A DNA stretch of 64,000 nucleotides, taken from the NCBI GenBank assembly GCA_038496445.1, contig JALMLS010000507.1:496001-560000 (forward strand). Direction: 5' to 3'. The notes beneath the pieces are model-generated. The model had not been told where the DNA came from. It made no database searches and saw nothing but the letters and a program-made list of their open reading frames with translations. Below, piece by piece: positions 1 to 64,000 of the stretch (the first letter of the stretch is position 1; each line of letters begins with the position of its first letter). The translations under genes and the position numbers were made by a program. The DNA is from Trichosphaerium sp. ATCC 40318 (Eukaryota; Protista; Tubulinea).

Positions 1-2960
1 TCTACCTGATACTTATGTAGTTAATGCTATTGCTGTTTCTTGGTCTTTTGATATTGTCTTTTTGGTACAACTTCATAGTGGCCTTGAATCAAGGAAAGCA
101 GAGATGAATAAAAGGTTAGATTGAAGCTTATGGTTTTTTTTTTTTAACTTATTTTTTCTTCAGATGGAAAGATGTCAGAGATATATTCGCTAATCCTAAT
201 ATCTGTAAAATATCATTTGGTATGAAGCCACAATTAAAAATATTGTTCTCCTACAATATAGAAGGTAACTGAGGCTTTAAAAACCTTTAAACAAAAATAG
301 TTGTTAAACGAATCTGTAGTGAAGAATCTATCCGACCCTAAAATTGCTGCGTGGATGATAGACTCTGATGTAAATAAAGACAATACATTGTCTCAGATGT
401 ATAAAACATACGTTAACAAAATACCAACAACAAATGTCGCAAAACAACACGAGTATTCAATTGTGAAGGTGCGCTACTCTGATCTTTTTTTGCTTTTTGG
501 TTTTACTTAATTTTTTACAAAGGCTATTGAGTCGTATGCTGTTATGGCTCATCTTGAGAAACGTTGGAATACTAAGGAAGAAGCTGAATTGTACAGAACC
601 ATCGAAATGCCTATTCTCGAAATATTGAGTAGAATGGAGTATTTAGGTATTGGCTTTGATGACAACAAATACACGACTATAAGACGTAACTTAGAGGTGA
701 CTTATTTGTTGGATAACATATTTTCTTGTTATTTTCTTACTTTTGATAGGCTAAAATTGCAAACTTGGAGCGTCGTGCATATGCTATAGCTGGTATGGAA
801 TTTAATATAGGGACACCTGATGACGTGAGGTATGGAGGAAAAAACTTCTTACTGGCTTGGCTCTGGAGGAGCCCAAATGCGACATGTTGTTTACTTTTTT
901 TATAGCTATGTTTTATGGGAAAAACTTGGTATTGAGTACCCAAAAGGTTACGTCAAACGGCCTCAGGCGAAGATGAGGTACATTTTTAGTAATTTTGTAG
1001 TGCCAAGTATGGCTTTCTGCGATGAATGCTTATTTATTTGTGTAGACGTGTTCAAAAGAGTACTAACAAGGAAGTACTGATGGCTATTCGTCATAAGAGT
1101 AAATTACCTAATATTATCCTTGAATGGCGTAAATTGAGTCATACTATTAATACATACATTGATTCTTTACCTAAATTTGCTTTCCCTCGCAGAGTAAGAA
1201 ACAACTCTTTTTTACTTTTTCTGAAACCAACTGTTTTTTTAACGTTGTTAGTCCATGCAAATGAAGAGAGTTTATTCTACGTGTTTACAAACTGCATGTC
1301 CTACTGGAAGACTAGCTTTTACAGATCCTAATCTCCAGGCACGTGTTATATTATTGAAGATTTCTTGTTGACATTCTTTAGTCAATTACTCATTCGTTTG
1401 ATTTTGTACCTGTTAAAGGAACAAAAACATCTCAATATTCATCATCTTCAAAGTCTCCTGATATGTTTCATTCACCAACAAATTCATCATCTCCTACATC
1501 TCCAGCGTTAACACCTCTGGGACCAGTGATAAGGATAAACATTCGTGATTCTTTTTGTAGCCAAAAGGTATTTTTTCTCTTTTTTCGCTTTTCTGAATCT
1601 TAAACTCAATGTCTCTGCGTGTTACGTTATTCTCATATTTTTACTAGGGTTTCCAACTTATATCCGCTGATTATTCACAGTTAGAATTTCGTATATTAGC
1701 TCACTATGCACAGTACGTAGATTGTTTTTTTAGGCTTTTTTTTCTTGTTTTGTGTAATGCAATACGTGTTAACTGGAGTACCAGAGATGAAAAATTGAAT
1801 AGTACTTTTCATACCAAGGATGACATTTTTAAGAACGTAGCCAGTATTTGGCTTAATAAAAACCCAAACACAATAACAAAGGTAACCGAAACAAAAAGCT
1901 TGAAATTTCCATACTTCTCCTTAACCAATCTTCTAAGGAGGAGCGTTCTCATTGTAAGCATATTGTATATGGTATCCTTTATGGCATGGGTATTGGTAAA
2001 CTTGCAAAGGATCTTAATACAACATACGATAATGCAAAGAAGCTCAAAAAAGAGTTTAAAGATAGATATCCAGGGTACATTTCAAACTAGAAAATTTCTT
2101 TTTAACATCTAATGTCTCGACTAGTGTTAAACGTTTTCTGCACCGCGTAATAACGGAGTGTAAAGATTGTGCATATGTAGAGACTCTTTTAGGACGCCGT
2201 AGATATCTAAGGAATATTTATGCGAGCAATGAGAGCGATAAACAGCAAGCTAAGCGTCAAGTATGTTCTCTTCTCATTTTTTCTTTTCTTTTTTTTCTTT
2301 CGGTGCTTGTTCGTTTATTTTTTGTTCAGGCTATCAATACTCTTTGTCAAGGATCTGCAGCTGATATTGTAAAGAAAGCTATGATCAATGTTATGAAACG
2401 ATTCAATGCGCTTAAACTGAAAACAAGGTTGTTATTACAGATCCATGATGAGCTTGTTTTTGAAGTACCTAATGAAGAGATGAGTATTGCTATCGTACGT
2501 TCCATTTTTACGAAGACTTTTGTTTTTCAACTCTAGCATTTAATCATACGCAAGCATATGATACGTCTTGTTCGTATTTGATCTTGTTGTTATGCCATAG
2601 ATATTTTGTAGAAAACTTCATTTTTGCTTTACACAATTGTTCTATGAAATGTAATGCATAAGTTGTTGGCATTCAGTACATTTCTTGTGTTTTGTTGGAC
2701 AATTGTGTAAAGTAATATGGATAGGAAGCAGCTATTTCTTGTGTTATTTCTCTATTTTCTTATCTCTCGTATCTTTTATGAATTTTTTTTTGTAGGTTGA
2801 AATTAAACGTGAAATGGAACGTGTTGTTTCGTTACGTGTTCCTTTACCTGTAAAAATAGAAACAGGTGTGTCTTGGGGTTCTCTAATTCCTACTGTTGTG
2901 GATACACCAGAGAATAGGTTATCACAGAGTCCTATAAAGCAGTTCTCAAAATGGATTTAA
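1..2960 (+). CDS. POLQ: Family A DNA polymerase, polymerase theta-type C-terminal region (5'-partial, multi-exon)
   Basis: Spliced exons give [32 protein letters not shown] plus an insertion loop, motif [15 protein letters not shown], motif [32 protein letters not shown] and motif [14 protein letters not shown]. Stop TAA at 2958-2960. Motifs A and B are closer to Pol theta than to Pol nu. Confidence 0.85.
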
Positions 2961-3566
2961 AAAAAACCTTCAAATCTTTGAACCAAAAAAAAACGTGTAT
3001 CATAAAAAAAAATATAACCATACAATAAACCACAATGTACATAACAACGAACTTTTTGTTTTGGAAAGTGTACGTGGCAACTGTTTGCAGATGTCGGCCG
3101 AAAAAAGACGAGAGACTGTCAAACGCTCCTGTTGAGGTTCGTATTTAACCAACGTACCGTGTGAACCGAGTTTTACATAACAATGCAAAGGGAACGACCA
3201 TTTTTGTCAAAAAAAAAAAAGTCGAACGAATTCCTTATTTGTAAACAACCGCAAATAACTAGTTTGGTGACTTATCTCTTAGTGTTAACATCTGGTACGT
3301 TGTTGCAGGTTCATTTTGTGTCAGAAGTTTCCAAACCTGACTATCGTGCGTAGAGGCTTCGAAAATTACTGTTAATATCTTGTTAGACGTATAATAGCTG
3401 TTTTAAGGAAAACAGTTAAAATAGAGTAGTTTACGTACTAACTTTGCTGATATTTAATTGCCTACGCCAATAGTGTATTTTAACAACATTGTCAGTACGT
3501 TAAAAAATTTTCGGCGCAAATAAGCTTTTTCTAACCCGTTTTAAGATAAACGCGTATTTACGAGGA

Positions 3567-6500
3567 ATGGCAAACAGAAACGCGTTTTCCTTCTGTACAG
3601 AACTAGATAGCGTAGTACCGACTCTATGGAACAATAAGAAGTTTCATAAGCTTACCGGGTTGGCTCTAGTAACACCAAGCCATGTTTTGGCGACATACAA
3701 TGAAACTGGATGTTATGTAATTTTCGACATCGAAACGAAAGAAGTACACCCTGTCACTATGCCTAATGGGTTTAAGAGTTTTACAAAACCTATATTTGTA
3801 GATAATTGTATATTCTCTGCACATGAAGGGTCTTATGATGGTGACTCTTATGGAGTTTATAGTATTAAAACAAAGGAAACAAGTTTCATAAAGTCGGAAA
3901 CACATAAGCCAACTCTTGGTGTTATATCTTCTAGTACGTGTTGTGTTGTTGTTACACAAGATTGTCTTTATACATACCATGTACGTTTGATCATACTTTA
4001 GTGTAAATTAACTGATCACGTGATTTTTTCTAGCTGCCAGATGAGATACCAAGTAAAATATACTCCCGGACATCTTCGTTTTTTGTTCCAACACCAAGCC
4101 TTTCTACAATTTCGTCAACATTTGTTCTAATAAGTTCTTACGACAGGTACTACTTTTTTCATCAAAATATGTCCATATATCCTGATACAAAAAAGTAGTT
4201 GAATTGTAAAGTGTTGTAATCAATTATTTTTTGAATTTTATTACCAGTTCGTCATGGGTGGTTTCTAATATTTTGCTACTCTTTAGGTTCCAGTTATTGA
4301 ATAGAAAGGGTGGTGACTTGATTCTAGAGTGCAAATTATCAAAAATTACTGGAGTGTATGTGTTGTAGTTGTTGGTTTGTTATTCTAACTACCTTTGTTT
4401 TTAGAAAAATGCCAGCCACTTTTTTGCACATTTTTCTTTCACTACCTTACATAATTGGAGTAACGTCAGGACACATCATAATTTGGAACTCCACATGCGT
4501 GGAAGGTACGTATTTTAAGATAAACAACAAAATAGAAACGAGCTGTTAATGACATTAAGAAAGATCACTTGTGTTCACTTACATTTTTGTAGTTCCGCCA
4601 ACTATTATAACACCTTCTTCATTGATCACAACTGGTCTTGTGTATAGTAAATCCAACGAAGTATTCCTATCCATAGGGTGTGTTAATGGCCAAATATACA
4701 TATACAATATTGGTTTGGGGACTTTAGTGCAAGTACGATTCCAATTACCCACGATTATAGGAAAAGAACATTTTGTTTCTTATCAATATAGGCTATACAC
4801 GATGTACCTAAAGGAATTGGCCAACCATTTGAAACAGCGGCACTATCTCGATTTATGCAACAGCTTCGAACCACAGCAGTTAAGGTAAAGAATAATACAA
4901 AGTTTGTGTTTTGCTTAGTACTTTTTAGGTTCTTGCAGAATATGGAGAATTCCTTTTAGGAACATCAGACCATGAACTCACTTTTTGGAGCCGTATTACA
5001 AACCAAAAAGGTAAGCTCACACATATATCTTACAAGTTGCAACAAAGCCATACGCCACTGAGCGGTGTAGAAATAGCGCAGCATGTGTTTGCTCTTTTTT
5101 TTTTGGAAACAGTCTAACGCTTTGATAAAAATAGAACCCCTTCGTTCCAAGATATTTAAAGATACAATCAAAGACATCGCTGTTGGAACTGATAATAATG
5201 TGATAACAGTATTACTATCCAAGAAAATAGTTCAACTTCAGGTCCCTGACAAGAAGCTCAAAGCTGCTCAGAGAAAGGTATATGCCCAAAAATGTTCCTT
5301 ACCTACTCAAGCACACTAGGAACTGACATCAAATTACCTACCAAGGCTAAAAGTAGACCTTAGAAACATTAAAGATCCTAGAACAAATTGTTCAAAAATC
5401 ACAGTTCTGAAGTACATGGTGTCGGTAAGGCAGACCCCATAATTTTCTTTTGTTGCTTGTATTTTCAACTAAACTTTTTTTATTAACAGCTCCTTGATTA
5501 CATCCATGGTGTAGCTGCAGGAAAAGTAAGCATAAAATCTCTTCTCTATATTCTGTATTCTATATTCTACTGCGATCTCATTGTTTTTTTAGATTGATGT
5601 TCAAGATGTTATGACTGTTCTTCGTCAATCGTCGCTCACAATACAATCTCTAAATATCCCATTAAATAATCCGCATGTCTTCAGTAGACTTGTTGATGTA
5701 CTTGGAGCATATGATACATTCTTAAGATCTCACAAAGATCAATTTTGGTCATACTGGACTAAAAAGAAACAAGCACGTGCTCAAATTGAGCATACAAATT
5801 CACGATTGACACGAGAAGTTGTTCGACTATCAAAAATTTATGGTAAAAAAGGATTTAGACAAGGGTATGTTATGAGTTCTCTTAGTTGTACTACGTAATT
5901 CTCTAACATTTTATAGTTCTGGTTACTCTATAATTGATTCACCTGAATACGATCCAACAGACGAGTCCTCAAAAGAATTGGGTGTTTTCTTGACCAAGTA
6001 TGTAAAGTTGCTTCGATTTCTCTGTACAATTGTTTGAGTTATTTACTATCAATTGGTATTATTTTTATCTTATCACGTGGCTAGGTTGGACGAACAAGAA
6101 AAGAACGAACAGTACTATGAATTATTCTGGGATTCAGAAGCTACAAAGTTCTGGAAGGACAACTTTAGTACCGTAAGTGAAGTTCATGTTACCCTTTTTT
6201 TTGTAAAGACTTCATTAGGTTGCACTTGCGCAATGGGATGTATTTATAGCTGTAAGTCGAAATTATCTACTTGTTTACTAACAGCACAAGGCACTTCAAA
6301 CGAATTTGGCAATAACTGAGCGAGATATAAAAAATCTCAAGCGCGTCCTTGGTATGTGTACAAAAAACAAAAAAATGCAAACAATTTCTTAACTCACAAT
6401 TTAATTAGATTACAACGACGCTGGATATGTATCTGCACATACGTTCGCTTCGTTCTTGGAAGGAAATGGACCATTTTCTGAGTGTATAGAAAAGGTAAGG

Positions 6501-8440
6501 CCACGTTTTAAACCTACATTTAAACTAAACCAAAAATAGATGAACTGTTATTGTACAAAGGCATGGTTCCAATGGTATGCCATAACTACACATAAGTTAT
6601 TCGCTATCTTACATGTTTTTAGGTACCTTGATCACGATGAATGCTGTTTTCTATTAGAAAAAAAGCCTGCTGGAACAGTCATAGCACGATTCAGCAAGTA
6701 ATCTAAAAGTTGTTTAACAATTCCTTAAAACTAACCATGTTTCGCTTAGATCTCAACCAGGAAATTTCGCTTTTGCTGTTAGAACTGATAAGGTAATATC
6801 TAAATAGTTAAATGATTCTGACATGGTATAGAGTGTTGAAAGGTGGCTTGTCAAGTCGTCAAATGGTAAACTAGTTTTTTTACTCATTTTTTATTTATTA
6901 AAATACTAGGAATGATGTGTGGTGATTTCAGGTCTCCTACTGTGCCAATGTTCCCAAGTCTGCAAGAATTTGTAAGCTATTGCCACAAGACTACATGCTT
7001 AGAACATCCTTTCGATGAAAAATGGCCTTCAGAGAGGTAAGCTGTCACACATTGTCAAGTTTCTAACATATGGTTTTTTAACAAGTTGGTTTACTGGTAC
7101 TCTTGACCAAGTAAGTGTATAATTCGTTGTCTAACAGTCTCACGTGGTTTTAGAATTTGACAAAAGAGCTTCTTTCAGAATCTCCAGAAGGCACTTTTCT
7201 GGCTAGGATAGGATCAAAAGGTTATTACTATGTACGCACTTACTTCTTTCTATTTTTTGCTTCTTTCTAACGAACAAAGTATTTCTTTATGGTTTGGTGT
7301 TAACTGGATTTTTTGATATTAGGTAATGGCATACAGAGAAGGAGATAACGTTCTTCAAGAACGTGTTTATCCAGAACCTGGAAAGTTCACTGTTAAAAAC
7401 TCAAAAGGTTTTAAGATATGTAAGTCGCACTGATTACTTCGTCCTCTACTATTACTTCTATGTGACTTTGTTTTTAAAGCTGTTATTAGATTTTGTACCA
7501 ACAATGAAAGAGTTTGTTGAGAGTAGAAAAGCACGTTATCGCATTCCTTTAGCTAGCTACCTAATAGAAAAGAAAAAAAAGCAAAGCTACATTCCACCTG
7601 ATGGTGATAAAGAAGAGTTACCATCATATGGTAAAATAGCAACTCGACCATTATTACATACAAATGAAGAGACAGATATAGTAAACAATGATAGAAATCC
7701 ACAGGAGTTTAATGATTTCTCATCAATAACAGTTAATAATAATAAAAAAGAAAGTTCATCAGATGACGTAGACGTCTCATCTCCAAAGGTACACAGATTA
7801 CTTCTTTGGACTTTTTTGCTTATGCGCACGATAACAGCACTGACTGATATCTTGTATACTTTGGGGTTATATAAAACCTCTTGTAGGGAACCCTACTTTC
7901 TATCTTCAACCTGTGACATCTAGATAGTCCTTATTTTTTGGATGGTAAGTCAAGTTGTAGAAAGTAACTTGCGGGATATCCAAATCCACAGCAGCAAGAC
8001 ACAGCTAGCATGAATTCATTGGGTAATGGTCTATGTAGTAAATAGTATTCTAGCGCTTGTAATAGATTTAGTGGCACCTTAGAACACCATCTACCAGATA
8101 GACCTACCCAATAAATTCTGTGAACAATCGGAGCTCTGTATTCTTAACAACTTGACTGTCATACCCTCTTTTTAAAGTATGTTTGCTTGTCATACTAACA
8201 CTCTTTTTGTAGATAAAGCCGATAAAGATTAAGAAACATTCAAGAAACAATTCTTTCCTTAGTTTTAGAAAAACTTCTCTTTCATCTCCAAAAAAATCAC
8301 GTGTTGTAGTAAAGCAAAAAAGAAAAGATAGCGAAGGAAGTGGAAAGTCAATAAAGAGTAATAATACTAAATCAAAGAAATCAAAGAGTAAAGAAAAGAA
8401 AAAATCTACAACAATGGAATTTGAGGATTACTCACTGTAA
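3567..8440 (+). CDS. Multi-exon signalling protein: N-terminal beta-propeller-like region, helical region, EF-hand-like segment, two SH2 domains, Lys/Ser-rich tail
   Basis: Exons give FLSIGCVNGQIYIYNI (WD40-like), KFWKDNF...LDYNDAGYVSAHTFASFL (EF-like), WFQWYLDHDECCFLLEKKPAGTVIARFSKSQPGNFAF (SH2) and WFTGTLDQNLTKELLSESPEGTFLARIGSKG (SH2). Stop TAA at 8438-8440. Some middle exon boundaries are uncertain. Confidence 0.7.
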
Positions 8441-8929
8441 AACAATAAAAAGAAAACATCTCAAACGTTTATCTCTTTTGTTGTATTTATACCTAATACA
8501 TTGCCCTGATGTCAAACCTCTCACTGTGTAGTTTTACATACAAGTTGTTACTGCATTAGTTCAACATTTATCATATTGGGTGCTTACCCTAGTGAGTTGC
8601 TAGATGATAGCTAAGAATCTTATATTGGCACGAATACCTGTACATGTTTGGAATAATAGAGCGCAAAGGTGGTATTGTTTGTATAATATTTACCAATGAA
8701 TAGTCCTTTGGATATAGTGGTGATGGTAAAAACAAGTTTTTTGCTATGGGAGGTGGGTACTAGATGCTGAGATGTAGCAAACGTATTTAATTTTTACTTT
8801 TATAAATTGGTGTTACAGCATTTCTAGAAAGGCGTGCATGTAAAAATTAGCCTTTTTTGTGAGCGAGAACGATGACACGAGAATCAACAAAAAAATTGAG
8901 TGAAATACAAACAGCAGTCTGGTTTTTTT

Positions 8930-11472
8930 TTATGGTCCTTGTGTTTCTTCATCAGAGTCATCATCAAGAGGAAGAATCTCAATATCATCATCTTCTTGAT
9001 TAACTATAATAGTATGTCCATACTCTCCGTTTGTGTCACCACCTTTTGAAGCACGTGCTACCGCCTCTTCAGCTCGCTTTAAAAGAAAAGTTAGAGATTT
9101 TTTGCCATTGTATTGTTTGATTTAAAACGCACTTTCTTCCAATCCATACGGAACACAAGTACAGAGAATATAATAAATACTCCCCAACTCGCAATAGTAA
9201 GACCTGTAAACATACCCAGGCTATCCATATGACCCAAAAATAGAAGCATAGCTGATATTGGTAAACCAACAAAAAAATATGAAGCCATGTTCGCAATTGC
9301 GCCAAGATGCTGTCTACCACAACCACGAATGACACCTTATAACAAAATATTAGACCCTCATCCGTTGTGCATTTAATAGCTATTTCTAAAGAGACAGCGT
9401 TGCCATAACGCTTACCTGAGATGACTCCTTGACCATGATCTGAAATTATAAATATTACTGTAATGAGAAGTGTTTTTGCTACTTCTTGCACAACAGGAGC
9501 ATCATCAGTATATACTTTAGGTATAACGTTTCTCAGTGATAAACACAAGAGTATAACTACAGCAACAAATACCATTGTGATACACAACGCATAGATTGCT
9601 GCATTTTTTGCCTTTTTAGGTTGATTTGCACCTATTTGTGAAAGTTATTTTTGCTCCTGATTCAAGTACTATCTATCATACCTAGTAAATTTCCCACGCG
9701 TGTATTAATACCAATGGAAATACCCAAAGGTAATTGATAGGCCAGTGAAAGTATATTAAGAACAATCTAAGAATCAGTAAGAACGCAAGTGTTGGTGTAA
9801 CTATAAAAAAAAAAAAACTACAAAGATAACATGCATTGAACGAAGCGAGCATATTTGTTCCTCCCCATCTACGATTTTTGTTAATGGTTATTTAATAAGT
9901 AGGTTAAATATGTATCCGTACCCAGCAAGCAAAGCACTTAATTCAAAAGCCCACCTAACAAAAAATATTAAAAAAAATGTTCAGCAGTGTTGATTGAAAA
10001 AAATCATGTGAGAAAAATTTGTTTTTTCTGCTGATAAAATGCTAGCTACATACCATTCGCCACAAGTCATAAAAGTACCAGCAATAGCAAGTTTTAAGAA
10101 TTGAGGTAAATCAGAAAATGCTTCTTTTGTAAATCCTCCCCATGTCATCTTGTGTAACCCTGTGATCAAAATATACGCTAAAAGAGCAATAACCGAAACA
10201 CCAAATCCAGCGCTCTGTGAAGAGAAAGTATAAGTACAAAGCAGTAGCTATACCTTAGCAAACATTATAGAATACTTGATTGATAGATCTATCAAGGTTT
10301 AAGGCGTTACGTACCATGCCAATAGGTGCTGCAATATAGCCGAATTTTAAAGGAAACATCATGGCATACGTGAATAAACCATGAAATAGAGCACCAACGC
10401 CACTTGCTATAGTCATAGGCCACACTATGTTTTGATTTTGTAGATATCTTCTTAGAGCTTCAAAAGTAGCGAAAGGAAGTAGACCTACAACAATTAAGAA
10501 GTGTTGTTTTAGTGTTTTTTTTTCCTTCTTTATTCATATTTTTCTTGATTTCGTTTGCTTATTTTCAAAAATTATACAACAACAAGTACCTAATATCATC
10601 CATGTTGTATATATCCCGGTATACCTGGCAACTACAGGGTCTTGTCCGATCAAAATTAAAAAACTTTCAGAAAAGCACCTTAGATATCAGTTAGTAAAAT
10701 ATAAAACTAAACTTTTACGATCAACAGTGTACACACTGTAATATTCACATACCACATACAAGCGCAGATAATACTATAAACATATACAACTATAATACCA
10801 CGCTGTAAAGTGACACCTATTGCCTTAAAGTTCTCTAAAGTTGCAAATCAGTCAACAAACCAATCAAAAAAAAAAAAAATTATAAAGAGGAGACTCACTC
10901 GCGCCAAACTGCTGAGAACAAAGTGTATCCATAGCACTTAATAATCCTATAATTACAGAAAACCCAGTAACATTACACCACATGCTGAAGAGGTGTCAGT
11001 TCAGAGATTTCTGAAACAGCGTATAAAACAATCTACGTACACTGACAAGCCTACTGCGGCTAACATGGAGGGTTCTTTGGTAGTTGTGGTGCCGTTTACG
11101 CTTATACTACTATTTGAAGCTATAGGCGGTTCATTTTGTGTGTAACCGTTCTCAGCTTCATCTAAATGACCCACTAGTATCACATTTACTACTCCCATTA
11201 TCATCATAAAGAAAAAAGCCAGCGTTATTGGTCCAGCGAGCCTAAAAGTATCAGAATATATTTCTATGAGCGTATATAGCGTTAAAACAAGCGTACTTTA
11301 CGAGTAGAATTACTTCTGAGTATAACTCGCCCAAAGACATTGACAACGAGCAACAACCTTTACCGCTCTCGCTTGAGATAGTTTCATCGTCTTTAGGCTC
11401 AAAATTATCAAGCTCAACATTGTCTTCGTTTAGAAGGCCAACACCTGCTTCCTCGGTAGGGTTCGACGCCAT
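8930..11472 (-). CDS. MATE family (multidrug and toxic compound extrusion) transporter
   Basis: LAAVGLS, GLLSAMDTLCSQQFGA, LKLAIAGTFMTCGEW, TRVGNLLGANQPKKAK, DHGQGVISG and ANMASYFFVGLPIS are eukaryotic MATE motifs, with many hydrophobic segments. Confidence 0.93.
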
Positions 11473-12448
11473 TTATGACGTTTGTAATCTCAAGTTTATT
11501 ATTTAGTGAAGGATTTCAATAAATTTCTTGAGTCAGCACATGAATTCACAGATGGAGAGACTTTATTTGCCCGCATTTTTTATGTTCTGATTTATTGGAC
11601 TTATATGCCTATATTTTGTATATTGGAGTTGAATTCACACATGGATCAGTTTTGTCGATACAAAACGTGACATGTTTCTATTTTTTTTTTTAACTGAGCG
11701 TAAGTTTATAGCATAACAGATGAAAAAGCCTTTGCCAGTTTGGCTTGTTCTAGTACTACGAAGCAAATTGGTACATTGTTAAACCATCATTTAAAACAAA
11801 TAAAACTCTTTAACCTGTTGTTGTACTGCACGTACTTATAGTTCCGCCAACAGCTATAAACTATGATGCACGTGCTCAGTGCAAAGGAACTAGTGGCGAA
11901 AGAAAGATCCTAACACCGGTTTTGTGGACGTAATCTATGTCCAAAATGCGTATGTCAGCAAATTGTACAATTTCTTTGCCAGAAAGCAATTCGGATAGAT
12001 TGCAATACAATTGCTCTACGTTCTTTTCCCTATTGCAACGAATTCGGCGATATTTATAACTCTTGACTACGAGGAGCTTAGTTTCTTGCCTTAAATGGGC
12101 GATACCTTTTATGGCTTTTTTGGCAATGTTAATAAATATTAAAATGAAAAAGTAAACACATATCGAAAAGTCTGACAAAATTCACTGGAAACACACATTA
12201 AACATTTATTAAATACTTGTTTTCGCTGCACTATTCGTACTTGCTAGCGCCTTTGGTCCAGCCGCATTAGAGGAGTAAGGACCGACAAAGTGTTTCTGTT
12301 GCTAACAAATTGTATCTAGATACTCTTGGCTTGGAACGTGATATTCATTGTTTTAAAAAAGGGTTTATTTACAATAGTTATTGAGGAACTACGGCTACTG
12401 TCCATATAAAGATATGTGAGTATTTGTTTCCGTCTCACTATAAAACTT

Positions 12449-13905
12449 TTATCTTAAACCAGTGGTCATTGGAATCGTCGGTTGCACATCTGATTCAGCA
12501 CATATGACTGTCAAAAGATTTGTAACCTAAGTTTTGAACAAACGTCAGTACACACAAAAAAAAACTAGTAATTAAGCCGTACAAGACGAGTCTTTTCTTC
12601 AGGTTGAAGTGTGACACCACGCTGTTCAAGTTGTTCCATAGCTGAATAAGCTATATCTACAGCACCAGATACAATAGCTAAATAGTTTATTAGTTCAACA
12701 ACGAAAATAGCTTCGTCCTCGTACTCTTTCTGGCGTCTACAAGAGCCTTTGCTTGTTGTCTCTTTAACATACCAGAAGCGATTTCAGGGGCATAACTGAG
12801 TTCATTAAACTGGAAAGATAGTACCTTGATGTAGAAGTTAGAAGATGTCTGGTGAACAAGATGGTCATTTAAGCTTCCAAAAAAAAAAACATCAAAAAAA
12901 CCTCAAACTTACACGTGCTCCAGCGATATCTACACGCTTTTGAAGAAGATCTGTAAACTCATCCTGTATTTCTCTGGCTTCTGTTTTTAAACAAGGCTCA
13001 TGATCTGCATCATCGCTATTGTGATAACACTTAGAAGAGGAAACAACAAACTTTGCAACAACTATCCACAAAGTACGTACTCGTCGCCAAAATCTGCCTC
13101 ATATGGGTATCTTGATACGAGTTGTTTCATTGTTACTTGAGCTTGGTCGTTTACGAACTACAAGAAAAAATGAAGTCAGAATAATGCTATAAAGCATTGA
13201 AACAGGTCTTCTACGCACTTGAATGTAGTTTCCGATATCAATAGCTGCTTTTTTGGAGTCTTCAAAGTAATACGTTACAATACCGGATACAACGACTAGA
13301 AATAGTGTTATAGAGTATTTTTATAGCGTTTTCGATATAAATTTAGAGTATTTAACGTACCTGGGTTTCCGTTTCTATCGATGACTTTAGTTGGTGGTAT
13401 TTCGCTTGTCAATGTCGCTGTTGATATTCTGCGAAGCTCACGACCAAAACAGTTTCTGTAAAAAAGGATGGTCACAAAAACATGTCGCTACCAGTGTAAC
13501 TATACCTAAAGTGACATCCTGGAGTGTCTTCCGTGCCTACGTATTTACCATAGCTCAATACAACTACTTCTTCGCGCTCCTACACGTTACCGTTAGTCAG
13601 TTGCGCTTATACACTCCTAATGCGAGTAGTTGGACACTTGCATACCTGAACAGAGAACCAACTGCATGCGATGGTGAGCGGAAATAACACTGCGCCTGTT
13701 TGAAGAGCGTTAGACGTAATAGCAGTGTTTTTGCTCGTACCGATTATGTTAGCTGTTAACGAGCTGCCTTCGCGTGTTTCTCGTCTATACGATCTCTATA
13801 CTATCATTAACAACTTGTTGTGTTATAGTATTATGTACTAACATTTTTATCGTGTGTGAGAGGTATTTCAAATTGATCATCTCCTTTTCTACTTCGTACG
13901 CTCAT
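12449..13905 (-). CDS. SPFH/Band 7 domain membrane protein
   Basis: Spliced model: hydrophobic segment, WFSVQEREEVVVLSYGKY, KVIDRNGNPVVVSGIVTY, DQAQVTMKQLVSRYPYE, ELSYAPEIASGMLKRQQAKALVDARK, IVSGAVDIA and RLVTNLLTVIC. The ORF track misses it because the exons are short. Confidence 0.85.
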
Positions 13906-14487
13906 TGTTGTTTTTTGTATGTATGTTTTTACAATTTGTTTATTGACTTATTAACTTAAACTCAACGTTTTTGAGAATAAGGTAGAGTTTCGATAAGGAT
14001 TCGGGTACGTTTTACTTACCGTGCAACCAGTGTATAATGAAATCTACTAGTAGCACGTGACTTAGTGTTGTATCCATCGTTTTCGGATCCATCATGAACG
14101 ATTACCCGAACCTCTTCAACTTGTGCTAATTAACAGAATCCCAAATTTGTTGTCTAAATCCTGAGAAAGTGCGTTCCTCCCACAGTCAACTGAGACTCAA
14201 CCTCTGTTCATGGATCAGTTTTCGCAATAAAATCAATACAGCGGTAGTGACACCAAGGGTTTAGACAACTAGATTAGCTTGGAATCCACGTGAATAGACG
14301 CAAAAGCGATCACTAGTAGCAAAGTCAACCAATTTCTGACGCTATTTCGTGCTTTTCTCCGCATTTTGTTTGCAAAGCAGTATTTGGTACGTCGTACGCG
14401 CAAAGTTTGCTTTTTTAGCAGTTTGATTGTACTAAACGGATTCGTTAAGGTAACTGACAAAAATCGTTTTTATAGTGTGCAGACGCC

Positions 14488-17400
14488 ATGGCATTAAAGA
14501 TAACTTGCCTTGGAGCAATAATTGCATTGTGTATCTTTATTTCTGTGTCAGGATACAGCGGAAACATCCTAAAACCTAACGTACTGTCAATATAAACCAT
14601 TATCTTCTATTTAAGCGTACTTATTGCCATTTCTACTAGAAATTCCGCAACGACTTTTCTTCGCTTAATTTGGGTGATTCCAACAGCACGCTTGCCAAGC
14701 TGGCTACTTACATCAAAACAACAAAACAATTATCAAAATATGCTTTCAACTCAACCGCTTGGGACTTTGTCCAAGCCACACTAGATATAGGTAAACGCTG
14801 GCCTCCATTTTCAATTGTTGCGCCGAAAAACTAAGCGCTGTAGCCACACTTTCCTGGTTTTAATGTGAACTAAATTTTCTTTGTTTTCAGGTACAAACTC
14901 TTCTGTTGTTTCTTTGAGCCTTGGTAATATCACAACAACTTTAAGTTCAAAAGGAGCAGTACAAGAACTTGTAGTTGTCGCTGATACTACAGCATGGGGT
15001 AATGCACAAGTCAAATTGAACTTTGTTTTTGTTCATGACAACGCTACCAATGAAATGAAAACCTACATCAAGTGCGATTGCTCTTTTCGTTACTCATGTC
15101 TGAGGCTTACAATTTTTACCTAGCTTCGAAACTGACATTCCTTCGTTCCCAAAAAATGCAACACGTGGTTCAGGAGCAAACTGGTTCAATGCTATGCAAT
15201 TTATAGGAAAAAACACTATTGAAGCAGCAAGGCAAGTTCATTTTTCTTTCCTCGCTTTATCTTGATACTGTGTTTTTTTTTATTAGCCTTCTAATCGCTT
15301 TGTTAGTACTGACTTTACTGACTTTAATGGAGTGAGCTACGAGAAAGGTCTTAAAATCAATGGAGGATTCGAACTTGACACTTCTTTTCCTGGATATGTC
15401 AAACTACAAAAACTCACGGATACTTATGCTATTTCTGGTTCTTTTAGTGTACGTTTATTATTTCCAAATATAAAAGTAACATAAAACACGTTTGTTTAAA
15501 GGTCGTCCAGTCTTGTTAAACTTCAGCAAACATTCCCATCTTTTGATGAATGAAATTGTGGATAATAGCTCACTGTTACTTTAGGCTGTATTTCCTCTTC
15601 TAAGCACCAGTCCATACGCTACTCTTGACCTTAAAATTGGCATACCTCTTAACGTAGAGTCACACGTATGTTTTTTTGGGGCTATAATATTGTCCTTGTA
15701 CACGTGTGTTACCTCCGCTTACTTTTGTCGTTTCTGTAGAGCGTAGTAGCATCAAACCTTGCACTTCATTTAGTTGCATCACAAACTCCAAAAGTATCAT
15801 TGACATCTGATATCTCTATTGCATTCAAAGAACAAACAGCTGACTTTCATGTATCCGCTGATTTTGTTGCATTGGACTCAATCAAATTTATGGGTTCGTA
15901 CTTTTTTCCAAAAACGCGATTATCTAACTTACCTGATGTTTGTAGGTTCTACAACTAGTCCTTGGACTAATGCTTTTGGCCAAAAATGGCTTTCTTTTAG
16001 TCCTGGAGCTACAATAGAATTCTCAGTACCACCGACTAAGTTCGATTTTACTGGTGAAGCTATTGTTTCTTTTTCTGAGAATACTGCTCCTACTACAGTA
16101 CGTATTTTACAGAGATGTGCTTTGTTTTATTGAATCAAATCTACGTTTATTCTAACAGTTATCATTAGACAAGCTGGTCTGTAGATGCATCAGAGTATAA
16201 ACTAGACTACGATTTAACTGTGTCTACATCCATTTCAGGAATCAGACAATTGTTTGACGATATCGTTCATGTGCAACCACCAAGTGTTGACGAAGTTGGT
16301 GTTTCTGGCGGTGTTACAATCTCGCTATCAAACCACGCCAGCGACACAATAAAAGAAGGTAAGTCAGTCACAACACTGAGGGCTGAACTCGGTCTATTTC
16401 GTTTGGGTTTCTTTTACTTATTGCTGTTGTTGCAGGTCTTACCATCACTGGAAAAGGTGTTATATCTCCAGGTGGAGTAATTGGAAAGGGTCTAAGAGAT
16501 ATCTCAGCAAAGCCATCCTTTGACTACGATCTTGATATATTCATTCCAGTGTTCGGTGAAAACAAAGCTGCTTTTCAGGTTGTTTTAGCTGACCCTTCTC
16601 CTATAAAAATCGCACCAAATGTCAGTTTAAATAACGCAAAAATTCACTTAGTGGCTCTTCCAACACCTGGAATAGACTTTACAGCAGTCTTCTCGACTGT
16701 AGTAAAACACAGCACTTCACCACTGACATTTGACATGTCTGGAATTTTTGGAGAATCTCAAGGCGTTGACATGTCGGGAGCTCTTGAATCACCATGGGTT
16801 GCTCCTCTTGGTCTAAAGTGGCTTACTTTTGATACGCTTAAAGCCAATTTCCATTTCGAACAAGATAAATCTTTGCTATCAATGTCAGGATCAGCTTCTG
16901 TCACATTTGGCTTGAGCTCTGATTTTTCTATTGTTTTCGGACCAAAATTTCAAGAATACACTCTTACAATGGCTCCTACAATCCCAAGTATCAGCACGTT
17001 CTTCAAAGACGTTACAGGAAAACCAGGACCTACAATGCTATCGTCATCATCGCTAAAGAGTACCATAACACTAGAGTCAACAACAGGTATAAATTTATTG
17101 CTCAGCATGTTGTGTTAATGCTTGTTCAGGTCTTACTGTTGGTGGAGAACTATCTGTTAATATTGAGTCACCTCTTGGAAATATTATCAAGTGCGAACCT
17201 TTTATTTTAAACACGCTTTGACACCTGATTTAGAGTGCTTACACCAAAGCTGGATCCTCTTGATTTTGTTTTCAATGTAGACTTTTTTATTCCTCTCTTC
17301 TCTGAAATGCCTTCTTCACTTTCTTTCTCCATACACCAGACTGATAAAGTCCAATACACAAATACTATTGCTCTCAATGGATACGATATTAAATTTGTAG

Positions 17401-19428
17401 TATACCCAGTTCCTGAAGTGAGCGTCAGCACAACTGGCACGTTTAATTCCAACAACATACTTAACACTAACTTTCTATCTTAACAGGCGAGTTCACTTTA
17501 CGTCACCAAGACACACCAGTTAACTTTGCTATTTCTGGTAAAGTCAATGGTGCCAGTGACTCTCTTGCAATGTCAGGTGAAATAAGTACTCCTTGGGAGC
17601 ACCCATTCAATTTCAAATGGATGACACTTGATTCCGCATCTGTTACTCTATCGTTTTCAGTACCTAGTGGACTATCTGCTTTGTCAATAGCTATGGACTC
17701 AACACTCTCTTTCGCAAAGACCAACAATAAAGTTCATGCTTCTATTGAAGCACATAACAACTTCATGGACTGGCAGATGGACATCGCTGATGTGAGCATA
17801 ATTTCTATCGGAGGTACTTTCTTCACACCTTTTTGTGGCATTAACGCTTTGTTCTAGATACCTTAACTAAAATTGGACAATCTACCCCTCCAGCAGTATC
17901 AGATACAACAATAAAGAATACTGTTGATATTGGATTAAACAGTGCTACTGGCATGACTTTAACAGAAACTTGTGAAATCACAGGTGGACTGTTGAAGAAA
18001 CTAGAAATTTTCCATACTGGTTTAGAATCAGAGACTTTCGAATTGTCTGTTAGCGTACCTATCTTCTCCCCAGGTAAATAACTATTTGTCTCCGAGAATT
18101 CCTACGTCTGAATTGCCATTAGGATCTGTTACAGCAGAGCTTGGACTTCCTGAACTACGTATTAACAAAGACATGGTATTTACTGGATTGAAGTTTTCAG
18201 TTAGTACTGAAGCTGATATTTCAGTCGGTGCTGGTGTCAAAGTTAACTTTTCTCATAACCCTCAACTTGAATTTGACACTAAGGGCACATTCAATGTTGA
18301 CGGCGCTATAGCGCTTGAAGGTGACATGGTAGGCACATGGATGGATATGTTCGGTATCAAAGGTAAACAGAAACTAGTCAACATTCTTCATATTGACTTG
18401 CTGCAGGTTTTGATCTATCCAACGTTGCAGTTGTTATTGGATTTAATCCTACTCTTTGCGCAGTTGGTGGATGTCTTTCTAAACTTGGACTTGGATATGA
18501 TTTAGCGTACGTTCAATTTAACCAGAATTAGACTGTCTTTAACGAACCGATTAGCATTGGTTCAGAAAAGATGGAGATGTATGGATATGCGTCTATGCCA
18601 GATATCTGGAAACTGTTCTTGAAGAGCAAGATTGAAGGTTCTAATGGACTTGCATTATCTTTCAGGTAACTTATATACGCGGCCAACATATGTGTTAAAT
18701 AGGTTTTAGGGATGTTGCAAGCGAATGGAATAAACTCGCTCATAGTAACATCAACATTGAAACAATTCCTGCTGGTTGGGGATTCAAAGACTTTTCATTC
18801 TACATTGCTCCTACAGCTGGAGAATTTGACAACCAATACTATGCCGCAGGTATACCCTTCTTGTTTGCTTTAGAAAGCGTAGAGATACAAAGTGAGTAGT
18901 TGTGTTAATTTTTCTTGTTTTTTTATAGGTTTTCAAATAGCCGGAGGACTTGAGGTTATTGGTCTTGAAGCTGATGTCAATGTTACTATTAGTGACCACG
19001 ACTTTAATTTCAAAGTACACCTATCAGTACACAACTTTTTGAAGGCACTCAGACATGAAATTGGTCTTCAAACTACAGCAAATGCAGCTCTTGTTGGCGT
19101 TGAATCGTAAGAAACAAAAAAAAGACTGATATTATTTTGTTCCTTACTGACTGTTTTTACAGAGTTTCTATTTCCGAATTTACAACCTCAAATATTGCTA
19201 GAGATGAGTTCCCTGAGTTTAAATTAAAATATGAATTCTTTGGTCATCATACAGCTAAGTTTAGATTCAAGAAAGTAAGTCTTATTTTTTTCTTGCAAAA
19301 CTCAACAGTTCTTGTGTGATATCCGTATTACTTTTGTTAACTAACACTTTTCAAAATAGGTATCTGATATTCCTACTTCGTTCCATGAGTTCTTCAAGTA
19401 TTACTTAAAGCACTTATTCCATCATTAA
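14488..19428 (+). CDS. Large secreted beta-rich repeat protein of unknown function
   Basis: N-terminal signal peptide MALKITCLGAIIALCIFISVSG; many in-frame exons; recurring motif PWTNAFGQKWL / PWVAPLGLKWL / PWEHPFNFKWM / TWMDMFGIKG. Stop TAA at 19426-19428. Confidence 0.75.
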
Positions 19429-19608
19429 GAAGTTAAATAAATGTAAACTCTATAAAAACAATGATCCGATACAAAGTATTACAAACTTTTTACATATCAA
19501 GGTTTTCCCGCTGTCTGCCAACCTCAGGTTAGTGCATGACCAGTGAAGGTTAATAACAGCAAGGATACTTATGCTATAGTTGACTACTAGCGCAACATTG
19601 TAGTTGTT

Positions 19609-19706
19609 GTACCAATACCATAAGACTTAGTCAAAGCTTTGCGAACTCATACTAAATTACAGTCAGAATACAATTACATAAAATGACATAAAACAGTTTT
19701 TTGGTA
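19609..19706. repeat. Dispersed ~100-bp degenerate copy of 39666-39756 (exon+intron piece of the CRTAC1-like gene)
   Basis: GTACCAATACCATAAGACTTAGTCAAAGC..TTTGCGAACTCATACTAAATTACAGTCAGA..ATGACATAAA..CAGTT..TTGGTA is present at both loci, in the same orientation, with small indels. Confidence 0.9.
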
Positions 19707-20072
19707 ATGTCGGTTGTGTTGAGTCTGGCACTTGAGTTATTAAATCACAACGAATGGAGTACGTTGCTTATTGTTGTATAACCATAGAATGCAACAAAAC
19801 CGTAAATACAGTTAACAGTGTAAAAAAAAATGCAGAAATTTATGAGTTTTCTGGTACATTCAAAAAACCCAATAGTCCGAGTATCGGAAAAAAGATACTT
19901 GTACAACAGTTCTTGTTGCAACTATTTGAGTACATCTAGAAGGTAGTGTACTAGTGAGGATACGTTTTAAAGTCGAAATAAAGCAAATAAAGAATCTTTT
20001 TTCCGAGCAACTCGGACAAATTGTGTGTCCGTTCTTTTTGTTCACAAACGCAAGCAAAACATCTACAAACAA

Positions 20073-21784
20073 ATGTACTCATACGCTCTTGGTGCTTTAG
20101 ACCATTTGTACGCATACTATACTACTGGTTTGCCAAAAGGCAAGGGTTGGTTCTCTAAAGGTATGCTATAGCGTTCTGCCTGTTAACTGTAGACTCTGCT
20201 ACAAAACTGGCAAGAAATGCAGTAAATTGCTGTTTTCAAGCTTATTGTAATAGGTTGGGGTCTGTGTGATGATTTAGAGCCTTGTAAAGACTTGCAGCTT
20301 CCTGAAACTATTGGTGACGTTTCAATCGAATGGACAGGCGATTGGATTGAAGAAAACGGAGTTTACACGCGTGAAGGACGCTTTGATACGCCTGAATGCG
20401 ACTACAAAAAATATCTTCCAGAGAAAGTACAAACAGGTACGCTAATACCCGAGGGGAGCTCACACTTTTAATTGTTTCAGTTTCTCCACGCTATTACAGG
20501 CAGTTCCTAACAGTTATTGTTTGTCAGGTCACATTATGATGCTTCTACCCAAGAAAGAGGATAGAGAGTGTCCTGTTGTAATACAGTTTGCTGCTACTGG
20601 CGATAAGGGCTTCTCCGCACGGAAACAGATCGGCACAAAGCTAGCAAAGGAGAAAAATATAGGAAGTGTCATACTTATCAATCCTTTCTATGGTACGTGC
20701 CACATAATACTCTTTCCCAGTCGGTAAACGTTTCAAAGAACATGCATAAAAACGTTTATCGCAGGGTCTTAGTGCTGAGGTTTGAGGACTTACGTCGATT
20801 AGGAAGGAGGACGCCAAAAGACCAAGATAAAATTAGTTTGAATTATTTATCTGATATGATCCTTATGGGTGGTACAACAATAAATGAAGGACGTGCATTA
20901 TTGAACTGGTTACGTCATGACCAAAAGTTTACCGGGCCATTGGGAACAGCTGGTATAAGTATGGGAGGTAGTATGGCTTTATTGACAGGTACCTATTTTT
21001 AGAATTAGACACGTGGTTTTTTTGCTCCATCAGTTTATTTTAACTGGTGTTCATCAATGCTCACTTTTTCCAAGCGCTTATGGCTCCATTTCCTATCGCC
21101 ACAGCTGCACTTGTCCCATCACATTCAGCTCAGCCGAGCATGTTAGGTATGTTTTATAGTACGTTCTCTAAATTGGAGAATTACGTCTACAACAGCTTCT
21201 TTTTTTTAATGTTGTGTAACAGGTGTACTCTCAAATAACGTCGAATGGGACAGCCTGAAAAAGCCTGGTCTCGAAACTGTTGAGCAAATACGTATTGCTG
21301 CACTTGATGCCCTTCAAGTAACAAGTATTGAGAATTGCGAAGATGTTGCAAAAGCTTTCTCATGTGTTGCTCTTTATGCTAAGCATGATAGTTTTATAAA
21401 TATAGAATCTAGTTTAAAAGTTGATAGAGCCCTTAGAGATATTAATTTACCTTACTACAAAGCACGTTGGCTTGAGTACGTTTTTTACGTTGATATTTCC
21501 GGTTTTTTTCTTTCTTTTTTGTTGGCAATTACTCAGCATGGTGATGTGTTGGGCTAAGTCCTCCAAAAACCTATGCTTCGTTCCCTTGGCTTTTGGCTAT
21601 TTACTTTCAACCGAAAAAAGTGTCTCTTTCATTCGACGTTTAAGACTAAGATGTGTTTGTATTAATGAGAAACTAATTTTTTATTCTTAGTGGTGGTCAT
21701 GTAACTGCGTTCATGTATCATCGTAGTAGTACATATATTGATGCAATAGAAGAAGCTTTTGAGAAATTTGTAGATAGTAACTAG
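20073..21784 (+). CDS. ABHD18: ABHD18-like (DUF2048) alpha/beta hydrolase
   Basis: LDHLYA, WFSKGWG, QFAATGDKGF, ILINPFYGRRTP, nucleophile elbow GISMGG, LYAKHD and GGHVTAF across spliced exons. Confidence 0.85.
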
Positions 21785-21894
21785 AGCTAACTCATTGAGG
21801 GAGTTTGTTGGTAATGTACAAATAAAAACAGTTCCCGTTTAGGCTCTATACTTTTGCCTCAAGTACTCCGTTTGTGAGCGTTTTTTGGTGTTTC

Positions 21895-22251
21895 GTTAAC
21901 CTAACGCCCTTCCGTTATGAATGAATATTCAAATACAGCCTACATTCACAAATATTCATGACTAAAAAAATTCATTCATTATTCATGCACACAGTAAACG
22001 GTCGAAAATTGTGCAATTTGATGGGTGATTTTGACTGGATTTGTGGGTTTTGGTGTTCTTGACTATTACGATTCGGTTTTCAAACGCAACTTGTTGAATC
22101 TATCCATTTGGAACATCGCTAGGTGCTACAAACCAAAGCTCCTCAACATCCTGACTCACCAAACGCCCATGACTATTCATGAATGAATATTAATGAATTT
22201 GGCTTACGGGACAATGAATATGAATATTGCTTGTATTTATAAGACGTTAAC
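21895..22251. repeat. Imperfect inverted-repeat element rich in ATTCAT/ATGAAT motifs (possible decayed MITE)
   Basis: The left arm is enriched in ATTCAT and the right arm in ATGAAT. The element is bounded by GTTAAC on both sides and lies between convergent genes. No clean terminal inverted repeats. Confidence 0.3.
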
Positions 22252-22387
22252 CTCGAAAAAAAATTAAGGGATTCTTGTATTGCAAGTAAGCATTTTATTT
22301 TACAGTATGGCTGTATTGGTATGTAAAGTTTTTACACGTTTAACCATGATGGGCGTTTGAATTTCTCAATAACGAAAAAGTTGTCAT

Positions 22388-25300
22388 CTAATATACACTG
22401 TATACGCAGTCAGTCAATACAACAGTGACATCGCGATCAACAGCCTGCCATCCACATCCGAGAACATCGATAAGACGGCTACCAGGGTATAGAGTGACTT
22501 GGAATACATTGCCAGAGCCGGAGGATGGTCCACCTGCGAAGCAGTATTGTGGAGTCAGACCTTCACTGCTTGTAACTGTAGCAGTAAAGTCTACTCTGCC
22601 AGTACCAGTAGGGAATCTGGCGACGAAGAAAGTGTTCATGAATTCATAATGTAAACCTTCTCCAATGTCTAAATAATAGTGTAAGTGGATAATGACTCAA
22701 CAATCGCTTGAAAAAAAAAAAAAGAAAAAGTGTAATCAACGTACATTGTGTGCGATCAACATCAAGCATAGCTACTGGACAAGCTTGACCGTCAACTGGA
22801 GGTGGTGTAGCAGTTGGTGCAGCTGTTGTTGGAGCAGCAGTTGGTGGAAGTGTTGTTGGTACAGTTGGTGGAGGTGGTGGAGGTGGAGGTCTGTAGTCTG
22901 GGATTTCTGGTTGATCACCACCATCGAAGATATTAACACCACATTCGCGGCAAGGTGTTACTGTGTTCCATGCCCACACCTTTGAGAAATCTGTGAATCT
23001 TTGTCTATCGTCACAACTGATACATTTATCTCTGTAAATAGCGGCAATGACTGGGTTGTTTTCCACAGGTGGAACTTCTGTTTGGATAGTACTCTTTCTG
23101 ATCATACATGTCGAGTAGAAATATGGATCATCTGGATCAGTTGTTGTGAGGGCTTTAGGTAGAGTTGTTGTTGGTTCTCTGGCTGTTACTGCGTAACACA
23201 ATAGAGCGTTGTCGTCATTAGCATTTGCTGATTGCAAAGCGTTACAGCTTGGTGGGTAGTAACCAGGGATGACGTAATTTGGTGGTTGCTTAGTTGGAAC
23301 AACAACTACGTAATCACAGTTTTCAATACCGGAGCAAATGTCAAGACAAGGTTGTGGGTTATTGTTGGTAACGAGCATGCAATCTCCGTGTACGGTTTGG
23401 TAGTCTGGAGTAAAGCAGTGATCGACACGCCTACGAAGAAATAAATAAATGCTACGACATTCCAAGAAAAACCAAAAAGAGAAAAAAAACATGTCAAAGA
23501 AGGCGTACTTGAATGTAGGTGCTGGTGGTGGTCCAACTGGGATAGTTCCGTATTTGTTTGTTACATGAGCTGTAGTAGATACTACATCAATGCAATCCCA
23601 GTATCCTTTCCAGTAATATTGTACAATGTACTGACCAACAGGGCTACCTTCTGGAATCTTAAAGTTTGCGAAATCAACATCGAATGGGCGACCCAATCCA
23701 AGAGCGAGTTTGAAACGGTATACAGCGAGAACGAACGGAATTGAAGGATCGCTGTATGATACGGCAATAGTGGAGGCAATCTTATCAGGGTTGTACTCGA
23801 ACATTCTGTTGTTCTTGTTTCTCATTGTGTAACGTTTTGTTCCCCAGAAAGGTTCTGCTGGACGTGGAATCCACTCTGGATCAGTTTCGAAGATCTCACG
23901 TGTGTATACACCATCTGGATCATCACCAGGTCTTACGTTGATACCGTCACCGCCAGCGATTTGACGATGCCATTGTTTGACGTCTGGAATGATAGCGCTG
24001 GAAGGAGCGCTTTCAATGTATTGGTCGAGGATTTCTGATGTCAATTGACCGAGTTTGCTTTCGTCTTCGGCTTTGATGATTGTGAAGTAGGCATGTGGTG
24101 TTTCTCCACGTTGATCAGAGAATATGTTACCAGGGTGACCGGTAGTCCACTCAATCTCGAACTCTTGTCCGTTACCGACTTGTACGTGAGCGATATCTTC
24201 AGTTCTTGGAGGGCAAGGACCGATAGTACTTCCTTCTTGAACAGCACGAGCATTACTGTTGCACCAATTGTGACCCAAAGCGCCAGTGAAGAATGTAGAT
24301 AAGCACAAAACTGTGATCAATAGGAGAGCGCTTGATCCGGTTGCCTTGCTTTTACCAGTAAAGAGCATAGCCATAGAAAGCATAGAGAATAACAAACCGA
24401 AGCTATAAAAAGAGTTAAAACAACAGATACGATAAGGTAAAAAGAAACAAGTGGCTAAAAAAAGTTGGTACATACCTTGTAGATTTGACAGAAGCTGGAC
24501 TTTGTGCAGCGCGAGCGCTTGCTGAACCTGGTACACCAGTACAAGTGCAAAGACGAGCTCTGCTTTGTTCTCTTGTATCACAAGTGACTTGTTGGCTGCA
24601 TGTGTCTTCGCGGTAGAGGCAGTGACTTCCCTTCTTGTATAATCCAAGGTTTGAGCATCCAGCGATGAAAGGAGCGTTGCAGAGCAAGTTGTTTGTATCG
24701 ACGAGAGTATCGATTCTTGCATCGTTGTTGGTAGCAGTTGAAGGTTGGTTGTTGCAAGTTCCACCGACATCATTGCAAGCCTCTGTGCAGGATTGTCCTG
24801 GAAGTGATTCGAATACAGTCTTTTCTGGAAGCTCAACATCTGATTCCTCGAGTTCAACATCTCCGCCCAAGTTAGGCCAGAAAAAGGCGCCAACATTGGC
24901 ATCACCTTCCTTGATGAGGCAACGGATTGTAATCTTTCCGGTTCCTTCTAAAGGAGCGACAAACTTGAATGTCGAAACCAAAGGCTTGAGGTCAGCGCTG
25001 AAGTGAGTAACAACGTGTGCGCAAGGGTGATCACCAAAACCGAAAGGAACGTGGTAGATTTCTAGAAAAAAGTAAGAAGTTGAAACGAAGCAAGAAAAGA
25101 CAAACTAGAAAGAAAAACTTCGAATTGGGAAGTTACTTACGAGGATTTTCAGGCAAAATGGCGAAGCGACCGACGCGGTTACCATCTTCATCTTCTGCGT
25201 AAAGTAAAAGACCACGGTACTACACAAAAACGTTAGAAAAAAAAAAAGTGCGAAAAAACCAAGTTTGAATTTGTGCGCAGAGAAAAAAAACACTTGCCTT

Positions 25301-26005
25301 CAATCTGTAGTCAACAACCTTGACGGTTACGTCCAAGATTTTTCCTGGTTGGTACGTATCATCTGGAGATGATTCGTCACCAACAAACAGTATAATACCA
25401 TCAGTGCGAACAGTTCTGCTAGCCCAAGACATAACAGCATCTGGATCGGTACATCCTTTTCGGTTTACTGAACCATCGACAATAGGCCACTACAAAAAAA
25501 CGTAAGTGAGGGATCAATAATCGGTGTTTGTTTGTAAGTTGATCTCGGTTTTTTTAATTTTCCGCGTCAAATCACATCGTTACTCAGTAAAATCTGGTGT
25601 ATTACCACGTGTTGAAAAAAGTCACGTCACGTGATGTGAAAAAAAAACTGTTTTGTCCAAACTAGCGGAAAAAAGGAGCGAAAGCTAAAAAGGTTCTAGA
25701 GTTAACATACGTCTTCTGGTTTGCATCCCCAGGTAGGGTAGTTGGCATCACAAATACCAACTCTTCCATGAGAAGCGCAGTATACGCTAGCAAAAATCAT
25801 AGTAGTAGCGATAAACAATAGAGTCTAAACAAGCAATATTAGCAACGAGACGGTTTTTCTTTTCGTGTATTTTTGGATGTTCGAGCAAAAAAAACGTTTG
25901 AAAACAAATAACGACTTTAAAAAAGAGCAAAGTTTGTCCTGCTCCAACAAAAAAGATAGATAAGAAGCAGGCCTTTACCATTTTTGAACTGGCTAAAGCC
26001 GCCAT
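22388..26005 (-). CDS. 952-aa secreted polyprotein-like product: signal peptide, Reeler domain, Cys-rich module, hydrophobic segment plus internal signal peptide, His-brace LPMO-like domain, Cys-rich domain, Pro/Thr linker, C-terminal beta domain
   Basis: Exons 26005-25979, 25824-25711, 25489-25298, 25219-25141, 25061-24476, 24402-23509, 23430-22745 and 22668-22388 have compatible phases and total 2859 nt. Reeler motifs: TYQPGKILDVTV, YRGLLLYAED..VGRF, CAHVVTH, FKFVAPLEGTGKITIR. LPMO-like motifs: ALG|HNW, EWTTGHPG, GQYIVQYYWKGYWDCIDV. Confidence 0.85.
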
Positions 26006-27379
26006 GAGGTGCGTTCCTTGTGTGTGCTCTTGTTATTTGATTATTTTTACGACAATGAACACTGTCGAAAAATGGGATTCAATACAACGAAACGACGCAC
26101 AATGGTGCCGCTGTTTAAACCCTTTAAACCCTTTAAACCCTTACAATATGCTTCACGTTCTACACCTGGCTTGAAAGTCTTCAATACTGCGTTTTACAAA
26201 AACTTGGATACTCAACGCATCAACAGTAAGTATTTGTAATTTGTTTGTAGGTCGCTACAGGCGTTGTTCTAGGCGAAGCGCTGTCGCTAGCGCGCTAGTG
26301 AAGCGGCAGTTCACATATTCACTCTTCCCAAAGTACTCCCTATGTATAGTGGTATTTACCTTTTACGCCAATACTGGATGGTTATACAAGGAAACAAAAA
26401 CAGTGCGGGGACCGGCGTTTTTTGTGGCTAGGGACAGTTCACACATGGATCTGGTGGCTTGAAACTAAATAACAAAAGGGAGTACTCCAGTTTCAGCTTT
26501 AGATCTCGTTTTTTATATCACGTGACGTGTTTACGACGTTACGGACCTCGAACTTTTTGTAGAGTTACAAGTTGTCTCAATAAATTGTCTCGTAACAAAT
26601 TGTGTTTATAATACACAGCGCAAGTAAAAATATGTCGACGCGCTTATACGCTACTAGCTGAGCATAAAAAGAAAGGGCGCTAGTTAAATCAAATCCTGTT
26701 TTGTATCACAACTTAATACATTTTTGTTTGTCGCCATGGACCGAAACAATACCCTCAGTAGTACGCCTAAGAGTATTACATTCAGTTCCATCTCATACAA
26801 GCAGTGCGAAATTTACAAACTTTTCAAAACGAAAAAAAAACTTTCTTGTACTCAAACCGCGTTGGTTTGTACTCGTAAGTAGAGAACATACTTGTACTGG
26901 AAGAAAAGTACAGGTACTTTTTAGGATTATTGTACTGGGGAACAGTTTGTACTCAAGTACTGAGTGCACGTAATTTTTTCCCTTGTATCACATGTACTTG
27001 TTGTCTCAAATTTCAGCCACCTTTGCGACGCTAGCAGCCATCGTACGAAATGTTTTTCTGGTATTACAACATGGATAAATACTACAATCCCGGAATATCT
27101 GTTTTTTAATATCTTTTTTGAACTTGAAACATAGTTTTTCACCGTTTGGCGTATGTCATATTGTTTTTACCCACATAGTTGTATTAAATTTGTTACACAC
27201 TTCACGAAACGCTCACTGACACTTTATCACCACCCAAGTTGGCACGTTGGTGACAAAAAATTTGAACTCAATGAATATGATAGTTGGGCGATATCTGCGA
27301 TGTCATTACAGCGCTGACTGTGCAGTCGAACCCAAAAAAAAAAAACGTCATGTTATGTTATTTGTCGTTTATTTTTTTT

Positions 27380-28485
27380 ACAATGTGACTAAACGCAGAA
27401 GGACCAATCAACAAGCATACAATTCGCACATAGAGGGTTAGTCTTTCTACAAATAGTCTGACCAAACCCAACACATTGATGGTTTATTCCATCCTTTCCC
27501 CATACTTTCTTTGGAAGCCATGTCTCGAGCTCCTTTGCAGTTTTTACTAGATTATTTTTTTCATGTACCCAACCAAGTCTTACAAATACTATTGACACGT
27601 ACGTCAACACCAATACCAATAGGCCAAAAAAAGACGTATCATCAGTACCACTGTTATTTAAAAGCGACGCACTTATTCCATTCATGTGTAAGCGTAAGCA
27701 TTGCTACTTATACTCAACAGAAGGAAGCTTCATTAACTCTAAGTTTTTTTGGTACGATTACTAATAGTTCGTAAAAAGGATAATTTATCCCTTGGAAAGT
27801 TCTACTAACCTATCCTTGACTCAGGTATATCACCATTATCTCCAAGTAATACACTCGATAAATGCTAACTAAAACTTTGAGGGTTTTAAACATAACGCTT
27901 CTTAACACGCGCTCTAGCTTGTTGAACACGGGTTGGCACATCAATCATAGTACAACTTGATGTGAGTGAGATAGTCTGTTCATTGCTGACGGCGATGTAA
28001 GCACATGAAATCGGCTCTCTTTCTTTGTATAGCCATTATTGGTCCATGCATTACACCCTACAGTATCCTAATGAGATATTTGAGCGTTTGTAGATAATTA
28101 TATTTTGTGGCACGTACAATGGTGCTAATGCGCTCATTCGCATTGACTGGATTGTGTTGTACGTTTTACGCCACGCATACTGTACTTTATCACTATTAAC
28201 ACGAAAACCCGTCTGTTGGCGGCGAGTTTCCTGTCATTTAGACCGCTTTTTACAAAGAAACCTCGGAAAGTTTTCAGTTGTAGCGTTTGTTGTCATCTTT
28301 TGGCGTGTTTACAAGAAAACTCGCACTGTTTTCGGCGTTTTTGCCTCTTGCTCACAACACTCCTGAAACATACAAATAGTCGAACTTGGCTCTTCTACGC
28401 ATGTAAAGCCATACAGAGGCGGAAACGTTTCAGTGGAAGTCGTTTCCGCAGCCATTATTATTCTCCTTGTTTTCGTGGTCACCAT
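27380..28485 (-). pseudogene. NTH1: Endonuclease III (NTH1/NTHL1-like DNA glycosylase) pseudogene
   Basis: Recognisable blocks: WRKTYNTIQSMR..AP/DTVGC, RFHVLTS, GDIPE, YKVAMLTLTHEW, GIGVDVRVNSIC/RLGWV, ELETWLPK and VGFGQTICRKTNPLCANC. Frameshifts near 28120, 27580 and 27402; the LMLSSQTKD block is missing near 27990. Confidence 0.85.
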
Positions 28486-28825
28486 GCTGTCCACGATAAT
28501 ATGTCAGCATGTTACAGCAATTCTCCTCGCGTACAAAAGAAAAAAACGCATGTTAGATTTTACTGACAACTTCTCCAATCAACTAGACTATCTATAGCTC
28601 CAACATAGTACAATACAAGTGATGGAGCTATAGCAGCGGTGGAAGGCAATTCGGTAATACGAGATGTATTGGATCAGTTTTGGATGGTGTACAAGTAGTG
28701 TTTACCTCTGTCGACTGTACTCGAATACTGTAACAAAACAGTGTCAGTCACTGTAAAATACATGTTCTATTTTATTTAATGTCCAAACTTACAAGTAAGT
28801 CGTAGGGTGCCTTTTGTGTATTATT

Positions 28826-31800
28826 TTATTTTTTTTGCTTTTTTGTTGGAACAACACGCTTTCCCCAAAGTTGTACGGCTTTCCACTCTGTTTTTAAACA
28901 TAAGAAAATACTCTCTTTAATTATAGATTTTACTTACCTTCTCTATTTAAGCACCATATGGGCTGTCCATCAACAGCAATAGTATAAGCAACTGGTGATA
29001 ACTCAGAGTCATTCATTTCGTCAAAAAGTGATTCAAAAGTTGGAATGTTTGGCTGCTTTCCAGCAACAAGATCTTCAACAGCAACATCTAATTTTGATGC
29101 TACTTGTTTATTTGTATCCCAAAAATGTGATAGAGCAGTTTCGAGTATCATTGTAGGAATTTTTTGAACCTCTAAATCAAAAACAGTTAAGAAAAACAAG
29201 AAAAAAACAAGAAATCAAAACAGTTTCTTACGTGGTACATCGCTCATAGTATGAACCATTAGACTTGCAATATTACACATCCACATTGCTAATTTATCTG
29301 TAATATCTTTTCCATTCAGAAGCTCAATCATTTTAAACACAGAGTCAACAGATTGCCCTGTATGTTTACCTTTAAACAAAAAGTTAAACCAAAAAAAAAA
29401 CAAGTTGTTTGTCAGTATTAAGTCCTCAAATTCGATATCAAGTACTATCAATTGTATGGAATATGTTTTGAATGTATAACAAAGATGGTCTTAAACGATA
29501 TTGAAAAGCATCCTTTGTATTAAGTCGTTGGATTTCGAAACTGTTTTTTTCCACTCTTTTTGGTTGTTGGCTGGATTTTGACGTACCAAATCGCCTTAAA
29601 ATAATATGTACAGATCGATAAAGTAACACAAGCGCGTGATCCCATTGATTAACGCAAGAAAGTACATTTCCCCAGTTATGTAATATTTTTGAAAGAGAAA
29701 CATGATGTGAAGAAACGTCCCTTCTTAATCCCTTAATAAATATAAGAAAAACAAAGTATGTGAAGAACCAAAAACCAGTTCTCAGAACTTGAATAAAGAA
29801 AAAGAACAGCCTTCATTTATAAGCTGATAAAAAGTATTGCAATTATTAGCCCACAGTAGTCGCGAAAAGATACAAGGTGCAAGAAGTAGAACAAACGAAA
29901 TCGCTTGAGCAAAAAAAGTCTCAAACTTCAAAGTACCTTGAAAGCATAACGAAATAAATGTGTAGCATAGTTATACTCTTTTAGAGAAGCGTAAATATTA
30001 GCCAAATTAGACAAAGTCTGAAAATACTCGAATCTTCTCTCTGAAGCCATCTCAAGAAGATACAAAGCCTTTCTATGATGTGAAAGAGCTTGAGTCAAAT
30101 TTCCTAAACGGTATGTTAGTAGAAAAAAAACACGTGGTATTGGTAACCTTGATGTTTTGCCACGTGACCAAGTTGATTACATACTTTGGCACTCTCTTTT
30201 ATAGCACCAATTTCTATACCAATATTTAACGCCTTTGTATAAATCTCTGTGACCCTACACTTTTATGAGACTTTGGATTAACAAGAAATTAATTGACTAA
30301 ACAATGTCATTTTTCTCTGCTGTATTATGACTTTCTAATTACCTTGAATCGCTTGCCCATTCCATAATATTTCCTAGAGCATAGTACATATCAAAATTAC
30401 CCTTGAATACAAATATGTGAGCCAAAGAAAGAAAGTAATATCAAAAAGACTAGAACAAACCTTTGTGACTGCTTTTGATTTTTTCAAACGACGGAGTCCT
30501 TTTATACCGCTTACAAGTGCGTTTATACTCTTTTCAAACTCCTTTGCAGCAATATGCGCCAAAGATAATGTCCTATACGTATTGACATAAACACCAATAC
30601 GTACAACCTAGACCTGTTAAGAAAGAACAAAGCGTTTGTGTTTTGTTTTTTTCTTATTTTTTACTTACTTTTTTTGAGATGATTGTCGTAGCCATATTAA
30701 GGTATGTCAATGCGTTTGATGTATCATTACAAGCCATTGCTTTAGAAGCAACAACACATAATGCATTACATACACTTGATGATTCCTCACCAAATACAGA
30801 GCGCAATAAAGTCCATGTTTTCTTTGCTCTTACAAAATCTTTTGTAGCATCATACTTTTGGCTTGTAAACTGTTTTTAACGTTACTCGAATATCATCATA
30901 ATACTATGGTTTCTTGTAATTATAATAAACGTACATTTGTTCGTATGAATGGACATGGTTCTTTAATGACAGGGTAAAGTGCAATGTGCTCCGCTTTGAA
31001 TTTTTTTCCAACCTCGGGCTGTGTGCCTTTTTAGCTATTAGTTCAAACGGGTTATACAATAACTAAGTGTACCAACTTCTATCAATCCTGATAAACTATA
31101 TATCCTCATTCTTAGATCTTTAAGATCAATCTAGTCTTAGGTTTTAACACAACAACAAAGCCAAAGAAAAAAAATATGCAGCATAAAAATAAGTTGACAC
31201 ATTCGTTTGTATGGTACCAATGTTATTAATTTTGTCCAGTTTAGTGTGACTTTGAAATGAACTTTCGCACGAAGTGATACAGATCTCCAAAAATCAGCTT
31301 CAGGTGACCCAGGAGTTATCGGATTCATGGCTAAATTGATATGTTTTACAGCCGCCTCAAGAATAGACTCATCTGTGTAGTTATTAGCAATGCTAACGCT
31401 CTAGAAGATACTAATGGCTTACGAGAATCAACCTTTCTCCAAGCAGAATATATCAATCCTTTTATAGTTCTAGCCAAGATCTCAACCACCAAACGAGCTC
31501 TAACTTTTTCCATCTCAAGAGGAACTATTTTCATAATATTAGAAAACAGACGTTAGAATTTGGTTTTTTGTGATTTTCTGTGGCTGACCTTTTTCTAAAA
31601 CTACTCCAAGATGACGCATATTGATCCCATATTGATGTGCCAGAAATGTTAGAGTATCCACATATTGACTGACGCGAGAAATTCTCTGAAAAGACGTTAG
31701 CTTGTACAATCCATCGTAAATTTTCTTACACTGTTTTTTTCCTCATGTAGTATTGGTACATAGTCAGCACCTTGGTAAGGTATTCTTAATTGAAGATTCC

Positions 31801-34478
31801 CTTGTTCTTGGTGTTTTTTAAGAGAAGCAATAAGTTTAGGAATCTGGGACCTAATCATGAAACGAAAAGCAACAGAAATTTCTCGATTGTGTACCTACAT
31901 CAAGAAATAAGTACTTTCATTGAACGTCATATGAAACAATGCTGTGGCAAACAACCATGTAAGGGTATCGAGATAATTGTTTTTCAAATGTTGATCCAAC
32001 ATGGCAAGGCAACACTTAGGTGAAGCCAAAGAAATACAACAGTTGTGATGGTCGAGAAACGGTTTTCTTGGCGTACATCAGCATTTCTTTTACCATGTTT
32101 TGAGAAAGCATCTGCACTTAATGCAGAACTATGTTTGGCTACAAGTTCAGGGCGTAATAATGTTACACTATTTTCTTCTGTAGGCATAACATCTGACAGA
32201 GAAGAAACTGTTAAGAAAAAAACAAGAAACAAGTGAAGACGACTCACTTTGTGGTGGCTCAGCAGGAAACAATTTGGATGCATTCATCACATAGAATCTA
32301 CCATCACTACCAAGGTGTCCTATTTAAATGTGTTAGAAAAGAGAAAGGCAAAAAAAATCGTTACCTTGAAGGTCAGCTTGAGTGTGAATAAGTACACCTC
32401 TAACGAAATGAGACTTAAGATTTAAATGCTGTGATATCTGCCACAACAAATGACCCATATGTTTATCCTTATGTACTTAATAAGTAACGCATACAATTAT
32501 TATACAACGAACATACCCGATGTTTTCCGTCCTCATGAAACCCAAAACACATCGTACTTTTATCAACTGGAACAAGAGATGATGCAAAAACCTAGTGGAA
32601 GATTACAATCTCATCCAACTTGAAGTACACAGTACCTTGTGTCCACAGTACTGTATGACCGCTGTTAAAGGTACTCGTATCTTATAGGTATGTATTAGAG
32701 AAGCTTAACGCGTGTTAGATTAACAGGACGTACAGAAGTAACTCCAGAAAAACTAACACTCAAAAGTGCTCTATGCTCATTATTTATCATTTTATGTAGC
32801 GACTCCTATGTTTGACCTGTGAGTATACAAAGGTGGTAAAAAAGGCGGTGTACAATATTGCTAACACGACTGGATACTAAAGTAAGTGCAATATTATCAA
32901 TAACAAACGTATTACCAGCTTTATCAACAGCAACATGTTCCTGGAAGAAAAATGCTTAGTTAAACATCAAATGGCATTGTCACTTTTTTGCGCACGTGTT
33001 TTGTTCCTTTAAGGAACATGTCAGTCACTATCTTTTTTGCTAACAAAGAAGAGGCCTTTGCAAAATCGAAATAAAGATTCGTTATATCCAAGTCAAGACG
33101 TTCATGTTCTTCAGTATGTTTTGTAACACGATCTCTGAGCTGCTGAAACTCAAAGTGCCATTCCCTTGATTTTCCTGTTTCCAGTTATTCAACAAAGATT
33201 CATCCAAGCTAAACGTACCTGAAGTATCTTCCTCAAACATAGCATTTGATAGACTGAATTCTAACGTAGGAAGAGGGGCAATAGGCATACTCGCTCCAAC
33301 TAAAGAAGCACTATCCTTATTTGTATTCAATGATATTTCACTAACTTCTTCATCAGTATACTCCTTCGATACCTAAACAAGTTAACTTAAAAACAAAAGA
33401 GTTGGAAGTAAACATTCATACATACCCACTGTAGTACAAGTAGTCTAGTGGCAACTTTTAATGTGGTTATAGCACCAGAATAGAGTTTTATTAACGGTGC
33501 AACAGTCGTAGTGTCCGAACCAATCTACAAAACAAGTAAGACGGTGACTTATCAATTTTTGTACTTACGAGAAGCAATTGAGCTTTAGGAAGTTTTAATA
33601 CCACTAAAGGGACCAGGTTCGTAGCCAACTCATCGCCTACAATGACAAGACGATAATCCACTTGCTTTTTTTCGAAATGAGGCGATAGTTCTTCCTTGGA
33701 CATAACAACAGTGACAGTAGCATGCTACAACGTTTGACTTAGCGAGCTACAATGCAAAACCTATAAATAAATAACTGTACCTCTTTAATAGCACTAACTA
33801 TATCCTTGCTGTGGGTAGAGTATTCAAGATCAACCTTATTATATTTGTCAATAGAAACACGTGATACAGTGACAAATAAAATAGAAAAAAAAAACTATGT
33901 ACCCAAAGGATGTGATCACCTGTTGACACTTGAGATGCATGCTTTAATTTATCTATCACGTGCGTTATAGCTCTAAAAAGTTATCAGAGAAATACATTTG
34001 GCGGGAGAACGGAGTATAACGCGTACGTAATCCACTGTTGAACCTTTTCTTTAGATGTAGTCGAGAAATAGTCTATTCTGTCTACTCTTGTGTCAGAAAT
34101 AAACGCCCACACAAATTAGTGAACGTGCCGTCCGTTGCAATGTAGAAACAATGGTCCTACCGAGTTTAGGAGTTTAATATCATATATTCCGACACAAGAG
34201 CGCGAAACTACCTTTTTTTTGTATCCTGACGCGTCTTTAACCTGTGTTGAAGCGTCTACTACAATTCTACCGACTACCTTGTTTATTGTTATTACAATAG
34301 TGCTCAAAATGCCACATACCTCTTGTTTAGGGTTGTAACAATAGATACACGGATCAATACGCCACTCTGTTCCTAGCTTGAACAGATTTGTTTTCCAAGC
34401 CTTGTTTTTGGTTACCATAGAACTTAAGAACGCGCGTACGTCTCCATCTGGTACTTTACGCACTAAAATACCTTCCAT
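28826..34478 (-). CDS. Clu (clustered mitochondria)-domain protein with N-terminal PH-like region and C-terminal TPR-like helices
   Basis: Clu and CLU-central motifs VDYRLVIV, HLNLKSH, GHLGSDGRFYVMNASKLFP, TLLRPELV, LSADAFS and AHQYGINMRHLG. The N-terminus MEGILVRK..WKTNLFKL..CIYCY..VVGRIVV is PH-like. Helical repeats lie at about 29500-30800. Confidence 0.75.
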
Positions 34479-34643
34479 TATCAATATGAAGTGTGTAACC
34501 TTGCCATAGGTCCCAGTATGTTAAAAAAAAATTACACAAGTTATACAACAAGGCCAATAAAACGAAATGTAACACAAGTGTCAAGTCTGACAAATTCAGA
34601 AAAACAGAACCTGGCATTTATTTTTTTTTTGCTTTTTTTTTGT

Positions 34644-35698
34644 TTACCAAAAGACTCCTGACTCTAATGGTGGAGCTTCTTGTAATGGTTTCCATGAATC
34701 AGGTTGTGTCCATTCATTACTATTAGTCATAGAACAGTATCCATTCAAGTACGTTGCCATAGAGTGTGCGTCACCAAAGTTATCGCCTTCGTTTACAAAT
34801 TGTATAATTGAAAAAATAGGAATATTCTATTGATGACAAAATATTAGCATTTGGTGGAAGACAAATAACCGTACCGCGTTTTCACAGCATGTTATAAGGT
34901 GTTGTGTTGCTGAATTTTTCTTTACGACGGATAGAAGAGAGTTTGGTTCAAGCGGTATCCATTTTAATTTGGAAGCTTTTTCTGTATCAATATTTTTATT
35001 ATCTTTTGCTAGTTTGTCCAAGAATCGAAACTGTGGGCTAAAGAGATGGCGTCAGGACGATTTTTTAACAGTTTTAAAAAAATATTAAACTAAATAGAGA
35101 GAAAGGCGATTTGTGGTACCCTGATAGCTGTGATTCTGTTCTCATGCTTGCATCTGCTGTAGAGAGCATTATAACTTGAGAAAATCCTGCTTTTGAAATC
35201 CAATTAGTAACGCTTTTTCCAAATAATGCGTTTCTATTCTAATAGTCGTTAATACGCGTAGGGGATTGTAATTTCATGTACTGGAATGACTGGGGCACGT
35301 TGTTGTAACAGAACAGTTTTTGATTTAGCACAGAGGAACACTAAAAGCATGCTTAGCGTCTCAGTATGTAGAAAGTTTTGTACACTCAATATTTGTGGTG
35401 AGCTCTCCCTTTCTCCCGCAAAAGGCGTCGTTACCAATGGCAGGTACTACATTGGGCTCCTCAAGGTATCCTGTGGTGCATTATTATTACTGAAGACTGT
35501 TTTCGTTTAATCAACGTACCAACGCGTGGTAAACTCTCTGATGCTACAACCAAGTCCACACATAGCTGTCCTACATTTCCAATTGAAAGTGAAGGCTAAA
35601 AAGATAAGCTATTTAGCTACATTGCGTTACAAGAATGTACGTACTACCACAAGGGTATAGCCTGAAAATGACACGCTGTCGCCGGAAGGAAAGAACAT
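34644..35698 (-). CDS. PSMG2: Proteasome assembly chaperone 2 (PAC2)
   Basis: FSGYTLVVPSLSIGNVGQLCVDL, VVPAIGNDAF, LLQQRAP, FVNEGDNFGDA and WTQPDSWK match the PAC2 family. Confidence 0.92.
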
Positions 35699-35756
35699 TA
35701 TAAGTGTCGCTTATTCGTTACTTAATTTAGTAAGGCAAAAAAACAGACAACAACGC

Positions 35757-37094
35757 ATGAAAGCTAAAAGGTACTGTTTTGTTATAACCCAAGCGCAGGA
35801 GAAAGCCAGAAATGAAACTGCTTCAAACAGCGTTTATTTGTAGCTACTACGCCACAATTACTTCTTTTACTGACCATGCGCTTGCGCTAACGTGAATTCC
35901 AGGACTTTACCTTCTACAATTGCTACTACGAGCTCATGTCTTCTTGATATACCCGTAGAGCTTCATTTGGCGCTCGGAGGTTAGTTGTAGATAGTGTTTG
36001 TTTAAAATAGCATCTAACCAATTGCAATAGATTTAGATTACGAAATCTACAAAAAATGGCCAACCTTGTGCCTTCACGCTGCTACTACAACTCGTTATGA
36101 TGCCAAACTACGTTTCCACGGTAAACACAAGCTTGTATTTGAAGGTGACTTGTATACACAGTACTATAAACATGGTCTAAAGCAAGGAGAACATAGACAC
36201 TTTCGTCTTGTTGATAACAAACCTACTAAGCTTCTTGGATTATGTTACTACAAGGATCATAAACTAAACGGTGAGTACAAGTGTTGGTATGAAAACGGTC
36301 AGATAAGTGAGGAATGCTCTTATATAATGGATAAAAAAGAAGGCAAATGCAGCGAGTGGTACGAGAATGGTCAAACTAGAAAAACAGAATTTTTTGCGAA
36401 TGGAGAAAAAGAAGGAGAAGTCGTTGAGTGGCACGAAAATGGAGCTGTACAAGAGAAGAGATTTTATAAGAATGGATTAGTAGAAGGTATGCGTAGATCA
36501 TGGTATGATACTGGAGAGAAAAACAGTGAGGTTAGATACGTTAAAGGTCATAGAGAAGGTGATTTTAAGGAATGGTATAAAAATGGTCAGTTGCGTCATG
36601 ACTGGCATTATAAGGATAATGTGCCTGATGGTGTTGATAGAAATTGGCATAGAAATGGTCAAGTACAGCTTGAGTCACATAATAAGGATGGTGTCCCTCA
36701 TGGACGCCATAGAGAGTGGCATTCTAATGGTCAAGTTTATATTGATCAAAACTATATTGAAGGTAGACTTTATGGTGTTGCCATGAGTTGGTATGATACT
36801 GGTATTGAGTGTAGTATGTTTAATTTTAAAGGTGGACAACTTCATGGTCTTATTCGGTTTTGGCATGAGAACGGACAGCTTCGGGAGGAATATACTTGTA
36901 CAGATAATAGAAAGCAAGGTGAATGGAAGACATGGGATGCTGAAGGTAAGTTACTCACTTGTGAAGTAATGAAAGATGGAGAAAATATCTTAAAACCAAA
37001 GGAGCCCGAGGTAGAAAAAGAGGAAGAAAAAGAAGAAAAACCTACGTTCCAAAGAGGACAAATCAAAAAGAGAAGAATGAATATTAAAAAATAA
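35757..37094 (+). CDS. F-box-like plus MORN-variant (YwqK-like) repeat protein
   Basis: Two short 5' introns give MKAKR..CLLDIPVELHLALGDLDYEIYKKWPTLC, followed by an intronless array of ~24-aa repeats (WYENGQ..YK.G...G). Confidence 0.85.
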
Positions 37095-37413
37095 CACAAA
37101 AATTACTTGGTATTTTTGTGGAAAACTGAAGAAGTGACGTAATTGTAATGTGTTCCATAATCTAATAGTATCTAATAAATAACACAACCTTCCAGTAAAT
37201 GTAGCCAAGTGTACACCAGAACAATTTCGACTGAAAGTCAAAGTCGTCAAATCAGCATTGCTGAAAAAACATAAAGCCAAATCAATATTTGTTTGCTAGT
37301 GACGAATTGATTGACTGTTTGCCATTTATTAACAAAAGGTTTTATTGTACAATTTATAATTACAAGTACGTATTTTAGGGTTTACACTGTCGCACAGAGA
37401 GTATGTACTCTAT

Positions 37414-38860
37414 TTAACAACACTTGAATATTTTAGTCTTTTTTTTAGGTTTTTTAAGAAGAGCAGCATTAATAGAATGGTTATAAGAACCATCTGATGT
37501 CTGACCATCATATGTATCACCTTCATAACCGAAACAAGCGCCATACCATTTTTGGTAGTTATCTGCTGTAAGTCCAAAAACAAAGAAAGCAGTCCATCCA
37601 ATACTACATAATGCAATAACATGCAATACAATAAATGCAATACTACGATCTTGTATGTCAGGATAGACCACCTTAAAAACACAATTGTCAGTATAATATC
37701 ACGAGTTATTAGGAGTACACGTACTTGATATATTCGGTGGGCAAGCATTACAACAAATGCACCAACAAATAAGATTACTGAAGTTATGTGGCGGTAAAGA
37801 TATAAGAATGGCGATCTTGAATTTGCGTTTGAATTAAATGAATACATTTTGAATATCACGAGTATCCTTAAAATTAATAAGCCATCTGGTTACGTAGTGC
37901 TCATATTATTGTACCAAAAAATTAGTCCTGCAAGAGTGACAACACCCATCTGGCCATAAAAAAATACGACTAAGAAAAAAATAAGATATAGCCAACTGAT
38001 TATTGAAGGTTAACGTACACTCCCACAGGCCGTTTTTAGCGCCCGTTATGAAGCACCATAACGCTGTAGGTACATACATTTCTTTGTGCCATACTTTTAG
38101 TAAAATAGGTATGCCTGCTTGAAGAAGAGGAAAGCCCCAAGCTGAATACCAAAAAACCAAGTTAGGAATAAATGATTCTTGTGTTTTTTCTTATTTTGAA
38201 ACGAATTCGTTAATTTCTACGTACCTATAAAGTGATAGATGATTTGACGCCCAATACTGTTACCCCTTCTTAGTACAATTATAATACTACGGGTATTAGG
38301 TCAGCTGCGAGAGTGAAAAAGAAAATGACGTACAAAAGGTCTAATGAAAGGAAAAAGAACCACCACATTGCTACACAACCAAAGTAAACGATTCCAACGC
38401 CTTTTTTATCGTTTAGTGTCCAATCAGGAAAGTAATGCAAACAACTAACCTTGTATTTGGCACAAAATATTGTTTTTAAGGTTAGAACGCGAAGGAAGAG
38501 TGCCAACAGATACGAATAGTAGCGTTAACATTATACAAATTGTAAAATACATTACAATGATGTGTGGGTAGAATCTAGGCGATTTAAATGAGTTTGGGAC
38601 GATACAGGCACGGGTATCGTTCACAAAAAAAACGTACCGCTTGAATTTTGCGTAAGTCACTACTATAGGTACGCATAATGCGATACTATATCGTATTAGT
38701 TATTCATTGCGTTTTGGAAATTAAACTTGTAAAACTACCTTGACCAGCACAAACACTGCATGACAATATGCACTACATCAATTTGATGCTCTGTAACTGT
38801 CATAAAGAACTTCAGAACCTCTCTTAAATCTGCGAACGTTACAATAAGCAGAAAATACAT
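37414..38860 (-). CDS. Seven-transmembrane GPCR, cAMP-receptor-like/Frizzled-like class
   Basis: RFYPHIIVMY, LCQIQGVGIVYFGCVAMWW, SAWGFPLL, ALWCFI and IGWTAFFVFGLT; seven hydrophobic segments. The start could instead be at 38803. Confidence 0.8.
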
Positions 38861-39346
38861 GACTTTTTTTTTGCCTTTTTTGTACTATTTGTTCACTCCG
38901 GAATATTCACCTGAATAGTGCCAAATTTTTTGGTTTAGATATAAATATAGTGCTAGGAAGTGCAGTGAGGGGTTACAATAAAGCTTTATGTACGACGTTG
39001 CATGGAGTAGTACAGAAAAAGTGCGTGCTTGGAACTTATCTTGTGCCTGTCGAAAAGTAGTTTACTTAGCTCAGTGTCACTACACGCTACTCTGCGTAAA
39101 TTATGTAACTTTAATCACAAACCTATCAAAGGCTGTGACAAGATCAGTACTGTAGTAATACCTTTATAGAAACTCAGGAAAAAAATTTCTTTTTTTTATA
39201 CTCATCACAACTGAGTTAACAACACCGTTCTTGTTCCAACTTATGTTTATTTGTTGTTTAATATTTGTTGTACAAATTGAATTAAAAATTGTGAACACAG
39301 TACAACTTGTTCACGTGTTATGATAGTCTGGTACTGATAAAAAAAT

Positions 39347-42144
39347 TCATTGCACATAAGCATCACAATCCACAACTGTGCATCCATGAAATGCAGTCCA
39401 TCCTTTACACATGCTAATCTCAAAGTTCCTTGATTGTTCGTTTGTAATAATACGTCTGTTTGCAAGAAACCTCAGGTTCCTTCTAACGCAACCCATGAAA
39501 ATATGTTCGAAGTAAAAAAGAGGAGCACGTGTTCTTTGATGGTTGACACGAATATCACATGGAATCTCTGGGAAAAGAAGGGTTTCTCCTGCGGCTACGT
39601 TATAGAATCTGTTGACAACATTGCTTCCGGGCCATAATACTTGAACATAGTTTGCTTGAGAACTGGTACCAATACCATAAGACTTAGTCAAAGCGCTTTG
39701 CGAACTCATACTAAATTACAGTCAGATACAATGACATAAACAGTTGTGTTTTGGTACCTTGAGCCTCCCTCTATTGGTCGTGTGATTGTACCAGCATCGC
39801 TGGATACGGTTACTACCGATCCTATTCCATCACAAGGAGCTCTTGCTCCAGGGAGTAATCCAAAACCGCCAAAGAGTTTTACTTTGACGAAATTATTTTG
39901 CGAAGCTGCATTGCTTATTTCGACAGTTAGTGATCCTGTATCCCATTCTTCGCCGTTCCATGAGGTTCCTCCTTGTACTGGATCATATATAAGACTAACA
40001 AGAGGTTCTGGGTTTTCAACAAACTGGCAGGTGCCAAGTAAATTTTCGAACGCTTCAAGGTTATCCCTCAATCCAAGTTCGTCTATTATTGGCCTTCCGT
40101 ATGGCGAGCCACTTGGGATATCACCAGCAGATATTGTAACAATATCTGGGAATCCATCATTATTCAAGTCTCCAGTAGCAACACCTTGAGTGAGGCGTTT
40201 AACATGAAACTCTCCACTAGCGTAAAAGTCAGACAAAATCCTGCGAAGAAAAAAAAGGGCAATGGTTCATTTGCTACGTACTCAATGGCTTCGTCATCTC
40301 TGTCAAAAGTATCTCCATTATTGAGAAGTAAGCCTCCGGCGTTGGTAAACGCGCCCATAATCTGTGCGTTCAATCCGCCGTGGAAAATGAGATCAAGCTT
40401 TCCGTCGTTGTCAAAATCTTCTGCTGAGCATCCCCATCCGTCTGGCATTGCTCCTGTTTTTGTGAGGTTTCTGCTGAATGTTTTTGTTTCTTCATCTTGG
40501 AATACAAACTCTGAAGAAGACAGAACTGACTCTGGAGCGCCATTGTCGAAGAAAAAAGTAAAAATAGCTCCAAAATCAGAAACGAATGCATCAATGACTT
40601 GGTCATCATTGAAATCACCAAAAGCCATACCCATTGGTGATTCAGAAATATCAGACTCTTCAGTACGATCAACAAAATAAACTTGACCCCAAGGCGCAAC
40701 ATCTAAAAAATCACGTGGTGAGCATAACAAAGAATATGGAAAAAAGAAAGAAAACACATTGATTTTTTTGATTAAAAAGTTTACCTGCTGCATTACTTTC
40801 GTATACCCTTAAGAAACCTCTAGATGGTGTTCCTGGTAAACCTACTTCTTGAAGGCATCTATCATCACCAAAGAAAATATCTACATCACCATCTTGGTCA
40901 TAATCGACAATAGAAACAGCAAATGTAGGTCCTCTGAAGTTTCTTAAACCATGTTCTTCTCCTTGTTCTTCAAACTTCATTTTGCTCGCTAAAAAGAAAA
41001 GATAAGTTCTCTTGGCTCAAATAATGTGAATTTCTTTAGTATGGTATACTTTGGATCCAGAGTTCATTGTATCCGTTGTTATCAAATAGAATACAACAGC
41101 AAGGTTGTGATGTTTCCAAGTTTTGAAAGTAATTCGCAATAACAATGTCATGTCTTCCATCGCTGTTAACATCTGCTATAGCACACGAGACTGAATTTTC
41201 AACAGTACTGCTGATTCTCTTTGCTTGCTTAAAGCGTCCATTTCCTTGATTTTCGAGCACTAAGCTGAAGTCACCTTGTCCACCAAGAACAACGAGATCA
41301 TAATCGCCATCGTTGTCTAAATCGGCAAAACAAGTTCCCATGGAGTTATGTGTTCTTAACTCAACTCTAGCTCGAGCTCTACAACAAAATTAATGACAAA
41401 TTTAAAGAAAACGCGTAATTAATCACGTGATAGAAAAAAAAATAAAGGTTGAAAGAGATGAATAAGGCGTAGTAATACTTAAAATTGTATTCAGTAGCGT
41501 ACGCTTTGTCTATGAAGGTGACTTGGCCTGTTTCTATAAATTGGTTCTGAAACAAAGAGTTTTTATCTCTATTGCTGTTCGTTACGTAGATATCTTCATC
41601 TCCGTCCCCATCGTAGTCAAAAACAGCGACGCCTGGGAAACCACCCGGAAATTGTGGACCATTGAATCTACGAAGTACTATTTAGTAAGAGAGGACAAAA
41701 ATTACAACAGACGTGTATTTTAAGGATAAGATGACAAACAACAATTAAAAAAAAAGTACACAAAGTCAAAGACTTTTCAGTTTTTTCTAAATTGGGGTGA
41801 TAAGATCCACACCAAACTCCGGGTTTAGTGTTTCGTTTGCCGTACCCAGGATCGAATTGGCCTACGGGATTTGCTTGAGAACCACGTGCGTATTCTAACC
41901 ATGCACGGTAAATATCATCTGAAAAACTTCTAGAAAAGTGAAGTCCTGATGTTGAAGGTGTTCTTGCAATGTCTGTAAAAAGAAGTCCGCTGGGGTTAGC
42001 GCTAAAGAAAAGAGTGAACTAAAGTTCTTCATAAAGTGCGGTACTAATAAAGAAGTTTTCTACAGACAGTAACTATGTATCGTACCATCGCGAAATCATG
42101 AAAAAAGATACAATAATTACTATTAGTTGATGAAGTGTTGTCAT
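39347..42144 (-). CDS. Secreted CRTAC1-like FG-GAP propeller protein with ASPIC/UnbV domain
   Basis: Signal peptide, FTDIA, repeated D-x-D/N-x-D-G-x-x-D motifs (FDYDGDGDEDIY, ADLDNDGDYDL, ADVNSDGRHDI, GDLNNDGFPDI), and ASPIC motifs CDGIGSVVTV, GGSSMSSQS and VQVLWPGS. Confidence 0.9.
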
Positions 42145-43785
42145 TTGTACTGGCTTTCTGTATTTTGGCATTTTCATGTGATCCAATGCCGTGCATATTT
42201 AAGTGCAGGTACACATACGTAACCATGTTTACGAAAAAATTTCTCCACGGAGCTTAATACTAGCATGGTGTTGATAGTTAAAAAACTGGCTAAAGTTCGA
42301 AATAATAAAAATAATCTTGAGACGCGGGGATGGTTCAAGAGTACATAACCCCGGATACAAATAGCACGCTATCTTTGATGATATTATAGTACTACCAATT
42401 AGTTAAAACGAACGCTAAAAAGGCTACAAAGAGTAATCGTCGAGATAAGAATCCATGTGAATTCTGTTGTATAGAACCATACTAAAACAAAACAAACTTT
42501 CCTCCTTCTTCTTAAGTATTGATGTAGATTGCTTATATCAGGCCCAGTACAACTTTCATTCAATAATGGAGCTTCATTTTGAGTGAACTTCCGGATTGCT
42601 CTAGCTGCGAAAATCGTTGACAAAACAAAAGTGGTTGCTACCAAGCGGAGATTAAGAACCAGCACAGTGCACACACCAGAATATAAATATCGTTTTTGCT
42701 GCACAGGTTTTGATTTTTTTCCCAGTCAAAAAACTCCGCAGCGAGAAAACGACAGTATTAACACCTACACGTGATTTTAAAATACAAATAATGTTGTAAA
42801 AGTTGTAAAAAAATTTTTACTTTTTATTTGTGACAACTTTTTGTTCTAGTTTACTAAAACCACTGCGAAGATATATGACGCTATATCCCACGCTCAAACC
42901 ACTTTTTGAAACAGCCATTAAAGAGTATACTACCACGTCATTAGACTTAAGAAGCGAATTCTTATGTTTTGAAAAATGCATAGAAATAGTTACTTTTTGT
43001 ATGAAAAACTTCCAATGTACAACCAACCTATGCAGAAGTTTTTTTTTACTCTAGAGTTGAGTGGATTGTTCCTCATAAATACTGCACTTCGCTATTTACT
43101 ACTGTTTTACAATAGTGGTTTCTTTATGGTTTCTCAATAGCTCACCACAATTGTACAAAAAATCTGAGTAAGTTCTTGAACAGGTAACTTGTACTTTTTA
43201 TTGTTTCATCTTGCCAATATCAAAGCTACAGCCTACCGTAGCATGTTAAAGTTCAAGCTACTTTCCGCTTTCATTAAAAATACTAGCACAAAACAATAAT
43301 AACCTACAAAATAAGGTGCACAGTACATTTTGTGACAAGTACTATTGAAAAAAAAAACAGGTAAAAATAAAACTGATTACAGGTTGCCGCGAACTACGAC
43401 AATAGGCGTGTTACCTACACTATTTGGATTCAAACTCTTGTAGTACCTTGGCCACAGTAGACAAAAAACTCAAGCAGCACACGATATCATCCTTATTGAG
43501 TGACTAGATGTCAAGTAGCCTATTTGAAAGCGAAAACAGCTCTGTATTGGTAGAGAAGAGAAATTGTTCCACCAAAAAATCACGTGGAAGAGCTCCATAT
43601 TCACCAGAATAAAAAAAATTGAAAGCCTTTTGCACTAACACAACACAAGCGTCACATCTCTCTGTAAGTTTTTTTAGCATCTGTAGTGTAACTACAAATG
43701 ACACAAAAACAAAACGCGAAAATGATTCTAAGCCAAGGTTTGCGACTTACCAGATTCAAATTATTATTTACCCGTTGCGTTTCAG

Positions 43786-46059
43786 ATGATACGTTATATC
43801 AACGATAAAGGGCTTGCAGCACTAGATAATTATAAATACAAGAGCGAGGACTTGTCCATATTGCGCTACCTTTTCCTTGGCGATTTTTGGGAAATGGTAG
43901 TGCAATGTGTGCCCTTGTGGGTTGCGTACGGCTCTAATCAATAGTCGTATTTTATTAACCCCCAACTAGGCCAAATCTGGTACATAATTAGCTCTAGCGC
44001 TTACAACGGTGGTTTATTCTTTAATTAGATAACTATGGTTGGATTTATCTCTTTGTTGGCGAATATGTTCGTTAGCCTTTATTATTTCACCTACGAGATA
44101 CCTCCTCCAACATGGTTGTTTGCGATGGTCGCTTTTAACCTTTTCTTCTATCAAACAATGGACAATATTGACGGCAAACAAGTACGCACGAACGCACATT
44201 GAACCGCCCGACGCTTGTGTACTGCACAACCGTCATTTTAGACTGCAAATGGCCAAAAACCACGCCAAGGCGTTGCGGACAGTGGACCAGACAAACTTCC
44301 GCTACTTTAGCCGACGCCGGCATTTCTTTTTCACGCTTGGGCGCAAATGCAATTTATCAGCGTCTAATGCAACATAGGCACGTCGTACAGGCGCTTCATC
44401 GGCTTTGGGCGAATTATTCGACCACGGTTGTGACTCTTTGTTCTTTATGGTACGAGCAACAGCACACTGAAGCGCAACAACATTCCTACAACCTATTTAA
44501 AAAAGGCGCCATTGATTCTATTATTTCTTCATTTAGCTTGCAACTCATCTAATACTCACTAGACTATCTTTATTCCACTATCAATGGCTCTTGGCACTTC
44601 ATACCTTGAGGTACAGAGTAAATTAAACAAAAAGAGGAGCGAACAGATCTGTTCTGTTTTTGCAAACACTTTCCGGAGTTTGCTTCTTTTTTGAAAAACT
44701 TTCCATTGTTCCTCTTTGTATACTTATTTTTTTTTGTTCAGGCTTACATTCTCGTAACTCTTTCGCACACCGCATTTTACTCTGCACACTGGGAAGAGTA
44801 TCCATAAAGACTTAATGACATTTTGTTTTTTTGAATTTTTTTTGAAATTTCCTTTATTACGTGGTGACGCCTAAAACTAAGGAGATCTCTCTTCTATTAT
44901 TGTTTCTTGACTATACGAGATATTACACAGACTTTTTGCTATTTGGTACACTTGCCAATCCTACTGAATTACAATGTGGAATGATGTTGGGCGTTTTATC
45001 TGGCATCTACCCAGGTACAAAGAAAATTTTATTACTGTCATATTATTCAAGTTAAACATGCGCCAAAATGTCGCCCAAAATTTTTTGTTTAACTGCAGTG
45101 TTTAACTTAAACGACACGCACAATAAAAGCTGAAACAATTCTTATTTCGATTCAGGACCACAGTGGTGGCAAGCTACCCGTAATGTTGGTGAACTTCTCT
45201 CCTTGGTCGGTATTGAAGAAGTTGGTCATGAGATTGACTTTACAATGATCCAATTCTTGGTTTTTGTGTCTGTTTTGGGTGTTAGTATTGCTGTACTTAT
45301 CAAGTACGTTTTTTTTTCTGGCTTAATTTTTTTTGATGTTTTCTTTACTTGATACACTTCTTATTGTATTTTAGTGCATACACTGCATTGACAAAGAGAG
45401 ATAAAGATGTTCATCCAGAACCTCTTACTGCCTCATTTGTTTTACCTATGGCTCCATATGCCGCTTTAGTTTGTATGTCTTTTAAACACTATTCTTGTTT
45501 TTTTTTCCTCTTTTGTTGACTTTGCTGTAGTTCTATTGGGTGGTTGGATATACCTTTCTCCAGGTGAAGTACTCTTATCAAAGGAGCAATTTGTATACAC
45601 AGTTGCATTCCAATCCCTTCAGTTCTCCTTCCTTTGCGTACGTTTTTGTAGAAAAAACTACCTAAAAAACAACAAAAAAGAACTCACATTTCTCTTTTCA
45701 AGAACTCTCTCGTTATGAGCAGAATCTGTCGCTTGAAATTCCCAACCCGCCGTGTAAACTACGTACTTGTATTCCCACTTCTTGGATTCCTCAACACAAT
45801 TGTCCTATTCGAGTACGTCACAGCCCTCTCATCCTTCAACTTGTCTTCTTTGCTCGTTTTTTTTATTTCAAAAGAAATCTACTCACGTTATGTTCTCTTT
45901 AGGGGTAAACCAATTATTCCTGAATGGCTTGCTATGCCAGCTATCTTTTGGGCTTTCCTTATTTTCTACGCTGACTTTATCTTATCTGTTGTCAACCAAC
46001 TTACAACATACTTGGAGATTAAAGTATTTGTTATTCCTGATGTTGAAAAAGACGAATAA
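43786..46059 (+). CDS. CEPT1: Choline/ethanolamine phosphotransferase (CDP-alcohol phosphatidyltransferase)
   Basis: LDNYKYKSED, WVAPNLITMVG and the family signature [36 protein letters not shown] and FGTLANPTE follow. Confidence 0.92.
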
Positions 46060-46289
46060 ATATAACCAAGCGGCATTAGCGCTCATGTTAACAAACAAAA
46101 GTGTTCTTATTAATTCCAGATACCTTGTGTTACTTGTAGTAGTTGTTTTGGATTATGCTGAAAAGAAAGACGTTCTATGGAAGATGTCACACCAACGTTT
46201 TTCTTCCACAATTCTGTTTGACTCGTCTTGACTCTCTCAGAGAAAACAAAACTTAACTGTACAAATTAAGACATTTCATACTCCTCAAT

Positions 46290-47061
46290 ATGGACAATAC
46301 AACACTTCTAGCAAAGATATCGGCTCTTGCTGCTACAAATGACGAAATAATTTCTGAGATAAACGAAACGACTACAAATTACGACCCTATTGTAGCTAAA
46401 TACAACTATCAACTTAGCATGATGCATAAAAGGAAATACGCGAATCATATCAATGAGCATGGCCCAGATTTACAGCGAACTGTTGGAAACATAACAATTT
46501 CACTACGTGAACAGAAAGAGTTTCAAGATGGCAGAACGATTGTGTATAGCAGACGGCCACTAGTACTACAAGAAATCAAGGACTTATTCAATGACAAATT
46601 GGTATACAATTGCGTAAACTATACAGCAGTTTGCAAATTAAACCAAGCTATGCTTCCGGTTGCTTTAAAATACGATATTTTTGAGAACAGTTCAAAGGCA
46701 ACTGCCATTCTCCGACAATTCTTGTGCGTCTTCTGTGTGGGTTTGCACTACATTTACTATTTATTTTTTCTGTTCTTTATAGAATATGACACTCGCTAGG
46801 TATAATTTTGAGAAAATACAAGTTTACTTGGGGAACATTCAAGTTAAGCTTCAAGATACTCCAAAAGATAGCAAAAAATATAATAGAGTTAGAAAAAACA
46901 CATCTAAGCTTATGAACACCTTGCTAGCGTTACAAGTTGATGGCGTTGTTGTTAGTATAAATGGTAAGATTAGCGTAATTCCACTTTTGCTGATTTCATC
47001 ATTTCATTTTAGGTTTTTTTTAAGTGCTGCACGTGATGAAGTTAAGATACAAAGCTTCTAA
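46290..47061 (+). CDS. Hypothetical protein (about 220-240 aa, probably two introns)
   Basis: A long ATG-initiated exon followed by compatible GT-AG introns. No family recognised. Confidence 0.5.
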
Positions 47062-47389
47062 ACAATCGATATTTTCCTTTTTTTTTATTAGCAAGTCAAG
47101 AATAGTACCAGTCAATAAACCACACATTATTTCAACACAAAATTAGTACCTCCATGTGGCTCATTGAGAAAAAAATCGTAAAGCAACTGGAAGTTTAAGG
47201 TTGTCGTTGATTGTCATGTTGCTTTCATTTAAAACTAGGACATTTTTATTTTGTGCTTTGAACTTTTTATATTGAATACCTTGCGCCCACAGATAACTAC
47301 AAAGCAAATGATAAAATGAAAAGTTTGTAACAGAGCATACGATTATGACTTTTTCTGCAAATCAGTTTATAAGAAAACAGCTCCTTGGT

Positions 47390-47790
47390 CACGCAAGGAT
47401 CTTGTCTAATTCTGATACTAATCCATTTGCCAACATATTTACCCTTTGCAAGGCAAACCGGATGAGCCATGCTTTAGATGGTGGTATGTGGCACAAACAA
47501 CAGACCAACAAAGTTGTTTACTTATAGGTTTTGAATGTGAACCAACTGGCCAGATCAGTAGACCAGTAGACTAAGAGGATTCTTCTCGGTACAACAAAGA
47601 ATACAAACTTTTGTCTTGGTGGAGCAAATACCATTGCACCGGGACAGAGTCTAACCGTTCGCTTGTGGTGCGAACAACCAACATTGGAGTAAAATCAATA
47701 CAAGTGGTGATATATTCTGTGTACAACAGAGAAAGGCTCCAGGATTCTCCATTGCCGGTGCAATGGTGGAACTGACAATCAGCAGCAAAC
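47390..47790 (+). pseudogene. Possible decayed ricin-B (beta-trefoil) lectin fragment
   Basis: A stop-interrupted frame reads NFCLGGANTIAPGQSLTVRLWCEQPTLE*NQYKW*..EKGSRILHCRCNGGTDNQQ, resembling CL..G..C..NQxW repeats. Confidence 0.3.
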
Positions 47791-48208
47791 TACTTATTTT
47801 GTTGTTCTTTTCAATGAGCATTGTGTATAAATATCACGTGTTTACTAACCGGTTCTCGTAAACCTATTATTTTATTTCAATCTTCACAAACGAATGGTAG
47901 CTAACAATGGGAATTCACAACCGTAGTGTATTCACAGATATCTTCGAAAAGGAAGCTTGAAAATGAATTGAACAAAACAGTACCTCGTACACATGATACT
48001 TAATATGTCAGTTCATAGAATTATTTATTCAAAGCGATACGAACAGACCTTTTAACGTACAAACAGAAAGCTTTTGAGGGATCATGAGCGATCTCCTGTT
48101 CCTAGAGTTTGATTTTATCACATTAGCAACTCATACATACTAAAACTTGGGCTACTATCTATAACTTGGAACCGGCAAGTATAATAATGACAAACAGCCA
48201 CCGTTGTA

Positions 48209-49120
48209 TCACTCAACAGGGGAATTTTTTGTTGCTGTTTTGTAACCCGACAAATGAGTGTGAGCAAGTGCGTTGAGTCCCTCACCTGTTACTTTTGTTC
48301 CTTTGAAGTAAATTGTACTAGCTCCAACAAGTGCTTTGATGCCTTCATCTGTAATGTGCCTACAATCAGAAAGATCAATGGTATGAACTCCAGCAAGCGC
48401 TTTAATGCCTTCATCTGTTATGTGCAAACAACTTTTAAGAATAACATTATGAACCCCTGCAAGTGCTTTAAGGCCTTCATCTGTCACATCAGTATACTTA
48501 AGATCAATTTCATAAAGTCTTGTAGGCACTTTGATGCCTTTGTCTGTTATGCCAGCCAGAGTCTTAATGGCGTCATCTGTCACTGCAGTACACCCAAGAC
48601 AAATTGTATGAACACCAGCAAGCGCTTTTATGCCTTCATCTGTTATGTGCCTACAATCATAAAGATCAATGGTATGTACTCCAGCAAGTGCTTTAAGGCC
48701 TTCATCTGTCACATTAGTACGCATAAGGTCGATTGTATGAACACCAGCAAGCTCTTTAATGCCTTCATCTGTTATGTGCCTACAATCATAAAGGTAAATG
48801 GTATGTACCCCAGCAAGCGCTTTTAAGCCATCATCTGATACTGAAGTTCTGTCTAACGCAATAGTATGAACTCCGGCAAACATTTCTACTAAGTTTGAAG
48901 GGAAGTCAGAACGTATAGTAATTTTTGTGTGTTTCAAGCAACCGTGATGTTCAGTCAATGATTTTGCGTGTTTAGCGTCTTTAATTATAGCTCTTGTGTA
49001 TCCAATGATATCATGAACAATAGAGGCGAAGCATTGACAGGTTAGACAAACTGCATATCTCTTCAATGTAAAACGTAAAATATGAACTAAAACCTCTGTA
49101 GGCATGTCCAAAAGACACAT
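48209..49120 (-). CDS. Intronless F-box/leucine-rich repeat protein
   Basis: N-terminal CLLDMPTEVLVHIL...VCLTCQCF (F-box), then alternating 21/22-aa LRRs such as ALAGVHTIDLYDCRHITDEGIK. Confidence 0.9.
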   Translation of the reverse strand: MCLLDMPTEVLVHILRFTLKRYAVCLTCQCFASIVHDIIGYTRAIIKDAKHAKSLTEHHGCLKHTKITIRSDFPSNLVEMFAGVHTIALDRTSVSDDGLKALAGVHTIYLYDCRHITDEGIKELAGVHTIDLMRTNVTDEGLKALAGVHTIDLYDCRHITDEGIKALAGVHTICLGCTAVTDDAIKTLAGITDKGIKVPTRLYEIDLKYTDVTDEGLKALAGVHNVILKSCLHITDEGIKALAGVHTIDLSDCRHITDEGIKALVGASTIYFKGTKVTGEGLNALAHTHLSGYKTATKNSPVE

Positions 49121-49499
49121 TTCGTTACTACATGAAGGCTTTTAGAGCTATGGAGATTAACGTTGTAAACCAAGCAATACCTTTCAGTTGTAACAGTAGG
49201 CTCCATTGTGGCTATTCCTTCGTGTTATCACGTGAAAACTTATAAGTTTTAATAGCGCTTTGACTTTTGTTGAACATGTGGCTTACTTTTTTTTTTGGAC
49301 TTAGAAGCAAACTGTTTTTGGCCAAGCTTCCTTTCAACGATAATTAGAAAACATGGACATAATTCCCAACGCCAATGAGCACTGTTAGAGTAAGGGAGTA
49401 GTAGTATTGATATATATATCAGCCATCCAGTTCTATGAAGACACTGTGTCCTGACTCATTGTTAAATGTATACGCAATTAATTGATTCTTATTTTATTT

Positions 49500-52400
49500 T
49501 TACACTTTCTTTGGTTTAGGCTTATCACCTTTAAATTTCTTTGTAGCAGGTTCTGAACTATTACTACCATCACGTTCAAGTCGTCTCTTTAGAGAAGGTT
49601 TACGTGGGGATCCTTTCTTTGGTCTTGTGTCAAGAGCATAAATCGCCGCTGTTTGAAAAAGAAGTCAATAAAAAAATGTTTCGAAATAACAAACACGTGA
49701 CCACGAACCTACAAAGTCCTTCCACGAATAGTGTTTATGTGGTAATCTGTTACCCTTGTATGATAAACCTCCTACTAAAACATAGTCCGCTTTATCAGGT
49801 GACTGTAATTTGTCTCCATGAGCTGTTCAAGCGTGTTAGCTTTTCGTTATTTTCAAAAAGAAGAAGTAGGTTTTTTTATTTCGTTTATATTGTACCCATT
49901 TCCAGAATCCTGTTTAATGTCCCCTTATGTTTTAAATGATCTCTCTCAAAAGAAGGATCGATATAAAACGCTTTTTCAAAAAAAACTAAGTTCTTCACTT
50001 GGATACCATACTCTAAGACAATCCATTAATTTTTGAAGAAAAAAAAACTGGTAAAACTGTCAATCGGAAGAAATTATTCCACGTGATGACCACGTGATAT
50101 TAAAATATCATAAATTGTACGTACGTTCTTCAGGTAAGAATTGACTTGCAACATGGGAATCAGTGATCCAAGTAGTACTCATAAGCCATGTACCACGAAG
50201 AAGTGCAGCTACTGTTTTCAAAGTTTTTGTTCCTGAAGGTGCAACCTTTAAACTTCATATTTAGTGCTTTATGTGGTTACCAATGAACGTACAACATGTG
50301 TGACAGTACTATCAAATTTATCTGTAATCTCTGCATTAAGATCTTTTGCCATAAGTATACACTCTTGCCTCGTCTTAGTTACATCTAATTTTGACTCACC
50401 TTCAGAAAAAAAATTAGTTGATAACATATCATCTTCGTTTCCTTTTTTTTTCCTGCTTTGATTTATGATAATCACAAGCGCGAAATTAACATTGTACAAT
50501 TTTTATAGAGCAATAGGTTAACCATACCAAAAGATATCATGAGTTTAGTTGGCTTCCTTGAGGTGTTTGTTCTACCCGCATGAACCAATTGCTCTGATAC
50601 TGTTTCCGTGTTCATTTGAGGTGGAACAGCAGGTGGAGGTGAAACGCTTGTCATGGCATTTGGTGAAGCTAAACATAATCAATTAGACAAGCTTTAAAGG
50701 CTGTGTACAAAAGAGACTTACATTCTGCGCATTTAGCTTCATAACGCTCATCTCGTTCTTTAATCTTTTGCTTTAACCTTGCTATAATCATAGCTGCGTT
50801 CTTTGCTGCTTTTCGCTCATTTTTCTTACTTTCTTCCATAATTTGTCCTCTTGCTTTCTTTTCTTCAAGAAGTGCTTCATTAAGTCTCCTTATCTCTTGC
50901 TTCACAAAATAGCTTTCAGTGAGATTCTTAGGTTCTAAAAGTCACGTGGAGTACACGTGAGTTTAAAAAAAAAAGAAAGCTTACCTGTGCTTCTTGTGTA
51001 CTATCTTGCGATGCTTTGGTTACTTGAGTTTGAGATGCAACACTAGTTTCTAAAAGTTCCATTTGGCGTCTTGCTTTTTTTAATTCAGAAGCAGCTACTT
51101 CATGCTTTTTCTAGTGATACATGGTCAGGTTCTCAATAAAACTAGCTACGTTTAACTATCCATACCCTGGCCGCAATTAAATCGTTTCTCAAATTAGCCA
51201 TATCGTTCACAGTTGTTGCCTAAAGGAAAGTCAACTTTTGCATTTTTTAATTGAATGAAGGAATGTTAAAGCGTACAGATTTATCCATCAGAATCTTTTG
51301 TTGTGCCAAGCTAGCTTCCAGCTTTTCTTTATATGATTCCTCCTTCGCTTGTAATTTTGATAAAACACACTTAATACTATTGATATTTTTGTCTTTTTCA
51401 TTTATCGTTTGCTAACAAAAGAAAAAACGTCATGACAAAGACAACAAAAAAAAATCAACAAACCTGCAACTGGTTTAGTTTAACCTGAGCTGCATTTCCA
51501 GTCTCCTAAACACAGTTAAACAAAACGCTGGTCATACTTAACACGTACAATTCCTTTCTGTTTTTCTTCAACAGCGACTTGTAGTTCCTTCTTAGAGGCC
51601 TCAAGTTCAGCTCTATAAAAAAAAGAAGGTTAAGATGTTGGAAAAAAAAAGATTTGTAATAGAACGCACTTGAGCTTTGAAATTACGCCGTTTAGCTGCT
51701 CCACGGTTTTTGCATGCAATGCATTACGTTCTGTACGCTGTGCTTTTAGTTCTTTTGCATCATTTATTGCCATATTTTGCTTTTCTTGAGCAGTGCTCAA
51801 TGATGACTCAAGTTTGGAGATATCTGCGTTCTTATTTGTCAACTCATTTTTGACATTCTTAAGTTCCTCCACAGCCTTCTGACGTTCTTTTACTTCCGTC
51901 TCGAGGTCGCTCTCAAGTTTTTTCTTTGTTTTTGTAAGCTCTGAAATGGTGTCTTGAGCAGACTTGAGTTGTTTTTGGAATGTTTCGGTTTCCGAGTTAA
52001 CTTTTTTCGCCTGTTCAGCTAGAGGTTCATAACTCTTTTGTAGGGTTGCATGCTTTGCTTCCAATTCTTTTAAACTCTTGTCTTTACTATCATACTTTAT
52101 CTTTAATGACTTGAGCTCAAGAGAATTAGCATGAAGCCTCGATTTTTGGCTTTGATTTTCTGATGATAAGTCTGACGTCCTTTTGTTAAGTTCGGTCAGG
52201 TTATGCTTCATAGCAGCAATTTCTTTGTCTAGTAATTTTATCAGCATCAAAGCACTCTTTCATTGCACAATAACCATACCGAGTGCAGAAATACGCTTTT
52301 CTTTCTCTGAGAGAGTGTTTGACAGGCGTTTTGCATCTTGTATCTTTTTTGCCTCTTCTATCTGTTTCTTGTTGTTGATTTTCAGATTCTTGGGTGTAGC

Positions 52401-52829
52401 GTTTAGATTTGACGTTTGTGAGAAGTAAGAAAGTTGGTTTTTTTGATTGAGTTTCGTTCTTCGCGGGAAATAGTTTTTTTGTACCTCTATCTGGTTGGTT
52501 TTGATTTTTAGCTCGTTTTGAGTCGTTTTGTACTTGGTTTGTAATTCTTGAAGAGAACTGGCCAATTTGGCCTTTTCAGCATTCGCATTTCGCACGGACG
52601 CCTCTAGACTCGCGACACGAGCTTGTTGCTGTGAACCTAAGAGAAATGTAAGACACGAAAATGACGTTAATTGTACCCTGCGTTGATCCAGAAGGGCGCA
52701 TAAGCTGCATGAATCTAACATCTACAGATGTTACAAGAAAACACATAACTGTAAACGCTTATACTAACCTTGAAGCTCATTCTTTAGCCTGTAGTTCTCG
52801 TTTTTCAGCTCCCTTATTTCGTCTTGCAT
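49500..52829 (-). CDS. Long coiled-coil protein with C-terminal BRCT domain(s) and basic NLS-like tail
   Basis: Heptad-rich exons, followed by AEITDKFDSTVTHVVAPSGTKTLKTVAALLRGTWLMSTTWITDS (BRCT consensus THVV..T.K...A...G.W....W). Confidence 0.8.
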
Positions 52830-53015
52830 TCTGTGGCGAGTTGACACTTTTAACGCTGATCGAAACAAGAGGACGTGAAGTAAACTCTTCAAGTAGTAAC
52901 ACAATGGATAAAATTTCTCTGCGTTTTGTGAGAAAAAGTCACCGGTTTGACACTGGCTGCGTATCCTTTCTGTGAGCACGGACTAGTGAACGACAACTGT
53001 TAGCACGGTTTGCGT

Positions 53016-56000
53016 ATGGAAGGCATAACAAGAGAGCTTATTCACGACACGTTCAACCAATTTGCTCAATGTATTGAAACTACGCCTAACACTGCTGAAG
53101 AAGACGTAAAAGCGTACGAATCATGATTTTGTAATGTTTTACATTTTTTCATCGCAACCCTGACAATATTAAGGGTATGCGAGCCACACAACAAGGTACA
53201 ATGGGCAGCACGCGTCAGAACGTTCAAGGTACAATAAGTGCTCAGAATAATTTATTAATACCTCATAGCCCTCCTGCTGGTTTAATAAAGCACATTGCAG
53301 GTATAAGCACATCATAATTACTAAATATTTAAATAACACAGCGCTTCTAACTTCTATAGCCCTATGGCTATTGCCCGATACGGTTGGATGTGTGTGGGAA
53401 GGGATACTATACAATGTGTTAGCTGTGACGTAAAAGCAACATCGCAGCCAGAAAAGGATATGACAGCAGCTCAGGGTACTCCACGCAATTAATTAACGCC
53501 TATGCCAGTTTAACGGATAGCATAATTTAAAAAAAAAGCTAAAAACGCGCCCTAACACTCCTTAGTAACAGAAGCAGGCAAAAACTTTGTACAAAGCCTA
53601 CCTAGTCGTTGTGATCCAACTTGCGACTGGATAAACAACACAACGCCACTGTCGCTTACACTACCGCGTATGTTCGTTTTCTCTGTTGCACAACCTTTAA
53701 TAGAACTCTAGCAAGTCATCCTGATTTACTAAAGAAACAATACATCGCCAGGCGAAGAGAATTACTAAAAGGACCGCTTCCAGCTTTGACACCTAATGTT
53801 CAAGAAGAACTTGTACGAATTTTTTTTAATGGTTTTGTGTTTGTACCATCTGACATGTTCTAGGAGGAGATACTTGGTAATAAGATGGTAGAGTACCTTG
53901 ATGATGGTGCATCAAGTAGTGATAGCGTAGAAAGAGTACGTAAAACCTAGATAGTGGCATTTCTGGTTCAAAGTCGAATTGCAAATTAATTGTGTCATTG
54001 CTTGTTTGTGCTTTAAAAACGCTAATATAGGCTTAGGTAGCGTCTTTACTCAGTTTATGCGGTTGGACACGTTGTCCAGATGATCCTACATTACTAAAAT
54101 GCCACTGCTGTCAACGTAAGCTTGCACTACGCCACTTTTTGCTAATAACCAGGTACTGTCAACTTGAATGACTTGTTATTTCTTTTTTTTTTTTAATTTA
54201 CCCGTAGTGACGCTGAGACAGATGAAGCTATAAAGAAAGCTGAAGAAACATCTAATCGATTTCAGACACTTGTTGATAAAATCTCTTCTACAGCTTCGTT
54301 CACAGAGGTTGTTGAAGAACCTGAAGAAGTTATTGAGATACAACTAGATGTCGAAGAAGAGCACAATGAAAATCTTGAAGAAACAAAACAAACTGAAGAT
54401 GACACAAAAGAAGACACAAAAGAAGACACAAAAGAAGACGCTCAGATGAGTGATGCTACACAAGATGATGTGGAAAATATCCAGGATTCAACATCAGGAA
54501 CCGAAGAAAAGCAAGGATCAGAGGATAGCATAGAACCTACACCAAATGACGCAGAAGATGTCGAAGAAGAAGAAGATAATACTACAAATGGTGATGGCGC
54601 TGTTGAAGAGTCTGAGGTAGTAGCTAAAGAAGACGATATCAAAGATATTGGTATGGGAGCCACAAACTTTTCTAGCACAAGTGATATTGAATCACCTAGC
54701 TCTGAGTCGTTCTCAAACGAGAACGATGTCGAAGAACAAAAGGAAAATGTAGCTTCGGAGAAAGCGGAGGAGAGTGATGAGTCTGAAGATATGTTAGCTA
54801 AGAAAAACACTGAAACAGATGAATCTGATAAAGAAAAGGAGGCACAAGATAGTTCTACTGATGAGGGGGAACTTGATAGTGCTCCTGAAGAAATTTTACA
54901 AGCGAAAGTCGTAACTGAAGACAATGAAGTCGCAGAAAGTCAAGCCGAAGATATTGAAGGTGGTGATGTAGATACTGTTAATAATGAAAGCTCTGCCATT
55001 AATGACGATGAAGACATGGTTGATGTTGAAGATATAGAACAAAGTGAGCCTATACAAGCAGTTGTAGTGGCTGCAGTAGTAGAGGAAGATGAACACGAGC
55101 AAAAAGGGAACAAGAGAAAAAGGGTAAGGACCTTCATGTTTACTTTGGTTCACGAATACTTATGTTTTTATAGGAGGATGAAGAAAGTGATACTGAACAA
55201 GGAGAGAATGTAAATAAAGAAGAGGAAGGTGATGAAGATACACAACCTAAGAAGAAACAGAAACTCGACACAAAGGTATGAAATTTTTTTAAACTAGCAT
55301 TTTGTTTTCTTACTTCCACTCAAAGGCAAATGATGATCAAAGTGACAAGCTAGAGACAGTTACAACTGATTCGCCTGATAATATGGATGTGGATAATGAA
55401 GAAGATGCTAGCGAAAACAAAGGTATGTGACCTTAAAACATTTAAATTGATATTCTGAAGAGCCTGCTGGTGAGAAATCAGAAAGTGAAGTAGAAGCACC
55501 AGACGCCATGCAAGTTGGTACTGAATCTCATGCGCACTCTGCCAGCCATTTTAATAAGATATAGATGGAGAAGAATCCCAGCCAGAAATACAAGAAACAA
55601 ATACAGAAGAAGTACAGCAACCGACCACAGAGGTCCCAGAAGAAACTCAAGAAACCACACCAGTAAATAATTCTCAAGCTTCGAGTTACTTACGTCATGT
55701 AGTCACCTAAAACACCACAAGAGGCTACAGAACTCATCATAGCACTTGTAGATGATAAAATCAAGTCTCAAGCAGCAGAAGAGAGCGATCCAGAGTCAGA
55801 GGTTGAAAAGGCAAAACCAACAGGACCTGTTTCTCCATTGCCCAAAATGCTAAGAAAGCGTGTTTCGAGAAAGATGCTCATTTCGAAACGTCACTTTCAC
55901 CCTATCAACGAACATCGCTGTTTCTGTATCTGGAAGGTTGCAAGCGAAGGTCGAACTGACCCTTCATGGGTCGCTACTGCGAAAGCTATGCAGAGACTAC

Positions 56001-56198
56001 GTGCTACTGCTCAAAGCGAAGACACACCGAATGTACGAAAAATAATTCTAACTCCAACAAAAAAACAAGTTTGTTTTTTTGGATCGTTGGAAGATAACTT
56101 CGTTAACCCTTTGATTTTTCTAGATGGAAGATTTAATGATACAGTTCAAGTCTATGGACGAGACATTACGGTTATTCGAGAGCACGACATCAAAATGA
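53016..56198 (+). CDS. ZC3HC1: NIPA/ZC3HC1 (Rsm1/Pml39)-like zinc-finger protein with a large acidic insertion
   Basis: WAARVRTF..WFNK..SPMAIARYGW..IQCVSC..CDW (zf-C3HC), then LSLCGW..LKCHCCQRKL and a distal FHPINEHRCFCIW (Rsm1 module), separated by a Glu/Asp-rich region. Confidence 0.8.
54401..54439 (+). repeat. Coding minisatellite (GACACAAAAGAA)x3 encoding DTKE repeats
   Basis: Direct 12-bp tandem repeat visible in the acidic region of the NIPA-like gene. Confidence 0.85.
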
Positions 56199-56621
56199 GG
56201 TTTTTTTTGTTTTCGAAAGGTAAAATAAAAAAGGTCTTTTGTACTCTATAAACACTAGTTCAGTAACTTGTGTTAGCGAACTTTAAGGTCAATACATATC
56301 ATGTAGCTCAAGCGCTTTTATTTAAATTGTCTGTTTATGTTAATGCACCTCGTATTTGGTGCTGTGTCACCTCTCACGCGTGCAAGGAAGTCTTTGAACT
56401 AACAAGGCTGTAATTCTATGAGTGGATGACGACTTGTTTTCCAGGTTTTTAATAGCACGTGGCTTGTGTTCCATGGTAATTGTAAACTGCTTTCGTCAAT
56501 TAAGTAGACTACCAGTGTTTTAAGGTTAGGTATCACATAGTGTAGCTAGCCGAGTAATATACACGCACAATCGAAGGTATTACATGGATCACAATCTAAT
56601 ACATACGCCAGAGTACGTTCT

Positions 56622-57994
56622 ATGCTTCGTTATCTGTAAATCACGAAATAAGCCCGTAAACTGTCCAATAGCTAATCGTGCTTTGTAGGCCGTTAGAGTT
56701 ACTTTGGTTACCTACAGAAATAATATTTTGTATACTGGCTCTATTGGGTAAACGTAACCGTGTAACTGCTACATTTGTTTGTAAATTGTTTTCTACAATC
56801 ATTTTAAATCACTTGGGATACAAACAGGTCAAAGTTCTATCTGTAAAAAATCTTAAAAAGCTCAACAAAAGTCCCCTTCTACAAAACACGAAAATAACAA
56901 TTAACGAGGAGTGTTTAAAGAATGATAAGCACTTTGAGTACATTTCTGGTGTCCGTCACCTAGAAATAGTTGGAATTATTTCATTAACAGATGCTATGTT
57001 AGCACATATAGCAGGTGTACATGACCTCACAATACAGCTACTAGAAAATACATTTTTAAATAATGGACTTAAGTCAATTTGTGGTGTCCATACATTAGAC
57101 TTGGCGTTTGGGTTATTGGAAGATACATGGCTTGAAGACCTTGGTAACATACACACTATTAATATTTCAGGGACTAAAGTAACAGATGAAGGACTGGCAA
57201 TGCTGTCTGGAATTCACACTATTGGTTTATCATACTGTGACCAAATTACAGACAAAGGTGTTATTGCCATTTCTCATAGTGTCCATAAAATACAGTTTCA
57301 AAAGTGCAATATTACAGATAAAAGCCTATTAGCACTAACCAATGCAAGCTTTATAGCTTTGAGCGGTCTTAAAACCATTACAGATGAAGGAGTAAAGTAT
57401 TTGTTAACACAAGCGAAAAACATTAAAAAAATCACTCTTGACAAGTGTACTCACATATCAAATGATGTGTTGAAACTTTTGGCTGGTATACCTTGTATTG
57501 AGCTTTTTCAGTGTACACAACTAAGTGATGCTACTTTATCACATTTAGCGGCAGGAGTACATCATATTGATTTGGGTGGTTGTAAATCTTTAACAAATGA
57601 CGGGATAAAACAATTGGCAGGTGTAAAAGTAATCAATATTGCAAGGATTGATTGTGTTGACGACAGTACTGTACAGGCGCTTGCTGGAGTACATACAATT
57701 ATGCTCAATGAGACGCATGTGACAGATGAAGGTCTAGGCTACTTAGTTGGTGTTAAAGTCATAAGTCTTTACAAATGTAAGCTTATAACTGATGAAGGAG
57801 TGAACAGTCTTATTGGTGTCAAGAAACTAAATTTAAGATACTGTTCACAAATCAGCGACAATGGCATTGTTAATTTAACAGGCCTTCATAAAATTGAATA
57901 TGATGGCACCCAAATAACAGATGAGATGGTCGATAGTCTAGTAGAGGATGTTGAAGCAGGAGAAATGTGGCCCAGCTTTTTTGAAGACATTTAA
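56622..57994 (+). CDS. F-box/leucine-rich repeat protein
   Basis: A short first exon (ATG 56622) splices to PLELLWLPTEIIFCIL...FVCKLF (F-box), followed by intronless GVHxIxL..ITDEG LRRs. Paralog of 48209-49120. Confidence 0.9.
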
Positions 57995-58653
57995 TGAAAT
58001 TGCAAAACAAGTACAACGCCTTTTCTGGCAGAAGTTGAGCAGTGTGCCAAATAGTTCACTGAAATACAAGTCAAAATCTGGGTTACAACAAAGGAATACA
58101 ACAATGTATGTGTTTACACTAAAGGCTCATTATACGCTAAACTGCATCACAATTTTTTACGTACCCATTTGTTTCAACCCAGCTGAGGCAAGTAAACACA
58201 ATTGATGTATTGCACGTGTATGTATCATTACCAACGTTTAAAAGATGCAAACACGGCGCGCTCGTTAGCTGCAAGGAATTTAATAGGTTTACTTATCAGG
58301 ATAGCAACATTTTTGTAAGTTTGCTGGTAAACGGAAATTTGATACTAGCGTTACCCATCGCTTTTGGTTTATAGTAGACCTTTGAATGAGGTCTGGGTTT
58401 AGTGTACTTGTGCTGTAGACAAGAATGCGGTTAGTTGCAACGAGTGTTTTGTAGTATTTTTAAATTTTCATTCAAAAGCGTAAATTTCGGAGAGAACAAA
58501 ATACGCTGTTTTGACGTGTCATGTGTTGTACTGTATCTTCGTCTGTTTACTGAAAGACAAATATACTTGGTTTTCACGAAAAACCAGTTTAGGAAACGCG
58601 CTTATCGCTCAAACTTAACTAAACCCGAAGTGTACGAAGAGTAAGTACGAACC

Positions 58654-59702
58654 ATGGTATTCAAATACAAATTGGTAATTGTGGGAGATGGCGGTGTTGT
58701 AAGTAAAAAATATAATCGTCAGTACTCAGCGTTAATCAAAATTCCAGGGTAAGAGTTGCCTCACCATACAGTTCTGTCAGAACCACTTTATCCCAGGTAA
58801 ATAGCAGTTTTTTTGTGTTTTTATGCAAACCTCTAACGCTTTGCTAGATTATGATCCTGTACGTCATTTTATCAATTAAGAGGGTAGTGACTGCGAGACT
58901 ACAGCGGTTTTGATAAAAAAAAACCAACAAAACAATTGTTGAATGCAATTCACGCTAGTCGCGCTTCCTTACATGTGACTGCATGTCAGGAATTTTAATC
59001 TCCTAAAGTAGCCATCAACCTTGCTTTGTTGTTTTGCCAAATAGCTCCTGAATTACTTACCGCTATGTAGACCATTGAAAATATGTACAGAAAGCAAGTG
59101 TCGATAGACAGTGAACCTTGCGTGTTGGAGATCTTGGACACAGCCGGTACGCACTGAATACTGCATCCTTAACTCGAAAAACCAATAATATGATAGGCCA
59201 AGAAGAGTATAGCGCCATGAGAGACCAGTACATCAGATCAGGCCAAGGTTTTCTTGTAGTTTACAGTATAGCAAACCGCCGCTCGTAAGCGCTTGCGCAG
59301 GTGAATTTTTTGCTGATTACTTTAGCTTCGAAGAGCTAGGCGAATTTAGAGAGGCAATTCTGCGTGTAAAAGACGCAGCTGCATACCCAATGATAATTGT
59401 AGGTAACAAATGCGATTTAGAGGCATCTCGCGAGGTACCAAGCGATTTTTTTACGTTATTTTCAAAAAAATGCCGCCTTCCAACTCACTAATTATGTAAA
59501 ACAGGTGTCAACTCTAGAAGGTCAAGAATTGGCAAAATCTTACTCTTGCCCTTTCGTAGAGACATCTGCGAAAACACGTGTTCGTGTAGACGACTGCTTC
59601 TTTGAGCTAGTCAAAGAAGTCCGTAGTTATGAAGAGTCTCAAGACCCAAACGGCGCAGGTGAAAAGAAACCTAAGAGAAGAGCAGTGTGCACTCTATTAT
59701 AA
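58654..59702 (+). CDS. Ras family small GTPase (RasC-like)
   Basis: [50 protein letters not shown] and CAAX box CTLL; seven exons including an 11-nt exon. Confidence 0.96.
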
Positions 59703-59950
59703 GCAGACTATACAGATATTTATAAATATCTGTGTACCTGCTCCTTTAGCCAGTTCCCCATCTTGAACGTTGAAAGTATATATAAGTATTATTTCAACGG
59801 CCTTTTTTGAATGTACAAATAGATAGCATAGTATGAAAGCAGCTAGTTGTAGTTTTTTTTTTTTGGGCAAGTCTGACTTTGTAAGAAATCTCGCATTTTT
59901 GGAGAATTGGCAAGTGTACCAGCTTCGCAAGGGAGTGCTACAGCGCAACG

Positions 59951-61498
59951 ATGGCGCACCTTGCGCCACGGTGTGGATTAGTAGTTGTAGGCCGCGCTAG
60001 AACGAAAGTACAACCAAAAGCTAATACTAGAGCTTCAAAGTACTGGCGCGTACATAACCAACGCTTAAAATTCGATTACATTGGTAAATACCTCAATGTA
60101 AAACATCTTGATGATTGGTATACAGTACAACTAAAAGAGGTGCTTGAAAATGGCGCCAGTGGTATTTTGTACGTTTAGCATTTTACTTTATTACAAAACT
60201 GTACAAATAGTTGCTTACAGCTTGTGACGCCTAATAATCGCGCTTGGTGCTTAATTAACCAATATTTAGAAAGCGCTACGATCGCAGCTTATCCTCGTGC
60301 CTAACAACGCTATATCCCAAACACAAATGGCGTGTACAGGACTTTGCGTACGTTTTCAACGCTAAACACCAATAATGAGAACATTTTGTTATCAACCTTC
60401 TTGCCAGTACTAACGTATCTATCATTCCTCAGTACTGTACCCCGTAATTATTGGAGAGATATGTCAAACCAGAAGCAAGTAATTGAGTCACTAGCAAAAT
60501 CCTTGGAGGTAAAACATCTCGATGATTTTTACACTGCCACTAAGAACTCAACTCAAACCAAAGGCATAGAAGGCGTACTGTACGTTTATTTGTTACCTAC
60601 AGCTATGAAACTAGGCCTTGTATAATGGTAAAAATCAGTGACACATTTATAGGAAGTACTATGATAATTCACTTCCACAATGTTTGTCCGTACTGTATCC
60701 AAACCATGAATGGATTTTTTGGCACTTCGAGTACGTTTTATTTTTATATCAAAGAACACAACTTTAGGGTGTAACTCTTTGTGTTTCTATATGAGAAGCC
60801 ATCAATGTATGTCCTAACACTTGTTTTAGGTCATCTGATGTACAGTACTGGTCAAACAAGGATAACCAACGCATGGCGTTTGATTATATTGCAAGGAAAA
60901 GAGGCATATCAACTTTTGACATGTGGTACACTCAAGCGTCTCAACTTCATAAGATTGCTTCTGGTTTCGTTGACTTGTACGCTGGGATCCTTTATTACAA
61001 CCACTTCTGTGTATATTTGACTGTACTTTAGGTACGGGTCCATGTACGCTTTGTTCAAAGCTGTTTATCCAGAATATCCTTGGCAAGAAAAGAAGTTTTA
61101 TCCAAAGTTTTGGGCTCGTCCTGAAAACCAACTTGCTTTTATGAATAAGATAAGTAAGATACTAGGTGTAACACACCCAAAGGATTGGTAAGACAGTAGT
61201 ATTTTGCTAAAAATCTACATGACTTCAAGAACCAGTGTTACTAATTCCTTTCTACCCTCAGGTATAGAGTTTCCTGGGTTCAGATAGGTCAGTTGGGAGG
61301 AAAGGGTTTTTTGGCATATTGGCCGCATTGCCTGTTGTTAATTGAGCCGGAGTACCCATGGGATTGGGATGAGTTTGCTTCTCGTGGAAAATCATCTCAA
61401 CAAAGGTGCGCCACATGAGTCATCTTGGATTTTGTTTTGACACTCTTTGTTGCAGGGTATTGGTGAGGCAAACTCATTCCCTGTGTTCACCAGATTGA
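59951..61498 (+). CDS. Protein with four ~70-aa helical repeats and a presequence-like N-terminus
   Basis: The repeat YW...NQ...F/I..I...L.V.H.DDWY.......G.G.L..Y..SL..CL..LYP...W....F occurs four times. The N-terminus is Arg-rich and has no acidic residues. Confidence 0.8.
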
Positions 61499-61707
61499 AG
61501 ACAAGTCACCACCACAAACGATTGCAATAAGATGAAACGAGGTAACCTTTTTCACGTTTATTGACAGTTTGGTGAGTCAATCGAGGTCACAAACGTAAAA
61601 ACGTTTAAAGCCACTGAATATCGCAACAGATTAACGCCTACACTTTGCTTTCGCGTAGAAATCTTAATTCGACGGCTGAAAAGAAACTTGGACGTCACGA
61701 TTACACT

Positions 61708-63385
61708 ATGTCCACAAAACGCAAGGTACTCGCTTTTCACGCTACCGTCACGAGCTAAAAACGCAATATAGGCGAATACCTCGCAATTGTACGATAATTA
61801 CTGCCTACTGAACCTTCCAGTCGAGCTACACCTCGATATCATTGATATAGACGTTGAAATGTATTTAAAATGGCCACTCTTATCGAAATACACAGCAATG
61901 ACAACGAGGTATAACAACGAATTGGAAAAACACGGCAAATGGCTGAAAAGGCGAAGAACGGGAAAAAAAAAGCCTCAAAGCACAAAATTACAAATCATAG
62001 GCGAGGAGTATTGGAAACACGGCAAACGACACGGAGAGCACAAGATGTGGCATAAGAACGGTGTATTAGAATTACAGTGTAATTTTGTGGACGGTAAGCG
62101 AGAAAAAGAGTATAAGAGTTGGTATGAAAACGGTCAATTGCGTGAAGATCGTACGTTTATCGAAGGTAAACAAAATGGACACTATAAGAAGTTCCATGAC
62201 AATGGTAACTTGCTTGAGGAATGCAGTTATGTTAATGGTAAGCGAGAAGGGGAGTGCAAGCGCTTGTATAATGATGGTAAGTTACTTGATGAGTGTTTTT
62301 TTGTCAACGGTAAGCGAGAGGGAGAGTATAAGAGTTGGTATGCCAATGGACAGCTTCTTGAAGATCGTATGTTTGTTGAAGGTAAACAAATTGGAGAATA
62401 TAAACGTTTCTACAATGACGGTCACTTGTTTAAGGAGTGTGATTATGAGGATGGTTACCGAGAAGGAGAGTATAGGATTTGGCACAATAACGGTCAATTG
62501 AATGTACTTTGTAAGTACATCAATGGCGAGCTGAATGGACGGTACAAAGTGTGGTCTAGCCGTGGTCAGGTTATTGAGATGAGTGACTATGTTGATGGTA
62601 AGAGAGAAAGAGATTATACACGCTGGTATGAAAGCGGCCAAGTACTTGAAGAGTGTGAATTCGTAAACGGTGAACCAAAAGGAGTTTACAAAAAGTGGTT
62701 TCAAAATGGTCAATTAAATGAGCAAGTTTATTGCTTAAATGGTAAACAGCATGGAGAATATAACAAGTGGCATGATGATGGTCAGTTAGTAGAACATTGT
62801 AATTTAATTGAAGGAAAACTACATGGAGAATACAAACAATTCAATGTCCTGACTGAACAGTTGATTAAGAAATGTAATTATCTTGATGGTAAGCTTGATG
62901 GTGAGTATAGGACTTGGTATTTCAATGGAAACCCAAAAACCCAATGTTATTACATCAACGGCAAAGTAAATGGACGGCTTAAAGCATGGGACTGGGTTGG
63001 TAGATTGCAAGATAATGTTATTTGTGTCAATGGTTATAGAGCTGGAAATGCTACTAGTTTCCAATGTAAACGTGTTAATGGTAAACTACATGGAGAGTAT
63101 AAAAGAATGATTAAAGGGCAGTTAGTAGAGAAAGGTCATTTTGTACAAGGTGAACGTCATGGAGAGTGTACATTTTGGCTTTGTGATGGTACATTATCTG
63201 AACAGTACAATTATGCTAAAGGTAGACGAGAAGGTGTTTATAAGAGTTGGTATGATAATGGTCAGTTGTATGAAGAGTATAGTTACATTAATGATAAGAA
63301 GGAAGGAGAATGTAAGCGTTGGCTTAAAAGTGGTAAACTGTATGAGCACTTCAATTACATTAATAATAAAAGAGAAAGTGACTGA
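61708..63385 (+). CDS. F-box-like plus MORN-variant (YwqK-like) repeat protein
   Basis: First exon MSTKRK, one intron (61726-61771), CLLNLPVELHLDII..YLKWPLLS, then a long intronless array of ~24-aa repeats. Paralog of 35757-37094. Confidence 0.9.
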
Positions 63386-63506
63386 GGTTGCAACACGCAA
63401 TAAATAATGTACCTGTGTTTTATAAAAAGTCTAAAAATAAACTCAACCTTGAAGTACTCTTAGCTAAACTTTTTCAAAGCTATTTAAGTTTATTTTTGTC
63501 CAAGAT

Positions 63507-64000
63507 TTATTTACCATGAACCCACATGTATTGTCCTTTAACTTGTCCATTTTTGTACCATGATTTACTCTCGCCATGTAGGTTACCATCAACCCATGTG
63601 GCTTGATATTTTAGTTTTTCATCTTCATACCATCCTTTACCTTCACCATGGCGTTTGCCATGAGCCCACATGAACTGGTCCTTGAGTTGTCCGTTTTCAT
63701 ACCACGATTTACTTTTGCCATGTATTTTACCATTAACCCACATGGATTGAGTGAGTAGTTGTCCATTTTCATACCATGATTTACGTTTGCCATGTCTGTT
63801 ACCATCAACCCACATGGATTGACTTTTTAGCTGTCCATTGTTATGCCATTCTTTAAATTCACCATGCTGTTCACCATTAACCCATGTGGATTGAGTTCGT
63901 AGTTGTCCATTTTCATACCATCTTTTACATTCGTTGTGCTGTTTATCATCAGCCCACATGGCTTGTTTTTGAAGTTGGCCGTTTTCATACCATTCTTTAC
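63507..64000 (-). CDS. MORN-variant repeat protein (5'-partial, runs off the window)
   Basis: The frame is open to the window end with repeats KSWYENGQL..Q.MWV.G..HG; stop at 63507. Confidence 0.85.
   Translation of the reverse strand, partial: KEWYENGQLQKQAMWADDKQHNECKRWYENGQLRTQSTWVNGEQHGEFKEWHNNGQLKSQSMWVDGNRHGKRKSWYENGQLLTQSMWVNGKIHGKSKSWYENGQLKDQFMWAHGKRHGEGKGWYEDEKLKYQATWVDGNLHGESKSWYKNGQVKGQYMWVHGK

Follow-up and report, generated by a model that had tools for sequence, protein, structure and literature searches.

Gene organization and transcript

The window, i.e. the whole 64,000-nucleotide stretch of Trichosphaerium sp. ATCC 40318 DNA that was analysed, carries a gene of eight exons on its minus strand, with the following organization.

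26005-22388, minus strand: whole coding region, 8 exons, 952 codons plus stop (exon model and translation)
26005-25979, 25824-25711, 25489-25298 and 25219-25141, minus strand: exons 1-4
25061-24476, 24402-23509, 23430-22745 and 22668-22388, minus strand: exons 5-8
25978-25825, minus strand: intron 1, splitting the N-terminal signal peptide
25220-25297, minus strand: intron 3, GC-AG, with the GC donor in the sequence (joint 25219 to 25298, ends CT..GC, in X1, X2 and X6)
24403-24475, minus strand: intron 5, 73 nt, GT-AG, connecting the two halves (spliced joint in X1, X3 and X6)
22744-22669, minus strand: intron 7, splitting the C-terminal domain

The gene rebuilt from the sequence has a coding length of 2859 nt, i.e. 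952 codons plus stop, and contains six GT-AG introns and one GC-AG intron. Spliced joints were identified for all seven introns in RNA contigs of public runs, the ends of which place the 5' and 3' ends of the mRNA at approximately 26024 and 22284, respectively. The joint of intron 5 (24402 to 24476, skipping 73 nt, GT..AG on the minus strand) is present in X1 (depth 284), X3, and X6, i.e. in three studies, and record 20 of X6 spans it with the segments 24272-24402 and 24476-24591. Contig depths are alike on the two halves of the coding region (618 versus 802 in X1 and 84 versus 90 in X2). Because intron 5 is spliced in three studies and the depths are alike, both halves belong to one mRNA and not to two genes. 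The initial annotation had described eight exons encoding one 952-aa ORF, had proposed an RNA check across intron 24403-24475, and had counted separate transcripts for the two halves as evidence against its reading; the rebuilt gene agrees with that description, all seven introns occur as RNA joints, and the halves are spliced together in one RNA.

These data bear on a reading in which no proteolysis is needed to obtain two proteins: the second half would have a transcript of its own or be translated from an internal AUG (M340, M343, or M345), the second hydrophobic segment of the junction then being an ordinary N-terminal signal peptide, and an intron-retained form would yield a Reeler protein with a hydrophobic tail. 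Three in-frame Met codons do lie within the first internal hydrophobic segment, and retention of intron 5 would end the ORF in a hydrophobic tail, with its stop at 24417-24415, and leave an ATG at 24383 as a potential start of the second half. However, read-through of the other T-rich introns of the gene gives peptides that are equally rich in Phe and Leu, so the tail is a default of intron composition. Initiation at an AUG located over 1 kb into an mRNA is rare, 25 of 76 relatives lack an internal Met in the relevant stretch from which a separate product could start, and the long form of the relative P0072 is encoded in its entirety by a single uninterrupted genomic ORF (L001:1022-3850). Two genes or an intron-retention switch were thus rejected as the main reading on the basis of the spliced joint, the compositional nature of the tail, and the lack of conservation of the internal Met, and we regard the production of two proteins without proteolysis as highly improbable.

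The N-terminal half and the internal junction

The part of the protein upstream of the junction contains three features.

25777-26005, minus strand: N-terminal signal peptide, residues 1-25, split by intron 1 (predicted cut VYC|AS)
24859-25489, minus strand: Reeler domain, approximately residues 48-205, exons 3-5 (homology, Pfam on homologs, and fold)
24538-24801, minus strand: Cys-rich module, residues 225-312 (ten conserved cysteines)

In an alignment of the N-termini of 43 homologs, the -3 position is A or V and the -1 position is A, S, or G, followed by a conserved x-S-x-G. The N-terminal module (approximately residues 10-320) aligns with the N-termini of relatives at E-values of 1e-27 to 1e-57, and the Reeler region is homologous to the N-termini of approximately 70 long-form relatives, with near-invariant Met67, Trp69, Cys151, and His157. 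The Reeler call of the initial annotation is borne out by the homologs: P0001, P0003, and P0008 pass the cut-off of Pfam Reeler (PF02014), P0170 and P0172 have a precomputed PF02014 label, and the model of the closest homolog matched the F-spondin reeler domain in a fold search (E 4e-10, target TM 0.73-0.76). The distribution of the domain over three exons explains why Pfam found no Reeler match in the gene's own exon pieces. The possibility that this module is a DOMON-type b-cytochrome electron donor was considered and rejected, as the fold search gave the F-spondin reeler domain and not the cytochrome of CDH. Ligation of the DOMON haem by Met and His is documented (PMC10784544), and the conserved Met67/His157 pair is kept as a lead for a possible DOMON-like haem role. 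In the Cys-rich module, the ten cysteines are kept in 45-51 of 51 sequences, and the homologs have weak similarity to the C-terminal end of Glyco_transf_18.

The junction between the two halves reads, exactly as the initial annotation quoted it, ...SVKSTS-FGLLFSMLSMAMLF-TGKSKATGSS-ALLLITVLCLSTFFTGALG|HNWCNSNARA, and is composed of the following elements.

24476-24537, minus strand: Ser/Ala/Gly-rich linker, residues 313-333, seen in the sequence (could hold a GPI omega site)
24360-24401, minus strand: hydrophobic segment 1, F334-F347, by hydropathy (putative stop-transfer or GPI-signal-like segment)
24330-24359, minus strand: basic turn T348-S357 with K350 and K352 (presumed cytosolic loop and n-region of the internal signal peptide)
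24273-24329, minus strand: predicted h- and c-regions of the internal signal peptide, A358-G376, ending in A-L-G (-3 A, -1 G)
24270-24272, minus strand: His377, codon CAC, predicted new N-terminus and His1 of the following domain (invariant in alignment A1)

A HMMER scan starting at His377 identified 306 relatives of the domain that begins there. Eighty-three proteins (82 homologs and the present gene) have it behind an internal junction, and in 37 relatives it stands straight behind an ordinary N-terminal signal peptide. All 83 internal forms have His at the aligned position, in the motif HNW, and the -3/-1 rule holds without exception, for these 83 as well as for the 37 N-terminal forms. In the internal forms, the -1 position is occupied by A (69), G (10), or S (4) and the -3 position by A (35), V (21), T (9), S (7), C (7), and G (4), and P, S, T, or G is found at -4/-5 family-wide. 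The apolar stretch ahead of the His has a median length of 14 in the internal forms and of 13 in 33 short forms, where it belongs to a true N-terminal signal peptide. The first hydrophobic segment (median apolar length 14) is conserved in 76 of the 83 internal forms, which thereby possess a two-segment hairpin with a K/R-rich loop; the remaining seven fall under the two-segment threshold, with P0038 and P0046 as clear one-segment cases. The loops have a median length of 5-6 aa and contain on average 2.0 K/R versus 0.34 D/E, a charge bias that fits the positive-inside rule, with at least one K/R in 71 of the 76 relatives with two segments. The 15 aa preceding segment 1 are composed of 19% S, 16% A, and 8% G across the family. 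In the present gene, the linker is followed by a 14-residue apolar segment that may be GPI-signal-like, although the segment is internal and not C-terminal. The second signal peptide proposed earlier (basic n-region, hydrophobic core, and A-x-G site) is thereby upheld as a prediction by the -3/-1 motif and the hairpin of the family.

Cleavage between G376 and H377 is what we infer from this pattern, and the same two hydrophobic segments and basic loop are also found in ordinary helical hairpins; the hairpin might therefore be an uncleaved two-pass anchor that holds the Reeler and His domains in one chain on the same side of the membrane, His377 never becoming free. Such an anchor, however, gives no reason for small residues at -1 and -3 in every internal form, for a helix-breaking c-region, or for a second segment that ends exactly at an invariant His and is of signal-peptide rather than transmembrane length. 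The 37 short relatives, moreover, need just a cleavable N-terminal signal peptide, and the internal and N-terminal contexts are interspersed on the tree, where supported branches force at least nine switches. An uncleaved anchor is accordingly considered improbable, and cleavage by signal peptidase remains the preferred reading.

The His377 domain and its family

Downstream of the predicted site, five features were identified.

23509-24272, minus strand: LPMO-like 'HNW' domain, residues 377-630
24135-24137, minus strand: His422, domain position 46, candidate second brace histidine (invariant in 88 sequences)
22890-23430, minus strand: Cys-rich module, approximately residues 631-811 (kept in long and short members)
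22797-22889, minus strand: Pro/Thr-rich linker, residues 812-842 (sequence)
22388-22796, minus strand: C-terminal domain, residues 843-952 and stop, split by intron 7 (sequence)

The residue aligned with His377 is His in 127 of the 128 homologs that cover the position. In alignment A1 (88 sequences), H1, R9, H46, and G213 of the HNW domain are invariant, and conservation of Y215 and Y224 is 90% or more. The initial annotation had called for a homolog search and had held that loss of this His would weigh against it; the design with a predicted internal signal peptide ahead of the His turned out to be shared by more than 80 distant protist relatives, with the His retained behind a canonical -3/-1 motif. 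Assembled transcripts that contain long forms carry the labels Cavostelium, Flabellula, and MMETSP0206. Judged from these sequences, the architecture is a family trait in many protists and not a peculiarity of one locus. A word-indexed search for Reeler proteins that stand alone and end at segment 1, as an ancestral GPI-anchored gene might encode, gave five matches, mostly truncated sequences, and a word-indexed profile search for Pfam-labelled relatives gave four matches, none of them labelled.

Membership of the HNW domain in a known LPMO family was sought by sequence and rejected. Pfam (PF03067 LPMO_10, PF03443 AA9, and others) gave no match for the His377 domain and one weak AA9 match (E 0.0057) among 88 relatives; no LPMO family was matched in NCBIfam with the domain family or in the PDB by phmmer and profile searches, and a profile of the N-terminal motif alone gave only chance matches in the PDB. 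The predicted structure is a confident model, the best structural matches of which are AA15 (top) and X325, the overall fold match being modest. Among the top 50 structural matches are 16 LPMO entries, all aligned starting at their His1. The motifs HNW-x-x-x-P-S-R and Y-x-D-C-x-D-V presumably resemble the end motifs of AA10, a resemblance to which we give no weight. In LPMOs, His1 is produced by removal of the signal peptide, and the predicted site after A-L-G376 would generate it in the same manner. 'LPMO-like' is used here in a modest sense, on three grounds: the modest fold match, the second invariant His, and this position rule. In LPMOs (CAZy AA9-11 and AA13-17), two histidines form a T-shaped copper brace, accompanied by an axial Tyr or Phe; His377 could form such a brace with His422.

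The downstream Cys-rich module has no Pfam match and only a weak PAN/apple lead (score 0.83), the C-terminal domain received no family or Atlas assignment, and the sequence contains no hydrophobic tail at the C-terminus of the protein. These modules are relevant to a further reading, which accepts the proposed architecture and cleavage and denies the His domain a polysaccharide monooxygenase function: it would bind or handle copper in the manner of X325/Bim1 proteins, or its N-terminal His would serve some different ligand. The assembly of domain, Cys-rich module, Pro/Thr linker, and C-terminal beta domain without a GPI tail instead resembles a secreted carbohydrate-active enzyme, and AA15 ranks above all other structural matches. 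We consider this non-monooxygenase role rather unlikely and retain the LPMO-like assignment.

Proposed processing and comparison with known systems

The product of the gene is probably a secretory precursor which signal peptidase cleaves co-translationally in the ER, yielding an LPMO-like product with His1 and a membrane-bound Reeler protein. The N-terminal signal peptide would bring the Reeler domain and the first Cys-rich module into the lumen, segment 1 (F334-F347) would stop transfer with the Lys-containing turn remaining cytosolic, and the second segment (A358-G376) would re-insert and act as an internal signal peptide, after which signal peptidase would cut behind A-L-G376. The soluble product would start at His377 and comprise the putative LPMO-like beta-sandwich, the Cys-rich module, the Pro/Thr linker, and the C-terminal domain, and the amino group and imidazole of His1 together with the invariant His422 could form the copper histidine brace. 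The Reeler module would be kept at the membrane either by the hairpin or by a putative GPI anchor attached through transamidation at the Ser/Ala-rich linker. The predicted outcome is two surface or secreted proteins in a 1:1 ratio from one ORF. We lean slightly towards the broader view that this is a widespread protist strategy, in which the internal signal peptide is needed for the His1 copper brace of an unclassified LPMO-like family and provides a membrane- or GPI-tethered Reeler protein at 1:1, which has a conserved Met/His pair and is perhaps a redox or metal partner of the enzyme.

In the literature searched, no paper was found that describes an internal signal peptide followed by an LPMO or histidine-brace domain. 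LPMO annotation and discovery pipelines assume a catalytic domain straight behind the N-terminal signal peptide, and a large family whose His-brace domain lies 300-900 residues deep in a precursor would go unnoticed or be called inactive. The pairing with a Reeler (sometimes DOMON) module is obligatory, which points to a partner protein for the His domain that is built into the precursor and gives the Reeler domain, itself poorly understood, a role that can be tested. If confirmed, the cleavage would represent a cellular counterpart to viral polyprotein processing, with a cut that serves a chemical purpose by making a metal ligand. Amoebae and other protists grazing on prey with cell walls would then have a new LPMO-like family defined in them.

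Compared with AA15 (TdAA15A, PDB 5msz) and X325 (LaX325, 6ibh), the HNW domain, a putative beta-sandwich of the immunoglobulin/FnIII-like type, likewise begins with a His just after a predicted signal-peptidase site, has a second invariant His, and is followed by a linker and binding-type modules, and its structural alignments begin at His1 of the solved chains. It differs from LPMOs and X325 in lacking sequence-family membership in Pfam, NCBIfam, and PDB profiles, and from AA10 and AA15 in its N-terminal motif, which is HNW here and HG in those families. Unlike in AA15 and X325, the second His is only 45 residues after the first, and most members have the domain in an internal position, where it would depend on a second, internal signal peptide. 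In AA15, the catalytic His is exposed by signal peptide removal (PMC5823890).

For the upstream product, an internal GPI signal is functional in a DAF-hGH chimera (PMC2288913), in which a small-residue linker likewise precedes a short hydrophobic segment away from the C-terminus; that chimera is an artificial construct, whereas GPI addition here is putative. Plant AIR12 is a GPI-anchored DOMON b-cytochrome (PMC10784544), whereas the upstream module here has a Reeler fold.

Splitting at an internal signal peptide has a cellular precedent in IGSF1, which is cut co-translationally by signal peptidase and SPP (PMC5841168). The proposed precursor shares with IGSF1 an N-terminal signal peptide, a lumenal N-domain, a first transmembrane segment, a short cytosolic loop, and a second hydrophobic segment acting as an internal signal peptide; in IGSF1, this arrangement gives two products from one ORF (PMC5841168), as is predicted here. 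The domains are unrelated, IGSF1 is a single mammalian gene whereas a broad family is involved here, and the new N-terminus of IGSF1 has no known chemical role, whereas here it is an invariant residue and a would-be metal ligand. Viral glycoprotein polyproteins (bunyavirus Gn/Gc, flavivirus prM-E, and alphavirus E2-6K-E1), which are processed by host signal peptidase (reviews, e.g. PMC7926653), also alternate stop-transfer segments with internal signal peptides, and the layout common to IGSF1 and these polyproteins, i.e. an N-terminal signal peptide, a stop-transfer segment, a positively charged cytosolic loop, and an h-region inside the chain that ends in a -3/-1 site, is predicted for the Trichosphaerium protein. 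In contrast to the viral polyproteins, the precursor is the product of a cellular gene with introns, has one predicted internal cut, and would give rise to products that are not virion components.

Gene structure and transcript

Reading of the reverse complement with testing of splice sites yielded a minus-strand gene of eight exons totalling 2859 nt (952 codons plus stop), identical to the eight-exon, 952-aa model of the initial annotation.

Exons of the gene, from splice-site testing
26005-25979, minus strand, exon 1
25824-25711, minus strand, exon 2
25489-25298, minus strand, exon 3
25219-25141, minus strand, exon 4
25061-24476, minus strand, exon 5
24402-23509, minus strand, exon 6
23430-22745, minus strand, exon 7
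22668-22388, minus strand, exon 8

Introns 1 and 2 measure 154 and 221 nt, respectively, and the other five 73-79 nt. Six introns have GT-AG ends and one, intron 3 (25220-25297, minus strand), has GC-AG ends; its GC donor is really used, since the joint of 25219 to 25298 is present in RNA contigs from three runs. Three tandem copies of TTTAAACCC, which could be a promoter element, lie at about 26114-26141 in the window, about 90-115 nt 5' of the apparent mRNA start (26024). The junction between the two halves of the protein reads ...SVKSTS / FGLLFSMLSMAMLF / TGKSKATGSS / ALLLITVLCLSTFFTGALG / HNWCNSNARA, and the codon of His377, the first residue of the LPMO-like domain, is 24272-24270.

Retention of the 73-nt intron at this junction (24475-24403) could give two proteins, the second made from its own ATG with an ordinary signal peptide. 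This is a real rival: the intron-retained upstream ORF ends in ...STRYVPTFFSHLFLFTLSYLLF with a stop at 24417-24415, and the ATG at 24383 is a possible start for such a second half. However, all introns of the gene were found as joints in assembled contigs of public RNA runs, the junction intron being skipped in runs X1 (depth 284), X3, and X6 from three different studies, and a single RNA contig bridges the junction (24272-24402 plus 24476-24591). RNA depth is alike on both halves (618 vs 802 in X1 and 84 vs 90 in run X2). Nor is the hydrophobic tail that intron retention would produce special, because read-through of introns 1, 3, 6, and 7 yields peptides that are equally Phe/Leu-rich, as the introns are 51-55% T. 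Moreover, a Met usable as a separate start is absent in 25 of the 76 relatives in which the His domain lies inside a precursor and behind a hairpin. Given the joints, the even depth, and the unremarkable tail, it is the fused ORF that is expressed, with both halves in one transcript as initially annotated; a minor retained-intron isoform may exist alongside it.

The RNA contigs of X1 and X2 both stop at 24376, in the hairpin-coding stretch, and resume at 24509 or 24569; the stretch (24376-24569 in the window) is covered solely by separate lower-depth contigs, and the break at 24376 probably reflects allelic variation between strains. At 25533-25720, a low-depth contig (29 vs about 600-800) crosses part of intron 2 and may represent pre-mRNA before splicing or traces of DNA.

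The signal peptide-His junction across the family

The strongest result is the family-wide conservation of the junction. Position 1 is His in 127 of the 128 homologs whose alignment reaches it (motif HNW[ILVM]). This His directly follows an ordinary N-terminal signal peptide at residue 14-42 in 37 homologs, whereas it is internal in 82 others and the window protein, at residue 88-921 and most often near 340-400. Every one of the 83 internal forms carries A (69), G (10), or S (4) at -1 and one of A, V, T, S, C, and G at -3, with mostly Pro/Ser/Thr/Gly at -4/-5. The His is kept in all of them, contrary to the refuting outcome named in the initial annotation (homologs without a conserved His after the internal hydrophobic segment). 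Judged by sequence, this pattern follows the signal-peptidase rule at least as cleanly as the N-terminal signal peptides of the family do, and the apolar stretch before the His is of similar length (median 14 vs 13 residues). An upstream first hydrophobic segment is present in 76 of the 83, and the loop between the two segments (about 5 residues; mean 2.0 K/R and 0.34 D/E) has the K/R-rich composition expected of a cytosolic turn. Two long forms, P0038 (site 591) and P0046 (site 586), carry an N-terminal signal peptide but only one hydrophobic segment of ~20 residues before small-x-small and HNW, an arrangement at odds with the two-segment hairpin topology.

In the maximum-likelihood tree of the His domain, internal forms are mixed with N-terminal ones; supported branches require at least 9 context changes, and parsimony requires 15. 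This placement indicates that the domain has changed context repeatedly and each time retained the signal peptide-His junction. The homologs P0039 (His at 438) and P0048 (His at 24) have near-identical His domains (tree path about 0.2), although the first is an internal and the second an N-terminal form and their signal peptides differ, which suggests that the context changed recently.

The long forms are not artifacts. Members derived from assembled transcripts include P0007 (labelled Cavostelium), P0030 (Flabellula), and P0003 (MMETSP0206), of which P0003 and P0007 are complete ORFs on record; many others lie on transcript-sized contigs of roughly 3 kb, and P0072 is a single intronless ORF of 2829 nt (942 codons) on a genomic contig (L001:1022-3850, GCA_024712045.1). 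The loop between the two hydrophobic segments of P0072, RRRNDGRGRRGG, is strongly basic.

The Reeler and His domains

Searched piece by piece, the exons of the gene gave no Pfam match. After splicing, the N-terminal module (residues about 10-320) shows homology to the N-termini of about 70 long-form relatives (E down to 1e-57), several of which exceed the Pfam Reeler threshold, two also with DOMON. For the closest homolog, a structure model (pLDDT 91.2) gave a match to the F-spondin reeler domain (E 4e-10), in agreement with the initial Reeler call. Ten cysteines are kept in the module. Met67 (25287-25289; 49/50) and His157 (25003-25005; 50/51) are near-invariant and about 90 residues apart, a spacing like that of the b-haem ligands in DOMON cytochromes (PMC10784544). 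A role as redox partner is only a lead, because the fold search with the closest homolog's module returned Reeler and no cytochrome domain.

An exhaustive HMMER scan with the His377-start domain found 306 relatives at E<=1e-3 (best identity 36-40%), nearly all aligned from query residue 1; of the relatives that carry a name, the nearest are amoebozoan. Across an alignment of 88 sequences, H1, R9, H46, and G213 never vary, and N2, W3, P19, Y85, D168, D200, Y215, W221, G223, Y224, D226, and D229 are conserved at >=90%. From this alignment, AlphaFold produced a confident model (pLDDT 86.9, pTM 0.88). Foldseek gave no significant match to it; the top 50 structural matches include 16 LPMO entries (AA9, 10, 11, 13, 15, and 16), each aligned from the His1 of its chain. 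In the Atlas, the neighbours of the domain, whether by language-model features or by shape, are clusters of protist proteins, part of which bear the label LPMO_10.

Proposed processing and comparison with known systems

One spliced mRNA carries one ORF of conserved layout, with an invariant His after a conserved signal-peptidase motif. From this we infer that the N-terminal signal peptide (cut about C25/A26) would bring the Reeler and Cys-rich modules across the membrane, that segment 1 would halt transfer while the Lys-bearing turn remains cytosolic, and that segment 2 would re-insert, to be cut by signal peptidase after G376. The predicted His377-start product, comprising the LPMO-like domain, a Cys-rich module (PAN/apple being a weak lead), a Pro/Thr linker, and a C-terminal domain that lacks a hydrophobic tail, would be secreted; its free His1 could then pair with His422 (H46) in a copper brace. 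The hairpin would keep the Reeler product anchored, and signal peptide peptidase could remove the remnant of the signal peptide, as happens in IGSF1 (PMC5841168); alternatively, a GPI anchor at its Ser/Ala-rich linker is conceivable, because an internal GPI signal was functional in a DAF-hGH chimera (PMC2288913).

The need of LPMOs for an N-terminal His is established (e.g. PMC5823890), and searches of a limited library of papers for an internal signal peptide exposing an LPMO or histidine-brace N-terminus found no such case. The processing principle is already known from viral glycoprotein polyproteins and IGSF1; what appears to be undescribed is its combination with this His requirement, in which removal of an internal signal peptide would generate the metal-binding N-terminus, conserved in a large, unclassified, Reeler-coupled protist family.
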